In this document: positions 1 to 64,000 of the stretch, in pieces
Numbering within the stretch: position 1 is the first letter of the stretch
How the letters are laid out: every line of letters begins with the position of its first letter
Made by a program: the position numbers and the translations under genes
Notes under the pieces: model-generated
Seen by the model: the letters and a program-made list of their open reading frames with translations, nothing else
Database searches by the model: none
Told to the model about the DNA's origin: nothing
NCBI GenBank assembly: GCA_035479795.1
Contig: DATIII010000004.1
Location: 15,668 to 79,667, forward strand
Direction of reading: 5' to 3'
DNA length: 64,000 nt
DNA from: Candidatus Saccharimonadales bacterium
Lineage (GTDB): Bacteria > Patescibacteriota > Saccharimonadia > UBA4664 > SCTI01

Positions 1-2
1 CT

Positions 3-189
3 TCCGCTGTAGTGATTAGCGACCGCGAAACCGGCCGTTCTAAAGGTTTCGGATTCGTTGAGTATGAAAACGATGAAGAGGCCAAGGCAGCTATTGCTGC
101 TCTGGACGGCAGTGAAATGGACGGACGTAAAATCACCGTTAATGAAGCTCGGCCCATGGCCGAACGGCCTCCGCGCCGCGACTTCTAAA
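3..189 (+). CDS. RRM-domain RNA-binding protein, C-terminal fragment (5' end outside window)
   Basis: Open frame from window edge to TAA at 187-189. Translation ...RSKGFGFVEYENDEEAKAAIAALDGSEMDGRKITVNEARP contains the RNP-1 octamer KGFGFVEY. Confidence 0.7.
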
Positions 190-190
190 T

Positions 191-218
191 AAAAAAGCGC
201 CCTTTTAGGGCCTTTTTT
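191..218. terminator. Hairpin plus T/A runs between convergent genes (bidirectional intrinsic terminator)
   Basis: aaaaaaGCGCCCttttaGGGCCttttttatttg; short GC stem followed by a T-run on + and an A-run on -. Confidence 0.45.
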
Positions 219-771
219 ATTTGAGTCCTAATTTCGATAATACGGCCAGGTAGCCACCGGTAATGGCACCGAGCAGACTGGTTATTAGATCGGTCATGGT
301 ATCGGTGTTGCCGTGCTGCAGCGGAATGTGAAATTCTCGTTCCACCGTAAACTCCACAATTTCCCAGAGTACAGCGGCCGTTATCGCGGTAAAGGCGGTT
401 ACATAAAAAATCTGCCAACCCCATTTGGGCTGAGACGCATTTGGCTCAAAGATGCGATTTTTAACCAGTAGCAAGTACATCAGTGGCCCCGAAAACACGG
501 GGAGGGTAAAGTGCACCAGCTTGTCGTAATAGGTGTAATGCTGGAAGAGTTCCAAATTGTTGCCGAGGACCTGGAAGATTCCGGCAATCATAAAGCCCAG
601 CTCCAGCCAAACTGGCACTTGCAGCCAGCGAACCACCATTATCAGTATCCAAGCGAGAAAAAACTTCCAGGTGAAGGCAAGGTTGCCAGCAAAGAAGTAA
701 AAGGCTGCAGCTACAAAGAAGCCAGTTCGCAGGTAGTCCATGGGTTTGATGTCGCCCCAATATCTCTTCAT
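217..771 (-). CDS. Integral membrane protein of unknown function
   Basis: 184-aa ORF with several hydrophobic helices (FFVAAAFYFFAGNLAF..., WILIMVVRWLQVPVWLELGFMIAGIF...). Confidence 0.55.
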   Translation of the reverse strand: MKRYWGDIKPMDYLRTGFFVAAAFYFFAGNLAFTWKFFLAWILIMVVRWLQVPVWLELGFMIAGIFQVLGNNLELFQHYTYYDKLVHFTLPVFSGPLMYLLLVKNRIFEPNASQPKWGWQIFYVTAFTAITAAVLWEIVEFTVEREFHIPLQHGNTDTMTDLITSLLGAITGGYLAVLSKLGLK

Positions 772-924
772 CTCTTAAGATCTCCGTAATATACAAATAA
801 TACAGGTGACTAATTAAGATAAGCAATCTGGGAGATAGCTGCCGCGGTTGCGGAAGATCTCTACGAGATAACGAAACACCCCGCCGACACGGCGACGAAG
901 TGTTTCAGTCGCTAGTCAGCGGGG

Positions 925-1694
925 TTAGTTGGGCCGGAACCGGTGGTACCAGCGCTTGGGAACGGAGGTCTGCACTGCTTCGTATAAGTCTTTGATCTGG
1001 TCAAAGACTTGGTCGGATACATTTTGCCAGTCGTAGCGCATTGATAGGCGTTCCTCAAAGGTCATTGGCTTGCCGAAGCTGACGATCACCTTGGGGAATA
1101 GCCAGAGCCGGCGCCAGTGCCGCAGGTACTGGCGCCGTAAACGGCCACCGGGATTACCGGAGCGCCTGTCATCCGGGCGAGTTTGCCGACGCCGGGTTTG
1201 GCCGGCTCCAGAATCTCGTGACTGCGGTCGCGGCCACCCTGAGCGTACATGACCACTGGTTGAGACTTGCTTTCCAGGATTATCCGGGCGGTTGAGAAGG
1301 CGTGGTCGTCGCGCACTCCCCGGGCGACGGGGAAGACCCCGCCGTGCTGGAAAATCCAGCGGCCAGGCTGCTTGTCGAAGAGCTGGGATTTGGCCATGAA
1401 CCGCACTTTGCGCGGTACGAACATGCCCACCACGAAGTGGTCGAAGAACGAGAAATGGTTAGGGACCAAGATGACCATGCCTTCAGCGGGGATGTTCTCG
1501 GTTCCCCTGGCCTCGGCCCGATAGAGCAGCCGCATCAGCGGCACCAAGATGAATTTGATCACGCGATAGACCGGGTACTTGGCGTCTGGGTCGTTTTCCC
1601 GCGCCCACACCTGGTATGGCAGGTAATACTCGGGTGGGTGCTGGCTCTTGTACTTCTGCGGCTTCATGCCGCCGCTGGCTCGCTCGTCGGTCAT
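925..1694 (-). pseudogene. plsC: 1-acyl-sn-glycerol-3-phosphate acyltransferase (PlsC family), split by a frameshift
   Basis: ORF 1086..1694 carries the acyltransferase motif VPNHFSFFDH and ...KLARMTGAPVIPVAVYG, then runs into a stop. The expected C-terminus (RQYLRHWRRLWLFPKVIVSFGKPMTFEERLSMRYDWQNVSDQVFDQIKDLYEAVQTSVPKRWYHRFRPN*) continues in the -1 frame down to TAA at 925-927. Confidence 0.6.
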
Positions 1695-1846
1695 TTGCGG
1701 CCCCAGTTGTCGGAGTCCTTGGCGATGGCGATCGTCACTACGAGGAAAGCCACGAATAGAGCTATGAGCAAGGCAGCCCCGATCCAGAATCCGGCATTCG
1801 ATTCATGAGCCGGGGGGAGCTGATGGACGACAATCGTGCCAGTCAT
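1691..1846 (-). CDS. Small single-TM protein (51 aa), third gene of a GC-rich mini-operon
   Basis: MTGTIVVHQLPPAHESNAGFWIGAALLIALFVAFLVVTIAIAKDSDNWGRK. Its ATG overlaps the stop of the upstream gene (ATGA). Confidence 0.4.
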   Translation of the reverse strand: MTGTIVVHQLPPAHESNAGFWIGAALLIALFVAFLVVTIAIAKDSDNWGRK

Positions 1847-2040
1847 CGCCTGGCCTCCAGCAAGCCGCACTCTTCGAGTAGCGCCCTGCCTCTGGCTCGC
1901 CAGATGTCGTACACCGGGCTTTGGAACCCGGGCTCCCACAACCTGGGGATACTCATGGCAACTGGAGACCATCTGACATGGTTGTTGTAGAGCCATCCGG
2001 AGACGCTCTCCACGAGCTCGTCTTCTTCTTCGGTAGTCAT
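1843..2040 (-). CDS. Small soluble protein (65 aa), hypothetical
   Basis: MTTEEEDELVESVSGWLYNNHVRW...; overlaps both neighbours by ATGA. Confidence 0.4.
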   Translation of the reverse strand: MTTEEEDELVESVSGWLYNNHVRWSPVAMSIPRLWEPGFQSPVYDIWRARGRALLEECGLLEARR

Positions 2041-2315
2041 CGCCGGCCTCGGTTCTTCTCCTGCTTGCGCTCATCGAGGATCGGCTGGACCTGCAGCCAG
2101 CGGACCCAGACGATGGGCGCGGAGATGATCAGCCCGACGGCAACCAGTGCAAAGCCCTCAGCGATGTGCCCTGATGCAACAATCATTCCGCAAGGGAAGA
2201 TGATGCCCAGAGGCATGATCAGCGCCCAAAGCTTGAGACGCCAGCTCGCGAGAAGACGCAATCCATTCGGCGATCGGAACTGAGATCGGCCCAGTTCTTG
2301 TAGGAACTTCCTCAC
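2037..2315 (-). CDS. Small two-TM membrane protein (92 aa), hypothetical
   Basis: Hydrophobic segments LWALIMPLGIIFPCGMIVASG and FALVAVGLIISAPIVWV; first gene of the three-gene overlapping set. Confidence 0.45.
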   Translation of the reverse strand: MRKFLQELGRSQFRSPNGLRLLASWRLKLWALIMPLGIIFPCGMIVASGHIAEGFALVAVGLIISAPIVWVRWLQVQPILDERKQEKNRGRR

Positions 2316-2383
2316 TTTGCTACCTCCAGATTGGGTAGGGTGTGGTCGGCCTAATTTATAACTGTATAAGCGAATAATTGCAA

Positions 2384-2460
2384 TGGCGGGCCCGACCGGA
2401 TTCGAACCGGCGATCTCCTCCGTGACAGGGAGGCATGTTAGGCCTCTACACCACGGGCCC
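2384..2460 (-). tRNA. tRNA-Asp (anticodon GTC)
   Basis: Reverse complement folds as GGGCCCG/CGGGCCC acceptor, anticodon arm CCTCC-CTGTCAC-GGAGG, T-loop GGTTCGAATCC, discriminator G and encoded CCA. Confidence 0.9.
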
Positions 2461-2571
2461 GCGTCAAAAGAACTGACTCATACTAGCAGATTCCATCTGT
2501 TGACGCAATCAAGGGGAAGTCGTTTTGCGCAGGTTGAATACCGCTAATGGTTAGCCTATAATGGCCTACAT

Positions 2572-2943
2572 ATGGATCCGATCCGGAAGCGTGGAAATAC
2601 TCTAGATCTCAGCCAGGCCAAGCCTAAGGCACCGGCTGGTCCGGCCATGCCTAAACGCCCTTATACTCCTGAGGTAAAGGCTCAAGCTCCACGGGTGGCA
2701 CCAGTCCCAACTCATTCACTCGAGGTGGCAGAAGCCATTGATGCGGCTCGAGCCGAAAAGGCCCAAGCCCAAGCCCAAGCCCCAGCCCCAGCCCCAACCG
2801 CACCGGCACCTGCGCCAGCCGCCTCGCCCAACCGCAGCCGTTTTTGGCCGGCCTTCATGAAGTTTTTGGGCCTGCTAATTATTTTTGGGCTGATTGTCGC
2901 CGGCGGCCTCTACATCTACATCCATTTTTACACTCAGCAGTAA
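2572..2943 (+). CDS. Pro/Ala-rich low-complexity protein with C-terminal membrane anchor
   Basis: 123 aa; AQAQAQAPAPAPTAPAPAPAASP repeat region and C-terminal TM FLGLLIIFGLIVAGGLYIYIHF. Confidence 0.5.
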   Translation: MDPIRKRGNTLDLSQAKPKAPAGPAMPKRPYTPEVKAQAPRVAPVPTHSLEVAEAIDAARAEKAQAQAQAPAPAPTAPAPAPAASPNRSRFWPAFMKFLGLLIIFGLIVAGGLYIYIHFYTQQ

Positions 2944-2944
2944 T

Positions 2945-3349
2945 ATGCAGATTCAAACCTCCAAGCAATCCGTCCTCGACATCTTTGTCCTGGTGCTGTT
3001 TATTTGTCTCCTTGCCGGAGGAGTTACTTATCTGGAGGTAGTCAGGCCCAGTATCAAAGACCTCGATGGCCTCATGAACCGCTTGACCGCCATGCAAACC
3101 CCGGCTCCGGCAGCCCCACCCGTGCAGACCAAACCAAAGGCCGCGCCAGCGTCCGCATCAGTAATTAAAACTGCCAGTACAAATCAAACTGTTCATTTTC
3201 GGACGGCAAAAGACACCAGTAGCCAGATTATTCAAGACTTGGCACCGGGTACAACCGTGCAGCTACGCGATGATAGCGACGCCAAATGGCAGGGGGTAAG
3301 CTACCAGGGCAAGCAAGGCTACATCTTTAAAGAATATCTTTCATATTAG
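2945..3349 (+). CDS. Membrane-anchored protein with C-terminal bacterial SH3-like domain
   Basis: Starts 2 nt after the upstream stop. N-terminal TM VLDIFVLVLFICLLAGGV. C-terminus TVHFRTAKDTSSQIIQDLAPGTTVQLRDDSDAKWQGVSYQGKQGYIFKEYL resembles SH3b domains. Confidence 0.55.
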   Translation: MQIQTSKQSVLDIFVLVLFICLLAGGVTYLEVVRPSIKDLDGLMNRLTAMQTPAPAAPPVQTKPKAAPASASVIKTASTNQTVHFRTAKDTSSQIIQDLAPGTTVQLRDDSDAKWQGVSYQGKQGYIFKEYLSY

Positions 3350-3479
3350 CTTTGGTCAGCACAAGCGCTATATTCCAAAATTAACATTACTAACATAGCT
3401 GCCTTTGGTATTTACACTAATGCCGCCTAGGGGGTTTAAAGCGATACTTAGGGCACATAAAAACTAAGGGGTGCAGCCA

Positions 3480-3653
3480 ATGAGCAATTCACGCGGCAGA
3501 AAATTTAAGGCTCTAGGACAGGATCGGTACGATGCTGATGTGTTCTACATGAGTTTGGAGGAAGCCAAAAACTTCATAGCCGACAAATACGAATTTCTCG
3601 CCGAGCGCATAGAGCGCCAAAAACCAAAACAGATCAAGCCCAACCGAGGGTAA
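3480..3653 (+). CDS. Small hypothetical protein (57 aa)
   Basis: AAGGGG Shine-Dalgarno 9 nt upstream of ATG 3480; followed by a strong terminator. Confidence 0.4.
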   Translation: MSNSRGRKFKALGQDRYDADVFYMSLEEAKNFIADKYEFLAERIERQKPKQIKPNRG

Positions 3654-3659
3654 ACCAAG

Positions 3660-3688
3660 AAGACCGGATGCGAGACCGGTCTTTTTTA
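3660..3688 (+). terminator. Rho-independent terminator
   Basis: AGACCGGatgcgaGACCGGTCTTTTTT. Confidence 0.6.
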
Positions 3689-3719
3689 ATTGCCACATTT
3701 TTGCTTGAATAGATGGAGC

Positions 3720-3796
3720 GCCGAAGTAGCTCAGCTGGCCAGAGCAATGCTTTCGTAAAGCAGAGGTCGCGGGTTCAAATCCCGCCTTCGGCTCCA
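3720..3796 (+). tRNA. tRNA-Thr (anticodon CGT)
   Basis: Acceptor GCCGAAG/CTTCGGC, D-arm GCTCAGCTGGCCAGAGC, anticodon loop TTCGTAA, T-loop GGTTCAAATCC, encoded CCA. Confidence 0.9.
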
Positions 3797-3798
3797 TT

Positions 3799-3872
3799 GC
3801 GGGTATAGTTCATCGGTAGAACGCGACCTTCCCAAGGTTGAGAGAGGGGTTCGATTCCCCTTACCCGCTCCA
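3799..3872 (+). tRNA. tRNA-Gly (anticodon CCC)
   Basis: Acceptor GCGGGTA/TACCCGC, anticodon loop TTCCCAA, T-loop GGTTCGATTCC, CCA encoded; only 2 nt after tRNA-Thr. Confidence 0.9.
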
Positions 3873-3906
3873 GCAATTATTAAACAGCTAGTGCTATAAT
3901 TACTCC

Positions 3907-4308
3907 ATGGCTGTATCTGATACCGCAAAGGGGATGGGGCGGTGGAGTATAAATACTAAGGCAATTCGCCAGCATCCGATGATGAGCGATCGGATTTCGG
4001 TGCCCGTTCTCGGCGCGGCCGTAGTTTTGAATATTTGTAATCTTTTAGTTCTAATCTTTCGGGTACATCGAGCAACCTATCCGGTGCCGGTGCACTACTC
4101 CAGTCTAGTTGGCTTCGATCAGGTAGGGAGTTGGCTGGCTATCTGGCGAATTGGTCTATTTGCGCTGGCCGTCACTCTCATCAATGGTGTATTGGCGGCC
4201 AAGGCCTTCCAGCGTAATCGGCTGGCCAGCTTCTTTCTGCTGCTCGGCAGTGTTGTCGTCGGCTTGCTTTGCCTTATTATCACCTCAGCCTTTGCGGTTA
4301 TTGTCTAA
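3907..4308 (+). CDS. Integral membrane protein, hypothetical
   Basis: 133 aa, multiple TM helices; stop overlaps the start of the downstream GT2 gene (TAATG). Confidence 0.55.
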   Translation: MAVSDTAKGMGRWSINTKAIRQHPMMSDRISVPVLGAAVVLNICNLLVLIFRVHRATYPVPVHYSSLVGFDQVGSWLAIWRIGLFALAVTLINGVLAAKAFQRNRLASFFLLLGSVVVGLLCLIITSAFAVIV

Positions 4309-5996
4309 TGGCAACCAGCGCCTACCAATACATCACTGATCGTCGTTGGTTTGAACGTTTTCTAGAAATTCTGCCGGGGGCCCTGACTTGGCTGTTTTTA
4401 ATCGCGCCGATTGGCCTGAGCTTTATTAAGCCTCTCTGGGTGGCTTATTTTATCATTGCATTTGACCTTTATTGGCTTCTCAAAGCCTTTCGTCTGAGTA
4501 TTTTTCTTGTTCGCGGTTATTCGCAACTGCATCGTACCCAAAGGATTAATTGGGCTCATCGGCTGGATTGGCTTGAGGATCCCAAGCCGCATTTGGCCAA
4601 GGTCGAGCGACGGATGCGCGACCTAGTTAGCGCCTATCCCAGCGTCAAGCGGCGGCTGCAGTTTAGTGCCAGCGGCCTAAAAGCGCATCAAAAGTACCTG
4701 GGCATTGCGAACGAAATTGATACGCTGCGCGACATTGAGCAGCACGAAGCAGCCATTATCAAACCGAGCGAGTTATATCATTTGGTAATTATTGCCACCT
4801 ACAATGAGTCCTACGAAATCCTGCGTTCATCAATAGAGGCTCTGCTGCATTCTGAATATCGTCGTGACAGGCTGATGGTAGTGATTGCCTATGAAGAGAG
4901 GGGAGGCCAGGCAACTAAAGAGACAGCCGAGTCGCTGGTAGCCGAATTCGGCCCAAAGTTCCGTCATGCTCAGGCTATTATGCATCCCGATGGGATCGTC
5001 GGTGAACTGCAAGGAAAGGGTGCTAACCTAACCTTTGCGGGACGCCAGATGGCCAAGATTATCGGTGGAGATGGGATGAACCCCGAAAACATTATCGTCA
5101 CCACTCTTGATAGCGATCACCGCGTGGACAAGCAATACTTCTCGCGGCTGAGCTATGTTTATGCCACCAATCCGAATCGCTTACATAAAAGCTATCAGCC
5201 GGTGCCGATGTTCTATAACAACATTTGGGACGCGCCGGCTCCCATGCGCGTGATTGCTACCAACAACTCGTTTTGGGTATTAATCGAAGCCATGCGTCCG
5301 CACCGACTGCGTAACTTTGCGGCTCATGCCCAGAGTTTTAAGGCGCTTCTGGATACTGATTTCTGGAGCGTGACTAGTCCGGTGGAAGATGGCCATCAGT
5401 ACTGGCGCAGCTGGTTTGCATTTGATGGCGACCACGAGGTTTTGCCGCTTTATATTCCGGTTTACCAGGACGCCGTGCTGGATAAGACCTATCTAAAAAC
5501 CTTTGTAGCCCAGTACAAGCAGATGCGGCGTTGGGCGTTTGGCGTTTCCGATTTTCCCTACGTGGTGCGACATGCTATTCGTAATAAACACATTCCATTT
5601 CTAGAGAAGGTAATTCAGATCTTTAGGTTGTTTGAAGGCCATTTTTCCTGGGCGACGGCCGCTTTGGTGGTCAGTTTTGTGGCCTGGCTGCCATTATTTT
5701 TAAACCCGCACTTTGCCCGCCAGGAGCTAGCCCACCAGCTACCCATCATTGCCAGCCGGCTCATGAATGTGGCCACAATTGGGTTGGTTATCACGGTGGC
5801 CGTTAGTATGATTTCGCTGCCGCCGCGGCCCCCACACCATGGCCGGACTCGCAGCCTGGGCATGCTCATTCAATGGGCTTTGCTGCCGGTGGTGGCCATA
5901 TTGTTTGGGTCGTTTGCGGCCATTGATTCGCAAACCCGATTAATGTTAGGTAAACATCTCGGCTTCTATGTCACCCCAAAGGCCCGACGCGAATGA
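4308..5996 (+). CDS. Processive family-2 glycosyltransferase (cellulose/chitin-synthase-like), membrane-integrated
   Basis: D,D motif TLDSDH and Q-x-x-RW motif QYKQMRRWAFG, plus N- and C-terminal TM helices. Start assigned to ATG 4308 (MATSAYQY...) overlapping the upstream stop. Confidence 0.7.
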   Translation: MATSAYQYITDRRWFERFLEILPGALTWLFLIAPIGLSFIKPLWVAYFIIAFDLYWLLKAFRLSIFLVRGYSQLHRTQRINWAHRLDWLEDPKPHLAKVERRMRDLVSAYPSVKRRLQFSASGLKAHQKYLGIANEIDTLRDIEQHEAAIIKPSELYHLVIIATYNESYEILRSSIEALLHSEYRRDRLMVVIAYEERGGQATKETAESLVAEFGPKFRHAQAIMHPDGIVGELQGKGANLTFAGRQMAKIIGGDGMNPENIIVTTLDSDHRVDKQYFSRLSYVYATNPNRLHKSYQPVPMFYNNIWDAPAPMRVIATNNSFWVLIEAMRPHRLRNFAAHAQSFKALLDTDFWSVTSPVEDGHQYWRSWFAFDGDHEVLPLYIPVYQDAVLDKTYLKTFVAQYKQMRRWAFGVSDFPYVVRHAIRNKHIPFLEKVIQIFRLFEGHFSWATAALVVSFVAWLPLFLNPHFARQELAHQLPIIASRLMNVATIGLVITVAVSMISLPPRPPHHGRTRSLGMLIQWALLPVVAILFGSFAAIDSQTRLMLGKHLGFYVTPKARRE

Positions 5997-6018
5997 TTTC
6001 TTATAAGGGCCCAGAGAG

Positions 6019-7056
6019 ATGAGTTATCTGGTTGCTTTTGCCATAGCCTTTGCATTGTCGCTGGCAATCACGCCGCTGGTTCGGCGGTTTGCGATTGCCA
6101 GAGGTATTCTAGATCTGCCGGCGGAACGTAAGGTTCATGTCGAGCCAGTTGCCCGCATGGGTGGTCTGGCCATTGTGGCTAGCTTTATGGCGGTCACTCT
6201 CGCAGTAGTGCCAGCAACCCGCCAGCTTAGTGCGCTGCTGGGTGGAGTTGTCATCTTGGCCGTGGTTGGAATAATCGATGACGTGCGAGGACTGGCCCCA
6301 GGTGTCAAATTTGCCTGGCAGATTGTGGCAGCCATGGTCGCCCTGGCCGGCGGGATCGGCATTACGGCCATTACCAATCCGCTAGGCGGTTCTATTGATC
6401 TGCAATGGGGGAGATTCCCCGTGGATGTTTGGGGTTGGCATTTTCATATTGCCCCAATTGCTAACTTAATCAGTATTCTATGGATGGTTGGTATGGTTAA
6501 CGTCATTAATTTTCTCGATGGTCTCGACGGTTTGGCCTGTGGGGTTTCAACCATCACCGCCCTGGTAATGTTTGTGTTGGCCCTAAATGTCGACCAGCCA
6601 ATTGTGGCGCTGCTGGCCATTATTACCGCTGGCTCGGCGCTGGGCTTTCTACCATATAACTTCTTTCCGGCTCGGATATTCATGGGCGATACCGGAGCTT
6701 ACTTCCTGGGGTTGATCATTGCTATGCTGGCCATTTACTCTGGAGGCAAGCTGGCTACGGCTCTGTTGGTGGTCGGTTTTACTATCATCGATTCGCTTTG
6801 GGCCGTGATTCGCCGGCTGCGGCGCGGCAGCCATCCCTTTAAGGCTGATCGCGAGCATCTGCATCATTTGCTACTCGAAGCCGGTTTGAGCCAGCGGGTA
6901 GCAGTACTATTGCTGTATCTGCTGGCTGTTATATTTGGGTTAATCGCCTTGGCTTCAGGTAGTTTTTCCAAGCTAGTGGCCCTAATTGTCTTGATAGTGG
7001 TAACCGTAACTTTAATAGCTACTTTGCTCCGTTTAGCGGGTCGTCGACGGGTTTAA
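6019..7056 (+). CDS. Polyprenyl-phosphate N-acetylhexosamine-1-phosphate transferase (MraY/WecA family)
   Basis: Multi-TM protein with GIIDDVRGL and NVINFLDGLDGLACG motifs typical of the MraY/WecA/TagO family. Confidence 0.8.
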   Translation: MSYLVAFAIAFALSLAITPLVRRFAIARGILDLPAERKVHVEPVARMGGLAIVASFMAVTLAVVPATRQLSALLGGVVILAVVGIIDDVRGLAPGVKFAWQIVAAMVALAGGIGITAITNPLGGSIDLQWGRFPVDVWGWHFHIAPIANLISILWMVGMVNVINFLDGLDGLACGVSTITALVMFVLALNVDQPIVALLAIITAGSALGFLPYNFFPARIFMGDTGAYFLGLIIAMLAIYSGGKLATALLVVGFTIIDSLWAVIRRLRRGSHPFKADREHLHHLLLEAGLSQRVAVLLLYLLAVIFGLIALASGSFSKLVALIVLIVVTVTLIATLLRLAGRRRV

Positions 7057-7107
7057 ATCACTCGGCCGCTGCGCTATAATTAAACCTGTAAGGAAGGGAT
7101 ACGCCAT

Positions 7108-7437
7108 ATGAGTCGGATGAATTTGCAGGAGCTGATTAAGAACCTCCAGCAGTTTTATAAGTGCCCCTCCTGCGATGCCAGTTACTATCTGGATGATATC
7201 AACTTTCTAGGCGAGCTAAATCACTTCTATTTTGTGCAGATGAATTGTCACGAATGCTCATTGCCGATGCTGGCCACCGTTTCAACCAGCGGCAAGACGA
7301 TTAATCGTAGCAAGACGGACCTAAAGCAAGCCGAGGAAGCTAAGTTTGCTGCCATGGGCGCTATCTCGGCCAGCGAGATAGCCGACTTCCACCGCTTTCT
7401 GAGTCGTAAAAAAGGCGGCTTCACCAAGAAAAAGTAA
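7108..7437 (+). CDS. Small zinc-ribbon-like protein (two CxxC pairs), hypothetical
   Basis: CPSC...CHEC spacing; lysine-rich tail. Confidence 0.45.
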   Translation: MSRMNLQELIKNLQQFYKCPSCDASYYLDDINFLGELNHFYFVQMNCHECSLPMLATVSTSGKTINRSKTDLKQAEEAKFAAMGAISASEIADFHRFLSRKKGGFTKKK

Positions 7438-7447
7438 CCTGCCTGAG

Positions 7448-7475
7448 TTGCAATATCGAACAAAAAAAGTATACT
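7448..7475 (+). promoter_or_regulatory. Candidate sigma70 promoter for rplY
   Basis: TTGCAA, 16-nt spacer, TATACT; followed by hairpin GATGGGTC...GACCCATC at 7489-7515. Confidence 0.4.
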
Positions 7476-7530
7476 GTTAGGCATAGATGGGTCGTTTGTG
7501 TTTGGACCCATCTTTTAAATGGCAATTTTT

Positions 7531-8241
7531 ATGGATAAAATAATTCTTAATCTGGAAAATCGTGCCGAAAAGGGCAAGCAAAACCGTCGCCTGCGCGCCA
7601 GCGGCAAGGTGCCGGCAGTTGTGTACGGCCATGGTTCTGACCCTCAGGCTGTGGCGGCTGATGCCAAAATGATTGAAAAGGTGTATAGCCAGGCCGGTGG
7701 CAACAAGATTGTTGGTATCAAGATAGGCGACGACAAGCAGAAGAATGCCTTATTCCAAGATATTCAGATCGATAGTCGCACCGGCCATCTAACTCATGCC
7801 GATTTATATCTAGTCCGGATGGATGAAAAGATTAAGACCGAAGTGCCAGTACATATGGTGGGTGAGTCGACGGCTGTCTACCAGCAAGAAGGCACATTGA
7901 TTCGGCCCATCGAAACCGTGGAGGTGGAGGCACTACCAGCTGATTTGCCAGAAAACTTTGAAATTGATATCTCAGTTATCGATGACTTTGATAAAACTAT
8001 TACAGTCGGTGATTTAAAGGTCCCGCAAGGCGTCGAAATTTTGACTGCCCCGGAGGAAGTTTTAGCAAAAGTTGAGCCGCCACGTAGTGATGCCGAGCTG
8101 GAAGAGCTCGATAGTGAGGTCACCGAAGAGCTGCCCGAGGGTGTTGCGGAAGATGATGAGGCCGCCCGTGAAGATGGTCCCCAGACCGACAAAGAACCTC
8201 AGAATAAAGACGCCGGCGCCAACCCTGAAGGCGCTAAATAA
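7531..8241 (+). CDS. rplY: 50S ribosomal protein L25 / general stress protein Ctc
   Basis: KGKQNRRLRASGKVPAVVYGHG N-terminal signature of bL25, with acidic C-terminal extension. The ORF also opens at 7519; the later ATG fits family N-termini better. Confidence 0.85.
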   Translation: MDKIILNLENRAEKGKQNRRLRASGKVPAVVYGHGSDPQAVAADAKMIEKVYSQAGGNKIVGIKIGDDKQKNALFQDIQIDSRTGHLTHADLYLVRMDEKIKTEVPVHMVGESTAVYQQEGTLIRPIETVEVEALPADLPENFEIDISVIDDFDKTITVGDLKVPQGVEILTAPEEVLAKVEPPRSDAELEELDSEVTEELPEGVAEDDEAAREDGPQTDKEPQNKDAGANPEGAK

Positions 8242-8259
8242 TTCATTTCTAATCTGTAA

Positions 8260-8284
8260 AACGGCCCCAAGCGGGCCGTTTTTT
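8260..8284. terminator. Bidirectional intrinsic terminator
   Basis: CGGCCCcaagcGGGCCGTTTTTT between convergent rplY and nrdR. Confidence 0.55.
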
Positions 8285-8726
8285 AGTATTTCTTAAGTTC
8301 TTTTTTAAGGGCGGCTTCGTTGGCTGGACTTGCCTGAAATGCCAGGAAGCGCATGAAGGCTGGGGTGTTGAAGTGCTTCAAAGTAGTCAGCACAATCTCG
8401 GCGATTTTGGCCGAACTAATTTCTTGTGCCTTAGTGTCTAAAATTTTAGCTTCGATGGTATCGGTCACGGCATCGACCGTAGTTTCTTTGGCCGGGATGG
8501 AGAGGAAGGCGCCATGGATGCCGCTGTAGAGCTTGGCGCGGCTGTAGCGCTGCTTACGTCCAGATTTTTTAAGTACCTTCACAAAGGCGAGGTCGGGGGC
8601 TTCGTAGGTTGTGAAGCTTTCTTTGCACGATAGGCAGCGCCGCCGCCGCCAGATCTGGGTACCAAACTTGGTTGGGCGAGTATTAAACACGTCCGTAGTA
8701 TCTTCGCGACAAAAAGGACATTTCAT
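8283..8726 (-). CDS. nrdR: Transcriptional repressor NrdR
   Basis: MKCPFCREDTTDVFNTRP...IWRRRRCLSCKESFTTYE zinc ribbon followed by an ATP-cone region. Confidence 0.85.
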   Translation of the reverse strand: MKCPFCREDTTDVFNTRPTKFGTQIWRRRRCLSCKESFTTYEAPDLAFVKVLKKSGRKQRYSRAKLYSGIHGAFLSIPAKETTVDAVTDTIEAKILDTKAQEISSAKIAEIVLTTLKHFNTPAFMRFLAFQASPANEAALKKELKKY

Positions 8727-9054
8727 GAGTAATTACCAGGTTTTACAGGTGTAAGGGCTAAAAATAAAAGGACTTCCGGCGCCCTCACGTCCTGGAGGGG
8801 TAACCGGAAGTATTCCTTACCACAAAAAGAATTGTAAGAAACTCCGCCTTGGCTGTAAACCCTTTTTTTGAATTCCATGACTACATATTGTCATGTGACT
8901 ATAAAAATCTCTAGTGGAAAAGTTAGGCCAAATGGGGAGAAAGGGTCGGCTAATCTGTTGGCCGGATTTAGAGATGACAATATATGCGGCTATGATTTGT
9001 CTGCAGCTCGGTATACTATGCCTTCACCTGAGGAAATCTACCAAGGGAGCACCT

Positions 9055-9846
9055 ATGAGCACCTATGTCGCACAACCATACGTGGGCATTACCGGTATCT
9101 CGACTCCCTGGGAGATCGAGGCCATTACTAGCAAATGGTTTGAGGTCTTTGATTGGACGGAGACTGATCGCCGGTTTATGAATGGCATCTTGGTGTCCTC
9201 CAAGTCGCTAAGAGGGGAAGCGCCTAGTGATCCGCAGCAGTATCCCGACCTCGGGAGAGCTCGCCACCTGATGGTTGATGACCCGCGAGTCATGAACACG
9301 GTTCATTTCAACATCAGCGGGCTGACTGAGCGCCCCTCGCGGGTCCTAAAGCTGGGGAGTTACCTCAGCCGGGTGGTCGAGCGGCTGCCGGCAACCGAAG
9401 CCATCCAAATCAACCTGGCGTGGCCCAGTGTGGATCTATTGAAAGGCTTCAGGGAGGATCATTCACAGCTGATAATCCTCCAAATCGGAGCAGCGGCTTA
9501 CGAGGCGCTGGGGCACGACCCAGGGCGACTGGTGGCGGTTCTGGAGCACTACTGCGGAGTGGCTGACTACGTCTTGATTGACCCCAGCGGAGGCACGGGC
9601 CAGCCGTTTAACCTCAGCTTGGCGCTGCGGACCCTCGATGCACTGGCGGGTTCAGATCTGCCGATGTTGTGGGGGATCGCCGGCGGCCTGGGGCCAAACA
9701 GCCTGGGCCGGCTTAAGAAGCTGGTCGAGCTGTATCCCAATCTGAGCTGGGACGCCCAGGGCCGATTGCGCGACGGCGAGGGTCACCTGGGCTGGGCGGA
9801 GACCTTTGCCTACCTGAAGGGGAGCTTGGCCTTGGCTCGGCGCTAG
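9055..9846 (+). CDS. Phosphoribosylanthranilate isomerase-like (TrpF/PRAI family) TIM-barrel protein
   Basis: AAGGGAG Shine-Dalgarno 7 nt upstream of ATG 9055. YVGITGIST N-terminus and YVLIDPSGGTGQPFNLSL...LWGIAGGLGPNSL resemble the TrpF termini. No other trp genes seen. Confidence 0.45.
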   Translation: MSTYVAQPYVGITGISTPWEIEAITSKWFEVFDWTETDRRFMNGILVSSKSLRGEAPSDPQQYPDLGRARHLMVDDPRVMNTVHFNISGLTERPSRVLKLGSYLSRVVERLPATEAIQINLAWPSVDLLKGFREDHSQLIILQIGAAAYEALGHDPGRLVAVLEHYCGVADYVLIDPSGGTGQPFNLSLALRTLDALAGSDLPMLWGIAGGLGPNSLGRLKKLVELYPNLSWDAQGRLRDGEGHLGWAETFAYLKGSLALARR

Positions 9847-9884
9847 AGGTGGAGACAGGGGCTGGATCGCAAGATCCGGCCCCT

Positions 9885-11204
9885 TTAGGCACCGCCCACA
9901 ATATCGAAGTACTTGGTGGAGTAGAAGGGTACTTTATCCTTCATGGGGTTCTTCGACATGGCAACATCGGCTGAGGCCACGATCAGTTCGCCATAACGGT
10001 CGTAGAGCTGGTCGATGGCGTCCTGAACCTGGGATTTCTTGGTGTATTCATCTACGAATAGGGCTGGCTGCTCCTGGCGAATCGGCGCTAGACCGTAGGC
10101 AGTCAGGTCGAAGGCTGTGACAACTTCGCCCGAAGGACTGTGTTCGAACAGCCATTTAGCACGATTATAAAGCTCGTCGGGTCGGTGAGCCGGAGCCGGC
10201 CACTTATGGCGGTCGCGCCAGCGCTGTGAGTAGAAGCTCTCGTCTGGAGACGCGGCCCTGTAACGCAGCCCCAGGGCCAGGCCGCGGGCCTCAAGACCGG
10301 CCATCCTCAGCTTACGGCTGACTTTAAATGAAGCCTTGTGCAGCAGGGCTAGAATTTGCTCAGGATCAGCTGTGCGGTGCTCTAATACATACTGCCGGCC
10401 AGCTGTCCTGGTGGCGTCCTGCCAGGTCTCGGTTTCGTAGCCACGTAGTTTGAAGTACCAGTGGTGACCAAGCACACTGCCAAATACCTGGCGGAATAGC
10501 ACCCAGTAGGGAGCCCTAAGGAAGTCCACCGGGGTGCGGATGCCAGCCATATTCAATCGCACTTGGTTGCGCCGCTTAATGTAGGGCAGATCAGTCAGCC
10601 GCAGGCTGCCGTAGACCTCCCGGAGATTGTCGGCCGAGATCACATCCAGACCGTTTGGCTTATTCAGGCCCGCGGCGACCTTGGCCAGCCAGAGGTTTTG
10701 GCCAATGCCGACATTGACCGTCATATAATCGCCAACTTCCTCGCGCACTCGTTGCTTGATTTCGCGGCCGATGTCTTCGAGAGGTCGACCTTTTAGCAGC
10801 TGGCGCATACCTCGAAAATCAATCACGCCTTCATCGATCGACTTCATAAAGGCAGTGGGCGAGTAATCCTGGAAAATGCCTTTAAGCTTGCGGTGGACGT
10901 GAATGTATTTAGCTGGGTCGCTTTCCACCATCACAAAGCTGGGGTCGATCAGCCGAGCGTCACGCTGGCGGGTGCCAATCACAATGCCTTGGCGCTTGGC
11001 CTCGTAGGAACTGGTGATGCAGATTGAATAGTCGGCCAGGCGCTCGGTGCCAGCCACCTTCACTCGGTTACTAACGCCCACGGGCCGGCCACGTAAGTGC
11101 GGTCGCCACTGCTGCTCGGTCATGGCAAAGGCACCATTGAGGTCGATGTGCATGACCTCCGGCGGCTCGGGGCTGATAGGCACATCGATGCCGTTAAGAG
11201 CCAT
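9885..11204 (-). CDS. Y-family DNA polymerase (DinB/UmuC-like)
   Basis: VMHIDLNGAFAMTE...RPVGVS N-terminal motif and palm/fingers-like region IDEGVIDFRG. Confidence 0.7.
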   Translation of the reverse strand: MALNGIDVPISPEPPEVMHIDLNGAFAMTEQQWRPHLRGRPVGVSNRVKVAGTERLADYSICITSSYEAKRQGIVIGTRQRDARLIDPSFVMVESDPAKYIHVHRKLKGIFQDYSPTAFMKSIDEGVIDFRGMRQLLKGRPLEDIGREIKQRVREEVGDYMTVNVGIGQNLWLAKVAAGLNKPNGLDVISADNLREVYGSLRLTDLPYIKRRNQVRLNMAGIRTPVDFLRAPYWVLFRQVFGSVLGHHWYFKLRGYETETWQDATRTAGRQYVLEHRTADPEQILALLHKASFKVSRKLRMAGLEARGLALGLRYRAASPDESFYSQRWRDRHKWPAPAHRPDELYNRAKWLFEHSPSGEVVTAFDLTAYGLAPIRQEQPALFVDEYTKKSQVQDAIDQLYDRYGELIVASADVAMSKNPMKDKVPFYSTKYFDIVGGA

Positions 11205-11457
11205 AGAACACCTCCACTAAAGTCCATTCAAATGTTTCTGGGTCGAACTCTAGGGTGAAGTCGTTCGAGCCCGATGAAAAGCCACAGACCAGTACGCGTT
11301 TTTGACCGCGTTTGGCGAAGTGGTGCCCACCCATGACATCTATTTTGTAGCGTCTACCTTTCCATTGCATCAGGTAAGGGCGGACATAGACGGACTGCTT
11401 TGACTGTGGGCTAAAGGTGGCCAGCACGCCGACTTTATCGTGTAAGTTTTCGAACAC
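11194..11457 (-). CDS. Small protein overlapping the Y-family polymerase start by 11 nt (possible accessory subunit)
   Basis: 87-aa ORF translationally coupled to the polymerase; no confident family assignment. Confidence 0.4.
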   Translation of the reverse strand: MFENLHDKVGVLATFSPQSKQSVYVRPYLMQWKGRRYKIDVMGGHHFAKRGQKRVLVCGFSSGSNDFTLEFDPETFEWTLVEVFYGS

Positions 11458-11475
11458 GCTGGCCCCCAGAGCTAT

Positions 11476-11916
11476 TTAGACGCGGGCGGCGACTAGTTCG
11501 TCGCTGGCGTTGATTTGGGCTTCTTGCCGTCGCTCGTCTAAGCGTTGTTTGAAGTATTTAATCAAGCCCCAGGATTGCTTGATTACGGCCAGGGCTTCTT
11601 CCTGCAGCTCCCGTGTATCGCCTAGGCCGGCTTCGGTGTAGGCAGCCAACTGCTTTTGGAGGCTTTCGGCGCTGGTGCGAGCTAGGTGTAATGATCCCAG
11701 CTTGCGGCTGTAGCTTAGTGCCTTATGAGACTCGGAAATAAAGTGGGCAATGGCCGCGGATTCGCGGCGTAGATCATTACCTAATGGATATTGTTGCTCT
11801 TCGGGTAGGCTAGATACTAGCCCGTGGACGGCATCTTCCAGCTTTCGGGCAGTTTGGTAAATGCGTAACCCCTCAATGCTCTTCTTTACGTTTTGCTGTG
11901 TTGGTTCGTGTGACAT
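11476..11916 (-). CDS. Four-helix-bundle protein (23S rRNA intervening-sequence protein family)
   Basis: LRIYQTARKLEDAVHGLVSSLPEEQQYPLGNDLRRESAAIAHFISES matches the four-helix-bundle family signature. Confidence 0.55.
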   Translation of the reverse strand: MSHEPTQQNVKKSIEGLRIYQTARKLEDAVHGLVSSLPEEQQYPLGNDLRRESAAIAHFISESHKALSYSRKLGSLHLARTSAESLQKQLAAYTEAGLGDTRELQEEALAVIKQSWGLIKYFKQRLDERRQEAQINASDELVAARV

Positions 11917-12020
11917 GACTCCTCCTGTGCACTTAGAAAATATCCCCTCTAACAGATAAGATACCGAACAAAAACCGAACTGTCAAGTCAAAAAGTAAGA
12001 CCCCGATGGAGCCTTATTCT

Positions 12021-12221
12021 TTAGCGCATAGGGTTAGTGGTTTGCGCTGGTGTTTTGATCGGCGACTGCAAGTCTTGGCTAAGAGCCGAAATTTGATCCT
12101 CGCTTAAGGCCGTGGCCGCTTCGTAACGGTCTTGGTCTGAATCGGAGGATGGATTTTTGCTGTCGGGGCCAATCTCCTCGAAAAAAAGCGGGTAATCTTC
12201 GAGCCTATCAGACTTTCTCAT
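12021..12221 (-). CDS. Small hypothetical protein
   Basis: 66-aa ORF, acidic/Ser-rich; weak evidence. Confidence 0.25.
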   Translation of the reverse strand: MRKSDRLEDYPLFFEEIGPDSKNPSSDSDQDRYEAATALSEDQISALSQDLQSPIKTPAQTTNPMR

Positions 12222-12476
12222 GGGCCTCCCCTGTTACGACATTTTCCGCCACAGTTGTGGCATACGAAGACCAAGATACCGGGGGAGTGGGGGTGTGTCA
12301 AACGGCCAAACCGCCAAAGAATTCGCTTTTAAAACAGTTACGATTTGTAAAATTGCTACTCATTAAATAATGGTCTTGCCGAGCTGTGGAAATGTAGGGT
12401 AAACTTTGGCAACGAATCGGCGTTAAGCCGTTTTTGTACCAGTGGCTTACTAAGAGCCGCATAACAAACAAACGAG

Positions 12477-13208
12477 GTGGTTATGGACTTGGTCCGGATG
12501 AAGTTTGGTGAGCCTGACCACGTCGGGCGGAAGCATCAGTTCTACAAGGTGCCGGGACGGCCAGAGATGGTCGTTCAGCGCCAGTCGGATCTGCCGGATT
12601 CGGCCGAATGGTTCGAAGTGGCCTGCTCCATCTATGAGCTGTGGCAGCAGACGGGTGCGCCTGTTCGGTTCATGCATCGCTATCAGGGCGACGATCTGGA
12701 CTTGGCCTTCGTGGGTCGCGAGATCGAGCGCGTCCGGCCCAAGATTGCCGTGAGCCACAGGCAGGTTCGCACCGAGCGTCGCACCGAGGCAGTGTTGCTC
12801 GACGAGACAGGGGAACTCATGCTCGTTCCGGACATCATCAATGGCCGGGTTGTACAGCTCGACCGGACTCATCGCGCGGAGGTGGGCTGGATGGAGTGGG
12901 TTGATTTCAAGCTCACCGATAGGCCGATCGAACCCGCGGACGACGTTAGGTCTCAGTTGGCGGAGATGGGGCAAATCGCCCATGAAGCCTTCGACGCGCT
13001 CGCTGGTCAGCTCGAGAAGTCCGGCATACAGCTGGGCCGAATGGTGCTGGAGTTTGGGCTGGACGTCGAAACCGGTGACTTGCTGATCGCCACCTCAATG
13101 GACATCGATTCGTTCGTCGGCTACAGCCACGACGGCGAGCTTCACTTGAGGTCACCAGAGTGGCCAAATGCCTTGGTGGCGGCAACAGCGGCGGTTCAAG
13201 CCGCGTAA
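12477..13208 (+). CDS. SAICAR-synthetase-like (PurC family) protein, divergent
   Basis: GIQLGRMVLEFGLDVETGDLLIATSMDIDSFV resembles the PurC L-x-D-x-K-x-EFG...DEISPD region. GC-rich; no other pur genes in the window. Confidence 0.4.
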   Translation: MVMDLVRMKFGEPDHVGRKHQFYKVPGRPEMVVQRQSDLPDSAEWFEVACSIYELWQQTGAPVRFMHRYQGDDLDLAFVGREIERVRPKIAVSHRQVRTERRTEAVLLDETGELMLVPDIINGRVVQLDRTHRAEVGWMEWVDFKLTDRPIEPADDVRSQLAEMGQIAHEAFDALAGQLEKSGIQLGRMVLEFGLDVETGDLLIATSMDIDSFVGYSHDGELHLRSPEWPNALVAATAAVQAA

Positions 13209-13311
13209 CGTCGCAGAGGGTGGTGGTCTGGAGTAATCCGGGCCACCATGAAGCAATTATTAATATGAAGAACCCCGGCAAAGAGGTCCTTCGTCGGGGT
13301 TGTTGGCTGAT

Positions 13312-13896
13312 CTAGGTGGTGCTATCACGGCGTTTGGGGAAGGCTGTGACGACTGGCGGGCCAGGTGGCATCCGCAGCCTGGGATGGAACCTCAGGGTTT
13401 CCAAAACACCGAACTCCAGGGCCATCCGGGGTGTGACTCGTCCTCGGGGAAAGTAGATGGTGTCGTCGGCCTTCAGGTCCGCGCGCACCAGGGCCGGCTT
13501 CCAGCGGCCGGACTCGCGATCCTTGGCCTGGAAAACGCCGTCCTTGATCCGGGCAGCGAGTGCCCAGCGTGGGTTGACCTTGCTGGAATTGGCCTGGCAT
13601 GCCTTACAGGCGGGGAAGACATTGCTGGGCTTGGGGACGGTTTTGGCCGGGTAGTTGTATATGTTCCGCGGCTCATAGAAAAGCTTGAGATCGCCGATCG
13701 GTCGGTAGTTACCACAGGTGTAGCAGCGGCCCTGGCCGAGCACGCGGAGCACCTCATGGACCTCTTCCAGTCTGCGACGGTTTTCATCCCGGATCTCTTC
13801 CTCGAGATCGGCATATGCCACGGCTGCCAATTCATACGCGTTGGTGGCTTCCTTCAGCAGCAGCTCGATCTCTCGTGGGATTTGCAGATCGGTCAT
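13312..13896 (-). CDS. Hypothetical protein with CxxC...CxxC zinc-binding pair
   Basis: CYTCGN and CKAC pairs. Chosen over the antisense ORF 13300..13935, which has Gly/Ala/Leu-rich composition typical of a GC-rich wrong frame. Start could be 13941. Confidence 0.4.
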   Translation of the reverse strand: MTDLQIPREIELLLKEATNAYELAAVAYADLEEEIRDENRRRLEEVHEVLRVLGQGRCYTCGNYRPIGDLKLFYEPRNIYNYPAKTVPKPSNVFPACKACQANSSKVNPRWALAARIKDGVFQAKDRESGRWKPALVRADLKADDTIYFPRGRVTPRMALEFGVLETLRFHPRLRMPPGPPVVTAFPKRRDSTT

Positions 13897-13947
13897 GATC
13901 ACCTCAGTGGAGCTTTCATCAGAACACGGCCATGATACCATTAGCTC

Positions 13948-14109
13948 ATGAATAAGTCAGCCATCTGGGTTGGAGCTGGAGTTGGTGGAGTGGTCGGTGG
14001 CTATATCCCTAGCTTGTGGCATGCTGATTTTCTTTCGCCCGCCAGTATTCTGGGAAGCACTGTGGGTGGCTTGGCTGGAATATGGGTGATTTACAAGCTC
14101 TACAAATAA
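13948..14109 (+). CDS. Small glycine-zipper membrane protein (GlsB/YeaQ/YmgE-like)
   Basis: MNKSAIWVGAGVGGVVGGYIPSLWHADFLSPASILGSTVGGLAGIWVIYKLYK, 53 aa; not in the ORF track because it is under 60 aa. Confidence 0.4.
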   Translation: MNKSAIWVGAGVGGVVGGYIPSLWHADFLSPASILGSTVGGLAGIWVIYKLYK

Positions 14110-14179
14110 GCGCTTATGCTTGCAGTAATCATTTAGAAACTCAATAATCCTCCCATCGTCTACCAAGAAGGACGTTGAA

Positions 14180-14455
14180 ATGGAAATTCCAACTAGCGGC
14201 TGGCCAAAGAAGGCCTACGACGCCATGTTGGCCAAAGACAAGGATGAGTTCGACTATGCCATGACTCGTTACTGCATTTACCGTGGTGAGGCAGAGGCGA
14301 ACCAACTGGTATTCGATCTTTACGATCTGATGCCGGACGACATCAAGCTCTGGTGGCTCGAGGAAGACGCGTCCCTGCCGCCGGTGGAGGAGACGGGCGA
14401 GCGTAACTTCCAGCGCGCGATCATCGAAATGAACGCCGAGAGGAGGCGTAACTGA
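14180..14455 (+). CDS. Hypothetical protein (91 aa), first of three overlapping genes
   Basis: Stop overlaps the next start (TGATG). Confidence 0.45.
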   Translation: MEIPTSGWPKKAYDAMLAKDKDEFDYAMTRYCIYRGEAEANQLVFDLYDLMPDDIKLWWLEEDASLPPVEETGERNFQRAIIEMNAERRRN

Positions 14456-14916
14456 TGGGAAATCTGGGGCAGTTTCCGCAGCTTCAAGATCAAGCGCGGG
14501 CAGAGCAGCCCAATCGGGACCTGGTGAAGGCGCGGCGGGCGTTGTTCGACCGTTTCGACCAGTTCAACCACCGCAGCCCAGTACTGGCCGTAGAGCATCT
14601 AACTGAAGTGGCCGTGGCGCTGGAGGCCACCTTGGAGCTGCTGCCGCATCACCCGGGATTTGCCAGGTACGTCGCGGAGGCCGATCTATATCGGGGCTTC
14701 GATATGCCGCGCGGCTGGGTCAGCGACGACTTGCACTTCTTGGCCATCGTCGAAGCCGGCCATTACCTGTGGTGTATGCACGAAAGTCGGCTTCGTGAGT
14801 TCTTCTTGCACGAGCTGCGTGAGTTGGTGACGATGCCCCAGACCTTCGATGGGGACTTCAAGGACATCGCCGGGGCCATCATGGCCTGGACGGCCGACCC
14901 CGACGAAGACAAATGA
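14455..14916 (+). CDS. Hypothetical protein (153 aa)
   Basis: ATGA overlap with the downstream gene; no recognisable motif. Confidence 0.45.
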   Translation: MGNLGQFPQLQDQARAEQPNRDLVKARRALFDRFDQFNHRSPVLAVEHLTEVAVALEATLELLPHHPGFARYVAEADLYRGFDMPRGWVSDDLHFLAIVEAGHYLWCMHESRLREFFLHELRELVTMPQTFDGDFKDIAGAIMAWTADPDEDK

Positions 14917-15350
14917 CCGACCGATGGGTGGCATATTCGGCCGGTCAGGTGGTGACCTTGATGGTCGAAGTGCCGCTAGAGCAGCCTCGCCGCCAATTGT
15001 GGGAGGTGTTGAGCAGTATCGACCTTTCGGCCATAACGATGGCCATGAGAATCACTGGCGGGGAGTACGAGCAAACTGTGGCTTACTGGATGCTCATCTG
15101 TATCGTCGAGCCCCGGACCAGGCACGGCACCTTTTACGGCCTTCTAATGGACGAAATCGACCACTTGGAAAGTGACCTGCGCCAGGCTGGCCTGGTAATC
15201 CGTCGTTACTCGAAGTTCGGCAACGAGCTGCTCGACGCTGAAGGTCTGGCCGATTACGCTCGGCGCATAGTCTGCTCCGGCGAGCCGGCTGAAAACCAAG
15301 GACAGCAAGAGCTGGAAGAGCGCGCCGACGATGGCGGCCGCGGGGACTAA
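14913..15350 (+). CDS. Hypothetical protein (145 aa)
   Basis: Third gene of the overlapping set; acidic C-terminus. Confidence 0.45.
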   Translation: MTDRWVAYSAGQVVTLMVEVPLEQPRRQLWEVLSSIDLSAITMAMRITGGEYEQTVAYWMLICIVEPRTRHGTFYGLLMDEIDHLESDLRQAGLVIRRYSKFGNELLDAEGLADYARRIVCSGEPAENQGQQELEERADDGGRGD

Positions 15351-15372
15351 CCCTGCGGCCGCCGTTTTGCTT

Positions 15373-16548
15373 TTAAGCCGGCTGGTAGAACATTAGCCCG
15401 AGCTTGATTTGCAGGGCGTCGTCAAACACTCGTGGGTCAAGCCCAATGACTTTCTTGGTCTTATCTAATCTGTAAATTAAGGTGTTGCGGTGGACATGGA
15501 GTTTCTCAGCGGCTTCCGTTAGATTTAGCCCAGCCTGCAGGAATGTCTGAACGGTCTTATATAACTGCTCATCTTTTAACAAAGGATAGAGAATCTGGTG
15601 GGCCAGCTCGGCTTTGCGCTCCTGGGCCACATTGGCCAGGGTCACAAACATGCCGACTTGCTTGATGTGATAAACCCGGCCGGTGCCCCACACCTTGGTG
15701 CCGACCGTCAGGCTGAGCTTGGCTTCCTGAAAGCTCTTGCGCAGGCCACCGAGCTCGGGATAATACTGGCCGACACCGACAGAAACCTTTTTATTTGGGA
15801 ACCGCTTGGCTAGTAAATCGTGCTCATAATGACCCTTTTCAATCATGAAACGCATGGTGTTGCGTAGGGTTAGACCCTCGCCGCCGATGCCTTTGGAGAG
15901 CACGAAGATGTTGTTGCCGATGTAGCAGGCCAGATTGCCAGTGTGATTGTTAAAGCTGGCCTGAATCGCGTTGGTAATCTCGCTGGCGGCTCGAGCTACT
16001 TCCTGCTCCTGTTCGTCCGGTGTGAGCGGGGCGTGTTCGAGCCGAATGTCTTGTTCGAAGCGCTCGATTTCAATCAAGATAATGGCTTGCGGCTGGCGCA
16101 GGTTGATCTGCAGGATGTCGGCCTGACGGTAAGCCTCGGCCGCTTCAATTTTGGTGGAGGTCAGTACTTGTTTGATAAAGTTGGCCCGGATTTTTTCTGA
16201 TGGCTGGACGTGCTCGAGTAGGAAATGTTGGTGGGTAATAACCTCGGCTAGGCCTTGGAGCAGGCTGATGGCTTCGGGGGTGGTATGGGCACCTTCTTCC
16301 ACCACACCAAAGGCACCAACGGTTTGGTTTTCATACACAAACGGGCACCAGGCCACTGAAGCGTCACCCAAGCCAGTGCGAACCACCCGTCCCTCCTGGC
16401 AGGCCCTAAGGGCATCAACCAGGATCTGCCCATTATAGTTGCCTTGGGAAAGCACCAAGCCCTTGGCGTCGGCCACTAGCACACTGCGCTTCAATACGGT
16501 TTTGGCGCGCTCGGTGATTTGACCGGCGACGGCAGGATTTAATCGCAT
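15373..16548 (-). CDS. CdaR/PucR-family transcriptional regulator
   Basis: C-terminal HTH LHVHRNTLIYRLDKTKKVIGLDPRVFDDALQIKLGLMF typical of PucR/CdaR C-terminal domains. Confidence 0.75.
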   Translation of the reverse strand: MRLNPAVAGQITERAKTVLKRSVLVADAKGLVLSQGNYNGQILVDALRACQEGRVVRTGLGDASVAWCPFVYENQTVGAFGVVEEGAHTTPEAISLLQGLAEVITHQHFLLEHVQPSEKIRANFIKQVLTSTKIEAAEAYRQADILQINLRQPQAIILIEIERFEQDIRLEHAPLTPDEQEQEVARAASEITNAIQASFNNHTGNLACYIGNNIFVLSKGIGGEGLTLRNTMRFMIEKGHYEHDLLAKRFPNKKVSVGVGQYYPELGGLRKSFQEAKLSLTVGTKVWGTGRVYHIKQVGMFVTLANVAQERKAELAHQILYPLLKDEQLYKTVQTFLQAGLNLTEAAEKLHVHRNTLIYRLDKTKKVIGLDPRVFDDALQIKLGLMFYQPA

Positions 16549-16552
16549 AGCG

Positions 16553-16637
16553 GCTCCGGGATGCGGGATACGGGATGCAGAATACAGAAATAACTATGAG
16601 CTTCTCCGAATCCTGAATCCTGAATCCTGAATCCTGT
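16553..16637. repeat. Inverted arrays of tandem heptamers (CGGGATR x3-4 ... GAATCCT x4) immediately upstream of the regulator start
   Basis: ccgggatgcgggatacgggatgcagaatacag ... ccgaatcctgaatcctgaatcctgaatcctg. Confidence 0.8.
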
Positions 16638-16639
16638 TC

Positions 16640-17758
16640 TCACGATTGTTCCACAAACTTAGTAAATAGAATGGCTAGTTTTATCTGCACCGCATCATCA
16701 AAGCTACGCGGGTCCAGATTAAGTGTTTCGGCTATGCGGTCCAGTCGATATACCAGGGTGTTGCGGTGAATCCCCAGTTCGTCGGCCGTCTGCGTCAGAC
16801 CCATGTTGTTTTTAAAGAAGCTCTCAAGCGTTTGAATCACGCCGTCGTTTTCGCCCAGCTTCTCGAGCAGCTCGCGGGAAAAGTAGATGTTGCTTTCATC
16901 AATACCAGATAGCAAGGGAGCCACCACACCAAAGTCGTCGATGTGATACACCCGGTCTTTATCCCAGTTTTGCGCGCCCAGCTCGATGGCCGAAATAGCC
17001 TCGGAGTAGCTAGTGCGCAGGCCGTCCACCCCGGGGTGGTAGTTGCCAATACCGACAGTGGTGGGGCTTTTGAGCTCACCTCGGAAGATTTGGTAGATGG
17101 TGTGGATTGATTTTTTGAACCGGTCCAGTGATTCTTCCAGCGAAGTTTCGCCGCCATTTAGGTCCTTTAAAATGCAGAAGGCATTATTGCCAAGGTAGGC
17201 GATAATGTTTGATTTACTCGAGGTGTAATAAGAGTTCAAGCCGCGGCTAATGCCGAATTTGTAGCGCGTGATGCGCATTTCGCGGTCGCCTTCGTCGCGG
17301 GTCTCGCCGGTTAATACCGGATCGTCGACGGTTACTACAATGGCAATGCGCGGCACGCTCAGGTCGATGTCGAACAGCCGAGCCTCGGCGGTGATCAGTC
17401 GATCGTCGGTGGAGTGCCCGGCCAATAGGTCGTATACAAATTTATCCAGCCGTTCTTCCTGGTGGGGGAGCTGCTCAATCAGGATGGTTTGGTGCAGCAG
17501 TAGCTCGGCTATTGATCGAATCAGCGGGGCGATTTCTTCATGATTCGGCATCTGCCGGCTGAGTAAGACATAGCCCGTGGGCTTGGCGCTGTGCTGGACC
17601 ACGATGGCCCATGGATAATTGCTAATATCCAGGCTCTCCTGGACGTTGGGATCGTTTGTGGATAAAACAGTCCCCTCGGTGTCTACCACCGAAAGTGGCT
17701 GATTAACCAGGGCGCCGACCTTATCTTGGATGCGCTCCGCGATATGCTGGTTTAGCAC
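16640..17758 (-). CDS. CdaR/PucR-family transcriptional regulator (paralog)
   Basis: C-terminal HTH LGIHRNTLVYRLDRIAETLNLDPRSFDDAVQIKLAILF. Confidence 0.75.
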   Translation of the reverse strand: MLNQHIAERIQDKVGALVNQPLSVVDTEGTVLSTNDPNVQESLDISNYPWAIVVQHSAKPTGYVLLSRQMPNHEEIAPLIRSIAELLLHQTILIEQLPHQEERLDKFVYDLLAGHSTDDRLITAEARLFDIDLSVPRIAIVVTVDDPVLTGETRDEGDREMRITRYKFGISRGLNSYYTSSKSNIIAYLGNNAFCILKDLNGGETSLEESLDRFKKSIHTIYQIFRGELKSPTTVGIGNYHPGVDGLRTSYSEAISAIELGAQNWDKDRVYHIDDFGVVAPLLSGIDESNIYFSRELLEKLGENDGVIQTLESFFKNNMGLTQTADELGIHRNTLVYRLDRIAETLNLDPRSFDDAVQIKLAILFTKFVEQS

Positions 17759-17941
17759 CGATCCTACCTCCTCACGTAAATCACTTTTGTGATCTTGCCT
17801 AACAAGATTACCTTGCGAACCTTAAGCGTAGCAAGCACAAGCAGGATGCGTTTTTGGATAATTGCAGCATAAGCGCTAAAGGTAATAATGGCCGGGTACG
17901 ATCTCTCGCACCCGGCCATTCACGCCGGCCTGTCACGGCTG

Positions 17942-18529
17942 TCAGCTGTCGATGCCGTCCGTCTCCGGTGGCTCCGTCTTGAGCTTGGTGTCGGACTTGA
18001 GCTTGATGGCAGCCGGCTTGATCTGGAACTGCTCCTCCGGATCGTTGACGGTGATGCCCTTGATCTTGCGGGCGTCGCGCAGAGCATCATCATCGTCTTT
18101 GAGTCTGTCCTTGACGATGATCCGCTTGGGTTCGGTGAACCGTTCGCTCCAGCCCCTCCGAGCAATGTCAGCTAGAGCCTTGTCTTCGTCATCGATACTG
18201 ACGGAGAGGGTGGTGGGCTTGAAGACCAGTTCGCCGTTAGGCAGTCGGATCGTCTTGGTCTCGCCGCGACCCTTCGCCAGCTCATCGCGGTAGTCATCGG
18301 CGAAGAGCTCCAGATCGGCTTCAAGTGCCGGAATGGCTTCGATGTCAGCCTGGATGTCAGCCTGGGCAGCCGCTACCAGGGTTGCCACTGTGGCATCGAG
18401 CTCGGCTTGCCGTCTGGCCACAGCGGCGTAAATACGCCGCAGCTCGCCGAGGTTGTTGTTGGCTTGGGTGATCTCCCCTGGAGGCACATTTGGATGTGCC
18501 GGGAGAGCGGGTGCTGCGTTAGCTCCCAT
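17942..18529 (-). CDS. Phage Mu Gam-like protein (host-nuclease inhibitor family)
   Basis: N-terminal coiled coil, then KTIRLPNGELVFKPTTLSVSIDDEDKALADIARRGWSERFTEPKRIIVKDRL...GITVNDPEEQFQIKP, matching the Gam-like family. GC-rich islet. Confidence 0.55.
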   Translation of the reverse strand: MGANAAPALPAHPNVPPGEITQANNNLGELRRIYAAVARRQAELDATVATLVAAAQADIQADIEAIPALEADLELFADDYRDELAKGRGETKTIRLPNGELVFKPTTLSVSIDDEDKALADIARRGWSERFTEPKRIIVKDRLKDDDDALRDARKIKGITVNDPEEQFQIKPAAIKLKSDTKLKTEPPETDGIDS

Positions 18530-18602
18530 GGTGCTCCAGTCTCTCGAATTTGGACTAGACTAGTTTGCCAGATTAGGTTCAGATTGGCAAGCATAAGAGG
18601 CA

Positions 18603-18631
18603 GCATTACGCATTGAAAATAGCAGGGATAT
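18603..18631 (+). promoter_or_regulatory. Candidate sigma70 promoter for the tRNA-Val pair
   Basis: TTGAAA, 17 nt, TATATT; about 25 nt upstream of the tRNA. Confidence 0.45.
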
Positions 18632-18655
18632 AAGCTATATTCTTATCTGTTGCGC

Positions 18656-18732
18656 GGATCCTTAGCTCAGTTGGCTAGAGCACTTCATTGACGTTGAAGG
18701 GGTCAGAGGTTCGAGTCCTCTAGGATCCACCA
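18656..18732 (+). tRNA. tRNA-Val (anticodon GAC)
   Basis: GGATCCT/AGGATCC acceptor, anticodon loop TTGACGT, T-loop GGTTCGAGTCC, CCA encoded. Confidence 0.9.
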
Positions 18733-18845
18733 TTTTAAAAAGACGAATTTTAGAACCAAGCGAAGCTGTTCGGAAATTCGACAGGAACAGCGATGTGGAA
18801 GCTGAAGCAATGAGATTGCGTAAGCTGGAAGTGCCGCTGTGACGA

Positions 18846-18922
18846 GGATCTGTAGCTCAGTTGGTTAGAGCGCTTGATTCACATTCAAGAGGTCACAGGT
18901 TCGAGTCCTGTCAGATCCACCA
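18846..18922 (+). tRNA. tRNA-Val (anticodon CAC)
   Basis: GGATCTG/CAGATCC acceptor, anticodon loop TTCACAT, CCA encoded. Confidence 0.9.
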
Positions 18923-18923
18923 T

Positions 18924-18950
18924 TTCACCCGCTAGGGTGATTTTTTGTCA
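18924..18950 (+). terminator. Intrinsic terminator after the tRNA-Val pair
   Basis: TCACCCgctaGGGTGATTTTTTG. Confidence 0.6.
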
Positions 18951-19089
18951 CAGGACGTGGCGGTCATCTGGCGGATGATGTGCTTGCCGCGTCGATTGAC
19001 TGGGAGGTGCCAGAATGGGCCAAGGGCTGGCTGGCCTGAACGGTGTCGGGCCCGGAGATAAATCTGAGCCGGACACTCGACCTTTAATC

Positions 19090-19288
19090 CGGATTTGGTT
19101 ATTATGTATAGGTTGAGAGTTCAATAGAGCCCAAGCGAGAGTACCGCCTCGCCAGCTCCGTTACCGGTGACGTCACATCGGCCAAGAGTGCCTCGGCAAT
19201 GTCCGGGGAAGTTTGGTGGAACCGCTCGCTGTATAGTGAGTCCGAACGCGCAAGTATTTGCGTGTTTTTTGTTTTTTAAGCGAGGTAT
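19090..19288 (+). promoter_or_regulatory. T-box riboswitch leader (Thr specifier) controlling thrS
   Basis: T-box sequence AAGTTTGGTGGAACCGCTCG (UGGA complementary to the ACCA end of tRNA-Thr, whose discriminator is U). Stem-I-like AGAGA elements and an ACC codon in the GTTACCGGTGA loop. Terminator AACGCGCAAgtatTTGCGTGTTTTTTGTTTTTT ends 15 nt before the thrS start. Confidence 0.55.
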
Positions 19289-19291
19289 CAG

Positions 19292-21136
19292 ATGGCTGAA
19301 GTCAAAAAAACCAAAGAAAATGATTTGCATGCCATGCGGCATTCCATGTCTCATATACTGGCCACGGCTATGCAGTCATTATATAAGGGCGTTAAGTTTG
19401 GTGTGGGTCCGGTCATCGAAAACGGTTTTTATTATGATTTCGACCTCGGCGAGACAACTCTAAGTCCGGAGGACCTACCCAAGGTTGAGGCTGAGATGCG
19501 GGAGGTGATTAAGGCGGACTATCCGTTTGAGAGCCGCGAACATAGTCTGGAAGAAGCGATTGGTTACTTCGAAAAGCATGAGCAGCCGTATAAAGTTGAG
19601 CTTGTTCGCGACATCAAAAAGCATGGTACGACTGTAATGAGTGAGATTGAAGGTGGAGTGGCAGCAGGTGGTGATGTAGATAAAATCACAACAGTAACCT
19701 TCTACAAAATTGGTCCGTTCATTGATCTTTGCCGTGGCGGCCATCTGAAAAGCACCGGTGGGGCGGGTGCATTTAAGCTCACAAAAGTCTCGAGTGCGTA
19801 TTGGCGGGGTGATGAGAAAAACCCCCAGCTTCAGCGCATTTATGGAGTGGCCTTTGCCACCGAAGCCGAATTGAACAAATATTTGGAGCAAGTTGAAGAA
19901 GCCGAGAAGCGCGACCATCGTAAGCTAGGTTCGCAGTTGGATATCTTTGTTCAAAGTGAGATCGTCGGTGCTGGCTTGCCGCTCTTTACTCCAAATGGTA
20001 CCGCGATGATTAATGCCATGATGAACCTGGTGCGCGACATCAATACACCTGATGGATATGAGGAAGTCCGGACCGGCCACGTGACTCGAACTGAGCTCTA
20101 CAAGATATCTGGTCACCTCGATAAATTTGGCGACGACCTGTTTGTGGTGGAGGCCGGCGAAGACAAGCTTGCCATGAAGCCAATGAACTGCCCGCATCAT
20201 ACTCAGCTGTATGACCGAGAAATGCGCAGCTACCGCGACCTGCCGATCAAGTATGCCGAGTTTTCGACTCTGCATCGTAATGAGGTCAAGGGTGCGCTGG
20301 GGGGTCTGACCCGAGTACGGGCTCTAACCCAAGATGATGCCCACGCCTTCGTGCGGCCGGATCAGGTGGAGGGCGAGATTGAGATGGTGGTAAAACAGGT
20401 TGATCGACTTCTCAGCACGTATCATCTGGACTACCATGTGCGCCTAAGTTTGCGCGACCCGAAGGATATGAAGGCCTATCTCGGTGACGCCAAGGTGTGG
20501 GATAAGGCCGAAGCCATGCTCCGCGACCTGGCGGGTAAGTTCAAGATGAAGTTCGTGGAGGCGCAAGGCGAAGCGGCCTTCTACGGTCCAAAAATGGACT
20601 TCATGGCCGTCGATGCCATCGGCCGCGAGTGGCAGGTTTCGACTATCCAGCTGGATTTCCAGCAGCCGGAACGGTTTGATCTTAGCTTTGTGGATGAGAA
20701 GGGCGTTAAGCAAAGGCCGGTGATGATCCACCGCGCCTTGAATGGCACCTTTGAACGCATGCTGGGCATTTTGATCGAGCATTACGCCGGTAATTTCCCG
20801 GTTTGGCTCGCACCAGAGCAGGTGCGGCTGGCCACGGTCAATGATTCCAAGGAAATTACCGATAAAGCCTATGAAATGCGAGATGCGTTGAAGATTGCGG
20901 GCCTGCGCACGGAGCTGGATGTGTCCAGCGAATCAGTGGGCAAGAAGATCCGCGCCGCCAGTCTGGCCAAGGTGCCGTATACGATCGTGGTGGGCGAGCG
21001 CGAGGCGGCCGGCGAGCCGGTGTCTGTTCGATTACGCGCCGATATGGGTGAGAAGGATGTGAAAGTGAAGTTTGATAAATTCATCGAAACCGTAAAGCAG
21101 GAGGTCGCCGACCGTGTCGGCCAAAGCTCACTCTGA
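19292..21136 (+). CDS. thrS: Threonyl-tRNA synthetase
   Basis: 614 aa; class II aaRS core with C-terminal anticodon-binding domain; GAGG Shine-Dalgarno. Confidence 0.9.
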   Translation: MAEVKKTKENDLHAMRHSMSHILATAMQSLYKGVKFGVGPVIENGFYYDFDLGETTLSPEDLPKVEAEMREVIKADYPFESREHSLEEAIGYFEKHEQPYKVELVRDIKKHGTTVMSEIEGGVAAGGDVDKITTVTFYKIGPFIDLCRGGHLKSTGGAGAFKLTKVSSAYWRGDEKNPQLQRIYGVAFATEAELNKYLEQVEEAEKRDHRKLGSQLDIFVQSEIVGAGLPLFTPNGTAMINAMMNLVRDINTPDGYEEVRTGHVTRTELYKISGHLDKFGDDLFVVEAGEDKLAMKPMNCPHHTQLYDREMRSYRDLPIKYAEFSTLHRNEVKGALGGLTRVRALTQDDAHAFVRPDQVEGEIEMVVKQVDRLLSTYHLDYHVRLSLRDPKDMKAYLGDAKVWDKAEAMLRDLAGKFKMKFVEAQGEAAFYGPKMDFMAVDAIGREWQVSTIQLDFQQPERFDLSFVDEKGVKQRPVMIHRALNGTFERMLGILIEHYAGNFPVWLAPEQVRLATVNDSKEITDKAYEMRDALKIAGLRTELDVSSESVGKKIRAASLAKVPYTIVVGEREAAGEPVSVRLRADMGEKDVKVKFDKFIETVKQEVADRVGQSSL

Positions 21137-21947
21137 ATCGGCCCTGCTGACGAGCCTGGTTGACCAATACCAGCTTGAGGTTGATGGCGTTAAGTTCTGG
21201 ACGCCGTATTTCATCAATTCTCAAACCAGCGATACAGTCAAAAGGCCAAATATGCCGGCGCCCTATCTAGGGAAGGGCACTCCCGAGCAAATTAAATTTG
21301 CACTGGCTGAAGCGCTCAAAAATGAGAACGCCCACTTTAGCACAGGCGAAGAGTACAGGACCTTTATGCACGATCAATTGATTGGCGTGGAGTGCTCGGG
21401 ATTTGCTTACTATGTTTATGACGAGCTTCTCAAAGCCACTCGAGGTACTGAGTTGGCCAATCATCTTTTTTGGAGTCGCGAGGAGCTACTTGATGCCTTC
21501 GACAAAGGAATTCCTTGGCACAGGCCGGAGCTGGCTCGTTCAACGGTAGAGGCGTATCCGAATGTCATCTCGTTGGCAGACGTCTGCAAAGACTGGGGAT
21601 GGAAAGAACCGCGGCGAATGGTAAGGGGTGATCGTTATTGGCAGCCAGCCGGAGTTATTGATCTGTATGGCTTTAGTGACTTGCGTTCGGGAGATATGAT
21701 CACCATGAGGGAGAAGGGCAGTGAGATAGGACATTTGGTGATAGTGGTTGAAATCAATGGTGCGCGAATTACTTACGCCCATTCAAGTCGGATTAAGAGC
21801 ACCGATAACGGTGGAGTCCACTACGGCTCATTTGAAGTTACAGTTCCAGAAAGCTCCGTCGAGAAGCAAAAGTGGGAGGAGACTGAATTTCTGAAGACGC
21901 ATTATCGCTATCGTCTACAGCGCCTCAAAGTGCTAGGCGCCCGGTGA
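21114..21947 (+). CDS. Hypothetical protein with NlpC/P60-like (papain-fold) Cys/His motifs
   Basis: GVECSGFAYYVYDEL resembles the NlpC/P60 DCSGFV catalytic Cys context and IGHLVIVVE the His. No signal peptide. Overlaps the thrS end by 23 nt. Confidence 0.4.
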   Translation: MSAKAHSESALLTSLVDQYQLEVDGVKFWTPYFINSQTSDTVKRPNMPAPYLGKGTPEQIKFALAEALKNENAHFSTGEEYRTFMHDQLIGVECSGFAYYVYDELLKATRGTELANHLFWSREELLDAFDKGIPWHRPELARSTVEAYPNVISLADVCKDWGWKEPRRMVRGDRYWQPAGVIDLYGFSDLRSGDMITMREKGSEIGHLVIVVEINGARITYAHSSRIKSTDNGGVHYGSFEVTVPESSVEKQKWEETEFLKTHYRYRLQRLKVLGAR

Positions 21948-22267
21948 CACAGCGACAGGTTAATCAGTTTAGTCAGGATGTTTACGACATCGTTGCCCAG
22001 ATTCCCAAAGGTCGGGTGATGACATATGGGCAGATTGCTGCTCTGTGTGGCAGTCCACGGTCGGCACGGATTGTTGGGCAGGTGGCACACTGGGGGCCGC
22101 TGGAGCTGCCATGGCAACGGGTGGTTAATAAGAGTGGCGGCTTAGCAGGCGGGTATACCACAGGTGGCCGCGAAGCCCACAAACGTGACTTGGAGGCCGA
22201 TGGAGTTGTGGTGAATGATTATCGGGTGGATGTCGATCGTTTGATCTGGTGGCCGACCGATGTCTAA
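21944..22267 (+). CDS. MGMT-family DNA-binding domain protein (alkyltransferase-like)
   Basis: IPKGRVMTYGQIAALCGSPRSARIVGQV matches the methylated-DNA-protein-cysteine methyltransferase C-terminal domain. Confidence 0.65.
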   Translation: MTQRQVNQFSQDVYDIVAQIPKGRVMTYGQIAALCGSPRSARIVGQVAHWGPLELPWQRVVNKSGGLAGGYTTGGREAHKRDLEADGVVVNDYRVDVDRLIWWPTDV

Positions 22268-23120
22268 GCCCATAATCGCTATTGTCGGACCGACGGCCAG
22301 TGGCAAAACGGCTCTGGGGATTGAGATCGCCAAGCGCCATAGCGGCGAAATAATCTGTGCCGACAGCCGCACGGTCTATAAGGGAATGGATATCGGAACG
22401 GCTAAGCCGACGGCCGAGGAGCGGGCTGAGGTGCCTCATCATTTGCTGGATGTGGTGACGCCCGATCAGGTTTTTACGGCGTCCGAGTTTCAGAACCTTG
22501 CACGTGATGCCATCTCCGATATTGAGAGTCGAGGTAAGCTGGCGATCATAGTCGGTGGGACTGGTCTGTACGTTGATGCGGTGTTGTATGATTACAACTT
22601 TCCGCCGGAAAACCAAAAACTGCGGGCCGAAGTGAAGGCTTTATCTAAGACTGAGCTTCAGGAAAGGGCGCGAGAACTGGAGATAGAGCTCAACGGCAGT
22701 GATTTTAATAACCCGCTACGGCTGGCGCGAGCCATCGAGACAGTCGGCCAGCCGAAGGGCAAGTCAGCACTGAGACCCCAGGCCTTAGTAATTGGCTTGG
22801 ACATCAATCGGCCAGAGCTTGAGAAACGAATTCGGGCACGTATCACCCAAATGTTGAAGGCGGGTTTTATGGCTGAGGTTAACGAGCTGCTTGCGAAATA
22901 CGGATCCGATGCCCCAGGGTTAAACGGTATTGGCTATCGGGCATTTGCTAAGGAGCAGGCTACTAAAGATGCGGTTGAGGAATTTGTGCGCGGCGATTTG
23001 AACTTGGCCAAGAGGCAAATGACTTGGTTTAAGCGTAATGGCGACATTCATTGGGTGGAGTCTCCGGCCGAAGGGCTCAAGCTAGCAGAGGAGTTTTTGT
23101 CATCGCGAGGAATAGCATGA
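22260..23120 (+). CDS. miaA: tRNA dimethylallyltransferase
   Basis: IIAIVGPTASGKTALGIEIAK P-loop and DSRTVYKGMDIGTAKP motif. Confidence 0.85.
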   Translation: MSKPIIAIVGPTASGKTALGIEIAKRHSGEIICADSRTVYKGMDIGTAKPTAEERAEVPHHLLDVVTPDQVFTASEFQNLARDAISDIESRGKLAIIVGGTGLYVDAVLYDYNFPPENQKLRAEVKALSKTELQERARELEIELNGSDFNNPLRLARAIETVGQPKGKSALRPQALVIGLDINRPELEKRIRARITQMLKAGFMAEVNELLAKYGSDAPGLNGIGYRAFAKEQATKDAVEEFVRGDLNLAKRQMTWFKRNGDIHWVESPAEGLKLAEEFLSSRGIA

Positions 23121-23187
23121 CGCGGCGATCTCAAATGCTGGATTGCCGCACTCGCTCTAGGGTGACGGATGAGGGTATAATTTTCAT

Positions 23188-24543
23188 ATGCCCATAAGCT
23201 TTACCATTTTTGTGGCCAAAACCTTATCCGTACTTAGTCGCGGCCTGGGGAGGGGGAGCGGGTCGGCCTTGCCCGGACTGATCGCTGAACGGCTCGACCC
23301 CGGGATCGGCCGCAAGCTGGCTCGGCGTCTGCCGCATGGCAGTATTATTGTCACAGGCACCAACGGCAAGACCACCACTTCAAGATTACTAGCTGGAATT
23401 ATGACCGACAGCGGCGACAGGCTAGTTACTAATCGGGCAGGTTCGAACTTAAGCCGGGGAGTGGTCTCGGCCTTAATTGATCATGCCGGTCTAAGTGGCA
23501 GATTTAAAGAAACTGCTGGGCTGTTTGAGGTTGATGAGGCAGCTATGCCGGCTGTGGCTAGGATGTTGCAGCCCCGTGCCATTATTGTCCTGAATCTGTT
23601 TCGTGACCAGTTGGATCGCTACGGTGAGCTAGATACCACGGCGAACCTGGTAGGTCAGGGCATTGAGGCCACCAAGGCCGAAGTCTATCTGAATGCCGAC
23701 GATCCGCTGGTGGCCACCTTGGCTAAATACGCGGCCGGCAGGGTTAAGTTTTTTGGGATCGATAAGGTTCCGATTAAAAAGCTTGAACATGACCATAGTG
23801 CCGACTCGGCACATTGCCCCGTTGATGGCCGAGCTCTTAAGTTTAGCCAGAACTTCTTTGGTCACATTGGCCACTACAAGTGTCCCAACGGAGATTTTGC
23901 CAGGCCTCGCCCAGATGTATCGGCTAATCATTTAAAGCTTGGTGATTCGACAACGTTTCGGCTAGAAAATGGTGAATCCGAAGCTATCAAATTGAATTTG
24001 CCAGGCATTTACAACGTTTACAATGCATTAGCGGCCGGGGCGCTGGCCGTTGACCATTTAGGACTCGAGCCAGCCTCGGTGGCGCGGTCAATTGAGAACG
24101 TTAAAGCCGCCTTTGGGAGGGTCGAGCAACTGGAGTGGATGGGCAAAAAGCTCAATCTGCTGCTGGTTAAAAATCCGACCGGCTTTAATCAGGTAATTCA
24201 AACCTTTATGTTGAAGAAAAAACAACAAAAAGTTCTATTTATTATCAATGATAACTTTGCAGACGGTCGTGATGTCTCCTGGCTGTGGGATGTGGCCTTT
24301 GAGGAGCTTGTAGGCATGAAACACCACATTACGACCTCGGGAATTCGCTCAGCCGATATGGCCTTGCGCCTCAAATACGCAGAAGTTAAGGCCGAGCTGG
24401 GTGACGTAGGGATTCGCCGAGCATTGAAACATTTTTGTGCTCAACTTGATGAAAATGAAGTTGGATTAGTTGTCCCAACCTACACTGCAATGCTGGAAAC
24501 CCGACAGATTATGGCTGGCTCAAAGCTGGAGGAACCGGTATGA
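23188..24543 (+). CDS. murT: Lipid II isoglutaminyl synthase, Mur-ligase-like subunit MurT
   Basis: VTGTNGKTTT Mur ligase P-loop; Cys-rich CPVDGRALKF...HYKCPNG insert; MurT-like C-terminal domain. Confidence 0.75.
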   Translation: MPISFTIFVAKTLSVLSRGLGRGSGSALPGLIAERLDPGIGRKLARRLPHGSIIVTGTNGKTTTSRLLAGIMTDSGDRLVTNRAGSNLSRGVVSALIDHAGLSGRFKETAGLFEVDEAAMPAVARMLQPRAIIVLNLFRDQLDRYGELDTTANLVGQGIEATKAEVYLNADDPLVATLAKYAAGRVKFFGIDKVPIKKLEHDHSADSAHCPVDGRALKFSQNFFGHIGHYKCPNGDFARPRPDVSANHLKLGDSTTFRLENGESEAIKLNLPGIYNVYNALAAGALAVDHLGLEPASVARSIENVKAAFGRVEQLEWMGKKLNLLLVKNPTGFNQVIQTFMLKKKQQKVLFIINDNFADGRDVSWLWDVAFEELVGMKHHITTSGIRSADMALRLKYAEVKAELGDVGIRRALKHFCAQLDENEVGLVVPTYTAMLETRQIMAGSKLEEPV

Positions 24544-25262
24544 GTCAGCAATCGATTACTATCCTGCATCTCTACCCTCGTGAACTAAATATTTACGGTG
24601 ATAGGGGTAATATCCAGACACTGGTGCGCCGGCTGGAGTGGCGAGGTATCAGCGCCAAGGTAGTTGAGTTAGGTATCGGCGACGAATTTGATATGGAGAA
24701 GGCTGATATTATCTTTGGCGGCGGCGGCCAGGACCGTGGTCAGATTGCCGTGGGCCATGACTTGCAGCGACATAAGCGGGCACTTACCAAGGCCGCCGAA
24801 GCCTTGGTGCCGATGCTGACCATTTGTGGCACCTATCAGCTGTTTGGCCGCGGCTTCACCACTCTAGATGGCGACACCATCCCGGGGATTGGCATCTTCA
24901 AGGCTCATACCACGGGATCCCGGCTGCGCATGATTGGGAATGCCATTGTCGAAACTGAGTTTGGACGCTTGGTTGGCTTCGAAAACCACAGTGGCCGAAC
25001 TCATTTAGAGTCAGGGCAGGAAGCCCTAGGAAGACTTAAGCAGGGTTATGGTAATGACGGCCGCAGCGGCAAAGAAGGGGCTCGGGCCCACAATGTCTTT
25101 GGCACCTATTTGCATGGGCCGATCCTGCCCAAGAATCCAGCACTGGCTGATGAACTAATCCTAGCCGCCATGCGAAACAAATACGGCGTGACCGAGCTGT
25201 CTCCTGTGGAAGACAGCCTGGAGTTATTGGCAGCTAAGTCCGCGGCTAAAAGACCACAATAG
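24540..25262 (+). CDS. gatD: Lipid II isoglutaminyl synthase, glutaminase subunit GatD (class-I glutamine amidotransferase-like)
   Basis: ATGA overlap with murT; TICGTYQLFG catalytic Cys context and HG..L GATase-like region. Confidence 0.7.
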   Translation: MSQQSITILHLYPRELNIYGDRGNIQTLVRRLEWRGISAKVVELGIGDEFDMEKADIIFGGGGQDRGQIAVGHDLQRHKRALTKAAEALVPMLTICGTYQLFGRGFTTLDGDTIPGIGIFKAHTTGSRLRMIGNAIVETEFGRLVGFENHSGRTHLESGQEALGRLKQGYGNDGRSGKEGARAHNVFGTYLHGPILPKNPALADELILAAMRNKYGVTELSPVEDSLELLAAKSAAKRPQ

Positions 25263-25310
25263 TCTGACCCACTGGCAACAAGTCACCATAAGCGGTAAGA
25301 TTAGGCCAAG

Positions 25311-26681
25311 ATGAAGGATGAGGTCCCAGTGGAGCCTGCCCCGAACCCGGTAAAGAAGATTCTCGATACCGAAGTAAATCTGCGCCCTGTCGTCGATAAG
25401 CTGGGCTTCAACCGCTTCCTGCGCATTCTCGGCCCCGGCATTATCACCGGCGCAGCCGACGACGATCCATCGGGCATCGCCACCTACTCGCAAGCCGGTG
25501 CCCAGTTTGGCTACGGTTTAGCCTGGACCATGTTATTCACCTTCCCGTTGATGACAGCCGTGCAGGAGGCTTGCGCTCGGATCGGCGCGGTAACCGGCAA
25601 AGGGCTGGCCGCCGTTTTACGTGATAATTACAGCCGCAAAGTGCTTTACCCGGTCGTCGCTCTTGTCGTGGCTGCCAACACCTTTAATATAGGCTCCGAT
25701 ATTGGAGCTTTAGGTGCCGGAGTGCAATTATTCGCCCCCCAGATTCCTTTTGCCGTCATTGCCATTGCCTTTACCGTTTTAATGATTGGCCTGGAGGTAA
25801 TGCTTTCCTATAAAACCTATACCAAGCTACTAAAATGGTTGGCGCTGGCCCTGCTTTCATACACCGTTACAGCTTTAATTGTGAACCTGCCATGGGGGAC
25901 GGTGGTGCGCGCAACCTTCGTGCCGCACATCCAGCTGAATGCCGACTATCTGTTTATCATCGTTGGGGTTCTCGGCACCACTATTTCACCTTATTTATTT
26001 TTCTGGGAAACCTCGGCAGTGGTAGAGGAGGAGATTTCTGAACACCGCCTCGCCCAGAAGGGCGGCATTCCACGTTTGTCGCGACGGTTTTTAAAAAATA
26101 TGCGCCTGGATAATGCCATTGGTATGGCCTTCTCCAATATCACGGCTTGGTTTATCATCCTCACCGCCGCCGCCGTATTGAACTCTCACGGCATCACCCA
26201 AATCAACAGCGCGGCTGATGCGGCCAAGGCGCTGGAGCCATTAGTTCAAGGCTTCCCTAATGCCGGTTTGGTTGCCAAGGTCATCTTTGCCATTGGCATG
26301 ATTGGTGTTGGCCTACTTTCGGTGCCAGTTTTGGCCGGTTCATCATCTTACGCGCTGAGTGAAGTTTTTGGTTGGCGGGAGGGTTTGTACCGCAAGGCGT
26401 CAAAGGCCCGAGGTTTCTACGCTGTGATTGCCATTGGCACCCTGCTTGGCTTGTTTATGAACTTCGTTGGCTTTGACCCAATAAAGGCACTGGTGTTAAC
26501 TGCTGTTTTTAATGGTATTGCGGCCGTGCCGCTCATATTTCTAATTCTGAAAGTTGGCGGTAATCGCGAGATCATGGGGGACTACCGCCACGGTGGTGTT
26601 TCTCGAGCCTTATTATGGATAACTTTTCTTGTCATGGGCGCCGCCGCTCTAGCCTTATTTGCTTCATTTATACACTTTTAA
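25311..26681 (+). CDS. mntH: NRAMP-family divalent metal transporter
   Basis: LGPGIITGAADDDPSGIATYSQAGAQFGY signature and about 11 TM helices. Confidence 0.8.
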   Translation: MKDEVPVEPAPNPVKKILDTEVNLRPVVDKLGFNRFLRILGPGIITGAADDDPSGIATYSQAGAQFGYGLAWTMLFTFPLMTAVQEACARIGAVTGKGLAAVLRDNYSRKVLYPVVALVVAANTFNIGSDIGALGAGVQLFAPQIPFAVIAIAFTVLMIGLEVMLSYKTYTKLLKWLALALLSYTVTALIVNLPWGTVVRATFVPHIQLNADYLFIIVGVLGTTISPYLFFWETSAVVEEEISEHRLAQKGGIPRLSRRFLKNMRLDNAIGMAFSNITAWFIILTAAAVLNSHGITQINSAADAAKALEPLVQGFPNAGLVAKVIFAIGMIGVGLLSVPVLAGSSSYALSEVFGWREGLYRKASKARGFYAVIAIGTLLGLFMNFVGFDPIKALVLTAVFNGIAAVPLIFLILKVGGNREIMGDYRHGGVSRALLWITFLVMGAAALALFASFIHF

Positions 26682-26777
26682 AGCCGAATAAACAGCTGAA
26701 CACAAAAGTTAGTGGCACATCGCTCCAGCTTTGCTATAATGCTGTACAGATATAATCACAGTAGTGAGGCATGAAGA

Positions 26778-27446
26778 GTGTTCGAAAGCTTGTTCGGGTC
26801 AAAGACCCGAGTAAAATTACTAAGTCTGTTTTTAAATAATCCCAATCGCCAGTACTATGTGCGGGAAATCACCCGCATTATTGATGAGCAGATTAATTCG
26901 GTTCGCCGTGAGCTATCCAATCTTCTGGCCATCGGTATTATTAGCTCCGATTCCAACAATAACCGGCTTTATTACGAGGTTAACCAGGACTATCAGTTCT
27001 ACGCACCGTTGCGATCGATCTTCACCAATATCGCGGCCGAAGAGCCGCAGCTTCAGGAGACCCGTGAAGAAGATATGGTGGCCAAAAAGCTCCGCACCAC
27101 GGGTAAGATTGAGCTAGCCTTTTTAACTGGCTCCTTCACCCGCGACCCACTGGCCGAAACTGATCTTTTCATCATGGGTGATGTAAATCGTTCCAAGGTG
27201 GCCAAGACAGTGAGCGAGATCGAAGGCGATATGAATCGTGGAATTAACTACACAATCATGACGCCGGAAGATTTTGCTTACCGGCAGCGGATGAATGACC
27301 GTTTCCTCATGGGTGTGCTCGATGCCAAGCGGGTGCCGTTGATTGACGAGTCGGCCAAGCGCGTCAAGAAGGCACCGGCTAAGCTGGTGGATGACATTCC
27401 TGAGGTATCGGTGCCGGTAGAAGTAGAAATCAAGGCGGAGGGTTAG
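26778..27446 (+). CDS. Winged-helix-like putative regulator with C-terminal domain of unknown function
   Basis: N-terminal wHTH-like region KLLSLFLNNPNRQYYVREITRII...; moderate support only. Confidence 0.4.
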   Translation: MFESLFGSKTRVKLLSLFLNNPNRQYYVREITRIIDEQINSVRRELSNLLAIGIISSDSNNNRLYYEVNQDYQFYAPLRSIFTNIAAEEPQLQETREEDMVAKKLRTTGKIELAFLTGSFTRDPLAETDLFIMGDVNRSKVAKTVSEIEGDMNRGINYTIMTPEDFAYRQRMNDRFLMGVLDAKRVPLIDESAKRVKKAPAKLVDDIPEVSVPVEVEIKAEG

Positions 27447-27448
27447 AG

Positions 27449-28057
27449 ATGGAAGTAACATATTTAGGCATGAACTGTGTCCGGCTGACCGGCAGGGATA
27501 TTGCAGCTTTATGCGACCCGGCCGAGGGGATTAAGCAGGGAGCCGAGGCTACGCTTCTTAGCCAAGAAGATATTAAAGTTCCTGAAAAAGCAGGGATGGT
27601 GATTGACGGTCCGGGCGAATATGAGATTAAAGGTGCCATGATTACCGGGGTACCAGCCCGGCTACATGTCGATGAAGAGGGGGATCGGGGGACGATTTAT
27701 TCCGTCATGATCGATGGTATTAATGTGGCTTATCTTGGTAACATAGCTCCCGAATTATCAAACAATCAGATTGAGGCCTTGGGCCAGGTTGATGTCTTAA
27801 TTATTCCAGTCGGCGGCCATGGTCTGACATTAGACAGTGTTTCGGCGTCTAAAATTATTAGTCAGCTTGAACCTAAGTACGTGGTGCCGACGCATTATGA
27901 TGATGGCAAAACCAAATACGCCGCACCACAGGACAAGCTCGAGGTTTTCCTAAAAGAAATAGGCTCCAATCCTGAGCCCATGGCTAAGTTGAAGGTTTCT
28001 AGCCGCGATATGCCGCTGGAGACTACCATTGCGGTGCTGCAGCGAGCCGGAGCTTAG
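27449..28057 (+). CDS. MBL-fold metallo-hydrolase
   Basis: Metallo-beta-lactamase-like His/Asp pattern (VLIIPVGGHG, PTHYDDG). Confidence 0.6.
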   Translation: MEVTYLGMNCVRLTGRDIAALCDPAEGIKQGAEATLLSQEDIKVPEKAGMVIDGPGEYEIKGAMITGVPARLHVDEEGDRGTIYSVMIDGINVAYLGNIAPELSNNQIEALGQVDVLIIPVGGHGLTLDSVSASKIISQLEPKYVVPTHYDDGKTKYAAPQDKLEVFLKEIGSNPEPMAKLKVSSRDMPLETTIAVLQRAGA

Positions 28058-28065
28058 CCTAAGCC

Positions 28066-28491
28066 ATGGCTTTTAGCGATAAAGCCGCAAAGTTTTTGGC
28101 TCAAGTTAAGATGGGCGTGATCTCAAGTATTGGCCCGGATGGCGCGCCGCAGTCGGCGTATGTCGGAGTCACAACGTTGTTTGAAACGGGCGAGCTAATG
28201 GTCGGGACCTCGGTTAAAACCCGAAAGTATGCCAACCTCAAGGCTAACCCTAAGTCCAGCATTACGATGTGGGAGGGCGCCACGACAATTCAGACCGAGG
28301 GCGCCGTTGAAATTATAGAGCGCGGCGATTCGCGCTTTGCCGATTACGAGGGCCGAATCCTAAAGGTTGACCCTAGTAAGCAGCGGTTTGTCGGAGATTC
28401 CGATCAAATCTGGATGGTATTTAAGCCCACCTGGATCCGCTACACCGATATAGCTGCAAAGCCATGGGTGATCGAGGAAAATAAGTACTAA
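28066..28491 (+). CDS. Pyridoxamine 5'-phosphate oxidase-like FMN-binding split-barrel protein
   Basis: 141 aa; PNPOx/general-stress-protein-26-like pattern. Confidence 0.55.
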   Translation: MAFSDKAAKFLAQVKMGVISSIGPDGAPQSAYVGVTTLFETGELMVGTSVKTRKYANLKANPKSSITMWEGATTIQTEGAVEIIERGDSRFADYEGRILKVDPSKQRFVGDSDQIWMVFKPTWIRYTDIAAKPWVIEENKY

Positions 28492-28520
28492 AAAACCGCC
28501 TGTTGGGCGGTTTTTGATTT
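28492..28520. terminator. Bidirectional intrinsic terminator
   Basis: AAAAAACCGCCtgttgGGCGGTTTTTGATTT between convergent genes. Confidence 0.55.
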
Positions 28521-28785
28521 AAGCGCCGGCCGGAGCCTTTTCGGCCGTTTGCTTTTCGGCCTTCTTTGTTTCTTGGGCCTCAAGTTTCGCCGCTTCCTCG
28601 CGCTTGTACTTGGCCAGGGTGCGCATGCACTGGGTGCAGAGCTTGGCGCGGACTTTGGAGCCGTCGATATCTAGGCGGGTACGCTGAAGATTCGGCTTCC
28701 ACACTTTGTTCGTCTTCTTTTGAGAGAAGGGAACATTGTGGCCGAATTGCTTTCCTTTGCCGCAAATTTCGCAGGCGTACGACAC
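28519..28785 (-). CDS. rpmB: 50S ribosomal protein L28 (zinc-ribbon form)
   Basis: MSYACEICGKGKQFGHNVPFSQKKTNKVWKPNLQ...CTQCMR matches bL28 with CxxC...CxxC. Confidence 0.7.
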   Translation of the reverse strand: MSYACEICGKGKQFGHNVPFSQKKTNKVWKPNLQRTRLDIDGSKVRAKLCTQCMRTLAKYKREEAAKLEAQETKKAEKQTAEKAPAGA

Positions 28786-28851
28786 TTATCGACTCCTTAA
28801 TAACCAAGGTAATATACCTGAAAACGCTCGGATCGTCAACAGATAGAGCGG

Positions 28852-29490
28852 GTGGTACAATTGCTAGCAATGGATTTGGTTTACATCATATTTGCCCTGG
28901 TAATGGCGCTTACCCTGCACGAATTTGCCCATGCCTGGATGAGCGACTACCTGGGCGACCGCACAGCTCGCTCACATGGTCGCCTAAGTATAAACCCACT
29001 AGTGCATATTGACCCGATTATGACGGTGCTGCTGCCTATCGCTCTGATTGTGGCGCACTCGCCGGTCCTGTTTGGCGCAGCCCGCCCAGTCCCGTTTAAC
29101 CCTTGGGCCGTGCGCTATGGCCGGTGGGGAGCTGCCTTGGTGGCGGCTGCTGGGCCGTTAATGAACCTACTTTTGGCCTGCTTCTTCGCTTTGTGGCTAC
29201 AGCTTTTCCCCGTTGGCGCTTTAGCTCAACTATTTATCGCCATCATTGCCGTCAATGTCGGCTTCATGGTCTTTAACCTGATGCCGATTCCGCCTCTGGA
29301 TGGGTCTCGTGTGGTTTATGCGGCCATCCCCCAGATTCGGGGCCTGTTCGACGCCATAGAGCAGAACGGACTGATTTTAATATTCGTGTTGTTAATCTTT
29401 GCAGGCCCGCTGCTGACAGGCATAATCGGCCCGATCGTCGCTGCAATTTTGTCTCTGCTAATCCCGGGCCTGACTGGTTTATCGACCTAG
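28852..29490 (+). CDS. Site-2 protease family (M50) membrane zinc metalloprotease
   Basis: HEFAHA HExxH motif within a TM helix and FNLMPIPPLDG second motif. Confidence 0.75.
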   Translation: MVQLLAMDLVYIIFALVMALTLHEFAHAWMSDYLGDRTARSHGRLSINPLVHIDPIMTVLLPIALIVAHSPVLFGAARPVPFNPWAVRYGRWGAALVAAAGPLMNLLLACFFALWLQLFPVGALAQLFIAIIAVNVGFMVFNLMPIPPLDGSRVVYAAIPQIRGLFDAIEQNGLILIFVLLIFAGPLLTGIIGPIVAAILSLLIPGLTGLST

Positions 29491-29493
29491 GCC

Positions 29494-29523
29494 TGGATCC
29501 CGAATACTCAATCCTGTATCCTG
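29494..29523. repeat. Short AATCC/ATCCT heptamer-like array
   Basis: GGATCCCGAATACTCAATCCTGTATCCTG. Confidence 0.5.
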
Positions 29524-29821
29524 TAACTAGCTCTGCATGTTGTGGTAGTCCGGTATATTTTTTTCTGTATGACTTTTTACCTCGGGAGCTCGAGATTGTC
29601 CTTGGCCTTGGCCAAGGAACTGAGAGCACCCACCTAGCTTAGGACGGGAAGAAGTTGTCCGGATACCCAACAGCGGAGATTTTTTTGTTAAAGCCTCAAT
29701 CTCGGCTCATTTCAGCGTTAACCTTGCGTCTTCGTCCTCACCGTACTAATGTGTACGTCTCGGTTGAAGTACTCGGTTTGCCTTGAAATGCGCTCGAGCT
29801 AGAGGCTTTAATGTAAAAGAA

Positions 29822-29898
29822 CGGGGTGTGGCGCAGTTGGCTAGCGCGTACGGCTGGGGGCCGTGAGGTCGCAGGTTCAAGTCCTGTCACCCCGACCA
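29822..29898 (+). tRNA. tRNA-Pro (anticodon GGG)
   Basis: CGGGGTG/CACCCCG acceptor, anticodon loop CTGGGGG, T-loop GGTTCAAGTCC, discriminator A, CCA. Confidence 0.9.
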
Positions 29899-30023
29899 GG
29901 TATTATTACAACTGACTTGAACCTGGCATTGTCGAGCGAAGCCCTGACAAAGAGGGTCATTTGAGTAGGCGCGCGCAGAAGCTACCTCCTAGTTTCGAGC
30001 ACGGCGACGAAATTGGCCTGCCA

Positions 30024-30058
30024 AAGTCCTGTCACCCCGACCAAGAATTATTACCAAT
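30024..30058 (+). repeat. Direct repeat of the tRNA-Pro(GGG) 3' end (att-like scar)
   Basis: AAGTCCTGTCACCCCGACCA is identical to 29879-29898. The next ~13 nt are also similar (GGTATTATTACAA vs AGAATTATTACCA). Abuts the stop of the dcd-like gene. Confidence 0.7.
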
Positions 30059-30581
30059 CTCCGGACTGAAAGTTTTTGTGCGAAAGCGATGCCATTGGGC
30101 CGCGGGCGTTCTGGTATTTTCCGGTATACAACTGAGGCTGGCCGATCGGTACCCAGAAGGTCATCTGCCCAATCGACATCCCCGGATAAATCTTAACCGG
30201 CTGGACTGCATGCATCTGGAGTGTCCATTGCCCAAAGGCGCCTTGATCAATTAAATCAGCTGTAATATTGATGAATAAACCGAGCCGGCCGATAGAGGAG
30301 CGGCCTTTCATGATTGGCACGTAGTTATTGCTGCCAATACGCTCCTCTATATGCCCGAGGTAGAGTCGGTTCGGCTCTAAGACCATGCCCTCCGGAGATA
30401 TTTTGATAGTCCGGGTTGCATTTGAGCGCTTAGCGTCCAGAACCGCTGGCTCGTACACCTTGATGGTTTGACCGATATGAAAGTTGTATGAGTTTGGGTT
30501 AATGTGCCGTGGGTCAAAGGGGGAAATTTGAATCCTTCCCGATTTAACCTCACTGGCTATTTCGGGCCCGGTTAGTATCAC
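30051..30581 (-). CDS. dCTP deaminase/dUTPase-superfamily protein, paralog 2 (catalytic Glu replaced by Gln)
   Basis: GRSSIGRLGL and ADLIDQGAFGQWTLQMHAV. Aligns to Dcd, but the position of the deamination Glu (E138 in E. coli Dcd) is Q. Confidence 0.65.
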   Translation of the reverse strand: MILTGPEIASEVKSGRIQISPFDPRHINPNSYNFHIGQTIKVYEPAVLDAKRSNATRTIKISPEGMVLEPNRLYLGHIEERIGSNNYVPIMKGRSSIGRLGLFINITADLIDQGAFGQWTLQMHAVQPVKIYPGMSIGQMTFWVPIGQPQLYTGKYQNARGPMASLSHKNFQSGDW

Positions 30582-31093
30582 AGCTCGAATCTTATCCGAC
30601 TAGGCTCGGCAGATGTATCACGGGCGTATTTACCTTGGTAGCTCGACCCGTGGCCCTGGACCTTCCAGAAAGTAATCTGGCCAATCTGCATACCCGCATA
30701 AATTCTCAGGGGTTGGACCACTTTTAGCTCGAGAGTCCAGTGATGGTTGGCGCCCATGTGGCCTAGATCGGCCGTGATCTGCAGCCATAATCCCAGCCGA
30801 CCCATTGTTGACCGGCCAATCAAGCTTGTAACGAAGTGGAGGCTGCCGATTCGCTCAAGCGTATGAGCTAAGTAGATTCGCCCGGGCTTTAGTACAAAGC
30901 CGTGTTGTGAAATTGTATGCCGGCTCGTCTTAAAAGGCTGCTTAGGGTCGATCAGCCCAGGTCCGAATTCAATAATTTCATTTCCTAATCGGTAGTTGTA
31001 GCTATTTGGGTTAATTTGGTCTGAGCTAAACGGCTCGATCCATATATTCCCACGGCGACGTTGCTGAATAATTTCAGGTCCGGATAGAATCAT
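30578..31093 (-). CDS. dcd: dCTP deaminase (Dcd family), paralog 1
   Basis: GRSTMGRLGL and ...WTLELKVVQP retain the catalytic Glu, but the I-D-x-G motif reads GHMG. ATGA overlap with paralog 2. Confidence 0.65.
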   Translation of the reverse strand: MILSGPEIIQQRRRGNIWIEPFSSDQINPNSYNYRLGNEIIEFGPGLIDPKQPFKTSRHTISQHGFVLKPGRIYLAHTLERIGSLHFVTSLIGRSTMGRLGLWLQITADLGHMGANHHWTLELKVVQPLRIYAGMQIGQITFWKVQGHGSSYQGKYARDTSAEPSRIRFEL

Positions 31094-31592
31094 GGCTTAG
31101 CTCGGCTTTAATCGCGGCAACTAATTGCTCCAGCTCGTCCCAGTTTTGGCCGCGGTAGGTCGCTATTCTGCTAGAGCTCGGCAGTTTGGCGATAAACTCA
31201 TCAAAGTAGCCAATCATTTTTTCTAACTGCGCTACATTCACAACCTGATGTACGCCGGGTCGATCGTGAAGTCTACTTTTTGCCAGTTCCAAGTTGGGTG
31301 CGGCGTAGATGATGATCATTTGTTCACAAATAATTGAATTAAGAATGGTCTGCTGGAGTGGGGTAAAGGGCTGAGTCCGGCCAAATATCTGGCTATATAC
31401 TACTTCGCTGATATGACCCCTCTCAATAACGGTCTGGCTGCATTGGGCGTACTCGCTAAGATACCGGTCGAACTGATCACCGCCTCGATGACCCAGCGCC
31501 TTGTGGTCCCAACCGAGGCGATTTTTAAGCTCTTTGGCAAGCGTTGACTTGCCGCCACCGTCAATACCCTCGATGAGAATATTCTTTATCAT
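31074..31592 (-). CDS. Deoxynucleoside/nucleoside-monophosphate kinase-like P-loop protein
   Basis: ILIEGIDGGGKSTLAKEL Walker A of the dNK/dTMP-kinase type; ERGHISEVVYSQIF resembles the dNK ERS motif. Overlaps dcd paralog 1 by 20 nt. Confidence 0.6.
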   Translation of the reverse strand: MIKNILIEGIDGGGKSTLAKELKNRLGWDHKALGHRGGDQFDRYLSEYAQCSQTVIERGHISEVVYSQIFGRTQPFTPLQQTILNSIICEQMIIIYAAPNLELAKSRLHDRPGVHQVVNVAQLEKMIGYFDEFIAKLPSSSRIATYRGQNWDELEQLVAAIKAELSHDSIRT

Positions 31593-31692
31593 CTTTCCCT
31601 TGAATGATGATAGTTCTTAAGCATAGTCATAACTAGTCGAAACAGTTTGACTCAAATGCTAATTGCAGTATCTTAGAAGTCTAGGAGTTTTT

Positions 31693-32355
31693 ATGCATCG
31701 TTTGCAGCAACACATTCTGCAGAGGCTGATTCTTAACCCCGAGCAGCGTTATGCCGACCTCAAGCCGGTGGAAGTGGAGGGGAATCTCTTCATGTACCAT
31801 CTGCGCTGTTTGATGAAGGATGGCTATGTTGAGAAGCGGGCGAATGGCCGTTACAGCTTAAGTGCCGCTGGTAAGCTCTATGTCGACCGTCTTAGTCTTA
31901 AATCTCTGACTCCCCGCATTCAGCCGCGGATTGTGACATTAATGGCGGTGGAGCAGGGCGGCAAGTGGTTGGTTTATCTGCGTAAACGCCAGCCACTCAT
32001 CAATCTAATCGGCTTTCCCTATGGCAAGATCCATTTAGGAGAGAGCATTAAGGCCGCGGCTGAGCGCGAGCTTAAAGAAAAGACCGGGTTAATCGCTGAC
32101 CTCACTCACGTTGGTGATGGATATGCTACAACATCCGAGGCCGGTGAGCCGGTTAGCCAAATAATGTTTCATATGTTTTATGGTAAGGATCCAAAGGGCG
32201 AGATTCTGGAGCACTCAGACATCGGCGAGCCCATGTGGGTCGATGAGTTGGCTATTGGTGGGCAGGGCTTTATGCCCAATGTCGCCGACCTACTGGCCTT
32301 GGTAAAAAATCGATCAGCCGAACGCTTCTTCGCGCAACTCGAACATCGAATTTAG
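31693..32355 (+). CDS. Winged-helix plus NUDIX hydrolase domain protein
   Basis: AGGAG Shine-Dalgarno 6 nt upstream. Nudix box GKIHLGESIKAAAERELKEKTGL. Divergent from the kinase-dcd operon. Confidence 0.65.
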   Translation: MHRLQQHILQRLILNPEQRYADLKPVEVEGNLFMYHLRCLMKDGYVEKRANGRYSLSAAGKLYVDRLSLKSLTPRIQPRIVTLMAVEQGGKWLVYLRKRQPLINLIGFPYGKIHLGESIKAAAERELKEKTGLIADLTHVGDGYATTSEAGEPVSQIMFHMFYGKDPKGEILEHSDIGEPMWVDELAIGGQGFMPNVADLLALVKNRSAERFFAQLEHRI

Positions 32356-32414
32356 ATAACGCGCCGCTAACAAGAAGTAGCTTTCCGGTCTCAACTAGCC
32401 TATAATCCATCCTT

Positions 32415-32846
32415 ATGACTTTAATTAATGCCGTCTCTCCTCAGAAAGAATTGGTGATTCACACGGACGGTGGATCGCGCGGAAACCCCGGGCATTCGGC
32501 CATCGGCGTGGTTATTACAACGCCTGAGGGTGAACATCTCGAATCCTTTGGCAATTACATTGGCATTACCACTAACAACCAGGCTGAGTATGCGGCGGTA
32601 GTGGCGGCTCTTAAGTCGGCTGAAAAATATGACCCCCAAAAGATCGATTTCTATCTCGATAGCGAACTAGTCGTCAAACAACTTAAAGGCGAATATCGAG
32701 TTAAGAATGCGGAACTGGCTTCAATATTTACGGATATTCAGAAGCGTACTGAGAATCTCGAAGTTAGCTTTCAGCACGTATTGCGCGAGCATAATCAGCT
32801 GGCCGATATAGAGGTCAATAAAGCCCTGGACGAAGAGCTGGCTTAA
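32415..32846 (+). CDS. rnhA: Ribonuclease HI
   Basis: IHTDGGSRGNPGHSAIGVV, TNNQAEYAAVVAAL and REHNQLAD motifs. Confidence 0.8.
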   Translation: MTLINAVSPQKELVIHTDGGSRGNPGHSAIGVVITTPEGEHLESFGNYIGITTNNQAEYAAVVAALKSAEKYDPQKIDFYLDSELVVKQLKGEYRVKNAELASIFTDIQKRTENLEVSFQHVLREHNQLADIEVNKALDEELA

Positions 32847-33008
32847 TTTAGGCGCATATTTCGGCGTCTAAAGTGCGTTTTTATCATCACCGTACGCTTT
32901 GTACGCTTCTTCGAAAAACTTGCTTATCCTAGAAATCTGCTGCCCAAATTAACCCAGTACATCTGTTAAACCCTTGAAAAAGTGGCAATTTTCAGGTATA
33001 TTTACCGG

Positions 33009-33384
33009 GCTAAGGCTGCTGGATGGCTGCTCGCCAGAGGCGAGAGGAAAGTCCGGACAGCACAGAGTAAGGACGGTTGCTAACGGCAACCGGGACCAGG
33101 GAATGTGTTTCTCTCGAGAAAACATAGGCCCAAAGCCTAGGGAAAGTGCCACAGAAACGATACCGCTCACCATTTTGTGAGTAAGGGTGAAACGAGCAGG
33201 GTAAGAGCCTGCAGCCCCTCCGGGTGACCGGCGGGGGAGGTAAACCCCGTCTGCTGCAAGGCTGCTGGCAATCAGAGAGTACTCGCTCCTGCCAGCGTTC
33301 GCGCCGCACGACCCCGACGGTGACGTCGGGGCTAGATAGATGGCCATCCAATCCGCCAGCTGGCGGAGGGACAGAATCCGGCTT
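33009..33384 (+). ncRNA. rnpB: RNase P RNA (bacterial type A)
   Basis: P1 helix GCTAAGGCTGC (33009-19) pairs with GCAGCCTTAGC (33370-80). Conserved GAGGAAAGTCCGG, ACAGAAACGATACCGC and GGGTGAAACGAGCAGGGTAAGAGC blocks. Overlapping track ORFs are spurious. Confidence 0.85.
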
Positions 33385-33477
33385 ATAGGCAGCCTTAGCT
33401 TAGAATAATTATCCTTCCCGAGGGGAGGGTTTTTATTTTTCAACCTGATAAAATAGTTATGTAAAAAGTGTGAGTTT

Positions 33478-34932
33478 TTGAGAAAAAGAAGCGAGTTAAT
33501 ATTTAGCCTACTGCAGCTGCCAATTGATTTCGTGGCAATTTTGACAGCCTTTGTGGCGGCCTACGCCCTGCGCGTGAAGATTGATGCCCGTCCGGTAGCT
33601 CATCCGCTGGGCTTTATGTTCTTTTTGAAGATTTTCCTGCTGATCATCCCGGTTTGGGTCATACTTTTCGCCCTGAGCGGATTGTACAACCTTTCGAGTC
33701 TACGGGGTCGGCTTAAGGAAATTAGTCGAGTATTTGTGGCCGTTTCGGCCGGAGTCATGTTTATGATTGTGGTCGATTTTCTTTCCAAAGATCCGTTATT
33801 CCCTTCAAAGTCGGTACCGATTTACGCCTATGGCTTGAGCTTAATAACCGTAATCGCGGCGAGAGAGATTATGAGGGCTGTGCAACGCAGCTTGTTTCGT
33901 AAGGGCATTGGGGTTTATCAGGCGGTTTTGATTGGCAGCGGGCCCATTGCTCAGAAGATCGCCGAATCACTCAAATCGGCTAGACACTCGGGCTATAAGA
34001 TCATCGGGGTTATCGATAGTGCCAGGGGGGCTCAGAAGCGAATGACGCCTTTGCGAGTCGATAGTAATTTTCAAAACCTGCTTAACCGACTCAAAAACAA
34101 ACAGATTGATGAGTTTATTCAAGCCGACTCATCGCTAGAGCCCGATGAGGTTTATGAAGTGGTGGAGTATGCCGCCAACCATCATCTTACCTACCGATTT
34201 GTGCCTAATCAGCTTGGTATTTTCGCCACACATTCCGAGGTGGGTACGATGGCGGGTATGCCCATGATCGGCATAAAGCCAACTCCGCTAGACGGATGGG
34301 GGAGGATTGTGAAACGACTGTTCGATATGACAGCTTCACTTTTAGGCTTGCTGGTTCTGTCACCATTTTTCTTGGTCATTGCCGTTATTATTCGAGTTAC
34401 CGATCCCGGGCCAGTGTTATTCAAGCATCGTCGATTGAGTCGAGTGGGCAAGGAGATTTATGTGTATAAGTTTCGCACGATGAAGGTCAGGTTCTCGAAA
34501 GGCGAGTTTGCCGGCAAATCGGATATTCAAGTTTTTCAGATACTGGGTCGTGACAACTTGGTAGAGGAGTTTAAGCGCGACCAAAAGGTACGGCGTGATC
34601 CAAGAGTCAGTAAAATAGGGGACCTTCTCCGCCGCTCGAGCTTGGATGAGCTACCGCAGCTTTGGAATATTTTCAAAGGTGATATTAGCCTGGTGGGGCC
34701 GCGACCGGTCGTCCAGGCAGAGCTGGAAAAATACGGCAGTGGGCGATCGACACTGCTATCCTTAAAGCCCGGCCTAACTGGTTTGTGGCAGGTTTCCGGT
34801 CGCAACGACGTGAGTTATGAGGAAAGGGTCAAGCTAGACCTGTTCTATATTGAAAATTGGAGTCTGTGGCTGGATATTCGGATTATCCTGCGTACACTCT
34901 TGATTCTGGTGACGCGCCGAGGAGCTTACTAG
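33478..34932 (+). CDS. Polyprenyl-phosphate sugar phosphotransferase (WbaP/CpsE family)
   Basis: N-terminal TM helices and C-terminal bacterial sugar-transferase domain with DELPQLWNIFKGDISLVGPRP. Confidence 0.8.
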   Translation: MRKRSELIFSLLQLPIDFVAILTAFVAAYALRVKIDARPVAHPLGFMFFLKIFLLIIPVWVILFALSGLYNLSSLRGRLKEISRVFVAVSAGVMFMIVVDFLSKDPLFPSKSVPIYAYGLSLITVIAAREIMRAVQRSLFRKGIGVYQAVLIGSGPIAQKIAESLKSARHSGYKIIGVIDSARGAQKRMTPLRVDSNFQNLLNRLKNKQIDEFIQADSSLEPDEVYEVVEYAANHHLTYRFVPNQLGIFATHSEVGTMAGMPMIGIKPTPLDGWGRIVKRLFDMTASLLGLLVLSPFFLVIAVIIRVTDPGPVLFKHRRLSRVGKEIYVYKFRTMKVRFSKGEFAGKSDIQVFQILGRDNLVEEFKRDQKVRRDPRVSKIGDLLRRSSLDELPQLWNIFKGDISLVGPRPVVQAELEKYGSGRSTLLSLKPGLTGLWQVSGRNDVSYEERVKLDLFYIENWSLWLDIRIILRTLLILVTRRGAY

Positions 34933-35017
34933 TGCCAGGATTCAGGATTCAGGATTCAGGGTTCAGGATTTTCAAGCTTCTCCTAAATTCTAAACTCCAC
35001 ACTCTAAACCCTGGCAC
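34924..35017. repeat. Inverted heptamer arrays (CAGGATT x5 ... degenerate TAAAYTC) upstream of the GT4 gene
   Basis: GTGCCAGGATTCAGGATTCAGGATTCAGGGTTCAGGATTTTC ... CTCCTAAATTCTAAACTCCACACTCTAAACCCTGGCAC, with flanking 8-bp inverted ends GTGCCAGG/CCTGGCAC. Confidence 0.75.
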
Positions 35018-35023
35018 TACCCT

Positions 35024-36130
35024 ATGAAGGTGGCGATTGTTCATGACTGGTTGGTCAGCCCGGGAGGCGCCGAGCAAGTGGTTCTTGAGTTGCACAAGCT
35101 ATGGCCGAAAGCTCCGATCTATACAGCAGCTTATGAGCCGTCAAAATTTCCGGAATTTAAAGATGCCGATGTGCGCCCAACCTGGCTAAACAAAATCGGT
35201 TTGGCAAAGCGAAAACATCAGCTCTTTTCGATTCCGCGAGCCTGGGCCTTTAAGGGTCTAGATTTATCGGAATATGATGTAGTTATTTCATCATCCAGCG
35301 CTGAGTCTAAATATGTTAAGACCGGTCCAAATACTCTACATATCTGTTACTGTCATACACCAATTCGGTATTATTGGAGCGATTTTGACTGGTATCGCCA
35401 GCATCCACCATTTGGAAAGCTCAATTGGTTAGCATCACTTATCCTGCCGTTTATCATCGGACCTTTAAGGCGAATGGATTACAAAGCCGCTCAAAAGATC
35501 GATTTGTATGTCGCCAACTCCGAAAATGTTCGCAAGCGTATTAAGAAATACTACAATCGCGATGCCGTGGTCATATATCCCCCGGTAGCCACGGGTAAGT
35601 TTAAGGTGAAGCGAGAGCCACAGGACTTTTATTTGATTGTGGGTCGGCAGGTCGCCTACAAACGGCTGGACTTAGCCGTGGATGCTTTTAATGATCTTGA
35701 ACTGCCGCTCAAAGTGGCTGGGGCGGGGGAGGAGATTGGCAGGCAGAGGTCTCGGTCAAAATCGAATATTGAGTATCTGGGGCGGGTCAACGACGAAGAA
35801 TTAGCTGTTTTGTACGCTCAGGCCAAGGCCTTTATATTCCCACCTGAAGAAGACTTTGGAATTGTGCCCGTCGAGGCCCAGTCGGCCGGCTGCCCGGTGG
35901 TGGCCTATGGCAAAGGCGGGGCGCTGGAGACGGTAGTGGACGGCGAAACTGGCGTGTTCTTTACCAAGCAAACGCCCGAAGCGTTGGCTGATGCGGTTAA
36001 GCTGGCCGCTAAAACCAAGTTTGATGAAGCCAAAATCCGCCATCATGCAAAGCAGTTCGATGCAGCCGTTTTTGCTCGAAAGATTAGCCATTTGGTAGAC
36101 AGTGAATGGCAAAAATTTTCAAAAAAATAG
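35024..36130 (+). CDS. Family-4 (GT-B) glycosyltransferase
   Basis: E-x7-E motif EDFGIVPVEAQSAGCPVVA. Confidence 0.75.
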   Translation: MKVAIVHDWLVSPGGAEQVVLELHKLWPKAPIYTAAYEPSKFPEFKDADVRPTWLNKIGLAKRKHQLFSIPRAWAFKGLDLSEYDVVISSSSAESKYVKTGPNTLHICYCHTPIRYYWSDFDWYRQHPPFGKLNWLASLILPFIIGPLRRMDYKAAQKIDLYVANSENVRKRIKKYYNRDAVVIYPPVATGKFKVKREPQDFYLIVGRQVAYKRLDLAVDAFNDLELPLKVAGAGEEIGRQRSRSKSNIEYLGRVNDEELAVLYAQAKAFIFPPEEDFGIVPVEAQSAGCPVVAYGKGGALETVVDGETGVFFTKQTPEALADAVKLAAKTKFDEAKIRHHAKQFDAAVFARKISHLVDSEWQKFSKK

Positions 36131-36199
36131 AATAAATACAGATCGGTTACAATAAAAAATCTACTTTTTAGTGGTTTTTTAATTCAAGAAATATGCTGC

Positions 36200-36550
36200 T
36201 TACTTAGCGGTTTTGACTTGGTCGACGATGGCCTTGAAGGCGGCTGGTTCATTGACTGCCAGCTCGGCAAGCACTTTGCGGTCGACTTCAATGCCGGCCT
36301 TCTTCATTCCGCCCATGAATTTGGAGTAGCTTATGCCCTCAGCGACGACTGCCGCGTTGATGCGGGTGATCCAGAGCGAACGGAAGTCTCGCTTTTTGTT
36401 GCGCCGGTCGCGATAAGCATAGGACAGAGCTTTAAGGATGGCCTGCTTGGCCATGCGAACGCTGGCCCGGCGCATATGGCTCATACCTTTGGTTTGTTGG
36501 CGGATTTTCTTATGTCGCTTATGGGTGGTTACACCACGCTTAACACGCAT
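36200..36550 (-). CDS. rplT: 50S ribosomal protein L20
   Basis: [22 protein letters not shown]... classic bL20. Confidence 0.9.
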
Positions 36551-36750
36551 TACTTATAAGTCCCTAGCATCTTACGTACGTTCGCTGCATCTCCAGATGA
36601 AACCTCAAATTCCTGCACATAGGTGCGTTTGGTCTTGGTTTGCTTATGGCCGAGCAGGTGAGAACGATACGCCTTGCGGCGCAACATCTTTCCGCCAGCG
36701 CTTAGCTTGATGCGCTTGGCCATTCCTTTATGAGTTTTCATCTTAGGCAT
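36550..36750 (-). CDS. rpmI: 50S ribosomal protein L35
   Basis: [21 protein letters not shown]... Confidence 0.85.
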
Positions 36751-37294
36751 TGGATTCTCTAACTTCTTCCTTCGCTTCTTCTACTTCGGCGGTCCGCTTG
36801 GACTCCTTGCTCTGGGCGACAACCAAGCTCATTTCTCGTCCGGAAAGCTGAGCAGCTTGCTCGATATGGGCCATTGGTCCGATATTTTCGACAAACTTAT
36901 GTAAAACTCCCTGGCCCAAATCGGGGTGGGTAATCTCACGTCCACGAAATCGCAGACTGACCTTTACCTTGGCTCCGTCTTCTAAAAATTCACGGGCCTT
37001 GCGGGCTTTCACATCGATATCGTGTTGCCCAATTTTAAGGCCCAGGCGGATTTGCTTAATCTCTTGGTTGCGCTGATTTTTACGGTTCTTCTGAAGCTGC
37101 TTGGTCTGCTCGTAGCGATACTTGCCCCAATCGAGAATTTTAACCACCGGCGGAGTAGCGTTTGGCGCTATTTCCACTAGATCGGATCCCGCGGCGTTAG
37201 CCCGCTCGAGAGCCTCGGCAATCGGCACAATCCCAGCTTGGCTACCATCAAAATCCACTAGGCGCACCTGAGGTGCAGTGATTTCTTGGTTCAA
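36743..37294 (-). CDS. infC: Translation initiation factor IF-3
   Basis: INAPQVRLVD-like N-terminus and the conserved infC-rpmI-rplT order. Confidence 0.85.
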   Translation of the reverse strand: MNQEITAPQVRLVDFDGSQAGIVPIAEALERANAAGSDLVEIAPNATPPVVKILDWGKYRYEQTKQLQKNRKNQRNQEIKQIRLGLKIGQHDIDVKARKAREFLEDGAKVKVSLRFRGREITHPDLGQGVLHKFVENIGPMAHIEQAAQLSGREMSLVVAQSKESKRTAEVEEAKEEVRESNA

Positions 37295-37356
37295 ACGGGG
37301 TTGCCCGGCTATTGCTGTACTCCTTAAAGCTTCGAAGAGAGTGTATCAGATGGGGC

Positions 37357-37390
37357 CAATCTGGTCAATAAGTCGGGATTCAGTATTTAG
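37357..37390. repeat. Single-copy palindromic GGATTC...GAATCC motif upstream of infC
   Basis: GGGATTCAGTATTTAGAATCCAGAATGCAGG. Confidence 0.45.
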
Positions 37391-37411
37391 AATCCAGAAT
37401 GCAGGAGAAAA

Positions 37412-38269
37412 CTAAAAATTGGATTGCTTTTCGGTGATGAATCGCACCCGGCGATCGGTTAACCGGATGGCAATCGGGGTACGGCCGGAGACTTTGCCAT
37501 CAATCATCATGCCGGTCTGGGGGTCGGTCTCAATTACAACTCGATCTGCCTTAAAACGAGTGGTACCTTCTTCCAGCTGGTTCTTCTTGAGCATGCCCCA
37601 GAGGTAGGTGGTTAGCTGTTTACGTCCCGGTTTTTCAAAGATGGTGACCACTAACTTGTTTTCAGCCAGCGGATTATCAAATTTTTGGTTGGAAACAGTC
37701 AGGCTAAATAGGGGGCTTTCTAGCTCGTAGCGGCCGTCGACCTTGATATGACACTTCAATGGCGCATATTCTCGGGCCTGGCCAAATGCGCTCACAAATT
37801 GGCCAACTCTGGCCTTCACTGTGCTGTCGGGTGCGGTCTCCATCTGTTTATCGATATCAGTTTCAAAGCCGAGTGTAAGGGTGGAGAGAAAGACTTTCTG
37901 GCCGGCAGCAATCAATCCGTAGCTGGCTAGTCGCCGAGCTGCTAGGACCTCACAAGCTTGCTGCCAGCTATTGATCCCCATGTGGTGGGCTAGCAGATTT
38001 GAAGTACCAATCGGTATGATACCAACGGCTACATTTTCTTTAGTAATACCATTTATAGCTTCGTTAACCGTACCGTCACCACCGACAACCACGATTGTGT
38101 TGTAGCCCTTCTCGATGGCAGCTTTGGTCATCTTGGTGGCATCACCCAGCCCTGTAGTCTTAGCAAATTCGCCATCAATGCCGAGTTCACGCAGCCGCTC
38201 ACGGAGTTTTTCCTGGAGCCGGTTGATGGCTCCCTTGCCAGCGGCAGGGTTTATTACGTAGTAATACAA
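37412..38269 (-). CDS. Diacylglycerol-kinase-catalytic-domain lipid kinase (YegS/BmrU-like)
   Basis: TIVVVGGDGTVNEAING motif. Confidence 0.75.
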   Translation of the reverse strand: MYYYVINPAAGKGAINRLQEKLRERLRELGIDGEFAKTTGLGDATKMTKAAIEKGYNTIVVVGGDGTVNEAINGITKENVAVGIIPIGTSNLLAHHMGINSWQQACEVLAARRLASYGLIAAGQKVFLSTLTLGFETDIDKQMETAPDSTVKARVGQFVSAFGQAREYAPLKCHIKVDGRYELESPLFSLTVSNQKFDNPLAENKLVVTIFEKPGRKQLTTYLWGMLKKNQLEEGTTRFKADRVVIETDPQTGMMIDGKVSGRTPIAIRLTDRRVRFITEKQSNF

Positions 38270-38270
38270 G

Positions 38271-38660
38271 TCAACCCTCGACTTCGGTGCGGGCTTGGAC
38301 TTCGGTGGCCTCCGCGGCCTTCATCCGATTAGCCCCAATAAACACTGCGCCCAGTGAAATTTCCAGCGTCCCGGTGCTAATATCGCCATTAACCTGGGCG
38401 GTTTCCAATAGAGAAGTGTTGTCGGTTGCCTTGATGTTGCCTTCGAGTCGGCCGGTAACTGAAACATTCGTTCCAGTTACGTCGCCAGAAATGCGAGCAT
38501 TCATTCCAATAGTTACATTGCCCCCGCTCTTAATGTTTCCTACCAGCTGCCCATCGATGGCAATATCGCCGTCGCTGGCTACATTTCCTTTCAGTCGAAC
38601 ACTCGATCCAATAACCGTGTCCGCCGTGGCTACTCCTAATAAATCTTGCTTGCGGGCCAT
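38271..38660 (-). CDS. Bactofilin
   Basis: Repetitive beta-helical GNV/GDI pattern (IGSSVRLKGNVASDGDIAIDGQLVGNIKSGGNVTIG...). Confidence 0.75.
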   Translation of the reverse strand: MARKQDLLGVATADTVIGSSVRLKGNVASDGDIAIDGQLVGNIKSGGNVTIGMNARISGDVTGTNVSVTGRLEGNIKATDNTSLLETAQVNGDISTGTLEISLGAVFIGANRMKAAEATEVQARTEVEG

Positions 38661-38662
38661 AA

Positions 38663-39133
38663 TTACTCCTTGTTTATGCCTCTGGCTACTGCACCAGGAA
38701 CGCGTTTAGATGCCTGAGCCAGGGCCTGCTTCTCCTCGGTGGAAAGCGGATACTTACTTTTACCATAATCAATCGGCTTAACGTAGACCCGAGTGCCTTC
38801 GCGGCCATGGATGCTGGTTAAAACGTACCCAGAGTTGTGGGCATCAAGAGCCGCTAGCACGAAACTTTGATCACCGCCGGTATCCCCAAATGGGTTGAAA
38901 CGGACGATTGAAAACTTCTGCGAGGCCAAGCTCCCAGTATTGGCGAGATGTCTATAGGCATCATCCAGTCTAACTAGGTGGTGATCGACTGATTCAACCT
39001 TTTTAATATGACTGGCTAGCACCGATTCGAGAGAAGCTCCTTCAGTACTGGTCAAAGCAGCAGTAAAGCGTCGTCGAAGCCAAAGTACTTGGCCAAGACA
39101 GGCGAGGGCCACGACCAAACTAATGGACGCCAT
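38663..39133 (-). CDS. Membrane-anchored DUF4446-like protein
   Basis: FNPFGDTGGDQSFVLAALDAHNSGYVLTSIHGREGTRVYVK. The ORF opens at 39241, but a later start (MASISLV..., 39133) avoids a 5'-5' overlap with the neighbour. Confidence 0.5.
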   Translation of the reverse strand: MASISLVVALACLGQVLWLRRRFTAALTSTEGASLESVLASHIKKVESVDHHLVRLDDAYRHLANTGSLASQKFSIVRFNPFGDTGGDQSFVLAALDAHNSGYVLTSIHGREGTRVYVKPIDYGKSKYPLSTEEKQALAQASKRVPGAVARGINKE

Positions 39134-39227
39134 AATGATGGGTATGTTCAAACAGCACCTTCTATTAGCTTTATTTAGTATACTGACGGCCCCCGAAGGC
39201 ATCAACTTGTTCGTGACGTAGTATAAT

Positions 39228-39524
39228 TTGGTTATGGCCAAGCGGAAAAAAACTAAAAAGAAGGTGACTCACAAGAACCGACCAGTTAGCCAGAGTAATA
39301 CTGCTAGCTCCAAGGCTTTTAGCGATGTGGTAACTAATCCTGAGCCAGAAGTTGAGGTAAAAAAACCGATAACTGTGGCTAATTCGACAACAAACTATGT
39401 CATAAGTGACGTTGTAAGAATTGGGGCACTAGTAGTCTTCTTTGTCGTCCTCCAGCTTGGGCTATGGTTAGCATTTAATCATTCTGATCTGGGAAAGTCA
39501 GTTTACGGACTAATTAAAATCTAG
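39228..39524 (+). CDS. Small lysine-rich protein with C-terminal TM helix, hypothetical
   Basis: MVMAKRKKTKKKVTHK... ...IGALVVFFVVLQLGLWLAF. Confidence 0.4.
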   Translation: MVMAKRKKTKKKVTHKNRPVSQSNTASSKAFSDVVTNPEPEVEVKKPITVANSTTNYVISDVVRIGALVVFFVVLQLGLWLAFNHSDLGKSVYGLIKI

Positions 39525-39527
39525 TTT

Positions 39528-40991
39528 TTATAGTTTTGGGCGGTACTGTAGGGCTTCGGCGATGTGATTCGGGACGATGGAGGGAGCTTTATCAAGAGCC
39601 GCGATTGTGCGCGCAATCTTTAATACTTTGACATGGGCGCGGGTTGAAAGTTGCAGCCGCCGAACAGCTTCTTTAAGTAGGGAATTGGCTTCTTCTTGGA
39701 CGGAGGCTTCGGGGTTTTGGAACAAGTATTCTTGGGCAATAGCCACCCGCTTGGCGACCCTTACTGTCGGTTCGGCTGGATCGCCGTCGAGTAGCTCGGG
39801 TGCAATTCGACTGACATTGACTCGCATATCAATGCGATCGAGGAGCGGGCCGGATACTCTCTGTCCATATCGGACGATTTGAGCTTGAGTGCAGGTACAG
39901 TCACGAGCGATATCGCCGGCAAAACCACAGGGGCAAGGGTTTTGGGTGGCGATCATCATGAACTTAGCCGGGTAGGTGACGGCTCCTGCGGCGCGAGCGA
40001 TGCTGACTTCGCCGTCTTCGAGCGGCTGACGCAGTGAATCGAGCACATGGCGCGGAAACTCAGGCAGCTCGTCGAGAAACAGGACACCATTGTGACTCAG
40101 GCTGACTTCGCCTGGTCGGGGATGACGGCCACCTCCGATTAAGGCGATACTCGAAGCGGTGTGATGCGGGCTGCGGAATGGTCGATGCCATATCGGTTGG
40201 GTGGTTAGTCCAGCTAGGCTGTGGAGCTGTGTAATTTCAAAAACTTGGTCTAAGGTTGGGGGTGGCAGAATCCCGGCTGTAGCCTTGGCCAGCATCGTTT
40301 TGCCGACTCCGGGCGGACCAGACAGCAAAATGTTGTGCCCGCCAGCCGCTGCAATCTCTAGGGCTCGCTTTGCCTCGGGCTGTCCAGCGATGGCGGCGAA
40401 ATCGGGGTAATTTGGTGGCGTTTCAGGCGCCTCAATTCGCCCACAGTACGGACTAATCGGTTCCTCTCCCGCTAGATGGCGATAAACCTGGCGTAGATTC
40501 TTAGCCGGCAAAATCGTCACCCCGTCCGCAATGGCGGCCTCAGGGGCATTTTCTTCTGGTAGAAAGATTTGCTTCAAGCCGTGCGATTTAGCCAGCTGAG
40601 TAAAAGTTAAAGTGCCACGGACTGGCCTCAGGCTGCCGTCCAGCGCTAGCTCGCCGACAAATAGGCTAGCAGTGACAACTTTAACCTGCTCGGTGGCGGC
40701 TAGGATGGCGACAGCAATGCTTAAATCGTAAGCCGTGCCGTCCTTTGGGAGGTCGGCCGGGGCTAAGTTTAAGGTGACTTTCTTGGGCGGCATGACTAGG
40801 CCGCTATTCTTCAGGGCACTACGTACGCGATCACGAGCCTCCTTGACAGCTTCATCGCCTAGGCCGACTACCACGAAGGAAGGGAGGCCATTGGAGATAT
40901 CGCATTCGACATTTATGAGGCGGCCATGAATACCCACGGCGGCAGGTGCATCAACTTTTGCCAACATATCTGTAATTATTCCTTTCTGCAC
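39528..40991 (-). CDS. YifB/ComM-family Mg-chelatase-like AAA+ ATPase
   Basis: Lon-like N-terminal domain, Walker A LLSGPPGVGKTMLA, C-terminal Mg-chelatase subunit ChlI-like region. Confidence 0.8.
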   Translation of the reverse strand: MQKGIITDMLAKVDAPAAVGIHGRLINVECDISNGLPSFVVVGLGDEAVKEARDRVRSALKNSGLVMPPKKVTLNLAPADLPKDGTAYDLSIAVAILAATEQVKVVTASLFVGELALDGSLRPVRGTLTFTQLAKSHGLKQIFLPEENAPEAAIADGVTILPAKNLRQVYRHLAGEEPISPYCGRIEAPETPPNYPDFAAIAGQPEAKRALEIAAAGGHNILLSGPPGVGKTMLAKATAGILPPPTLDQVFEITQLHSLAGLTTQPIWHRPFRSPHHTASSIALIGGGRHPRPGEVSLSHNGVLFLDELPEFPRHVLDSLRQPLEDGEVSIARAAGAVTYPAKFMMIATQNPCPCGFAGDIARDCTCTQAQIVRYGQRVSGPLLDRIDMRVNVSRIAPELLDGDPAEPTVRVAKRVAIAQEYLFQNPEASVQEEANSLLKEAVRRLQLSTRAHVKVLKIARTIAALDKAPSIVPNHIAEALQYRPKL

Positions 40992-41038
40992 CCACTAAAA
41001 ATTAGTTTAGCGAACAAAAACCGAACAGTCAAGCATTA

Positions 41039-41878
41039 TTGTTGTCAATGGTTATTTACAAAAATGCGAAGATTTGCTACCCTGGTTTGGTGAACGAGCA
41101 ATTAATAGCCCAAGTTGAAGAGCTAGGCCTGAGTAATAAAGAGGCTCGGGTATATGTTGCCAACCTGATGATTGGCCCGTCTGGTGTGCAGCAGATTGCC
41201 GATGCCAGCGGCATTAAGCGCGTTACCACCTATGTCATTTTGGAATCATTAGTCAGTCTCGGCCTGGTCAGCCAGACCAATCAGGGCAAGAAGACCTTAT
41301 TTAACGCTGAATCACCGGAAAACCTCCGACGCCTTCTTGAGAAGAAGGAGGAGTCGCTGAAGGAACAGAAGTCCCAGTTGGATGAGCTGTTGCCAGAGCT
41401 AAAGAATCTGAGATCTCTACCAAAGGAGGCCCCGACTGTGAAGTTTTACGATGGAGCCGATGCCATCATGAGCATATATCAAGAGCTTCCGGCAATTATC
41501 AAAAAGTACAACGTGAGAGAAAGTATGGGAATAAGTAATCTGGAAAAACTTTATAAATTCTTCCCAGAGATTGACTATGCGAAAGCAAACCCTAGACGAG
41601 TTGAAGCTAAGGTTCATAGTCGATTCATATACACTACACAGGAAGGGCCCGTCTTAAAGGACTCGGATAAAGAGAAGTTACGGGAGTCTAGATTTATTCC
41701 CTCTGCCAAGTTTCCATTTAGCAGCGACATCGGTGTTATTGGCAATTTCATTACCATTCTTTCGCTGGAGGGGGCTAGGCCGACAGGCGTAACTATTGAA
41801 AGTGAATCTATCGCCAAAGATTTTGGAGTTATTTTCGATCTGGCTTGGGAAGCTTCAAAAAAGTATAATCGTAATTAG
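41039..41878 (+). CDS. TrmB-family transcriptional regulator
   Basis: N-terminal HTH LGLSNKEARVYVANLMIGPSGVQQIADASGIKRVTTYVILESLVSLGLV. Confidence 0.6.
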   Translation: MLSMVIYKNAKICYPGLVNEQLIAQVEELGLSNKEARVYVANLMIGPSGVQQIADASGIKRVTTYVILESLVSLGLVSQTNQGKKTLFNAESPENLRRLLEKKEESLKEQKSQLDELLPELKNLRSLPKEAPTVKFYDGADAIMSIYQELPAIIKKYNVRESMGISNLEKLYKFFPEIDYAKANPRRVEAKVHSRFIYTTQEGPVLKDSDKEKLRESRFIPSAKFPFSSDIGVIGNFITILSLEGARPTGVTIESESIAKDFGVIFDLAWEASKKYNRN

Positions 41879-41890
41879 TAATTTTCTCGA

Positions 41891-41919
41891 TTGACTTACG
41901 CATTTATGTAGGGTAATAT
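41891..41919 (+). promoter_or_regulatory. Near-consensus sigma70 promoter
   Basis: TTGACT (41891-96), 17-nt spacer, TAATAT (41914-19). Confidence 0.55.
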
Positions 41920-41925
41920 TGTCCT

Positions 41926-42413
41926 GTTCTTCGGCGCCCGCAGGGACGTGCCGAGGACTGTACCGACAGCAACCAAGGAGAGTCATGTCATGGTCACGCA
42001 CTAGCGTGAAGACCCATGACGCTCCGTCGGAGCCGGCCTCGGGTTAGAGTCCGCTTCGGCGGGCGTCAAAAACTTCTTTCCGGCGGGCAACTTGACGCCC
42101 GCCCGTCCGGATCGAAGACAAGTACCAGGTCTGGCAGTCGACAGCCATTGACCTGAAAACATGGGATAGAGCCGAGGGCGTTGATCCGTCCAGCGGGGAT
42201 CGTCCTCGGCCTACTCCTGACAGACTTCAGTCCCAGCCGTTAAAACTTCGGACCATGGATGGTCCGCTCGTGGTGATCCGCCATCCCTGGATCACACGCA
42301 TGGCGCCGGGCCCGGGCACACAACTCAACCGCTTTCATCGGGCGGTGCGAGGTGCTCGGGCCGCGGCCCAACCCCAGTTTTCGAATCCCGAAAGCTGGGG
42401 ATTCTTTTTTTTA
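41926..42413 (+). ncRNA. Candidate structured noncoding RNA of unknown class (about 490 nt, GC-rich)
   Basis: Bounded by the promoter above and a 12-bp-stem terminator (CCCCAGTTTTCG-aatcc-CGAAAGCTGGGG + T9 at 42372-42413). No M-started ORF of 60 aa or more in any frame. Contains an AAGGAG-led 20-codon ORF and strong alternative hairpins. Confidence 0.4.
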
Positions 42414-42466
42414 GGCTTTCGAATTAAGAATTAGGCTTTCAGCTTTAAGCTTTGGGCTTTCGTCCT
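42405..42466. repeat. GGCTTTC heptamer repeat cluster
   Basis: AGGCTTTCgaattaagaattAGGCTTTCAGCTTTAAGCTTTGGGCTTTCG. Confidence 0.6.
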
Positions 42467-43719
42467 GCCGCGGCGTAGCCTTTTAGAACATTCTCATATA
42501 AATGCTCGAGCTCGTGGGCTTGGTGATCTACCGAGTATTTTGCCGCCAGCTTGATACTGGCCTTGCCCATGGCTTTACGCTTGTCATTATCTTCTAAAAT
42601 CAGGCCAATCTTTTTAGCGAAGTCGCGAGCCGAATTACGAGCAATGTAGCCATTAACTCCATTCTTCACTATTTCGGTAATTTCTTTATCAATCATCACA
42701 ATCGGCAGGCCAGCCGAAGCCGCCTCGTGGATCACCAGACCCTGAGTATCAGTGCGAGAAGGGAAGGCAAATACGTCGGCGCTGGCGTAGGCGGCACCTA
42801 GGCGTTCATGGCTGACATAGCCGGTAAATATAACTCGGTCAGCAATGCCGAGCTCATGTGCCATGGCAGCTAGCTTGCCTTGATGCTCGTGTCGGCCGAC
42901 TAGCAGTACAACCAAATCGGAGTTGGTATGAGCTAGAATGGCGGCTGCCGACAAAAGTAGTTCAATATTCTTTTCACTGCCCAGGCGGCCTGCAAACATT
43001 ACTACTTGATGATGAGGTTTAATGCCAAAACGCTTCTTAAAACTGATGACTCCCTGGTGGGATGTTGTGATTTCATCTACACCAGTCGGCAAAATTCGGA
43101 TTGGTGCCTTAGTGCCCCAGGATTTGAGTTGGCGTTCAATTTTGCGCGATGGGGCAATGATGCGATCACATTGGTTGTGCAGCATAGTGACGCCGCGGAC
43201 GACCATTTTCTTATTCCATTTATCAATATTGCGCTCGGGTTTAATACTGGATATGGCCGATCGTAGGTCGCCAATGCCGCCGCGCGTAATAAAGGGTGCG
43301 AGGATGGATAGGGCAATGGTGCCCGGCAGTACCTGTGGGTAGTGTGAAACATATTCATAAAGATCGGTATGGTAGGTGGCCATGAGCGGTACATTGTTGC
43401 GCAGGGCAAAGTAGGCACCGAGCAGCCCGATCTGGCTCGGTGTATGGAAGTGAATTACATCCAGCTTCTTATTTTTAATCATCTGCAGGGCCTGAGGGGG
43501 GAAGAAGATACTGGTCAGATAGTCGTCGTAGAACAGTCCCTTGACGGCCGGGAAACGGATAATGTTTTTGGTGCGCTCCTTGTAACGGATGCTGGGAGCT
43601 GGTGCGAAGACAAACACCTCGTGTCCCATAGACTCTAGCGCCACTCGGAAAGATTCTATGGAATAGGAAATTCCGTCGAGAGACGGAAGGTAGGAATCGC
43701 TAAACAAGCCGATACGCAT
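42445..43719 (-). CDS. Family-4 (GT-B) glycosyltransferase, possibly glycolipid synthase
   Basis: E-x7-E motif FPSRTDTQGLVIHEAASAGLPIV. Confidence 0.7.
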   Translation of the reverse strand: MRIGLFSDSYLPSLDGISYSIESFRVALESMGHEVFVFAPAPSIRYKERTKNIIRFPAVKGLFYDDYLTSIFFPPQALQMIKNKKLDVIHFHTPSQIGLLGAYFALRNNVPLMATYHTDLYEYVSHYPQVLPGTIALSILAPFITRGGIGDLRSAISSIKPERNIDKWNKKMVVRGVTMLHNQCDRIIAPSRKIERQLKSWGTKAPIRILPTGVDEITTSHQGVISFKKRFGIKPHHQVVMFAGRLGSEKNIELLLSAAAILAHTNSDLVVLLVGRHEHQGKLAAMAHELGIADRVIFTGYVSHERLGAAYASADVFAFPSRTDTQGLVIHEAASAGLPIVMIDKEITEIVKNGVNGYIARNSARDFAKKIGLILEDNDKRKAMGKASIKLAAKYSVDHQAHELEHLYENVLKGYAAAGRKPKA

Positions 43720-43722
43720 ACT

Positions 43723-43832
43723 CGAAGGATACAGGATTGAGGATACAGGATCCAGAATATGGAGATCGATAAGTCCTTAGCGAAGCCTAAAACGTGTGCT
43801 GTATCCCGAATCCCGAATCCTGTATTCTGTTG
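43723..43832. repeat. Inverted heptamer arrays (GGATWCA x4 ... TGWATCC x4) in a divergent promoter region
   Basis: AAGGATACAGGATTGAGGATACAGGATCCAGAATATGG ... GCTGTATCCCGAATCCCGAATCCTGTATTCTG. Confidence 0.8.
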
Positions 43833-43834
43833 GT

Positions 43835-44848
43835 ATGCATAAGCGTTTGCGGGTGAATGTGGTTTCCGAATCGGCCTTTACGGTGCAAGGCCACGGCGTG
43901 CATACGGCTTTTGAAGAGACGGTGCGGATGCTGCAGTGGGCAAAGAATATGACTGTGGCCTCTAATTCCAACCTGCCAGCCGATATCGTGCACATCCATA
44001 CGGTTGGCGTCTACTCATTATGGAAGTTACTTTTCAGCCGAGGTCGCAAAGTTATATCGGCGCATGTTACGCCGGATTCGTTTGTGGGCAGCCTGGTGGG
44101 TGCTCGCACTTGGTACCCATTGGCTCGTTGGTACCTACGGTGGTTCTATAATCGGGCCGACGGAGTTTTGGCTGTCAGCCACGAAGTTCAAGATGAGCTG
44201 AAGGAGTTAGGCATTACCAAGCCGGTTTATCTAATGCCCAACACCATTGATGTTAGGCCATATAAATCGACTCCGGCTATCAAAAAGGCGGCGCGTAAGC
44301 ATTTGGGCATTGGCGAATCCGAGTTTGTAGTAATCTGTTGTGGCCAAGTCCAGCCCCGCAAGCGGGTTGATACATTTATTCAATGCGCTCGCGATCTGCC
44401 TGATGTTAAGTTCGTTTGGGTTGGCGGAGTGCCCTTTAAGCGAGTAGCTGCCGATTACGGCCATATGAAGCATCTAATGGCCGATCATCCGGTAAATGTT
44501 ACCTTCACCGGAGTGATTAGCCATGCCGACGTGGTGGCCTATTATCAGGCGGCTGATCTCTTCTTTTTACCGTCTGTCCAGGAAACCTTCGGTATCGTCG
44601 TTATCGAAGCAGTGGCGGCGGGGTTGCCGGTACTCTTGCGTGACATCGACCAGTACGAGAAGACCTTCAAGGGCTGGTATTTGAAGGGCGATGAACGTAG
44701 CTTCACCGGGATCATTCATCATTTACAGCATGATAAGAAAGCCTATGCCACGGCCGTGAAGCAGTCGGCACCCATAGCCGAAGAGTACAGCAGTGAACGT
44801 GGGCGCCAGCTGTTGCTTGATATCTACACCCAAGTTTTGCAGCGCTAA
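43835..44848 (+). CDS. Family-4 (GT-B) glycosyltransferase
   Basis: E-x7-E motif FFLPSVQETFGIVVIEAVAAGLPVLL. ORF opens at 43796 inside the repeat array; ATG 43835 preferred. Confidence 0.7.
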   Translation: MHKRLRVNVVSESAFTVQGHGVHTAFEETVRMLQWAKNMTVASNSNLPADIVHIHTVGVYSLWKLLFSRGRKVISAHVTPDSFVGSLVGARTWYPLARWYLRWFYNRADGVLAVSHEVQDELKELGITKPVYLMPNTIDVRPYKSTPAIKKAARKHLGIGESEFVVICCGQVQPRKRVDTFIQCARDLPDVKFVWVGGVPFKRVAADYGHMKHLMADHPVNVTFTGVISHADVVAYYQAADLFFLPSVQETFGIVVIEAVAAGLPVLLRDIDQYEKTFKGWYLKGDERSFTGIIHHLQHDKKAYATAVKQSAPIAEEYSSERGRQLLLDIYTQVLQR

Positions 44849-44863
44849 GCTATAATTAAGCTC

Positions 44864-46132
44864 GTGGAATACCTACGCGCTATTCGCCAGACCGACTTCG
44901 CCAAACTGTGGGTGGCGCAGATTGCCTCACAGGTAGCTGCCAACCTGCTGAATTTCGCCCTTATTATTGTCGTCTATGATCTGACCCAGCAGACTCGATT
45001 TGCCAGCTTTGCGGTGAGTTTACTGGTTCTGTCCTTCGCCATACCCTCGATCTTTGCGGCACCCTTGGCTGGCCAATATGTGGACTATTGGGATCGTAAA
45101 AAGATAATGGTGGCGGCCAATGCGTTGCGAGCGGTGCTAACGATCCTGTACTTGTTTGCCGCCCATAGCTTCTGGTTGATCCTGCTCCTGACCTTTGTCT
45201 CCGCCACCGTAACGCAATTCTTCCTGCCGGCCGAAGCCGCTACAATCCCGAAAGTTGTATCTCCACACAACCTGCTGGCAGCTAACTCGATGTTTGTGTT
45301 TAGTATGTACGCTGCCTTCATGGTGGGGTACTCGGCATCAGGTCCGGTGATTAGTTGGTTTGGGGAGAATGGACCCTTCTACACGGTGATTTTTCTCTAC
45401 GTAATTGCGACCATGCTGGTAACGCTAATTCCGAAGCAGAAGGTAGGGAATGAAGCCGCGGAACGCCCCAAGCTGCATTTGGTGCGACAGTTGAGACACA
45501 ATTGGCAGGTTATCTCAGAGCATCCTGATCGTTATTTTGCCCTAATGCAACTGGCGACCATTCAGGGGGTGGTATTTGTGCTTATAACGCTAGCTCCGGC
45601 GCTCAGCCAGTCGCTCTTGCATGTACCACTGCAGCAGGCCAGCCATGTTTTAATCATCCCCGTGGGCATAGGCATGGTTCTCGGTGTGCTGCTAGTCCAT
45701 TCGGTGGTACGGCAGATTAGCAAGCTGCGCGCTCTACAGGTTTCATTGGTTATATCGGCTGTGGCCTTGGTCTTTTTAGGGCTGACCGGCCAGCTCTACC
45801 GGGACTTTCATGGCAATCCGCTGGTGCCAGTTGCGCAGGTTGGCTTTATTGTGGCTAGCATTATGCTTATTCTCGGGGTGATGAATGCCATGATTAGTTC
45901 GCTGGCTCAAACTCTGCTCCAAGAAACTACTACCGATGAGAATCGTGGTAAGGTCTTTGGATCATTACAGATGATGATTAACCTGGCATCGACACTGCCA
46001 ATCATCTTCACCGGGATTCTGGCCGACCTGCTGAGCGTGACCAAAGTGATTGTCCTGATTGGCGTCCTGCTAGGCGCCTACGGCATTTATTCGATCACTC
46101 AGTATCGCAAGATCCAGCGCCGTTGGGCATAA
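44864..46132 (+). CDS. Major facilitator superfamily transporter
   Basis: 12 predicted TM helices; MFS-like loop G-x-Y-V-D-Y-W-D-R-K-K. Confidence 0.7.
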   Translation: MEYLRAIRQTDFAKLWVAQIASQVAANLLNFALIIVVYDLTQQTRFASFAVSLLVLSFAIPSIFAAPLAGQYVDYWDRKKIMVAANALRAVLTILYLFAAHSFWLILLLTFVSATVTQFFLPAEAATIPKVVSPHNLLAANSMFVFSMYAAFMVGYSASGPVISWFGENGPFYTVIFLYVIATMLVTLIPKQKVGNEAAERPKLHLVRQLRHNWQVISEHPDRYFALMQLATIQGVVFVLITLAPALSQSLLHVPLQQASHVLIIPVGIGMVLGVLLVHSVVRQISKLRALQVSLVISAVALVFLGLTGQLYRDFHGNPLVPVAQVGFIVASIMLILGVMNAMISSLAQTLLQETTTDENRGKVFGSLQMMINLASTLPIIFTGILADLLSVTKVIVLIGVLLGAYGIYSITQYRKIQRRWA

Positions 46133-46178
46133 AGTAAGGGCTTCAGTCAGGAGCCCTTACATCCGATTATTAAAGGTA

Positions 46179-46391
46179 CTAGTCTTCGTCTTGTTCAAAG
46201 CTGCCGATGTCTTCGCCAAAGCCGGCCTCGTAGCTAGTTTCCGGCTTATCACTGTCGGCAATGGCTGCACGATCGGCTTCCATCATATCCTCATTGAGCT
46301 CGACCTCACTCTGGTCCTTCTGATCCAGGGTTTCTCCAAAGCCCTTCATATCCTCTCTGGCGGCCAAATCTGACCAATCTTCCTGTGCCAT
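46179..46391 (-). CDS. Small highly acidic protein, hypothetical
   Basis: MAQEDWSDLAAREDMKGFGETLDQKDQSEVELNEDMMEADRAAIADSDKPETSYEAGFGEDIGSFEQDED. Confidence 0.4.
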   Translation of the reverse strand: MAQEDWSDLAAREDMKGFGETLDQKDQSEVELNEDMMEADRAAIADSDKPETSYEAGFGEDIGSFEQDED

Positions 46392-46879
46392 AATACCTCC
46401 AATTAATGCTTTGATTTTCACAACAAAGCCGGCAGCAACCTACCACCAAGATCGAAAAAATCTGTCATTGGCGGGCATGATTTTTTGTTAGTTCGGCGCA
46501 CCCTTATGCTTTATTTCTTATCTGTAAAATGGTATTCTTTCCAAGCTGCATCGAGTATACTTTCATGCAGTTTGGACTAGGGGCTGACAAGCTTCGACGA
46601 TTGGACTTTTACAACTCGCGCCAGCAAGCCGCAGCCATGCGTTAATTGCACCAATCAACAAATCAGAACTTTGTTGCTCGGGTAAAGAGTCTGTTTCAGG
46701 CTCCCACGCTCGTACCTGCTTACGCTTAAGTAAGCCATCGGTACCTGACTCCAGATGGGGGTTCACCGGTGTCATTTATCTGGATGCTGCCGGCGGGACG
46801 CCAGACCCGCGGGTTTAAGACAGTTGGCTGCTCTAGTCGTTATTTTGTTTGTTTCAAGACGACTAGCTAAGCTTTAAAA

Positions 46880-46993
46880 CGAACTAAGCTTGTAGAAGGA
46901 CGAGAGGTAACCATTCGGACCGGGGTGCAATTCCCCGCAGCTCCACCAAAAGGGCGCCAGTAGCAACTGGTGCTTTTTTGTTATGATGAAGCC
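46880..46993 (+). promoter_or_regulatory. Structured 5' leader with terminator-like hairpin directly upstream of the hydrolase gene (candidate riboswitch or attenuator)
   Basis: CGGGGtgcaattCCCCG hairpin, then GCGCCAGTagcaaACTGGTGCTTTTTT ending 25 nt before ATG 46994. Confidence 0.3.
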
Positions 46994-48013
46994 ATGAAAC
47001 GACAAGCGCTCGTCTGGGCCATGTTGATAGTCACGACGATTGCTGCCATGGGTGTATTTATGGAGGTACACGCTCCAAAGTCGAGCCAAAAAGCAGCTGT
47101 CGAGAAAGCTGAGCCAAAGGAGTTGGATCGGTTAACCATTGAGTCTATTCGAAATCGGACTTATACGCCTAGTTCTCTCGATGTCGAGCAGAATTTGGGT
47201 AACCAAGGAGGCTATAGCAATCAAATAGTTTCTTATACCTCCGATGGCCTGAAGATCTATGCATTGAAAAGCACGCCGGCCGGAACCGCTCCGGCAGGTG
47301 GCTGGCCGGTGATAATCTTTGACCATGGCTACATTTATCCGCCGGATTACCGCACTAATGACGGCTCGTACCAACAGTTCATCGCCGCCTTTGCGTGCGC
47401 CGGCTATATAGTTATAAAGCCAGATTACCGCGGGCATGGTCAGAGCCAAGGAGTGCCGGAAGGTGGCCATTTTTCGCCGGTCTATGCCTACGATAACCTG
47501 AATTTAATTGCCAGTCTCAAGCAGCAGCCCGATGTTAATGCGGCGCGGATTGGCCAGTTCGGCCACAGCCTGGGCGGGCATGTAGCCCTGCGCACGATCG
47601 TGGCGTCTAAAGATGTAAAGGCGACAGTATTGGCGGCCGGAGTGGTCGGCTCGTTCAATGATTTCTTCTATAACTGGCCGCACAGCCCCATGCCTTATGA
47701 TCGGCCGCAGATTGTCCAAAGTCTCAAGGCTCAGTATGTTGCGAAGTACGGCGAGCCCAAGGCTAATCCAAATTTCTGGAACAGCGTCACCTCGCTGAAC
47801 TACGTCAATTACATTAGCGGTGCAGTGCAGGTGGATCACGACGCCGGTGATTCAACAGTCCCAGCCTTGTTCTCGCAGCATTTAGTGTCGGCGTTGCAGA
47901 AGGCTGGCAAGACAGTGGAATACAATGAGTATCCCGGTGACGATCATCAGTTTAGCGCTAACCGCCAGCGCATTCTGGCCGATGCCCTGACTTTTTATCG
48001 CAAGTATCTTTAG
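46994..48013 (+). CDS. Secreted or membrane-anchored alpha/beta hydrolase (S9/dienelactone-hydrolase-like)
   Basis: N-terminal hydrophobic anchor; GHSLGG nucleophile elbow; C-terminal D...H. Confidence 0.65.
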   Translation: MKRQALVWAMLIVTTIAAMGVFMEVHAPKSSQKAAVEKAEPKELDRLTIESIRNRTYTPSSLDVEQNLGNQGGYSNQIVSYTSDGLKIYALKSTPAGTAPAGGWPVIIFDHGYIYPPDYRTNDGSYQQFIAAFACAGYIVIKPDYRGHGQSQGVPEGGHFSPVYAYDNLNLIASLKQQPDVNAARIGQFGHSLGGHVALRTIVASKDVKATVLAAGVVGSFNDFFYNWPHSPMPYDRPQIVQSLKAQYVAKYGEPKANPNFWNSVTSLNYVNYISGAVQVDHDAGDSTVPALFSQHLVSALQKAGKTVEYNEYPGDDHQFSANRQRILADALTFYRKYL

Positions 48014-48092
48014 AACGGGCAAGGCCCGGCTTATGCCAGGCCTCTAACAATCCCTGCCCTTCCTGCCGGCCTACTTGCCGGCGTCTCCGTTG

Positions 48093-48725
48093 CTAGCTGG
48101 CCGAGATGCCGCCGCGCAGCAGGATGTCCTGCATGGGCGTGGTGACCGGCGTTCCCATGGACGCAAAGCCGTAGGTCCGGAACAGCCGGATGGCCTTGCG
48201 GCTGTGGCGCTCGGCGCTCTCGAAGTCGTGCTCCAGCGCGTCGGCGGCCGTCAGCAGGGCGTAGACCGGAGCCAGGTCCTGCTGCCGACGGTTCTTGATG
48301 AAGATCTCCTTGGCCCGCTCGAGGCGCTCGAGGATCTTGTCCGTCTGGATGCCCTTCTTCGTAATGGCCATCTTGGCCCAGGTGATGACGGCGTCGGCCC
48401 AGGCCACGATCTGCTCGGGGTCCCTCTCGAGCGTGGTCAGGTCCTTCTCCAGCAGCGAGGCCGTCTGCTCGTACGAGACGGGCAGCTGGCTGCGCAGCAG
48501 GGTGGCCTGGTAGGTGGCGGTGCCGCGATCGATCTCGCCGAAGTCTGAGAACTGGCTCAGCCCCTCGAAGATCGCCAGCGCCACCTCCGGCTGGGCGATG
48601 TCCGGCTGAACGAACTGGACCGCTCGGTCCATGACGGTCAGCAGCTGGTCGCTCTGTACCTGCGTGGAGGGCATGTGTCTCCTTTGGTGTGGTGTGCGGG
48701 ATTGCACGGTTTCGTATGTTAGCAA
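48093..48725 (-). CDS. Hypothetical protein in GC-rich islet
   Basis: 210-aa ORF with balanced composition. The overlapping ORF 48031..48732 in another frame is Arg/Pro/Gly-rich and judged spurious. Confidence 0.45.
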   Translation of the reverse strand: MLTYETVQSRTPHQRRHMPSTQVQSDQLLTVMDRAVQFVQPDIAQPEVALAIFEGLSQFSDFGEIDRGTATYQATLLRSQLPVSYEQTASLLEKDLTTLERDPEQIVAWADAVITWAKMAITKKGIQTDKILERLERAKEIFIKNRRQQDLAPVYALLTAADALEHDFESAERHSRKAIRLFRTYGFASMGTPVTTPMQDILLRGGISAS

Positions 48726-48864
48726 AGCGCACCGGGCGCTAGCGACCGCGTCCCTGACAAATATTTACGATTATTTTCGGCTAAATTCGTGGGAATGAAA
48801 AAGCTTTCCTGTTATAAGCGAACGCCCCACCAGCCGGGCCAGCGGTTTGTTCGCTTGGTGTTGG

Positions 48865-49410
48865 TCAGTGGGGCAGTTTGGCGATGAAGCCGGGCAGCCG
48901 CTCCAGCAGTTCTTCGAGCGAAACTACTACTATGCCTGGGCTGCGTCGAACGGCGGATGCGGGCATGAGGTTGTACGGCAAACCATCTTCGCCGCAGGTT
49001 CGCAGGTCGTTGCGGTAGCCGATGACGGGGACGTTATGAGCGGCAGCCCAAACGACTTCGCAGACCGTACCGTTGTCTGGTGGTTCTCCGTCCAGGATGG
49101 CAATCAACATCTGCGCGTGGTCGCGGATGGTGTCATAGTGGTGGTCGCCCAGATCTAGCCACATCTCTGGCTGGTCGGTCTCGTCCGCCTCCTCAATACG
49201 AGAGACATCGACGCTCCATGGGTCCAGAATATGTACATGAGGCTCCAGGGCGGGGAGTAGTACATGGTCGTACCAGTACTTGGTCCCCTCAGCGAATCCG
49301 TTGGGATTGGCAATGTAGCAAGCCGGCTTATCAAGTTCCATTTCTATCCTTGTATTGGGGCTACAGGAACGCCAATATAATGTCGCTTTAGCAGACCCGC
49401 AACAAGTCAA
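48865..49410 (-). CDS. Nucleoside 2-deoxyribosyltransferase-like protein
   Basis: ACYIANPNGF...PDNGTVCEVVWAAAHNVPVIGY matches the NDT family (catalytic Glu in a DxGTxxExG context). Start may be 49341 (MELDK...). Confidence 0.6.
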   Translation of the reverse strand: MTCCGSAKATLYWRSCSPNTRIEMELDKPACYIANPNGFAEGTKYWYDHVLLPALEPHVHILDPWSVDVSRIEEADETDQPEMWLDLGDHHYDTIRDHAQMLIAILDGEPPDNGTVCEVVWAAAHNVPVIGYRNDLRTCGEDGLPYNLMPASAVRRSPGIVVVSLEELLERLPGFIAKLPH

Positions 49411-49952
49411 TTCTTTTTGATCAGGGCCGAAAGTTTGGCTACAAACTGCTGCTCGCGCCAGTAGCCTGGGTAGTCAATTAAGCCTTGGTTCACCACATTG
49501 ATCTTGGCTTCTTTGAGTGTCTCGGCTGCCATTTTATATGTCGTTGATTTGATCAAAATAATCTCCGTATCAGGTTCGGCAAGCTTATTTATTTTTACAA
49601 CAAGCTCTGGCAAACCAGCCTTGATAGCGGCGTGGCGTTCGCTGGTTTTGGTGCCGTGAGGCAATGATTGCTCCAGTGATTCGATTAGGTAGAATCCGTC
49701 GGCGGCAAAGCGTTCCAGCCATTTAACTTTGTCGCGGGCCAGTACCATCTCGGTGACCTCATGGGCTTCGGGGTAGATGGCGCGCATAGTATTCCAGAAC
49801 AGCCGGTCGTTTTCGGGGCGGCCGTCTTCATAAAAGTGCCGGGTACCTTTGTCCGATCCGCCGGCAGGAGGGGGCGACTCAGTCACCAGCAGCCATTTAA
49901 TATGCTTTGGCTTATATTTGGAACGTAACTTTTCGTAAGTGGCGTCGGCCAT
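49407..49952 (-). CDS. Hypothetical protein
   Basis: ATGA overlap with the NDT-like gene; start taken at MADATYEK (49952) to avoid the DUF2061 gene. Confidence 0.4.
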   Translation of the reverse strand: MADATYEKLRSKYKPKHIKWLLVTESPPPAGGSDKGTRHFYEDGRPENDRLFWNTMRAIYPEAHEVTEMVLARDKVKWLERFAADGFYLIESLEQSLPHGTKTSERHAAIKAGLPELVVKINKLAEPDTEIILIKSTTYKMAAETLKEAKINVVNQGLIDYPGYWREQQFVAKLSALIKKN

Positions 49953-49956
49953 AGGC

Positions 49957-50184
49957 CTATTGTACTTTCTGGCGCTTGGTTTTGCCCCAGTGGATCTGGT
50001 TCCAGACTCGTTCATGAAAATAATAGAGCGCGGCGCTCGCCAGGTTGGTGAGAACGATGATCGGCAGGGCGGTTTCAAGCCTGTGGGTGAATAGGAGGAT
50101 AATCGTTAAATCGGAACAGATGACGACCATCCGGAAGCTAAGAGACTTAACCAGTGATCGACTAGCGGCCTCATGGAAGGCCAC
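49957..50184 (-). CDS. DUF2061-family small membrane protein
   Basis: YYFHERVWNQIHWG motif characteristic of DUF2061. Confidence 0.55.
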   Translation of the reverse strand: MAFHEAASRSLVKSLSFRMVVICSDLTIILLFTHRLETALPIIVLTNLASAALYYFHERVWNQIHWGKTKRQKVQ

Positions 50185-51761
50185 TAGCTGGCCTCCAGCT
50201 GAATGATTTCCTCAACCGTCGTGATGCCAGCCAAAACTTTGTTTAGGCCGTCTTCCAGCAAAGTGGCCATGCCGTTTTTAACCGCCAAGGATTCAATGTC
50301 TTGAGCCGTGGTGCGATCGGGGGCCGTCATTAGCTTCTCGATATCCGGAGTAATGGCCATCATCTCAACTATGGCAATCCGGCCTTTATAGCCTAGGCCG
50401 TGGCATTCTTTACAGCCCTCACCTTTTTTAAGCTTTACGGTCTGCGGATTTATCTTGGGCTGTCGGTCAGGGGTGATTGTGGCCAAAGCCCGTTTTAAGA
50501 AGGCCTGCTCCTCTGCGGTGGCTGGTATTTCTTTGGCACAATTATCACAGATGCGGCGAGCTAGGCGCTGGGCAATAATCATCCGAATCGCAGATGGGAA
50601 TAGGGGGTTGGAGCCAATCATGTCCAGCATGCGGCTGATGGCCGTCGAAGCATTAGTGGCGTGGAAGGTAGAGAGCAAGAGGTGGCCGGTCAGGGCGGCC
50701 TGAAGAGCGGTTTTGGCAGTGTCGACGTCGCGAATTTCGCCGATCATGATGACATTCGGGTCTTCGCGCAGGACGGCCCGTAGCTTTTCAATAAACAGCT
50801 CCTTGTCATCACTTTTAACCGGTACTTGGCTAATGCCAGCGATGTCGTATTCTACCGGATCCTCTAGAGTAATGATCTTGGTCTCGGGATTATTTAGGCG
50901 ATTGATGATGGCGTATAGGGTCGAGGTCTTGCCCGAGCCGGTTGGGCCGACGGTTAGCATCATGCCGTTAGGGTGAGCGGTAACTTCGTCAATCCGCTGG
51001 ACCTGTGGCGGTGAGAATCCCATTTCTTCCAAGTGTAAGTTGCGGGTTTCGGCGTTAAATATCCGCACGACGATTTCTTCGCCGTGGAAGGAGGGAATGG
51101 TCTCAATCCGCATGTCCACCCGGCCAATTTCGGCGTGATTGTCCATAAGATCGTAGCTGATACGGCCAGTTTGGGGTTCATCTGAACCCCACTTTATCTC
51201 CGCCCGGGTCTGAAGATCGCTCAAGAATATCTTGTAGGCATCAGTCGCTACTTCGGTAATAGGGTGGAGAACGCCATCCAGCCGGAACCTGACCCGAGCC
51301 GAGTCGGTTTGGGGTTCGATGTGGATGTCGGAGGCCCCCAGCCAAAAGGCCAGTTGGGCAATTAAGCCAAAGGCGTCTTTAGGTGCGGCAATCTTAAGTT
51401 TGTTGCCAAAGGCCTTAAAGTCGCCGTCGCGTTCTGGTTGAAACTGGCGATAGTAAATATGATTGAGAATGTAATTGAAACCGCTCCGGGATATGGTTTT
51501 AAAGGTTAGTTGGGTATGGGCCACAGCCTGCTGCAGCTGGGGTAAGCGAGTTCGATCTGTCTGAGCTGTAATCCCCAGCTCGATGGCATGGTTGCCAGAC
51601 ACCTGCAGTGGCGCCACTTGGTATTCCCGAAGCTGCGCCAGGGACAATACGCCACCGGTGTCAGCCGCCTCCACGATATCAGTGGTGTCGGCGTAGGGGA
51701 TGCCGCTTTTGGTGGCTTCCGCCTGGGTTTTTAATTCTTCAACCGCCCTCGCATCACTCAT
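50184..51761 (-). CDS. Type II secretion/type IV pilus assembly ATPase (GspE/PilB family)
   Basis: Walker A VGPTGSGKTSTLYA, Asp box, His box, CxxC...CxxC tetracysteine. Confidence 0.85.
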   Translation of the reverse strand: MSDARAVEELKTQAEATKSGIPYADTTDIVEAADTGGVLSLAQLREYQVAPLQVSGNHAIELGITAQTDRTRLPQLQQAVAHTQLTFKTISRSGFNYILNHIYYRQFQPERDGDFKAFGNKLKIAAPKDAFGLIAQLAFWLGASDIHIEPQTDSARVRFRLDGVLHPITEVATDAYKIFLSDLQTRAEIKWGSDEPQTGRISYDLMDNHAEIGRVDMRIETIPSFHGEEIVVRIFNAETRNLHLEEMGFSPPQVQRIDEVTAHPNGMMLTVGPTGSGKTSTLYAIINRLNNPETKIITLEDPVEYDIAGISQVPVKSDDKELFIEKLRAVLREDPNVIMIGEIRDVDTAKTALQAALTGHLLLSTFHATNASTAISRMLDMIGSNPLFPSAIRMIIAQRLARRICDNCAKEIPATAEEQAFLKRALATITPDRQPKINPQTVKLKKGEGCKECHGLGYKGRIAIVEMMAITPDIEKLMTAPDRTTAQDIESLAVKNGMATLLEDGLNKVLAGITTVEEIIQLEAS

Positions 51762-51769
51762 TGCTTATA

Positions 51770-51890
51770 GAATATAGGATTCAGGATTCAGGATCCAGGA
51801 AAGAAGTGGCCAATCTAAGGAGACAGGATCTCGCATTGAGGATCAAAAGAGGGAATTTAAATCCTAGATCCTAAATCCTAGATCCTGTAA
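51770..51890. repeat. Inverted heptamer arrays (GGATTCA x3 ... AATCCTAGATCCT x2) in a divergent promoter region
   Basis: GAATATAGGATTCAGGATTCAGGATCCAGG ... GACAGGATCTCGCATTGAGGATC ... TTAAATCCTAGATCCTAAATCCTAGATCCTG. Confidence 0.8.
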
Positions 51891-51900
51891 TGTTTCTAGT

Positions 51901-53214
51901 GTGAACGACGAAATTATTATTCATCAGCACGAGCTTGATAAGCAGCCAGAGGTGAAGTCTCCCAGTCCGTGGCCCTCACGATTAAAGAAAATCGGAATTG
52001 CTCTGGCGATTATTCTGCTCGCGGCAGGCATTTTTGTCGTTATTAATTTATTTAAAGTGTCGGTTAACCCCTTTGGTTTCGGTCATCTTAAGGGAGAGTC
52101 GGACGGTCGGGTTAATATCCTGATGCTGGGGGTAGGTGATCCCGGCCATGCCGGCGAGAACCTGACCGACACCAATATTATCTTGAGTGTAAATACCAGG
52201 ACTCATCAGGTAGCGACGATTGGTGTGCCTCGCGATTTACGGGTCAGATTGCACGGCGACGGTTATGCCAAGGTTAATACGGCTTATTCCAGTGGCGGGA
52301 TCGATGGGGCTAAAAAGACCTTCGAAGACTCTTTTGGTTTGCCGATCCATTACTACGTAAAGGCCAACTTCACGGGCTTAAAAGAAGTTGTCGATGCTGT
52401 TGGGGGCGTGGACATCGACAATCAGTATGCTTTGAGCGATCCTGAGTATCCTTGTGACAAGAACGAGAACCGCAGCTGTGGGTTTCGGCTAACCGCCGGC
52501 CAGCATCATTTAGATGGAGCCACGGCTCTTAAATACGTCCGCTGCCGTAAAGGTACCTGTGGCGACGACTTTGGACGGGCGGAGCGGCAGCAGCAGGTGA
52601 TGCAGTCGATTCGCGATCACGCCACTTCGGCTGGTACGCTAGCCAATCCTCTTGCGCTGGGCCGCCTGGTAGCTGCGGCTGGCAGCAATATTAAAACCGA
52701 TTTGAGCATAAACAACCTGCAGCGGTTAAATGAACTGACCAAGGGTGGCGATGTTATTCGGGTAGTATTTAATCTTCAACCTGACGGCTTTCTCACTACA
52801 TCTGGATCCAGCGATCTTGTACCGGCTGGTGGTGACTTTGATGACATTCAGGAGTTTGTCAAAAATATATTTGTGGTTGGTCCAATCTGGAGCGAGCACC
52901 CGACAGTGATGATCGAAAACGGCACCACTACACCTGGTATTGGGGCTAAATTCCAGCAGAAGTTAAAGAGTGATGGTTATGATATCTCGGTTACGGCTGT
53001 GACAAATGCTTTGACCAAGGACTTCGCGACTTCCAAGATTATCGATTACACCAATGGCGCCAAAAACCACACCAAAGGCTACCTCTTGAATTTACTAGGG
53101 CTGAAGGAAGTCAGCGCGCCGGAAAAGCCAACCAAGTATCCGCCAGCCGACTTTGTGATAATCCTCGGATCGGATTACGCCGCTAGTTCTACAAGTACTA
53201 AATCAAACCAGTAG
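51901..53214 (+). CDS. LytR-CpsA-Psr (LCP) family cell-envelope phosphotransferase
   Basis: GTG start; N-terminal TM; NILMLGVGDPGHAGENLTDTNIILSVN...IGVPRD LCP core. Confidence 0.8.
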   Translation: MNDEIIIHQHELDKQPEVKSPSPWPSRLKKIGIALAIILLAAGIFVVINLFKVSVNPFGFGHLKGESDGRVNILMLGVGDPGHAGENLTDTNIILSVNTRTHQVATIGVPRDLRVRLHGDGYAKVNTAYSSGGIDGAKKTFEDSFGLPIHYYVKANFTGLKEVVDAVGGVDIDNQYALSDPEYPCDKNENRSCGFRLTAGQHHLDGATALKYVRCRKGTCGDDFGRAERQQQVMQSIRDHATSAGTLANPLALGRLVAAAGSNIKTDLSINNLQRLNELTKGGDVIRVVFNLQPDGFLTTSGSSDLVPAGGDFDDIQEFVKNIFVVGPIWSEHPTVMIENGTTTPGIGAKFQQKLKSDGYDISVTAVTNALTKDFATSKIIDYTNGAKNHTKGYLLNLLGLKEVSAPEKPTKYPPADFVIILGSDYAASSTSTKSNQ

Positions 53215-53276
53215 GCTTGCATGGCTAGATCTGTTCGCTAGACTGGTACTACGGTCCAAGCGACGACGGGAGAATA

Positions 53277-53825
53277 ATGTCTGAGGCACGCGAGATCGAG
53301 TACCTACGCGCCAGGCTTGAGGCGGCAGAGTCAAGGAGTGACCGATACCGCGCTGAGCGTGATCGTTATCGTACGGAGAGTCTGCACGATCCATTGACCA
53401 ACCTGTGGAACCGGCGAGCGTTCAAACTGGCCGAAATAGCTGCTCTGTCTATGGGCTTCGCCGTGGTACTGCTAGACGTCGATGATTTCAAGGAGGTTAA
53501 TGATGAGCTGGGCTACGCCGTCGGTGACGAGCTGCTCGTCCAAACGGCCCACCTGATTCGCCGCGAAGCCACTCGCCTGGGTTACCCCACTAGTTGTCGG
53601 ATAGGGGGCGACGAGTTTGCCGTCTACACCTCATCTCGCGATGCCAAGAAGCTGCTGTATCGAGTAATGACTATGGCGGTACGCGTCGAAGCGAGCGGCC
53701 GCAAGTTGTCTATCTCTGGCGGCAGCGGATTGACCGTTGAGTTCGCAAATCAAGACCTACGTATCAGCAAGCAGGCGGGCGATCTGCTGGGTCAGCAGCT
53801 TCGCCGCAAGGGTCTGGAGGCATAA
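53277..53825 (+). CDS. GGDEF-domain diguanylate cyclase (stand-alone, coiled-coil N-terminus)
   Basis: DPLTNLWNRRAF, VLLDVDDFKEVND and RIGGDEFAV motifs. Confidence 0.7.
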   Translation: MSEAREIEYLRARLEAAESRSDRYRAERDRYRTESLHDPLTNLWNRRAFKLAEIAALSMGFAVVLLDVDDFKEVNDELGYAVGDELLVQTAHLIRREATRLGYPTSCRIGGDEFAVYTSSRDAKKLLYRVMTMAVRVEASGRKLSISGGSGLTVEFANQDLRISKQAGDLLGQQLRRKGLEA

Positions 53826-53863
53826 GACGCCTCCAGACCCATTAAGTTTGGTATCATATCTGT

Positions 53864-54226
53864 ATGGCAGCTTTAGCGCTATTGAGGTGGTGGTACAGTG
53901 AGGGTTTGGTCGCACTTATCAACCGGTTACGGCAATATTTAGTCGATATTGCTCAAAGTTTTTCGGTACCGATTCTGCTGGGCACCTTATTCGCACCATG
54001 GCGGCAGGTAGTCAGCTATAACCATCAATCAGCCGCCGACAGCCTCAGATCAATGTTGGATAATGCCGTTTCACGGTTTGTTGGGTTCTGGGTACGGCTG
54101 CTGACTTTGCTGGCAGCCTGCATTATATTGGTGTTCACGGCTCTAGGCGGGCTAATATTGTTGATTTCCTGGCCACTTTTACCGTTGGCGGCCGTGGCGC
54201 TTCTAGTCGCGGGTCTGCTGCCATGA
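53864..54226 (+). CDS. Small membrane protein, hypothetical
   Basis: Three hydrophobic helices; ATGA overlap with the downstream ATPase. Confidence 0.45.
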   Translation: MAALALLRWWYSEGLVALINRLRQYLVDIAQSFSVPILLGTLFAPWRQVVSYNHQSAADSLRSMLDNAVSRFVGFWVRLLTLLAACIILVFTALGGLILLISWPLLPLAAVALLVAGLLP

Positions 54227-56601
54227 GCCCAACCCTAAATTTAGCTAGCAACCGCTCTCAAAATGCTCGTTATGGAGTATGGTTTACATCTCTAAAACAG
54301 ATGTTTGTTGTAATTATTTCATCAGTCTGCGTCAGTGGTGGAATTATCTTAGAAATAGCCGGATTCAAGGTCGGTTTATCGCTGGTCGGGCTATCAATAA
54401 TTGGTCTTATGCTGTTTTTCTGGCGGCGCTGGCTACTGGAGGCTATGCCGGTATCAAGTTTAACGAAGGCGGCCACCGTCGATGCGGTGATGGAAACGAA
54501 GCTGCTGGGTCAGATCCGGTCGGCTGCCGATTCCGCCGCTATCTGGAAGGCAGCTTTAGCCACCTGGGAGGGGGTGTTTATAGCTCAAAGACTTCTATTG
54601 CCAGCTGAGGTGATTGGAAGCTTACTTACCAGGGTGGATCAAGTAACTCAAATCTGGCAGACGGCTATTGCGCTGCGCGCAGAGCGCCAGCTATCTGAGA
54701 TTGATGGCGGGGTGGTGGTGGCTGCAATTCTCCTTCAGCCTGAGATGAAGGCTTTAAAGGCTGAGATTAAGCTCAGCGATAAAGATATTAACCAGGTACT
54801 GGGGTGGCAACAGGATGCTAAGCAGGCGGTTCGCAGTTTAGAGCGCCAGCCTTATTTCGGGGGCTTGGCTCGGGATTGGGCCAGTGGCTATACGCCGACC
54901 CTGAATCGACTGGCTCACAACCTGAGTCAGTCGATCGAAGAAGGCTATTATCGGCACCTTCCACCTGTTCATGAGGCTGTAGTAGACCAAATGGTTACGC
55001 AATTGTCGGGCAATCGTCCGCGAGTGGCCCTGGTGGGGAGCGTTGGGGTTGGCAAAACTTCGTTGGCCTACGATCTAGCTGAGCGCTTACTCCGTGGAGA
55101 AGGCGGGGCACTACGGTATTACAAAGTAATAGCGCTCGATGCATCTGTACTGGTAACAGCAAAAGGCGATCTGGAAGCCTTATTGCTTCAGATGCTTCAG
55201 GAGGCAGCGGCTGCGCGGAATGTTATTTTGTTTATGGATGAGGCCCAGCTGTTTTTCACGGCCGATGCGGGGGCGGTTAATCTGAGCAATCTTCTGCTTA
55301 ACGCCTTGCAGCAGACCAACATCAAGCTGGTTTTGGCCTTTAATAACAATGCCTGGCAGAGCTTTGCGGCGGCTAACCCTAGTTTGGCGGGCTTGATGCA
55401 GAAGTTGGTGGTAACTGAGCCAACTAGAGACGGGTCGCTGCGGGTGATGCAAGATGCGGCCATTGGCATCGAGCATTCCACATCCACCATCATTACGTTG
55501 TCGGCTGTCACCGAAGCCTACAGGTTGGCCGAACGCTATCTGCCGGAAGTGGCCTTCCCCGGTAAGGCCATTACCTTGCTGGAGCAAGCAGCCCATCTGC
55601 CAGTGGCCGGCAAGCTGGTCACTGATCTTTCCGTCCAGCAGGCGGTTGAGCAGGTGACGGGTGCCAAGGTGGTGGCGGCCGGCGCACGGGAGCAGAAGCA
55701 GCTATTAGACCTAGAGTCGGCCATTCATGAGCGGATGGTGGATCAGGATCGAGCGGTAAGGGTGGTGGCTGATGCGCTTAGACGATCTCGGGCTGGAGTT
55801 AGCAGCCCAGGAAGACCAGTTGGCAGTTTTCTTTTCCTTGGACCGACCGGCGTAGGCAAGACTGAGCTGGCCAAGAGTCTGGCAGCGGTTTACTTTGGGG
55901 GCGAATCTAACCTGATACGACTTGATATGAGTGAATATCAACAAGCTGCTGATGTCGGCCGCCTGCTGGCTCCCACGCCTCCTCATAGCGTCGGCGCTAG
56001 CTTGGTGTCGGCGATTCGCCAGAGGCCATTCAGCGTCGTGCTCTTGGATGAGATTGAGAAGGCGCATCCGGATATCCTTAACCTACTCCTCCAGATTCTT
56101 GACGAGGGCAACTTAACTGATAGCGACGATCGCCAAGTCTCATTTAAGGAAGCCATTGTGATCGCCACCTCCAATGCTGGGGCCAATGAGATTGTTCAGC
56201 ACATTGAATCGGGTGATAGCCCAGCGGCCTTCGAGAAGCAGGTGGTAGATGGACTGCTCAAAGGAGGCCCATTTAGGCCGGAGCTCCTCAACCGCTTTGA
56301 TGAGATAGTTATGTTCCAGCCACTGGGCCAGAAGGAACTGCGCCAGATCGTGGACCTGATGATAGTCCAGGTTAACGCCAACCTGGAATCTCAAGGCATC
56401 TCGGTTGAGTTAGATGCTACCGCCGTGGAGTTTCTGCTGGCCCATGGTTATGATCCACGCCTAGGGGCCCGCCCGATGCGTCGCGCCATCCAGGCCGGTG
56501 TTGAAAATGTGGTGGCTAGGCGAATTCTGTCCGGTAGCGTTAGCCCCGGCACCAAGTTGGCCTTGAGCGCCGCAGACCTCCAGAACGAGCAAGCTAACTA
56601 G
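54223..56601 (+). CDS. Membrane-anchored double-AAA+ ATPase of the ClpA/ClpB family
   Basis: N-terminal TM helices (MFVVIISSVCVSGGIILEIAGF; VGLSLVGLSIIGLMLFFW). D1 GSVGVGKTS/FMDE. D2 LFLGPTGVGKTE / VVLLDEIEKAHPDILNLLLQILDEG / sensor-2 GARPMRRAIQ. Confidence 0.7.
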   Translation: MSPTLNLASNRSQNARYGVWFTSLKQMFVVIISSVCVSGGIILEIAGFKVGLSLVGLSIIGLMLFFWRRWLLEAMPVSSLTKAATVDAVMETKLLGQIRSAADSAAIWKAALATWEGVFIAQRLLLPAEVIGSLLTRVDQVTQIWQTAIALRAERQLSEIDGGVVVAAILLQPEMKALKAEIKLSDKDINQVLGWQQDAKQAVRSLERQPYFGGLARDWASGYTPTLNRLAHNLSQSIEEGYYRHLPPVHEAVVDQMVTQLSGNRPRVALVGSVGVGKTSLAYDLAERLLRGEGGALRYYKVIALDASVLVTAKGDLEALLLQMLQEAAAARNVILFMDEAQLFFTADAGAVNLSNLLLNALQQTNIKLVLAFNNNAWQSFAAANPSLAGLMQKLVVTEPTRDGSLRVMQDAAIGIEHSTSTIITLSAVTEAYRLAERYLPEVAFPGKAITLLEQAAHLPVAGKLVTDLSVQQAVEQVTGAKVVAAGAREQKQLLDLESAIHERMVDQDRAVRVVADALRRSRAGVSSPGRPVGSFLFLGPTGVGKTELAKSLAAVYFGGESNLIRLDMSEYQQAADVGRLLAPTPPHSVGASLVSAIRQRPFSVVLLDEIEKAHPDILNLLLQILDEGNLTDSDDRQVSFKEAIVIATSNAGANEIVQHIESGDSPAAFEKQVVDGLLKGGPFRPELLNRFDEIVMFQPLGQKELRQIVDLMIVQVNANLESQGISVELDATAVEFLLAHGYDPRLGARPMRRAIQAGVENVVARRILSGSVSPGTKLALSAADLQNEQAN

Positions 56602-56829
56602 CCACTTACGCCCGCATATGAACGTTTTGGATTTTAAAATCAGCCTAAATTTTCATGTCGAAAGGGCACCCAAAATGCTTTGAAATATTAGTGGCCATGG
56701 CGCTCGAATTCATACATTAAATTAGGACATTACTTGTCCGCTTTAGGCCTAATGGCTTCTCAAAATGACCGTTTATTATAAAAGCCAATACCAAGTTTCG
56801 ATTGAAAGCCAGTAAATTTACAGAATAAA

Positions 56830-56860
56830 AATAACGGCTTGGGAAAGCCGTTATTTTCTT
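56830..56860. terminator. Bidirectional intrinsic terminator
   Basis: AATAACGGCTTgggaAAGCCGTTATTTTCTT with an A-run upstream. Confidence 0.5.
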
Positions 56861-57074
56861 GTGTTTGGGTGGGTTTTTGTTTTGAGTACCTTTTTTGTTC
56901 AAGTACCTAAATACAGATTAACTTACCCCTAAAACGACTGTCAATACATTTTTTTAAAAAAAGTTTCAGGTGCACTCACTTTTTTTAAAAACTGAGTGCT
57001 TGTATTGGCGAAATATGAAAGCTAAACTGGCGCCATAACTGTGCGCCATAGGCCGCTATAACGGAGTCAAAAAA

Positions 57075-57713
57075 GTGACTATTACAAAGTACCCGCAATC
57101 GTGTCTCAAAATTGAAAAAGACGGCCGAACCTTGCTCGTCGACGTTGGCACACTAGCCACGGCCGAGTTTGGCCTAAAAGACTTTGGACATTTTGATGCC
57201 GTGCTCTTTACACACAGCCACCCCGACCACTTCGATCCAAAATTTTTGCCTCAATTAATTAAGGCTGGTGCGACTCTTTATGGTAACGGGGATGTGGCGG
57301 CCAGGGCGGACGGCTCCAAGGTGGAGCTGGTCGATGACAATGAGGAGTTAGTAGTGGCTGGTTTTAAGATTAAGGCTCATCCGATGGAGCACTGCCTAAT
57401 GACCGATGGCTCGCCAGCAGGCATCCCTAATACCGGTTATCTGCTTGACGACCATTTGCTTTTACCAGGTGACAGCACCGAGGACGTTGGCATCAAGGCC
57501 AAGGTGGTGGCCATTCCCATCTTTGGGCCAGATATCAGTCCCCATGACGCCTTTAAGCAGTCTACGGATACCGAAGCGGAGATAGTGATTCCAGTTCACT
57601 ATGATGTTGCCCAGATTAATCCAGATGTATTTAAGATCTTTGCTGGTCTCGGATCTGAGAGTCTTAAGGCGAAGATTCACACTTTAGAGAACGGCGAATC
57701 TATCCAGGTGTAA
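57075..57713 (+). CDS. MBL-fold metallo-hydrolase
   Basis: GTG start with GGAG Shine-Dalgarno; LFTHSHPDHFD motif. Confidence 0.65.
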   Translation: MTITKYPQSCLKIEKDGRTLLVDVGTLATAEFGLKDFGHFDAVLFTHSHPDHFDPKFLPQLIKAGATLYGNGDVAARADGSKVELVDDNEELVVAGFKIKAHPMEHCLMTDGSPAGIPNTGYLLDDHLLLPGDSTEDVGIKAKVVAIPIFGPDISPHDAFKQSTDTEAEIVIPVHYDVAQINPDVFKIFAGLGSESLKAKIHTLENGESIQV

Positions 57714-58152
57714 CTTCGCGGGCCGCCTCGCGCTCCTGCGTCCGCCGTTTAATGGTTTCGCGTTTGTCATAATGCTTTTTACCCCGCCCCAAGCCGATCT
57801 CCAATTTCACCAGCCCGCGCTCCTCGAGTAGGGCTAGGGGTACTATCTGTAAACCGCTTTGTTTGCGACCAATTAGTTCGCCCAGTTGTTTGCGGTGCAG
57901 TAGCAATTTACGGCTGCGTGTTGGGTCCAATCGACTCTGGTTACCTGCCGCGTTGTAGGGGGTGAAGTGAGCGTTTGTCAGCCAAGCTTCGCCTCCGGAA
58001 ATGTTTACAAAGCTGCCCTTGAGACTAACCTGCCCCAATTTAGCGCTTTTAACTTCGGCTCCGGACAACACCAACCCAGCTACCAGTTTGTCGTCAATCT
58101 GGTAGTCGAAGTTGGCGCGGCGGTTGCGGGCTAATACTTTCATACCAGGCAT
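57700..58152 (-). CDS. smpB: SsrA-binding protein SmpB
   Basis: NRRANFDYQI...GAEVKS...G.AWLTNAHFTPY...KLLLH signature. The likelier start is MKVLARN at 58143. Confidence 0.85.
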   Translation of the reverse strand: MPGMKVLARNRRANFDYQIDDKLVAGLVLSGAEVKSAKLGQVSLKGSFVNISGGEAWLTNAHFTPYNAAGNQSRLDPTRSRKLLLHRKQLGELIGRKQSGLQIVPLALLEERGLVKLEIGLGRGKKHYDKRETIKRRTQEREAAREVTPG

Positions 58153-58183
58153 TATACAAAGCCTCGGGGCTAACTGATATAAT

Positions 58184-59812
58184 GTGGTTATGATTTTGAG
58201 TCACATATCTAAATTTGTGGCCCAAACTATTGAGCGGGAGTACGGTATCACCGACGTAGAGCCGGCTATAAGCTATCCGGACCCGCGGTTTGGGGATTAT
58301 GCCACTAATGTGGCGTTTAGTCTTTCTGGACGCCTGAAAAAGCCCCCACAAGAAATTGCGGAGCACTTGGCTGGTATGATCAAGGATGAAATAATCCTAT
58401 CGGCCAAGGCTGACCGGGGATTTATTAACCTTCGGATGCAGCCTCTATTCTGGATTGAGCGCCTAACTGAGATCAATAAGTCCTTTGGCGCTACCCACCA
58501 GGGCAACGGGAAGAAGTTGCAGGTAGAGTTTATCTCGGCCAATCCTACGGGGCCGCTGACCCTAGGTAATGCCCGTGGCGGCTATGTCGGTGATGTCCTG
58601 GCCCGGGTGCTCCAGCATGCTGAATATGATGTAACCAAAGAGTACTATTTTAACGACGCTGGTACCCAGATACGAATTCTGGTTGAATCAGTCCGCGCCG
58701 CTGCTGGTTTAGTGCCGGTCGAGGAGAGTCATTACCCTGGCGCATATATTAAAGAACTGGCCGAGAAGTATCGTAGCGACCTAGATACTAAGAGCTATGA
58801 CGAACTGGCCGCCATGCTGACCGAAGATATCTTCGAGCATCAGGTGAAACCAGCCATTGATCAGATGGGTATTATTTACAACGAATGGTTCAATGAGCGC
58901 CAATTAATCACCAGTGGAGAGTTTGATGAGACGATTAAGCTGCTTCAAAGTCATAAGCTGACATACGAAAAGGACGGAGCGCTTTGGCTGGCCAGTGAAC
59001 AGCTTGGTGATGAGCGCGACCGAGTGCTGCGTAAGTCCAATGGGGATGTAACCTATCTTGGTACAGACATTGCCTACCATCACAACATCTTTATAAAACG
59101 TGACTTTGATGAGGCGATTAAGATTTGGGGCGCCGATCATGCCGGACAGGTGCCTTCACTTAATCTCACTATGGACAAGTTAACACCTGGAAAGAAGCTT
59201 AACTTCCTAATCTTGCAGTGGGTGCGCCTAATGAGGGGCGGTAAAGAGGTTAAAATGAGCAAGCGAGCCGGCACCTATGTGACAGTCAGTGATTTGCTGG
59301 CAGAGGTCGATTCGGATGTTGCCCGATTCTTTTTCCTGATGCGCTCAGCTGATAGTCATATGGATTTTGACCTCGATTTAGCCAAAGAGCGCAGTCAGAA
59401 GAACCCGCTGTATTACGTAATGTACTCCTATGCCCGGGCCCATTCGATTCTGCGACAAGCCCAGGATCGCAAACTGGCACCGGTCAGTACGGTCAGCGAG
59501 CTAACTGATCATGAACTGGCGGTGGTTCGCCAGATGGCAATGCTCCCAGAGCTAATTGCTGAGATTGTCAGCAATTACCAGGTCCATAAGTTAGCTTTCT
59601 ATGGCATTGAAACGGCTCGGGCCTTCCATGACCTCTATGAGTCCGAGCGCATTATTGACCTGGATAAGTCGGTGGCCAGCAAACGGCTCTACTTGATCCA
59701 GCAATACGTGGTGTTTATGGAGGTCTATTTCCAGCTGATGGGTATCACACCTATTAGCCGCATGGATCGTGAAGATGAGTCTCGGGGGAGCAATGGATCT
59801 AAGCGGACTTAA
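58184..59812 (+). CDS. argS: Arginyl-tRNA synthetase
   Basis: Class I signature region ANPTGPLTLGNARGGYVGD and KMSK-like MSKRAGTYVTVSDL. Confidence 0.85.
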   Translation: MVMILSHISKFVAQTIEREYGITDVEPAISYPDPRFGDYATNVAFSLSGRLKKPPQEIAEHLAGMIKDEIILSAKADRGFINLRMQPLFWIERLTEINKSFGATHQGNGKKLQVEFISANPTGPLTLGNARGGYVGDVLARVLQHAEYDVTKEYYFNDAGTQIRILVESVRAAAGLVPVEESHYPGAYIKELAEKYRSDLDTKSYDELAAMLTEDIFEHQVKPAIDQMGIIYNEWFNERQLITSGEFDETIKLLQSHKLTYEKDGALWLASEQLGDERDRVLRKSNGDVTYLGTDIAYHHNIFIKRDFDEAIKIWGADHAGQVPSLNLTMDKLTPGKKLNFLILQWVRLMRGGKEVKMSKRAGTYVTVSDLLAEVDSDVARFFFLMRSADSHMDFDLDLAKERSQKNPLYYVMYSYARAHSILRQAQDRKLAPVSTVSELTDHELAVVRQMAMLPELIAEIVSNYQVHKLAFYGIETARAFHDLYESERIIDLDKSVASKRLYLIQQYVVFMEVYFQLMGITPISRMDREDESRGSNGSKRT

Positions 59813-62645
59813 CCCAGCCCAAAAGCAGGTTGTTGAACATGGAAGCGGACCAGTCCTGGTGGTAGCCGGAGCTGGTACCGGTAAAACTCATGTTCTGACA
59901 ATGCGAGTAGCTTATCTGGCAATCGAGCGGAAAGTCCCGGTGGATCAGATTCTGGCCCTGACCTTTACCGATAAGGCGGCTCGAGAGATGGAAGAACGGG
60001 TCGATAAGCTCTTGCCCTACGGCATGTTAGAAACGCGTATAATGACCTTTCACTCCTTTGGCGAGAGAATTTTGAAGGAGTTTGGGCATGACCTTGGGCT
60101 GCCTATCAACATGAATTTGATGTCAAAAGCGCAACAAATGGTGTTTTTAAGGCAGAATCTCGATAATTTAGAACTAGATTACTATGCTCCGATAGGTGAC
60201 CCCGCCAGTTATCTAGGCAGTCTGGCTAGCTATTTCTCACGTTTGAGCGATGAGTTGGTAAGTGAGTCAAAATATGACGAATTTATCAAGAAGCTAAAGA
60301 ATCATTCTCAGGATGAGGCCGATGAGGTCGACAGCAGCCGCCATCAGGAATTGCTGCGCGCCTACCGCCATTATCGGCGACTCAAGAGCGAGGCTGGGCT
60401 GGTGGATTATGACGATCTAATCAGCTTGGTTGTTGAGCTATTTGATCAAAAACCCAATGTCTTGCGCGAAGTGCAGCAGTCGATAGAGCATATCTTGGTG
60501 GATGAATTTCAGGACACCAACCGATCGCAGAATCGATTGCTACAACAGCTGGCTGGGCCCAAGGGCAACCTGATGGTGGTAGGCGATGACGATCAAAGCA
60601 TTTATCGTTTTCGAGGCGCTGCTGTTGCTAATATTTTGGAGTTCACCGATTTCTATCAGGATGTCACAACCATCGTGCTAACCGAAAATTATCGTAGCTC
60701 ACAACAGATTCTGGACAATGCCTACCGCTTGATTCAGCACAACAATCCAGATCGCTTAGAGCCTCAGCAACAGATCAATAAGTATCTGACGGCTCGTACC
60801 AGTGGGCCCGAGCCTCAAGTTTGGGTACTGCCGACCTATAGCCTAGAAGCCGATGCTCTGGCCATCGATATTAAGCGACGGCTTGATGAAGGCCAGCCCG
60901 CTTCGAGTATTGCCGTCCTCTTACGTAAAAAAAATCAGGCCGATATACTGGCTCCGGCGCTGCGGCGTCACAATGTTGAGTACCGGTTGGCCGATCAATT
61001 GAGTTTGTTTGAGCATCCCGAAGTTGCCATCTTGCTACAGGTTTTGCAGGTGGTGGTGGATCCACTGGATTCGGGCAGTCTGTATCACGTTATGGTTAGC
61101 AATCTGTTTGGATTTGATTTGTCCTTCCTGATGGAGCAGGCTTCCTTGGCTCGGCGGCGTAACCTGACACTTGAAGCCCAACTGCGTCAATCGGAGCCAG
61201 TCGGGGAGACGGCGGATAGGCTGGATAGCTTCTTTGAACTCTTAGAAGCTTGGCGTCGGCGCTCGAGTGAATTAACGGCTGGACAACTATTGTTCGAGAT
61301 CTGTGAGCGGACCGGCTACATAAATGACTATGTGAAGCGTAGCCAATCTGATGCCGTGGCGGTTTTGGCCGTCCAGAACATTAGCCGATTGTTTGCCTCG
61401 ATTGCCGAATTTGAACGGGTGGCCACCGATAAGTCGGCCATAGGCTGGGGGGCGGTGGCCGAGAGTTTGCGAGAAGCTGGCGAGAGCCCCGAGGCGGTTG
61501 AACAAGAGGTAGCGCCAAGCGAAATTCAGCTAATGACGATTCATAAAGCTAAGGGGCTGGAGTTCGAGACAGTTTACCTGTTTGATCTAATAAAAGGGTC
61601 TTTCCCGGGGAGCAACCGGCGTGAGGCCATCAGTTTACCGTCGGAGCTAGCTGGTGAACTTGGAGTGCAGCCAGGAGAAAGACACCTGCAGGAAGAGAGG
61701 CGGTTGATGTACGTAGCCATGACCCGGGCTAAGACTAACCTGATAATGACTTATTCACCGGATCATGGGGGTAAATTAAGGCGTAAACCATCACCGTTTA
61801 TCGAAGAAGCGCTGGGCCAGCCGGCCCCTGAGCTGATTGAAGAAAATAAGGTAGCTATAATCCAGCAGGAGTTGGAGCTATTTAGACCAACAGGTAGGAA
61901 GGCATCATATAGTGCTCCTGAGCACATATTTTTAACACCCCATCAAATTGATGATTACTTGAGCTGTCCGGCCAACTTCCATTTCCGCCACATCATGAAA
62001 GTTCCTGAACCCCCGGCTCCGGCTTTGATGTACGGCACATTAATCCACGAGGCCATCAACCGTTACTTTCAGATGAGATCTAAAGGTGGTGTGAGTGAGA
62101 AAGACCTGCTGCTTCTAGTTGATAAACTGTGGGCTAGCGATGGCTTTATATCTGTTGGGCAGGAGCAGAAACGCAGGGAGCAGGCAGTTGCTACGATCAA
62201 GGCCTTTATCAAGCGCCAGGACACCCAAAAAGACTTGCCTATCTCTACTGAGCGGTCATTTGAATTCAATATCGATGATATTAATACAACAGTTAGGGGT
62301 CGTATAGATGCTATTTTCCAGGTTGGAGAGAGCATTGAGATCCGTGACTACAAAACCAGCCCCATCGATGACGTAAAGAAGGCCGATGCTAAGGCCAAGG
62401 GCAGCGTGCAGTTAGCGGTGTATGCCCTGGCCTGGCGGCAGATGACAGGAGTTGTTCCAGATCGTACCGTACTGGATTATGTGGAAACTGGCGTAGAAGG
62501 GGTTTACCAGCCGGCGGCCGGTGATCTGGAGCATACTCTTAAGCAGATCAGGCAGGTTGCTGCGGGCATTAGGTCCGGTAGCTTCCAGCCCAGCGGTAAT
62601 TGTTTCTACTGTTCGCATCCTAAGGAGGTGAAGGTTGCGGCGTGA
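59769..62645 (+). CDS. UvrD/PcrA-like superfamily-1 helicase fused to a C-terminal PD-(D/E)xK (RecB/AddA-like) nuclease domain
   Basis: Walker A AGAGTGKTHVL, motif II VDEFQDTN, VIa YVAMTRAK. C-terminal GRIDAIFQ...EIRDYKT nuclease motif plus Cys residues near the end. Confidence 0.7.
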   Translation: MKMSLGGAMDLSGLNPAQKQVVEHGSGPVLVVAGAGTGKTHVLTMRVAYLAIERKVPVDQILALTFTDKAAREMEERVDKLLPYGMLETRIMTFHSFGERILKEFGHDLGLPINMNLMSKAQQMVFLRQNLDNLELDYYAPIGDPASYLGSLASYFSRLSDELVSESKYDEFIKKLKNHSQDEADEVDSSRHQELLRAYRHYRRLKSEAGLVDYDDLISLVVELFDQKPNVLREVQQSIEHILVDEFQDTNRSQNRLLQQLAGPKGNLMVVGDDDQSIYRFRGAAVANILEFTDFYQDVTTIVLTENYRSSQQILDNAYRLIQHNNPDRLEPQQQINKYLTARTSGPEPQVWVLPTYSLEADALAIDIKRRLDEGQPASSIAVLLRKKNQADILAPALRRHNVEYRLADQLSLFEHPEVAILLQVLQVVVDPLDSGSLYHVMVSNLFGFDLSFLMEQASLARRRNLTLEAQLRQSEPVGETADRLDSFFELLEAWRRRSSELTAGQLLFEICERTGYINDYVKRSQSDAVAVLAVQNISRLFASIAEFERVATDKSAIGWGAVAESLREAGESPEAVEQEVAPSEIQLMTIHKAKGLEFETVYLFDLIKGSFPGSNRREAISLPSELAGELGVQPGERHLQEERRLMYVAMTRAKTNLIMTYSPDHGGKLRRKPSPFIEEALGQPAPELIEENKVAIIQQELELFRPTGRKASYSAPEHIFLTPHQIDDYLSCPANFHFRHIMKVPEPPAPALMYGTLIHEAINRYFQMRSKGGVSEKDLLLLVDKLWASDGFISVGQEQKRREQAVATIKAFIKRQDTQKDLPISTERSFEFNIDDINTTVRGRIDAIFQVGESIEIRDYKTSPIDDVKKADAKAKGSVQLAVYALAWRQMTGVVPDRTVLDYVETGVEGVYQPAAGDLEHTLKQIRQVAAGIRSGSFQPSGNCFYCSHPKEVKVAA

Positions 62646-63102
62646 TGAGCTTTGGCTGCAGCAACTACTCGATGATACCTGGGATAAATACTTCTCGGAT
62701 GTACCGCAAAGTAATACCGTAAAAATTGTGTTCGGTAAGCGGGCTAAACGTCAGCTGGGCTCGATTCGTCTGGATCGCCAAGAGCGCAGCGTCACCATTA
62801 TCACTATGAATGGGCTGTTTCGTGATCCGGAAATCCCGGAGTTTATAGCCTTGGCGACATTGGTTCACGAGCTGACCCACTATGCCCACGGCTTTAGCTC
62901 GCCCCTGCAGCAGAAGCACAGCCACCCTCATGCCGGAGGAGTTATCCGCGCCGAATATCGGGAGCGTGGGCTGGAGGATTTGTACTTGCAGCAACGCAAA
63001 TGGCTGAAGGAAAATTGGCCTTACATCTTAAAAAAGCACTTTCCACCTAAACTTAAAGCGGTTTCTCGCCGGAGCATTCCCAAGCCATTTTGGTTTGTGT
63101 GA
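62635..63102 (+). CDS. DUF45/YgjP-like HExxH metal-dependent hydrolase
   Basis: LATLVHELTHYAHGFSSPLQQKHSHPH with HExxH. Overlaps the helicase-nuclease gene by 11 nt. Confidence 0.55.
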   Translation: MRRDELWLQQLLDDTWDKYFSDVPQSNTVKIVFGKRAKRQLGSIRLDRQERSVTIITMNGLFRDPEIPEFIALATLVHELTHYAHGFSSPLQQKHSHPHAGGVIRAEYRERGLEDLYLQQRKWLKENWPYILKKHFPPKLKAVSRRSIPKPFWFV

Positions 63103-63144
63103 TCTGGAACTCCAATCCAAAATAGGCTAGTATCAATCTGTTGT

Positions 63145-63221
63145 CGGGGTGTGGCGCAGTTGGCTAGCGCGCAGCATTCGGGTTGCTGAGGTCGGAGGTT
63201 CAAGTCCTCTCACCCCGACCA
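63145..63221 (+). tRNA. tRNA-Pro (anticodon CGG)
   Basis: CGGGGTG/CACCCCG acceptor, anticodon loop TTCGGGT, T-loop GGTTCAAGTCC, CCA encoded. Confidence 0.9.
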
Positions 63222-63479
63222 TGGAATCATCTGAGCCCCCTTCCGAAATCGGCAGGGGGCTCATTGGTCGCTCAGTATTAGAGCAACCATGACAAGGTGT
63301 CCTGGTGACACAGCAAGGGGATGGAGGGCAGGTCTGGAGGCTTGGCCGGTGCTTCCTTTGGCGTCGGTATTGGTAGACCGACCTGATCGCCCACCCGGAC
63401 CCATGGTCCGTCCGACTCGTTGTAGCCACTAAGTGGCTTATGGCCCTCGCTTTGAGCTAGTCGGCGGAAGATGAAGTGC

Positions 63480-63740
63480 TCAGGCATTGAGATCGATCGC
63501 GGTTGAGTCTTCGGCGCCGGTGCGGTTGTCACCGCGATCGCTGCGTCGGCCAGATGACTTGGGGCGATTGCCAGACTTGCTCGTCTTGCTGGATCCGTTG
63601 TGAACTACTACGACTCGACCCCTTTCTTTCCGGACGAGCTCGACGGTGGTCATCTCGCCGCAGCCAGTGCAAGGAAAACCCTTGCGCAGGTTGCGGGCGT
63701 GCTCTCCACATTTGGTACATCCAGGGTAGGCTTTCGCCAT
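63480..63740 (-). CDS. Small zinc-ribbon protein with basic disordered tail, hypothetical (GC-rich islet)
   Basis: CTKCGEH...CTGCGE two CxxC pairs; start taken at MAKAYPG. Confidence 0.4.
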   Translation of the reverse strand: MAKAYPGCTKCGEHARNLRKGFPCTGCGEMTTVELVRKERGRVVVVHNGSSKTSKSGNRPKSSGRRSDRGDNRTGAEDSTAIDLNA

Positions 63741-63865
63741 CCGGGAACCTTTCATAGAGCGTGCAGGACGGGGAGAATTTAACATTTTACAGATGTAAAG
63801 TCAATGAACTAGGTACCAAATTAGCATGCTAGCATCGGTAGTTTGAGTTAAGGTACAATACGGCT

Positions 63866-64000
63866 ATGGAATTAGTGCTTGTGCTTGGAGTAGTGCTGCT
63901 CGTTGTCGTCGCCGGGTTTGGTGTCACGATCTATTTCTTGAATCGTCGATTGGCGGCTATGCAAGACAACACCGCTTTGGGGCTGATCAAACAGGACCTG
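63866..64000 (+). CDS. N-terminal fragment of a membrane-anchored protein (3' end outside window)
   Basis: MELVLVLGVVLLVVVAGFGVTIYFLNRRLAAMQDN...; the single N-terminal TM followed by a polar region would fit RNase Y, but that is unproven. Confidence 0.3.
   Translation, partial: MELVLVLGVVLLVVVAGFGVTIYFLNRRLAAMQDNTALGLIKQDL

Follow-up and report, generated by a model that had tools for sequence, protein, structure and literature searches.

A repeated tRNA-Pro(GGG) 3' end in a Saccharimonadales genome as a possible relic of a tRNA-linked RNA module

The stretch of DNA analysed here, referred to as the window, comprises 64,000 nucleotides of a Candidatus Saccharimonadales contig. It carries a working tRNA-Pro(GGG) gene with encoded CCA on the plus strand (29822-29898), which is called by ARAGORN, scores 60.3 bits with the Rfam tRNA model and is 98.7% identical to the tRNA of the relative L005. 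The genes upstream of this tRNA are thrS, miaA, murT/gatD and those for an Nramp transporter, the ribosomal protein L28 and an M50 peptidase (206 aa as a called gene, 212 aa as a mechanical open reading frame), all of them housekeeping genes. Downstream, the genes are of the same housekeeping kind and include two dcd paralogues, a small kinase, NUDIX, RNase H, sugar transferases, L20, L35 and IF3. The conserved neighbour of the tRNA on this side is a dCTP deaminase-like gene (dcd, 30051-30581, minus strand; Pfam PF22769, E 4.9e-40). It belongs to a minus-strand block (30051-31592) that comprises two tandem, overlapping dcd paralogues (176 and 171 aa) and, after them, the gene of a small P-loop kinase that faintly resembles dNK or thymidylate kinase.

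Several further RNAs are encoded in the window. Between the M50 gene and the tRNA lies a 6S RNA-like element (29527-29683, plus strand), whose match to Rfam RF00013 (36.7 bits, E 1e-5) scores below the gathering score of 46.4. A similar match occupies the same relative position in L141 (447-601), and the GCACCCACCT motif of the element recurs beside M50 in many related loci. The 6S-like element is separated from the tRNA by a near-perfect long hairpin of 144 nt (29678-29821, plus strand) with a minimum free energy (MFE) of -53.6 kcal/mol (z -7.3). This hairpin, whose stability was matched by none of 200 shuffles, is unique in the window and in the fetched loci. A promoter-like TTGAAA-N18-TTTAAT is found inside this hairpin, 9 nt before the tRNA. 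Farther downstream, the window encodes a class A RNase P RNA (33011-33401, plus strand; Rfam 241.5 bits), which covers the mechanical open reading frames at 32949-33443 and 33010-33351 on the minus strand, so that both are probably not genes, as well as a tmRNA (46580-46948, plus strand; Rfam 92.5 bits) that was missed by ARAGORN.

The last 20 nt of the tRNA-Pro(GGG) gene, AAGTCCTGTCACCCCGACCA (29879-29898), recur without a single mismatch at 30024-30043, and 125 nt (29899-30023) separate the two copies. Both statements had been made in an earlier note on this DNA and are borne out. The chance expectation for the 20-mer is 0.00 matches in dinucleotide-preserving shuffles. With up to three mismatches allowed, the 64 kb window contains one further match (63202-63221), which belongs to a real tRNA-Pro(CGG) gene (63145-63221). 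Aligned without gaps, the repeat spans 31 nt (29879-29909, R1, versus 30024-30054, R2; 145 nt from start to start) with 29 identical positions; the identity starts in the T-loop at A57, runs through the encoded CCA and ends 11 nt beyond it. Nine of these 11 nt are identical, in place of the roughly 13 further near-identical nt given in the earlier note. Accordingly, the proximal copy R1 (plus strand) consists of the last 20 nt of the tRNA and an 11-nt trailer, GGTATTATTAC. The distal copy R2 (plus strand) consists of a displaced tRNA 3' end, identical at 20 of 20 positions, and the sequence AGAATTATTAC, which overlaps the dcd stop codon (30051-30053). Both repeats are identical in the independent Logan contig L002. 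Neither ARAGORN nor Rfam recognises R2 as a tRNA, and the 3' ends of the other tRNAs in the window are not repeated downstream of them. Among the matches listed, such a repeat follows 10 of 110 tRNA-Pro(GGG) genes, L068 included, versus none of the 38 other tRNAs in the fetched loci, a sample too small to decide whether the copies are specific to tRNA-Pro.

The continuation of the identity past the CCA deserves attention of its own. The TTATTA behind R2 is the double stop codon of dcd, and the orthologous flank in L144 reads GCAATCATTTA. A conserved trailer motif of tRNA-Pro genes was considered as the source of the shared ATTATTAC and rejected, with none of 113 distinct trailers among the matches listed coming within one mismatch of it at that offset. 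Since the trailers of other loci lack ATTATTAC, the trailer of R1 has been copied from the local chromosome, and an attP arriving with an element should lack these 11 nt of the dcd-side flank. Two events could account for the flank identity instead, namely a gene conversion between the copies over a tract of 31 nt or more, or a 31-nt duplication at insertion. Between these options, the distribution of differences (none in the 20 tRNA nucleotides, two in the 11 flank nucleotides) favours a continuing homogenisation of the two copies.

The extra non-coding DNA between the working tRNA and R2 comes to 145 bp. Its unique body of 114 nt (29910-30023, plus strand) contains no open reading frame and no stable fold, the MFE z-scores being -0.26 to 0 on the plus strand and +0.7 to +0.8 on the minus strand. 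Near its start lies an antisense T-arm fragment of 12 nt, GACTTGAACCTG (29914-29925, plus strand), the perfect complement of tRNA positions 29872-29883, with which it forms an inverted repeat. No second copy of the body was found in the window or the fetched loci, and no Rfam family matches inside the insert. A transposon or MITE with a target-site duplication of 2-14 bp was also considered and rejected: the duplication measures 20-31 nt, the window holds no second copy, and the region 29000-31000 has no terminal inverted repeats besides the T-arm fragment. The spacer and the 57 nt before R2 resemble the 5' part of the tRNA and its upstream region no better than shuffles do (p = 0.6-0.99). A likeness of the spacer to the region downstream of the tRNA in L005 was likewise discarded, as 47 of 1000 shuffles score equally and the reverse-complement control scores higher.

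An empty site, for which the earlier note had proposed to look, is present in L143/L144. These contigs share the gene order M50, 6S-like RNA, tRNA-Pro(GGG) and dcd in the same orientation as the window, and their tRNA CCA lies 8 nt from the dcd stop. In the window, it is the CCA of R2 that lies 7 nt from the dcd stop, and the alignment of both loci leaves about 145 extra nt in the window. R2 thus holds the position that the tRNA 3' end has beside the dcd stop in L143/L144, which identifies it as the probable old tail of the tRNA in its ancestral place. This comparison of filled and empty states at the window locus covers three lineages whose DCD proteins share about 71-72% identity. As no dcd homologue in the databases is closer than 71-72%, the comparisons are made at roughly genus to family distance, and a dcd protein search of genome contigs returned no close relatives, its matches being 46% identical and from unrelated bacteria. 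On the other side of the tRNA, the 144-nt hairpin is absent from L143/L144, where the 6S end lies about 18 nt from the tRNA. Relative to L144, the window tRNA therefore has extra DNA on both sides.

The same relatives bear on the genes beyond R2. NUDIX, kinase and the two dcd genes also adjoin the tRNA-Pro(GGG) gene of L005, and the same holds for L143/L144 up to the ends of these short contigs. As dcd-dcd-kinase adjoins the tRNA with or without the insert, the block is not cargo, which refutes the suggestion that tandem integrations had brought a kinase-dcd module to the far side of the second copy. The dcd-dcd-kinase block is kept in all related loci examined (L005, L007, L010, L143, L145 and L147). 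The orientation of the tRNA itself is not constant: in L005/L006, tRNA-Pro(GGG) is inverted (L005 6565-6640; compare L144 792-867) with the orientation of the flanking dcd and M50 genes unchanged, and both orientations relative to M50-L28 occur across at least 120 metagenome loci.

These loci were obtained by a metagenome scan with the 40-nt 3' part of the tRNA as query, which yielded at least 120 of them. Among the matches listed, 15 of 111 informative Saccharibacteria loci carry a non-coding module of 110-190 nt directly after the tRNA. The modules follow a common plan. An optional terminator-like hairpin comes first. After it, the T-arm and the acceptor 3' strand of the tRNA reappear in antisense and in degenerate form, often with GAYTTGAACC; one to three hairpins follow, and the final 17-29 nt of the tRNA form the end of the module in sense orientation. 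This sense copy closes 13 of the 15 modules (L112 and L127 have the antisense copy only), and the tail ending in CCCCGACCA is intact in about half of them. GAYTTGAACC is also the motif of the antisense T-arm in the window, and it opens the modules of L110, L131, L077, L112 and L127. Two pairs of filled and empty loci are available in addition to the window locus. L124 differs from L130 by one gap of 188 nt and L067 from L047 by one gap of 191 nt; in each pair, the repeat of the tRNA end borders the gap, and the sequences align on both sides of it. The best-preserved group, type 1, is located about 35-195 nt after tRNA-Pro in L026, L030, L041, L067, L090, L114 and L124, with L042 and L140 as variants. 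Further loci with candidate RNA modules are L077, L131, L141, L112, L127 and L110. A second type has the core GAYTTGAACC...CAGCCAGTGGCTG, and L110 holds a compact version of 86 nt. L068 is a separate case, in which a true tandem of tRNA-Pro(GGG) and tRNA-Pro(CGG) is interrupted by a 43-nt spacer.

Judged by its covariation, type 1 is a candidate structured RNA, and Rfam has no match to the type 1 modules. RNAalifold on a MAFFT alignment of the seven members predicts 31 pairs, 14 of them compensatory. In the model-fitted alignment, which was fitted to the structure and hence leans towards it, 93.9% of the cells are paired versus 35-50% with the partners slid. Of the 31 pairs, 16 change on both sides, and none of 500 shuffles reaches any of five measures. 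On the plus strand, 26 G-U pairs are opposed by three A-C pairs, which favours the tRNA strand and disfavours the minus strand. The folds of single type 1 sequences have MFE z-scores of -1.7 to -6, and these folds suggest a closing helix between the antisense and the sense tRNA-derived strands. Between hosts, the modules are 62-73% identical at the nucleotide level, the M50 proteins 61-72% at the amino acid level, and both have the same closest pair. This divergence fits old vertical descent with repeated loss rather than a recent spread. The placement of the candidate RNA speaks against a module of this kind, as it comes after a terminator-like hairpin and a scan of L067 revealed no evident promoter. 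A likeness of type 1 to the 5' region of tmRNA was considered and dropped; there is no Rfam tmRNA match, and the tmRNA of the window itself lacks the motif.

Whether the insert in the window belongs to this group is less clear-cut. A covariance model built for type 1 (model R1) scores 28.3 bits (E ~1e-5) on window positions 29901-30047, compared with 107-153 bits for the members and 13-18 bits for tRNA ends alone. The link is weak, given that a false positive of this model, a real tRNA with its upstream sequence in L063, reaches 23.8 bits. By nhmmer, the real sequence scores 17.9 bits, compared with a mean of 6.9, a standard deviation of 1.65 and a maximum of 16.5 bits in 400 controls in which the spacer was shuffled and R2 left unchanged. 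The nhmmer alignment (29954-30044) pairs the hairpin GAAGCTA-CCTCC-TAGTTTC (29974-30002, plus strand), with its flanks CGCAG and GAGCAC, with the type 1 hairpin H3. The aligned segment GGGTC...CGCAG[hairpin]GAGCAC (29954-30002) corresponds to H3 with its conserved flanks, and no other type 1 hairpin than this H3-like one has been kept. Both tRNA-derived copies are present in the window, the sense copy with its 20 nt at 30024-30043 and the antisense copy with 12 nt, which is far shorter than in the members. The window spacer has no closing helix and no terminator, and in place of the stable multi-hairpin fold of the members, its z-score is near 0. By BLAST, the region downstream of the tRNA in the window is linked to the other modules by the tRNA end only. 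Hence, it is plausible but unproven that the insert is a degenerate copy of a type 1 module.

We tentatively favour, if by no great measure of confidence, the explanation that R2 is the distal, tRNA-derived end of a decayed RNA module linked to tRNA-Pro, the repeat being kept by conversion and serving as a substrate for clean deletions. The repeated tRNA tail would then belong to the module instead of marking the former site of an island. In the subfamily that is preserved best, pairing between the antisense and the sense copy could apparently close a structured RNA made from the tRNA strand. Short-tract gene conversion between copies 145 nt apart may keep R1 and R2 identical, and in the window it could also have placed the 11 nt of dcd-side flank behind the working tRNA. 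A clean deletion of the module by recombination or slippage between the copies would leave an empty site such as that of L143/L144. The copy in the window would have lost the closing helix and the stable fold and would thus probably be non-functional now. Support for the module comes from the position of R2, the recurrence of such modules, the pairs of filled and empty loci, and the covariation and host-like divergence of type 1; in the window itself, the nhmmer and model R1 scores, the antisense T-arm, the flank identity and the lack of an integrase, cargo or attP in the DNA searched point in the same direction. Against it, a perfect R2 (20 of 20) beside a decayed body makes it necessary to assume gene conversion.

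With somewhat more reserve, this explanation can be extended to the phylum. Saccharibacteria may possess an undescribed, vertically inherited family of structured RNAs of about 110-160 nt that is fused 3' of tRNA-Pro(GGG), and the repeat in the window would lie at the border of a member in decay. Each RNA of the family would consist of antisense and sense copies of the tRNA 3' half with variable hairpins in addition, often ending in a ...CCA tail. Conceivably, it could pair with the 3' half of the tRNA or mimic it and thereby act on the maturation of tRNA-Pro or on enzymes that handle tRNA 3' ends.

The strongest competing explanation, which we consider unlikely but far from negligible, is that of an att scar. 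Here, an element with a tyrosine integrase would have inserted into the segment from T-loop to CCA and supplied R1 as replacement 3' end, before a later deletion reduced it to 114-125 bp and left attL and attR 145 bp apart. The general principle has been described for islands in tRNA genes (Islander; PMC4383910), as have tRNA fragments left behind by integrated elements (PMC9897764). The geometry of the locus is that of the textbook. As in the attL/attR pairs of islands and prophages with tyrosine integrases, an intact tRNA gene is combined with a displaced 3' fragment, the direct repeats reach from the T-loop to the CCA, the distal one lies directly at the original flank, and relatives have empty sites. 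Moreover, at the 5' border of R2 the identity falls abruptly from 20 of 20 to random, which resembles a recombination junction. This much of the earlier note, which had read the repeat as the footprint of an integrase-mediated insertion, therefore stands, namely a displaced tRNA 3' fragment that bounds extra DNA and an empty counterpart. The part that is not supported is the insertion of a mobile element by an integrase. Neither the 30 open reading frames of the window compared with Pfam nor the gene calls for about 10 kb on either side of the locus include an integrase. The same applies to 10 long open reading frames downstream of the same tRNA in relatives, which include queA, an EamA transporter, an AI-2E transporter and an HD/RNase H protein as well as four without a Pfam match.

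Further copies of the repeat, which the earlier note had likewise wished to see sought, are equally missing at a distance. In none of the at least 120 related loci listed does the tRNA end recur at a distance of more than 200 nt, and the sequence after the tRNA extends for 3 kb or more in 40 of these loci and for 5 kb or more in 22. Scans of IMG/VR with the 20-mer and an 18-mer returned 17 contigs, in which 16 matches fall in phage tRNA or tRNA-like genes and one in an open reading frame of 513 aa. Taken with a third scan for the type 1 hairpin motif, the search for an attP-like copy gave only phage tRNA(-like) genes or chance matches in coding sequence. In 10 of the viral contigs (L011-L017 and L020-L022), the matching gene is a tRNA-like gene of 77 nt, CGGGGTGTATTGTCAATTAGGAGACGG...GCAGGTGCAAGTCCTGTCACCCCGACCA, within phage tRNA arrays; it combines the acceptor and T-arm of tRNA-Pro with an odd body and is not called by ARAGORN.

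The insert itself also departs from what attL/attR islands contain. Only 125 nt lie between the copies, with no integrase, no attP-bearing element and no foreign cargo; the 114-nt body is non-coding, and the dcd-kinase genes beyond R2 are conserved neighbours. The identity enters the local flank at the dcd stop with nine of 11 positions, and the repeated block varies in length from 17 to 29 nt among loci. In addition, inserts of 110-190 nt recur with covarying structure and host-like divergence, unlike the random remnants of deletions, and the insert in the window weakly resembles this conserved RNA module. Elements of the CIME type come closer in some respects, being small non-coding segments with att-like repeats at a tRNA gene that lack a recombinase of their own. 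Known CIMEs are kilobases long and lie beside identifiable ICEs or derive from them. The modules described here differ by their size of 110-190 nt, by the lack of any parent element in sight and by a divergence that fits vertical descent.

A one-off event of template switching or break repair appears improbable as the origin of the locus, at perhaps half the weight of an att scar. Unconnected with the modules of other lineages, it would have generated a local 31-nt duplication and added filler DNA of about 114 nt, the antisense T-arm being a snap-back copy. Such an event would account for a duplication that takes in 11 nt of the neighbouring sequence with the stop codons of dcd, and for a spacer that has neither a detectable source nor a fold. 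The region does rearrange, as demonstrated by the tRNA of L005 that is inverted between two unchanged flanks. Furthermore, the succession of sense, antisense and sense pieces of the tRNA 3' half resembles the inverted triplications that arise by template switching. On the other hand, two mismatches in the flank but none in the 20 nt of R2 are not likely for a neutral duplicate that does not undergo conversion, the similarity of the spacer to type 1 is significant, if weak, and the same architecture occurs in 15 other loci among the matches listed. Finally, a decayed second tandem tRNA-Pro gene that lost its 5' part is very improbable in spite of the real GGG-CGG pair with its 43-nt spacer in L068, given that the 57 nt before R2 do not resemble a tRNA 5' part (semi-global alignment, p = 0.8-0.99) next to an R2 that matches at 20 of 20 positions, that R2 matches the GGG gene and not the CGG gene at 63145-63221, and that neither ARAGORN nor Rfam calls a tRNA there.

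Returning to the favoured reading of a tRNA-linked RNA module, known RNAs offer partial parallels. Bacterial Y RNAs (YrlA; PMC4201824) and the tRNA-like domain of tmRNA are likewise small structured RNAs that reuse the acceptor and T-arm of a tRNA. Unlike them, the modules have no match in Rfam, their tRNA-like part would be a 3' strand paired to an antisense copy without the elbow of a cloverleaf, and they are linked to tRNA-Pro instead of rsr or smpB. Another parallel is 3'ETS-leuZ of Escherichia coli, a non-coding RNA that is also located directly downstream of a tRNA on the same strand. However, sRNAs of the 3'ETS kind are short unstructured trailers that end at the terminator of the operon, whereas the modules start with a terminator-like hairpin and are predicted to adopt a multi-hairpin fold closed by tRNA-derived strands.

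Taken together, the case bears on a signature that is routinely taken as proof of the arrival and departure of a mobile element, the duplicated tail of a tRNA gene. In Saccharibacteria, this signature often bounds a tiny tRNA-linked RNA module. At the present locus, reading it as an island would mislabel conserved genes of nucleotide metabolism (dcd, dcd and kinase) as cargo. For the window itself, the practical result is modest, in that the extra DNA is a non-coding relic and not an island. If the RNAs are real, the modules would provide a concrete case of tRNA-end repeats that are kept for reasons other than integration, and they would constitute a new class of non-coding RNA in a phylum with very small genomes and a reduced RNA-processing machinery.

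Follow-up and report, generated by a model that had tools for sequence, protein, structure and literature searches.

Why does a Saccharimonadales genome carry, next to a tRNA gene, a nucleotide kinase together with two different members of the Dcd family, and what would such a set of genes do to the nucleotides of its host? An earlier note on this DNA, made from the sequence alone, had suggested a manipulation of dNTP pools, possibly directed against phages. Our own answer is a tentative one, which we regard as plausible but still short of probable. Namely, the accessory operon may encode an obligate hetero-oligomer of two Dcd-type subunits, here called E-type and Q-type, with the trimeric Dcd/dUTPase fold, which together with the kinase would run a dC-to-dU shunt, probably under the control of the neighboring wHTH-Nudix protein. 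In the window, by which we mean the whole stretch of 64,000 nucleotides that was analyzed, open reading frame calls bear out the three overlapping minus-strand genes that the note had described, and the divergent wHTH-Nudix gene, tRNA-Pro(GGG) and a 31-nt copy of the tRNA 3' end are likewise present (Table 1). The operon runs from the kinase through the E-type to the Q-type gene, with overlaps of 20 nt between kinase and E-type and 4 nt between E-type and Q-type.

Table 1. Coordinates of the features at the locus, as positions in the window.
Feature	Position	Strand	Remarks
tRNA-Pro(GGG), CCA encoded	29822-29898	+	ARAGORN; Rfam RF00005, 60.3 bits
Direct repeat, copy 1	29879-29909		last 20 nt of tRNA-Pro plus 11 nt of flank
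Direct repeat, copy 2	30024-30054		94% identical to copy 1; last 4 nt overlap the Q-type stop codon
Q-type Dcd-family gene	30051-30581	-	176 aa; PF22769 DCD, E = 4.9e-40
E-type Dcd-family gene	30578-31093	-	171 aa; PF22769 DCD, E = 1.8e-36
Kinase gene, dNK/Tmk fold (modeled)	31074-31592	-	172 aa; first gene of the operon
Palindrome AGTCGAAACAGTTTGACT	31635-31652		candidate operator of the wHTH-Nudix protein
Promoter-like site of the Nudix gene	31647-31674	+	-35 TTGACT, 16-nt spacer, -10 TATCTT
wHTH-Nudix gene, alternative TTG start	31663-32355	+	230 aa
wHTH-Nudix gene	31693-32355	+	220 aa; NUDIX, E = 2.3e-9

Profile searches agree with the assignment of both Dcd reading frames to family PF22769 (137.6 and 126 bits against a cutoff of 27), and the best PDB matches of the two proteins are 2qxx, 4xjc and 1ogh. 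Against the dCTP deaminase equivalog model TIGR02274, with a cutoff of 92.8 bits, the Q-type protein scores 96.3 bits, barely above the cutoff though it lacks the catalytic Glu, and the E-type protein 86.4 bits, below it. We read the residue states from an alignment to the M. tuberculosis Dcd:dut (2qxx), and then across the family. In the window, the E-type protein retains motif II and the catalytic Glu (E122), its motif III Ile-Asp has become Gly-His (G111-H112) and its lid is degenerate, while the Q-type protein retains motif II (GRSSIGR), the motif III Asp (D112) and the C-terminal lid GKYQ..GP, and has Gln (Q122) in place of the catalytic Glu. At the position of M. tuberculosis D119, E-type proteins have His, Asn or Gln but never Asp (the motif III Asp position is His in 102 of 120 E-type homologs and Asp in none), and Q-type proteins have Asp in 79 of 79. 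At the position of M. tuberculosis E129 (E. coli E138), Glu is found in 81 of 81 E-type proteins, and Gln or Met, never Glu, in all 79 Q-type proteins. The lid GKYQ..GP..S is kept in the Q-type only, and H117 and W119 are invariant in the E-type. In other words, the motif III Asp and the catalytic Glu, which a bifunctional enzyme combines, never occur together in either chain; even monofunctional Dcd retains the motif III Asp. What the two subunits have in common is the motif II Ser/Arg, the small pyrimidine-pocket residue (M. tuberculosis A115) and Gln148, as well as a change of the N-terminal QPSS(I/V)D to NPNSYN. Since the E-type loses the Asp and gains the invariant His and Trp, and since both subunits carry NPNSYN, the substrate may not be plain dCTP. 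From these residues we predict that the E-type is the deaminase subunit and the Q-type a pyrophosphatase-like or nucleotide-binding subunit. In the Dcd/dUTPase superfamily, the active sites lie in the inter-subunit clefts of the trimer, and the Asp-to-Asn change in motif III abolishes hydrolysis while binding is kept (PMC4827122); the D83N variant of M. tuberculosis Dut has 0.0002 of the wild-type efficiency (PMC5519681).

Are the two genes partners, or do they merely happen to be neighbors? The earlier note had taken them for an unfused, duplicated variant of a kinase-Dcd fusion, a description that has to be replaced: E and Q are an ancient obligate pair, and the 48% identity of the window paralogs reflects an old duplication, not a local one. 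Among 80 E-anchored genomic loci from many phyla there are 78 intact E-Q pairs, 1 frameshifted pair and 1 pair cut by a contig end, the two genes being adjacent on one strand in 79 of the 80. In metagenomes, an E-type gene adjoins the Q-type gene in 29 of 29 cases in which the flank was long enough to tell, and canonical Asp+Glu Dcd genes from the same scan are singletons in 46 of 46. The spacing is tight as well, with a 4-nt overlap in 45 of 78 pairs and a distance within 30 nt in 74 of 78. Moreover, E and Q co-evolve (Mantel r = 0.79, as against a permutation maximum of 0.10). A natural E-Q fusion exists as a single metagenomic ORF, for which a frameshift artefact is possible, and in two covalent three-domain relatives (P0248 and P0249) motif II and motif III/Glu are retained in separate domains, the same split logic that a two-gene pair (L133) displays. 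The fusion and the three-domain relatives lend support to a heteromer. The Q-type domain is also found fused to a TylM1/DesVI-like N-methyltransferase and to a PEP-synthase-type dikinase. The family occurs in at least 367 species genomes and at least about 500 metagenome stretches, 631 cluster representatives match its profile at E <= 1e-30, and its hosts include CPR bacteria, chlamydiae, gut Firmicutes and actinomycetes. In Streptomyces and Rhizobium the pair is plasmid-borne. Its distribution is patchy and horizontally mobile.

In the mechanism that we propose, E and Q would be partner subunits of one enzyme, dividing between them the catalytic equipment of a bifunctional single chain. Sites built on the E-type would have the deaminating Glu, no hydrolytic Asp and a poor triphosphate lid, and sites built on the Q-type would have the Asp and the lid but no Glu. 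The kinase would phosphorylate a salvaged deoxypyrimidine nucleoside or monophosphate, general kinases would take the product to the triphosphate, dCTP would be converted to dUTP at the E-type sites, and dUTP would then be hydrolyzed to dUMP and pyrophosphate at the Q-type sites. In sum, this would amount to a regulated dC-to-dU(-to-dT) shunt from which no dUTP escapes, and a regulated passage from dC nucleotides to dUMP is what we consider the most likely function of the module. In fold and family the proteins resemble Dcd of the E. coli type and the bifunctional Dcd:dUTPases of M. jannaschii and M. tuberculosis (Rv0321, 2qxx); with canonical Dcd both window subunits share the motif II pattern GRSS.GR, the pocket Ala and Gln148, and, like the bifunctional enzymes, they would by our proposal take dCTP to dUMP overall. 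However, in the known Dcd enzymes, which are homo-oligomers, every chain has both Asp and Glu, whereas here these residues are split and the genes strictly paired. In the literature searched we found no heteromeric Dcd. The engineered asymmetric dUTPase trimers of Szabo et al. (2016, PMC4827122) likewise have three non-equivalent inter-subunit sites, but they are laboratory constructs of one dUTPase, whereas the E/Q proteins are natural and ancient and would combine deaminase-type with hydrolase-type sites. The natural three-domain proteins P0248 and P0249 represent covalent versions of the same concept.

According to its AF2 model (pLDDT 89.8), the kinase has the dNK/Tmk fold. Its sequence contains the P-loop EGIDGGGKST, an ERGHISE motif and the lid arginines R107 and R111; dNK/Tmk matches in Pfam and NCBIfam are below threshold and confined to the P-loop, and the PHROG profile 'thymidylate kinase' matches residues 3-164 at 2.4e-14. 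In a Foldseek search with the model, the best match is YorR of the B. subtilis SPbeta prophage (3kb2/2axp, TM 0.80), a protein of the dNK/thymidylate-kinase class, followed by deoxyadenosine kinase, Tmk and dCK, with TM values of 0.6-0.66 to Tmk and dAK. The window kinase shares with YorR the compact fold, the P-loop, an ERS-like motif and the lid arginines, but differs in having less than 20% sequence identity and sub-threshold profile matches. Kinases of this type are rare (7 clusters in 5.8 billion proteins), and in every informative contig the E-Q pair lies 3' of them, so that the claim of a co-inherited unit of one kinase and two Dcd genes is upheld. In other lineages, a non-homologous P-loop protein is encoded 5' of the pair in 35 of 80 loci, and some of these proteins pass the Pfam threshold for T4-type dNMP kinase.

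As for control of the operon, the AF2 model of the Nudix protein (pLDDT 91.4) has a winged helix at its N terminus (residues 3-64) that leads into a Nudix fold; in the collection that was searched, the identical entry has 220 aa, corresponding to a start at the ATG at 31693. The best Foldseek matches of the model are to MTH1, at 26-29% identity. Compared with the complete signature Gx5Ex7REUxEExGU, the Nudix box G..E..RELKEKTGL (RELxEK) has Lys (K130) in place of the second Glu of the EE pair, and this Lys is invariant across 24 members of the protein's own family. The pocket is MTH1-like but probably non-hydrolytic, and we predict a nucleotide-sensing transcription regulator, which would respond to a (deoxy)nucleotide through this pocket and bind the palindrome at the center of the divergent promoter region. 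The distance from this palindrome is 42 nt to the start codon of the kinase gene and 40 nt to the ATG of the Nudix gene. Related AGTC-N10-GACT sites occur in the Nudix-proximal intergenic regions at the loci L082, L089, L023 and L086/L087, and a 24-nt stretch is 96% conserved relative to L082, while the proteins are 46-65% identical. The -35 element of the promoter-like site overlaps the right half of the palindrome, this site being a consensus match only (4 sites found in the scanned region versus 3.2 expected). An imperfect Nudix domain joined to a winged-helix DNA-binding domain recalls the NrtR-type regulators; however, the domain order is reversed here (wHTH N-terminal), the Nudix domain is closest instead to MTH1/MutT dNTP binders, and no PF21906 (NrtR_WHD) match was found in the window protein. 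True NrtR-type genes (NUDIX plus NrtR_WHD), unrelated to the window Nudix gene, are linked to the pair in 18 other loci, and the window protein matches this neighbor cluster weakly through its Nudix domain (E = 5.8e-5). Does the Nudix gene then belong to the module, as the earlier note had it? Only in part. A divergent Nudix gene is present in 4 of 5 contexts of the window-type kinase, and the protein probably regulates the operon, perhaps as a repressor. That said, the gene also occurs without the module in four relatives (L089, L090, L091 and the P0147 contig), and the Nudix-RNase HI pair is conserved backbone, not cargo; therefore, its adjacency to the operon could be partly incidental.

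The module itself is accessory. The view that the block beside tRNA-Pro is variable cargo is borne out by the same four relatives, all of which share the backbone: the three-gene module is absent from each, and different genes fill the slot between tRNA-Pro and the Nudix gene. The same tRNA-Pro is found at the same backbone position in the relatives L090, L091 and L082, and it forms the left edge of this variable slot. The second repeat copy was left behind by recombination at the tRNA 3' end, the 20-nt core of the repeat having 0 chance matches in 100 shuffles, and L090 has a partial tRNA copy of its own (64 nt, 89%) that brackets different cargo. The region downstream of tRNA-Pro is, in other words, a hotspot, and the module is variable cargo in it. 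The module shares with tRNA islands a content that varies at the same site in related genomes, but it is not bracketed as such islands are: just 114 bp lie between the two repeat copies, the module is situated outside them, past the second one, and a third copy is absent. No integrase was found among the genes neighboring the module, and for GC and GC3 every z-score has an absolute value below 1. The genes flanking it, namely the tRNA, RNase HI, RNase P RNA and cell-wall genes, are core backbone.

Would our reading be different if the contexts of the pair in other genomes were taken as the guide? In other genomes, the pair is accompanied by genes for radical SAM enzymes, methyltransferases, phosphoesterases, dioxygenases and glycosyltransferases. 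In particular, the immediate neighbors of 80 pairs are enriched in radical SAM enzymes (11), histidine phosphatases (10), methyltransferases (10) and GT1 (6). In some Streptomyces plasmid operons, the pair has a TauD dioxygenase or phosphodiesterase gene on one side and PIG-L, WbqC, GT4 and aminoacyl-tRNA-ligase-like genes on the other, an Erm-type methyltransferase being encoded nearby; in others, it is next to a MurA-like enolpyruvyl transferase. Such operons resemble nucleoside natural-product clusters. Methyltransferase, AlaX-like and GT4 genes adjoin the pair in other CPR genomes. Such neighbors point to specialized chemistry more than to a simple shunt: E/Q may act on a cytosine nucleotide that is non-canonical (ribo-, modified or sugar-linked) and, together with its kinase, supply a deaminated intermediate to a pathway for modified nucleotides, nucleoside metabolites or cell-surface glycans, with no balancing of dNTPs. 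The fusions of the Q-type domain and the divergence of both subunits from canonical Dcd in nucleotide-contacting motifs point the same way. However, the window module has a kinase only and none of these tailoring enzymes, the small pocket residue, the motif II Ser/Arg and the triphosphate lid of the Q-type fit a substrate of the dCTP/dUTP type, and the Nudix domain of the regulator resembles MTH1-type dNTP binders, which is why we consider this explanation unlikely. We are equally doubtful of a broader proposal, namely that E/Q is an unrecognized natural class of hetero-oligomeric Dcd-fold enzymes that make or destroy a non-canonical pyrimidine nucleotide within a widespread mobile system of nucleotide modification or pool manipulation, of which the Saccharimonadales operon would be a minimal form. 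If this were true, the partners of the system would include dedicated kinases or dikinases, Nudix-type sensors, radical SAM enzymes, methyltransferases and phosphoesterases, and a role in conflict, possible in some hosts, would mean anti-phage defence or the production of antimetabolites.

A heteromer might also contain a catalytically silent Q-type subunit, serving in regulation, in nucleotide binding (e.g., sensing of dTTP) or as a scaffold, so that the complex would only deaminate and dUTP would be released. The Glu is indeed always missing from the Q-type, related covalent trimers carry fully degenerate domains with a structural role only, and Dcd-family enzymes are cooperatively regulated by dTTP (PMC4827122). 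That said, the Q-type keeps every known need of dUTP hydrolysis (the invariant Asp, motif II, Gln148 and the lid), which a scaffold would not require, and release of dUTP would be hazardous without a dUTPase. We find such a silent subunit quite unlikely.

The anti-phage reading, in which the kinase and the Dcd pair drain dCTP upon infection with the Nudix protein as sensor or partner, is in our judgment very unlikely. The defensive dCTP deaminase, which the earlier note had described as a kinase-Dcd fusion, is a single 576-aa kinase-deaminase fusion found in defence islands, and its cytosine deaminase domain is zinc-dependent, with C370 and C401 (Tal et al., bioRxiv 10.1101/2021.04.26.441389). 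Like the window module, it combines a P-loop kinase with a deaminase of deoxycytidine nucleotides and has an accessory distribution, and the patchy, mobile occurrence of the pair and the location of the module in a tRNA hotspot, from which close relatives lack it, would suit defence. However, the deaminase of that enzyme has the cytidine-deaminase fold, unrelated to the Dcd/dUTPase fold, and fusion of kinase and deaminase in one chain of more than 350 aa is a mark of that system, whereas the window genes are separate and encode 172, 171 and 176 aa. Neither window Dcd matches the PADLOC models, and defence-island context, which we looked for in the window and around 80 homologous loci, is absent: there is one candidate-family hit among 30 window neighbors and there are sporadic hits only among 144 neighbors of homologs. 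Radical SAM partners in other lineages do give weak viperin-like matches, but their scores are far below the family cutoff (24.9 versus 180 bits). What is more, the operon appears to be under an ordinary repressor of the small-molecule type, and the pair occurs in biosynthetic-looking operons. We have rejected kinship with the known anti-phage dCTP deaminases on account of the different fold, the lack of a PADLOC match and the core-backbone flanks.

Finally, it is just as improbable that the pair forms two independent homotrimers (E a dCTP deaminase, Q an archaeal-style dUTPase) co-transcribed with a dNMP/dN kinase as a core route to dUMP, the plain salvage that the earlier note had named as its alternative: both Dcds weakly match the archaeal Dcd-like dUTPase model NF002598, the module has native composition among core genes, and many hosts are reduced-genome symbionts dependent on salvage, but close relatives with the same backbone lack the module, the pair is patchy, plasmid-borne and often found in specialized-metabolism operons, single-gene Dcd is the norm elsewhere, and independent enzymes would need neither strict adjacency in about 110 loci nor such co-evolution, an E-Q fusion and covalent-trimer relatives.

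Dcd and dUTPase enzymes are homotrimers. If the heteromer that we favor is real, E and Q would be a case of subfunctionalization inside one oligomer, with the deaminase Glu on one paralog and the hydrolase Asp and lid on the other, and the natural covalent-trimer and fusion relatives show how the sites are composed. The analogy with the anti-phage dCTP deaminases is corrected, the folds being different. Moreover, since annotation pipelines call both genes "dCTP deaminase", the pathways reconstructed for CPR bacteria, chlamydiae, gut Firmicutes and actinomycete gene clusters probably contain errors or gaps at the dCTP-deaminase step. Almost no transcription regulation has, to our knowledge, been characterized in Saccharibacteria, and the wHTH-Nudix protein with its AGTC-N10-GACT palindrome represents a testable candidate regulator-operator pair in this group.

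The three minus-strand ORFs of the window are joined by overlaps of 4 nt and 20 nt and encode a kinase followed by two Dcd-family proteins with 48% mutual identity (database proteins identical to those of the window are VLF21_02020 and VLF21_02025). Residues 3-164 of the kinase match the PHROG 'thymidylate kinase' family, and the closest structural neighbour of its AlphaFold model (pLDDT 89.8) is YorR of B. subtilis SPbeta (TM 0.80), with deoxyadenosine kinases, thymidylate kinases and dCK ranking next. The divergent gene has an identical database protein, a 220-aa Nudix form, and in its model (pLDDT 91.4) a winged helix at the N-terminus is joined to a Nudix domain that most resembles MTH1; the Nudix box RELxEK is found family-wide, one catalytic Glu being missing. 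On the other side of the block lies tRNA-Pro(GGG), whose 3' end and flank are copied as 31 nt, 145 bp downstream, where the copy borders the stop codon of the second Dcd gene. An earlier note had described this arrangement, namely the three overlapping genes, the divergent winged-helix Nudix gene and the adjoining tRNA with its copied end, and the description stands in all these respects. Its interpretation, a candidate dNTP-manipulation system that is possibly anti-phage, is partly supported.

Coordinates of features in the window and in homologous loci
Feature	Location	Strand	Match or remark
tRNA-Pro(GGG)	window 29822-29898		
Perfect 12-nt inverted repeat	window 29872-29883 / 29914-29925		tRNA-Pro T-arm versus just downstream of tRNA
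Dcd-family ORF, Q-type	window 30051-30581	-	PF22769, E = 4.9e-40
Dcd-family ORF, E-type	window 30578-31093	-	PF22769, E = 1.8e-36
Kinase ORF	window 31074-31592	-	dNK / thymidylate kinase models, P-loop only
Palindrome AGTC-N10-GACT	window 31635-31652		overlaps -35 of sole promoter-like site there
Nudix start codon (ATG)	window 31693		
ORF, 164 aa	window 32949-33443	-	overlaps RNase P RNA; almost certainly spurious
ORF, 113 aa	window 33010-33351	-	overlaps RNase P RNA; almost certainly spurious
RNase P RNA, class A bacterial	window 33011-33401	+	241.5 bits
tmRNA gene	window 46580-46948	+	Rfam 92.5 bits; not reported by ARAGORN
Nudix homolog, divergent from kinase-E-Q	L086 94-685	-	split into two ORFs
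Partial tRNA-Pro(GGG) copy	L090 5889-5951		64 nt, 89% identical
Streptomyces sp. NBC_00239 plasmid operon	L092 (NZ_CP108096) 150018-157926		contains E-Q pair
Single E-Q ORF, ~356 aa	L096 (Ga0233447_1001147) 1932-3002		short linker between domains
Unusual two-gene pair	L133 2458-3528		
Third Dcd-like ORF	L012 6952-7590		directly after E-Q pair
Third Dcd-like ORF	L058 6807-7460		directly after E-Q pair
Third Dcd-like ORF	L066 7061-7630		directly after E-Q pair

When aligned with the reference used for residue comparison, M. tuberculosis Dcd:dut (motif STAGFIDPGFSGHITLEL), the two Dcd copies differ in complementary fashion. Namely, the upstream copy, here called E-type (motif ITADLGHMGANHHWTLEL), keeps the catalytic Glu and carries His in place of the motif III Asp; the downstream copy, Q-type (motif ITADLIDQGAFGQWTLQM), keeps the Asp and carries Gln in place of the Glu. 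This complementary difference is not local decay: the pattern GH...H.WTLE recurs in 102 of the 120 best homologs of the E-type. Across the E-Q pairs of the best 80 loci, the Asp (D119 in M. tuberculosis) is present in 79/79 Q-type proteins and never in E-type ones (His 50, Asn 19, Gln 12), and the Glu (E129) is present in 81/81 E-type proteins and never in Q-type ones (Gln 67, Met 11). Both types alike retain the motif II Ser/Arg. The pyrimidine-pocket residue (A115) is Ala in the E-type and Ala or Ser in the Q-type, and the C-terminal lid, GKYQ..GP..S, is degenerate in the former and conserved in the latter.

The two genes are an obligate pair. A scan with one genome per species gave at least 367 relatives, and the best 80 loci, in which ORF calling was crude, come from Saccharibacteria and other CPR, Chlamydiae, Holosporaceae, Clostridia, Bacilli, Paenibacillus, Muribaculaceae, Streptomyces and other actinomycetes, Verrucomicrobia and Armatimonadota. 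The E-type gene has an intact Q-type gene behind it on the same strand in 78/80 of them; of the other two loci, one has a frameshifted Q-type gene and one is interrupted by a contig end. The genes overlap by 4 nt in 45/78 pairs and lie within 30 nt of each other in 74/78, and the E-E and Q-Q distance matrices are correlated at r = 0.79 (permutation maximum 0.10). A Q-type profile scan of metagenome contigs, limited to 80 loci, gave 29 Q-type genes with sufficient flanking sequence, and each of these has an E-type gene next to it, upstream or downstream; the 46 canonical Dcd genes from the same scan, with both Asp and Glu, are all singletons.

Published work places the active sites of the Dcd/dUTPase superfamily in the inter-subunit clefts of a trimer (PMC4827122), and a motif III Asp to Asn change abolishes dUTP hydrolysis, leaving binding unaffected (PMC4827122; PMC5519681). 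Covalently linked members of the family fit this architecture. One metagenomic ORF (L096) carries E-type and Q-type domains in a single chain and is taken as a natural fusion, with the proviso that a lone ORF of this kind is possibly a frameshift or assembly artefact. Moreover, P0248 (549 aa) and P0249 (532 aa), which top an exhaustive profile search (7703 matches), hold three Dcd-like domains per chain: the first, which has lost motif II, is alone in keeping the motif III Asp, the Glu and the lid, the second is degenerate throughout, and the third, having lost Asp and Glu, is the only one to keep motif II. They are, in effect, covalent pseudo-heterotrimers. The same motif split occurs between two genes in L133, in that Asp and Glu are intact in the first, where motif II has degenerated (GRFSLASLG), and motif II is intact in the second, where the catalytic residues are replaced by Ser and Gln. 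The two-domain proteins P0263, P0328 and P0337 resemble P0248/P0249, and in three loci a third, more divergent Dcd-like ORF follows the E-Q pair, matching the Q-type at E = 4e-6 to 2e-15. Among the structure matches examined there was no solved structure of an E-type, Q-type or multi-domain member, and in the literature searched there was no relevant paper on paralogous or heterotrimeric Dcd or on such a pair, nucleoside-antibiotic-cluster Dcd included, nor anything relevant on E145Q/E138A-type variants. The best-supported explanation, which we put forward tentatively, is that of an accessory, regulated operon for a kinase of the dNK/Tmk fold and a Dcd-family heteromer that would convert deoxycytidine nucleotides to dUMP; E subunits would supply deaminase-type sites and Q subunits pyrophosphatase-type sites.

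A role in specialised metabolism, acting on a non-canonical substrate, is unlikely, if the foremost of the rivals. As to the partners of the pair, in every informative contig (L082, L083, L086/L087, L023 and the window), the window-type kinase precedes the overlapping E-Q pair; it is rare, with 7 clusters among 5.8 billion proteins, and a metagenome scan by the single window kinase sequence, with overly specific patterns, gave zero matches. In other lineages, another P-loop protein (cluster c1) stands ahead of the pair in 35/80 best loci, and some of its members score above the Pfam cutoff for T4-type dNMP kinases. The two kinds of P-loop protein are analogous and not homologous, the match between them in a profile search being limited to the P-loop (E ~0.02). 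Further recurrent neighbours are NrtR-type Nudix-wHTH regulators (18 loci), a MoaA/viperin-type radical SAM enzyme far below family cutoffs (13), an uncharacterised 236-aa protein (11), histidine phosphatases (11), methyltransferases (10) and GT4 glycosyltransferases. The radical SAM enzyme is not viperin, its score being 24.9 bits where the cutoff is 180, and MoaA scores higher. A gut operon conserved in L003, L008, L021, L030, L040, L042, L043, L055 and others (Bacilli, Clostridia and Muribaculaceae MAGs) comprises an NrtR-type Nudix-wHTH gene, a P-loop protein, a 398-aa radical SAM protein, weakly viperin/MoaA-like, the E-Q pair and a histidine phosphatase, the 236-aa protein replacing the radical SAM in Clostridia; this operon may make a modified nucleotide. 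On Streptomyces plasmids, E-Q operons look like nucleoside natural-product clusters. In particular, the L092 operon, with its Erm-type rRNA methyltransferase, phosphodiesterase, TauD dioxygenase, PIG-L deacetylase, WbqC, GT4 and aminoacyl-tRNA-ligase-related protein, has the look of an antibiotic cluster, nucleoside or glycoside and as yet uncharacterised, that includes a self-resistance gene. In L093, the genes immediately upstream of the pair are those of a MurA-like enolpyruvyl transferase and a metallophosphoesterase, and a methyltransferase, a Nudix protein and a metallophosphoesterase accompany it on a Rhizobium plasmid. Finally, Q-type domains are fused to a PEP-synthase-type ATP-grasp dikinase (PDB 5hv6, 1e-16) or to a TylM1/DesVI-like N-methyltransferase (6.5e-9) in P0268, P0271, P0277, P0280, P0287 and P0351 (~820 aa) and P0292 (389 aa); their sequences suggest an actinomycete origin for the dikinase-fused proteins.

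A purely regulatory Q subunit, with its lost Glu on one side and its invariant Asp and conserved lid on the other, we consider less likely still. Depletion of dCTP against phages, the idea of the earlier note, is improbable. Namely, the defensive dCTP deaminase that has been characterised joins a kinase and a zinc-dependent cytosine deaminase domain in one 576-aa protein (bioRxiv 10.1101/2021.04.26.441389), whereas the window Dcds have a different fold; the likeness is therefore confined to the name and the broad theme. PADLOC had no match for either window Dcd and, over the four window proteins, the partner clusters, 144 homolog neighbours and 30 window neighbours, nothing beyond generic or candidate models (one window neighbour matches candidate family PDC-M05A, 3.7e-30); neither the homolog neighbourhoods nor the window flanks are defence islands. 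Among the 30 ORFs scanned at 14455-48013, one neighbour matches Phage_Mu_Gam (1.3e-15) and two are paralogous PucR-HTH/GGDEF_2 proteins. A phage module was likewise rejected, the pair being essentially absent from phages: viral contigs and GenBank phages gave one weak match (39% identity) and otherwise only canonical Dcd genes standing alone, at <=35% identity. Two independent housekeeping homotrimers are just as improbable for genes so strictly paired.

To return to the accessory operon and its genomic setting, relatives share a conserved backbone of MBL, L28, M50, tRNA-Pro(GGG), a variable slot, wHTH-Nudix, RNase HI, RNase P RNA and a sugar transferase. In the window and L082 the slot is occupied by the kinase-E-Q module, in L090 by a small ORF (117 aa) bracketed by that genome's own partial tRNA copy, and in L091 and the P0147 contig by small uncharacterised ORFs. 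The L090 copy sits ~400 bp beyond the intact tRNA and 50 bp before the Nudix gene, and it is a second integration-type scar, of independent origin, in this hotspot. The Nudix of L089 is the closest relative (88% identity); the ORF upstream of that Nudix, of 125 aa, is unrelated, and the module is missing from the contig, which is too short to show the remaining backbone. The 20-nt core of the window repeat has a chance expectation of zero in 100 shuffles. The direct repeats are not att sites around the module, because they enclose only 114 bp, with the module outside. Integrases were not found around the window module, and a recent foreign origin was rejected, as base composition shows no deviation. 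The direct and inverted repeats, together with the inverted tRNA of L082, suggest that the locus has been repeatedly rearranged. Since slot genes differ among relatives, the module is variable cargo of a recombination hotspot downstream of tRNA-Pro, and Nudix-RNase HI is backbone.

Consequently, the Nudix gene is not integral cargo in Saccharimonadales. Its functional link with the operon is nevertheless retained, because the divergent arrangement recurs in L023 and L086/L087 with different outer flanks and because the palindrome, a candidate operator, lies in the Nudix-proximal intergenic region of all contexts, including the module-less L089. In L086 and its twin L087, the split Nudix homolog is a frameshift or pseudogene. 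The wHTH-Nudix protein would then be a nucleotide-sensing, autoregulated repressor, which would also control the divergent operon where it is present.

Follow-up and report, generated by a model that had tools for sequence, protein, structure and literature searches.

[quoted passage not shown] Its sequence hallmark is the presence, within that chain, of the Glu and of the motif-III Asp in an IDxG[FW] motif. E. coli follows the same logic with two proteins; Dcd (1xs1) deaminates dCTP, and a second enzyme, Dut, removes dUTP. The E. coli dcd and dut genes are unlinked. Among solved Dcd-fold proteins described as dUTPases, T. pacificus 8y1w and P. furiosus P45 9ln0 read 'VDPGWDGNLTLML', in which Asp is kept and Glu is changed to Met, and S. 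tokodaii 2yzj/2zdc reads 'IDAGYKGKVNVAI', in which Asp is kept and Glu is changed to Ala. An E145Q variant of the M. jannaschii enzyme was crystallised with pyrophosphate, according to the description of 3gf0. Asp-to-Asn substitution at the motif-III Asp is the standard way to inactivate a dUTPase (PMC5519681; PMC4827122): M. tuberculosis Dut D83N has 0.0002 of the wild-type efficiency (PMC5519681), and human dUTPase D102N is likewise an inactivating mutation (PMC4827122).

Here we describe two adjacent Dcd paralogs of a Saccharimonadales genome, par1 and par2, in a 64-kb window, the term used below for the whole stretch of DNA that was analysed. A full-text literature search found no report of tandem Dcd paralogs. 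The two genes and their surroundings are as follows.

30051-30581, minus strand: par2 (f2 type), Dcd-fold protein of 176 aa with a GTG start
30578-30581, minus strand: GTGA junction, a 4-nt overlap between the par2 start (GTG) and the par1 stop (TGA)
30578-31093, minus strand: par1 (f1 type), Dcd-fold protein of 171 aa with an ATG start
31074-31592, minus strand: P-loop nucleotide kinase, Tmk/dNK-like, 172 aa, IEGIDGGGKST ... ERG
31593-31662, no strand assigned: divergent intergenic region of 70 bp between the kinase and Nudix-wHTH genes
31663-32355, plus strand: Nudix-wHTH protein, divergent, matching PF00293 NUDIX over residues 93-187

Glu and Asp in the two paralogs and their families

par1 and par2 are 48% identical to each other and both match the Pfam DCD family PF22769 (E = 1.8e-36 and 4.9e-40, respectively). 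They were aligned by phmmer to M. tuberculosis Dcd:dut (2qxx; E = 3.5e-19 for par2) and B. halodurans 4xjc, and by MAFFT with E. coli Dcd. The motif region of par1 reads TADLGHMGANHHWTLE, with Glu present and Asp absent, and that of par2 reads TADLIDQGAFGQWTLQ, with Asp present and Glu absent. In par1, His112 (CAC, 30758-30760) aligns with the IDxG Asp, E. coli D128, and Glu122 (GAG, 30728-30730) with the catalytic Glu, E. coli E138; the corresponding residues of par2 are Asp112 (GAT, 30246-30248) and Gln122 (CAG, 30216-30218). The dCTP deaminase triad, Ser111/Arg115/Glu138 in E. coli numbering, is complete in par1 as Ser95/Arg99/Glu122 and has its Glu replaced in par2. par2 retains the motif 2 residues Arg94/Ser95/Ser96/Arg99 and a canonical C-terminal lid (Tyr152, Lys155, Tyr156 and Gln157), which is relaxed in par1. 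Position 115 of par1 is Ala instead of the sugar-gating aromatic. Neither chain combines Glu with the Asp of IDxG[FW], and the aromatic is missing as well. The signature of Dcd-fold dUTPases (Asp kept, Glu replaced) is absent from par1 and present in par2, as Asp112, Gln122, Arg94/Ser95/Ser96/Arg99 and Tyr152/Lys155/Tyr156.

The first-pass annotation had claimed a complementary loss of Glu and Asp in the two copies and had named, as the result that would speak against it, a careful alignment placing both residues in both copies. Alignments of this kind were run, and neither the missing Asp of par1 nor the missing Glu of par2 was recovered at its position in any phmmer or MAFFT alignment; the claim is further borne out by all 120 relatives of each copy. 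In the f1 family, Ser95, Arg99 and Glu122 are found in 120/120 sequences, and position 112 is His in 101, Gln in 10, Asn in 8 and Ser in 1, with Asp in 0/120. In the f2 family, Ser95, Arg99 and Asp112 are found in 120/120 sequences, and position 122 is Gln in 85 and Met in 35, with Glu in 0/120. Lid residues Tyr152, Lys155, Tyr156 and Gln157 are conserved in at least 95% of f2 sequences, and His124, a family-specific residue also carried by par2, is invariant. Position 115 is Ala, Cys or Thr in f1 and Ser or Ala in f2; the sugar-gating aromatic is gone from both. The split signature is seen in all 79 gene pairs, each from a different species, and this pattern is far beyond chance. The same annotation spoke of degeneration, a term that does not fit: both signatures are invariant in large, strongly constrained families, par1 has gained a newly invariant residue, His117, and conservation is, if anything, higher in f2 than in f1 (mean distance 0.62 vs 0.69). 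A neighbor-joining tree resolves f1 and f2 as two monophyletic sister groups, and an outgroup family with the motif 'TAGFGDVGF..WTLE' carries both Asp and Glu.

par1 scores 86.4 with TIGR02274, under the cut-off of 92.8, and par2 scores 96.3, over the cut-off despite its Glu loss; this cut-off is misleading here, because the Glu-less copy is ranked as the equivalog. The PGAP label for par2 is "dCTP deaminase". With the NCBIfam model for archaeal dUTPases, NF002598 (cut-off 130), par1 scores 20.5 bits and par2 20.6 bits, far under the cut-off. In its active-site pattern par2 is similar to the archaeal dUTPases, but it lies outside their orthologous group.

Active-site elements in cis and in trans

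An AF2 model of par1 (pLDDT 85.8) finds its nearest solved structures among bifunctional enzymes, namely 4xjc (top PDB match, TM 0.87), 4a6a and 2qxx. The hairpin strands of the model span residues 102-107 and 115-125, and the Asp and Glu positions lie 10 residues apart on this same beta-hairpin and in the same chain. Four natural multi-domain fusions (P0244, P0250, P0339 and P0248) show at the sequence level how the Dcd active-site elements divide between cis and trans action. In these fusions it is the GRSS..R motif that comes from another unit, not the hairpin, which indicates that the hairpin bearing Asp and Glu belongs to one chain; motif 2 is lost in one unit and the hairpin and lid in the other, and a single composite site is left. 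P0339 domain 3 and P0248 domain 2 are f1-type catalytic domains without a GRSS..R of their own, dependent on a catalytically dead partner domain. An AF2 model of the three-domain P0339, made with a three-row alignment as a pseudo-trimer test, was unusable (pLDDT 44, pTM 0.33).

Because Asp and Glu share one chain's hairpin, the losses in par1 and par2 cannot complement each other across subunits; a hairpin from par1 gives a site without Asp and a hairpin from par2 a site without Glu, whatever the neighbouring subunit. A hybrid site pairing the Asp of one paralog with the Glu of the other is ruled out by the fusion pattern together with the hairpin geometry. The first-pass annotation had proposed two outcomes for the pair, and they part here: the case for a heterotrimer from sites built across subunits does not hold for these two residues, and a split into a deaminase-only and a dUTPase-like protein is favoured, since the par2 pattern is that of Dcd-fold dUTPases. 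Motif 2, hairpin and lid are all present in both par1 and par2, and neither has the make-up of a trans-complementing subunit. A par1-par2 heteromer is possible given strict adjacency and coupling, and the motifs neither require nor show one.

Pairing, operon and neighbourhood

par1 and par2 represent a gene pair that is old and widespread. Among 80 species-level loci, drawn from at least 10 phyla, f2 lies directly after f1 in 79, the exception being cut by a contig end, and the adjacency also holds in 2/2 look-ups that started from f2 and on two annotated plasmids. The 4-nt overlap of the window, a GTGA that indicates translational coupling as read from the sequence, has counterparts at 44 of the 79 f1-f2 junctions in other species. 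Divergence of the two families is correlated (mirror-tree r = 0.73). Covariation across the 79 pairs consists of clade-specific co-changes only, e.g. f1 Pro109 with f2 Gln105 in Firmicutes, and these are inseparable from shared ancestry. The distribution is patchy, with matches in 366 of 185,579 species genomes, and includes two annotated plasmids; in Pseudarthrobacter the pair adjoins TrbL and NlpC/P60 genes.

The kinase gene is the first of the window operon, and its last 20 nt overlap the beginning of par1. The kinase matches phrog_761 'thymidylate kinase' (E = 2.4e-14) and, weakly, Pfam dNK, Thymidylate_kin and TIGR00041; it shares 38% identity with its positional counterpart in a Berkelbacteria MAG (L023) and 43% with the C-terminal domain of P0289, a fusion of a Dcd-like part, a HAD-like part and a kinase of the window type. 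The upstream slot holds a T4-gp1-like dNMP kinase in 35/80 loci and a Tmk/dNK-like kinase in the window and L023, and these two kinase families are non-homologous. The divergent Nudix protein has MTH1/ADP-ribose pyrophosphatase-like matches in the PDB and a Nudix box that reads GKIHLGESIKAAAERELKEKTGL, in which Lys takes the place of the second Glu in the EE pair. Its N-terminal region, which has no Pfam match of its own, appears to be a winged-helix DNA-binding domain, and its true start may be an ATG about 30 nt downstream. A homologue with 44% identity lies in the same divergent position in L023, and NrtR-type Nudix regulators head the operon in 18/80 other loci. The Nudix-wHTH protein is probably a nucleotide-sensing regulator of the operon, and the region 31593-31662 is the presumed promoter/operator; one promoter-like match, by consensus only, lies on the plus strand at 31647-31674.

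The window locus sits amid core genes (L28, RNase P RNA, RNase H and tRNA-Pro). No dut, thyA or tmk was found in the 64-kb window by a search with E. coli sequences. Many other loci have extra genes, for radical SAM, methyltransferase, glycosyltransferase, aaRS-like, ATP-grasp and phosphoesterase proteins, and conserved neighbours encode histidine phosphatase, methyltransferases, AlaRS-/ProRS-like proteins, ATP-grasp enzymes, GT4 and WbqC. A conserved radical SAM neighbour weakly matches MoaA, viperin and BlsE. The variant [NrtR][dNMP kinase][radical SAM][f1][f2][His phosphatase] occurs in Bacilli, Clostridia, Muribaculaceae and some Saccharibacteria, and a Streptomyces plasmid operon includes a TauD dioxygenase, an Erm-like rRNA methyltransferase and two radical SAM genes. 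These accessory genes vary by clade; the pair and a kinase alone recur.

Two other readings were considered and rejected. A defence system is not indicated, as PADLOC gave no match for either Dcd-like protein and only weak P-loop/Nudix matches for the neighbours, and the best phage homologues are at most 35% identical, single and never paired.

Possible functions and comparison with known systems

We think it on balance somewhat probable that the pair represents the subfunctionalised halves of a bifunctional dCTP deaminase-dUTPase, a reading that fits best because the solved Dcd-fold dUTPases carry the f2 signature. par1, which keeps the Ser-Arg-Glu machinery and has lost the motif-III Asp for hydrolysis, would convert dCTP to dUTP, and its residues suggest a dCTP deaminase without diphosphatase activity. 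par2, which keeps Asp, the triphosphate-binding GRSS..R and the lid, and has a neutral Gln (Met elsewhere) in place of Glu, would convert dUTP to dUMP and PPi as a putative (d)UTP diphosphatase of the Dcd-fold dUTPase type. The two would be translated in a coupled manner at about 1:1 from one operon with the Tmk/dNK-like kinase, facing the Nudix-wHTH regulator, and the module would form a compact pyrimidine deoxynucleotide conversion in the dTTP branch, minus the thymidylate synthase step. The residue patterns and their conservation, the obligate pairing and the agreement of f2 with solved dUTPases are observations; the activities, the substrates and the choice between separate homotrimers and a mixed complex are inferences. 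Some counterpoints should be noted. First, monofunctional E. coli Dcd keeps Asp, so that loss of Asp is not needed for a deaminase-only state. Second, simple dTTP synthesis leaves the accessory genes of many loci unexplained. Moreover, the true substrates may differ from plain dCTP/dUTP, because the sugar-gating aromatic is lost in f1 and f2, and par2 falls far short of the archaeal dUTPase cut-off of NF002598.

A doubtful but serious alternative is that the two proteins form an obligate mixed oligomer (a heterotrimer or an A3B3 hexamer), in which par2 would be a non-catalytic subunit that senses dTTP/dUTP or acts as a scaffold, and would regulate the deaminase sites of par1 by way of the central channel, in the manner of dTTP in homotrimeric Dcd. 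Dcd enzymes are indeed allosteric trimers (PMC4827122), f1-type hairpins do function in hetero-assemblies (P0339 domain 3 and P0248 domain 2), and Arg99 and Ser95 are invariant in f2 though its hairpin cannot deaminate. Strict adjacency, fixed f1-f2 order and frequent 4-nt overlaps would also suit such a complex, but genes for consecutive enzymes are just as typically adjacent and coupled, and the mirror-tree correlation, which can be counted in its favour, is expected in any co-inherited pair. With motif 2, hairpin and lid complete in both proteins, co-assembly is not forced by sequence, and trans complementation is impossible with Asp and Glu on one chain. The f2 signature, furthermore, is that of active dUTPases.

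It is distinctly unlikely, in our estimate, that the pair acts on a non-canonical cytosine nucleotide (CTP, or one modified at the 2'/3'/4' position or in the base), for precursor supply or self-protection in the making of nucleoside-type specialised metabolites, with the window operon as a stripped-down version. Such substrates would accord with the loss of the sugar-gating aromatic in both families and of the 3'-OH-binding Asp in f1, and the patchy spread, the plasmids and the TrbL and NlpC/P60 neighbours in Pseudarthrobacter point the same way. So do the conserved tailoring-type neighbours (radical SAM, methyltransferases and ATP-grasp, with TauD and Erm-like genes on the Streptomyces plasmid), for which thmABC of the Photorhabdus 4'-thiothymidine cluster, comprising a radical SAM enzyme, a nucleoside kinase and a resistance NTPase, offers a functional analogue (PMC12691670). 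However, the window locus has no tailoring genes and lies amid core genes, and what recurs among clades is the pair and kinase, not the accessory set. A bolder form, unlikely in our view, holds that f1 and f2 would co-assemble into a two-subunit enzyme whose deaminase site hands its product on to a diphosphatase site, acting on ribo- or sugar-modified cytidine triphosphates and serving as the shared core, for precursor supply or self-protection, of nucleoside-metabolite clusters from Patescibacteria to Streptomyces. Finally, decaying duplicates or pseudoenzymes, or two ordinary dCTP deaminases with an alignment artefact, are highly improbable; the PGAP label of par2 would agree with them, but the phmmer and MAFFT alignments concur, the substitutions are fixed across 240 relatives, f2 is the more conserved family if anything, and both ORFs are intact and coupled.

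If the subfunctionalised-pair reading is true, this would be a clean natural subfunctionalisation, in which one residue change per copy turned a bifunctional site into two single-function paralogs. The genes would then have remained linked while spreading horizontally across at least 10 phyla. Annotation would need correction as well: in current pipelines the name 'dCTP deaminase' goes to the copy without Glu, and the protein that is probably the real deaminase stays 'hypothetical'. Metabolic models reconstructed for Patescibacteria, Chlamydiae and other organisms with reduced genomes are affected by this. Together with its exchangeable kinases, Nudix regulators and tailoring enzymes, the pair is also a marker for uncharacterised, potentially minable nucleotide-centred gene clusters.

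Among known systems, DCD-DUT shares its fold with par1 and par2 (TM 0.85-0.88 to the par1 model), as well as the GRSS..R motif, the Thr-Ala base pocket, the Tyr/Lys-Tyr lid and the proposed net chemistry, dCTP to dUMP, PPi and NH3. The pair differs from it in having one of the two residues per chain, in two genes that are always co-inherited, and in lacking the sugar-gating Phe/Trp in both chains. The archaeal Dcd-fold dUTPases (9ln0, 8y1w and 2zdc) have the same pattern as f2, with Asp kept and a neutral residue for Glu, and the Met of 8y1w and 9ln0 is the Met of the 35/120 f2 sequences. Their sequence similarity to par2 is low, as reflected in its NF002598 score; unlike f2 they keep the aromatic after IDPG, and the invariant His124 is f2's own. 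An obligatory pairing with a deaminase paralog was not found for them in the literature examined. The gene set of thmABC resembles the radical SAM variant of the f1-f2 loci by the gene functions described (PMC12691670), and the window locus, unlike thmABC, has no radical SAM gene. In the E. coli route, Dcd keeps its Asp and is followed by a dUTPase of the classical kind, whose C-terminal arm is swapped, whereas both proteins of the pair are Dcd-type, sister paralogs and translationally coupled. The herpesvirus monomeric dUTPases are pseudo-heterotrimeric members of the dUTPase superfamily. Like the pair, these proteins and the fusions P0244, P0250, P0339 and P0248 consist of duplicated units with complementary catalytic losses. 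In the pair, however, each protein has an intact motif 2 and lid, and the two copies have lost different residues of the same hairpin, so that it would yield two kinds of complete but different sites, unlike the one composite site of the fusions.

Residue signatures and obligate pairing of the two families

The two Dcd-like paralogs, par1 (171 aa) and par2 (176 aa), lie in a run of three minus-strand ORFs, each overlapping the next as read from the window sequence, and a spacer of 70 bp separates this operon from a divergent Nudix gene.

Features of the window locus
23188-25262, plus strand: MurT/GatD pair (lipid II amidation) and Peptidase_M50 gene, a few kb from the Dcd-like genes
30051-30581, minus strand: par2, GTG start overlapping the TGA stop of par1 as GTGA
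30578-31093, minus strand: par1, ATG start 20 nt inside the 3′ end of the kinase gene
31074-31592, minus strand: P-loop kinase, Tmk/dNK-like
31663-32355, plus strand: divergent Nudix gene, N-terminal part read as a winged-helix domain
33011-33401, plus strand: RNase P RNA gene (241 bits)

Core genes surround the pair (ribosomal protein L28, tRNA-Pro, an RNase H-like gene, RNase P RNA and MurT/GatD), and both paralogs match proteins of a Candidatus Saccharimonadales MAG at 100% identity. Two long minus-strand ORFs (32949-33443 and 33010-33351) are spurious, as this stretch is the RNase P RNA gene. MurT/GatD and Peptidase_M50 also adjoin an unrelated three-domain Dcd fusion in another genome (L085, 3777-5812); their presence near Dcd-like genes in both places may be coincidence.

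In alignments, par1 places His112 opposite E. coli Asp128 and Glu122 opposite Glu138, and par2 places Asp112 and Gln122 there, confirming the motif strings and coordinates of the first-pass annotation. Its description of these motifs as degenerating is not borne out, as the substitutions are conserved signatures of two families, f1 (par1) and f2 (par2). About 1000 relatives were retrieved per paralog and conservation was counted in the best 120 of each. Among these, f1 has Ser95, Arg99 and Glu122 in 120/120 and His117 in 115/120; its position 112 is His in 101, Gln in 10, Asn in 8 and Ser in 1, and never Asp (0/120). Likewise, Ser95, Arg99 and Asp112 of f2 are found in 120/120 and His124 in 114/120, with position 122 being Gln (85) or Met (35) and never Glu (0/120). 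In the same sets, f2 retains the canonical C-terminal lid (Tyr152, Gly154, Lys155, Tyr156, Gln157, Gly161 and Pro162, each at least 94%), and the f1 lid is relaxed, with Lys155 at only 64% and Gln not conserved. The aromatic residue three positions past the Asp (E. coli Trp131, M. tuberculosis Phe122) is replaced by a small residue in both families. Conservation is slightly higher in f2 than in f1, and f2 is therefore no decaying copy. Of the two, par2 alone scores above the TIGR02274 cut-off, and it is annotated as dCTP deaminase; par1 lies slightly under the threshold and is called hypothetical. The annotation of the pair is thus inverted, the name being carried by the likely non-deaminase copy.

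A scan with one genome per species gave 366 matching loci, 80 of which were fetched. These loci represent Saccharibacteria, seven further Patescibacteria lineages, Chlamydiae, Clostridia, Bacilli, Paenibacillus, Actinomycetes, Alphaproteobacteria including Holosporaceae, Muribaculaceae, Verrucomicrobia, Armatimonadota and Acidobacteria; the pair is also carried on plasmids of Streptomyces, Nonomuraea, Nocardiopsis and Rhizobium. The f2 gene directly follows f1 on the same strand in 79/80 loci, the lone exception ending at a contig edge, and a 4-nt overlap occurs at 44 of the 79 junctions. Both look-ups begun from f2 proteins (2/2) found f1 directly upstream. The pairing is obligate. A neighbour-joining tree recovers f1 as a monophyletic group and f2 likewise, apart from a single f2-like outlier, with the two families as sisters; the closest outgroup family (TAGFGDVGF..WTLE) has both Asp and Glu. 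The simplest history is one duplication of an Asp- and Glu-containing enzyme, after which each copy lost a different one of these residues and the two genes spread together.

The Saccharibacteria MAG CAYUBG01 has two separate pairs in different neighbourhoods (L001 and L010), one beside a 590-aa protein that weakly matches FGE-sulfatase and the other beside a methyltransferase, which argues against a purely single-copy housekeeping role. In an Armatimonadota MAG (L012, 6952-7590), a Solibacter MAG (L058, 6807-7460) and Paenibacillus tundrae (L066, 7061-7630), the pair is immediately followed by a third Dcd-like gene of more canonical type, which has Asp as well as Glu (..IHCTS..ID......VLEI..).

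Proposed division of labour and gene neighbourhoods

The solved structures nearest to the par1 model are bifunctional dCTP deaminase-dUTPases (4xjc, 4a6a, 2qxx and 2hxd; TM 0.83-0.88), and the closest solved structure has at most 34% identity to par1 or par2. Decisive for a predicted dUTPase-type role of par2 is how it aligns with solved structures of the Dcd fold whose descriptions call them dUTPases: T. pacificus 8y1w and P45 9ln0 read VDPGWDGNLTLML, and S. tokodaii 2yzj/2zdc reads IDAGYKGKVNVAI, all keeping the Asp, like f2, with Met or Ala for the deaminase Glu. Survival of hydrolysis after Glu loss is consistent with the M. jannaschii E145Q variant (3gf0), described as crystallised with pyrophosphate. 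dUTPases use the motif-III Asp as their catalytic residue, and its change to Asn nearly abolishes activity (PMC5519681, PMC4827122). Since f1 has His, Asn or Gln at this position, it should not hydrolyse; it keeps the full Ser-Arg-Glu set for deamination. We infer activities, substrates and kinetics, and read the pair as a split bifunctional enzyme in which f1 would convert dCTP to dUTP and f2 would remove dUTP to dUMP. Of the options raised by the first-pass annotation, this split between a deaminase and a dUTPase-like protein is favoured.

The window kinase (motif IEGIDGGGKST; phrog_761 match, E = 2.4e-14) shares 43% identity with the C-terminal domain of the fusion protein P0289, which joins a Dcd-like domain to a HAD-like region (by eye only) and a kinase. 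A Berkelbacteria MAG (L023) has a kinase (38% identity) and a Nudix-winged-helix gene (44% identity) at the same positions. A T4-gp1-like dNMP kinase non-homologous to that of the window fills the upstream slot at 35 of the 80 other loci, and this exchange of one kinase for an unrelated one speaks for a genuine functional connection of phosphorylation to the pair. The Nudix box of the divergent gene, GKIHLGESIKAAAERELKEKTGL, has Lys for the second Glu of the REUXEE motif; its true start may be an ATG about 30 nt downstream of the listed TTG. Most economically, the operon would be a dTTP-branch module of deaminase, dUTPase and dTMP-type kinase with a nucleotide-sensing regulator; the thymidylate synthase step would be encoded elsewhere.

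Clade-specific neighbourhoods of the pair
Firmicutes, Muribaculaceae and some Saccharibacteria: NrtR, dNMP kinase, radical SAM or unknown 235-aa protein, f1, f2, His phosphatase
Patescibacteria: AlaRS-like, methyltransferase, f1, f2
Paenibacillus: methyltransferase, AlaRS-like, metallophosphoesterase and ATP-grasp genes with the pair
Streptomyces sp. NBC_00239 plasmid NZ_CP108096 (L083), 150018-157926, further genes to about 162858: cluster described below

These larger clusters, and the absence of the sugar-gating residue from f1 and f2 alike, leave room for a possible role of the pair on non-canonical nucleotides in specialised metabolism. The Streptomyces plasmid has an overlapping run of genes for an Erm-like rRNA adenine methyltransferase, phosphodiesterase, TauD/TfdA dioxygenase, f1, f2, PIG-L deacetylase, WbqC, GT4 and an aaRS-related protein, with MurG-like, HIT, SDR and two radical SAM genes just downstream, some of them on the opposite strand. 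The whole resembles an uncharacterised biosynthetic cluster of nucleoside type that includes a gene for ribosomal self-resistance. The conserved Clostridia protein of about 235 aa directly upstream of f1 (L011, L013, L015-L018, L028, L039, L047, L067 and L080) has no Pfam or NCBIfam match, and occupies the slot of a radical SAM enzyme of about 400 aa in Bacilli and Muribaculaceae. In Pseudarthrobacter siccitolerans (L081, 886269-898823) the pair adjoins an NlpC/P60-CHAP gene and a gene that weakly matches TrbL, perhaps a sign of an integrated conjugative element.

Active-site geometry and multi-domain fusions

In this superfamily, one subunit supplies motif 3 and its neighbour supplies motifs 1, 2 and 4. 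The dUTPase case is described in PMC5519681. An exhaustive library search found natural Dcd-like fusions.

Multi-domain Dcd-like fusions
P0244 and P0250: three domains, about 540 aa
P0339, P0391 and P0392: three domains, about 465 aa
P0248: two domains, 347 aa
L085, 6001-7392: three-domain Dcd fusion

In 4/4 fusions (P0244, P0250, P0339 and P0248), the domain with the hairpin Glu and lid has lost its own GRSS..R, and another domain with a dead hairpin retains it; the latter domain is without a lid in P0339 and P0248, and its lid is degenerate in P0244 and P0250. Such proteins resemble a covalently linked pseudo-trimer that has a single composite active site. The pattern agrees with the superfamily layout and implies that each site combines hairpin and lid of one chain with the Ser/Arg motif of its neighbour. 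P0392 is encoded on its own amid core genes (GcpE, MurT/GatD, RimP-NusA). In six other fusions of about 820 aa (P0258, P0261, P0271, P0272, P0281 and P0300), an N-terminal Dcd-like domain keeps Asp and has Gln for Glu (SASLGD.GF.GQWTLQL), and the long remainder is, by eye only, PEP-utilising or pyruvate-phosphate-dikinase-like; here a Glu-less Dcd fold seems to be recruited as the nucleotide-handling module of a phosphotransferase.

It is doubtful that par1 and par2 form a mixed complex for channelling or allosteric control, although the tight coupling of the genes, the invariant Arg99 of f2, and the reliance of the f1-type catalytic domains of P0339 and P0248 on a dead partner domain speak for it. 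Cross-subunit sites had been taken to make an obligate heterotrimer plausible; for Asp and Glu this argument fails, as 10 residues separate them and a single hairpin of one chain carries both on its two strands (102-107 and 115-125 in the par1 model), and the fusion pattern agrees. Hairpin, lid and Ser/Arg motif are all present in both paralogs; therefore, in a homo- or hetero-oligomer, a par1-hairpin site is without Asp and a par2-hairpin site without Glu. Catalysis does not need a mixed complex.

Relation to known systems

Neither the fold nor the chemistry is new, and both single-function types are already known. The literature searched holds no description of an obligate, translationally coupled f1-f2 pair, of the f1 signature GH.G..H.WTLE, or of the distribution and neighbourhoods of the module. 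Parts of it have counterparts. The presumed Nudix regulator of the operon resembles NrtR-type sensors, one catalytic Glu being gone from the Nudix box in both; the thmABC 4′-thiothymidine cluster (PMC12691670) is a functional analogue; and the Met at the deaminase-Glu position of solved dUTPases matches that in 35/120 f2 sequences.
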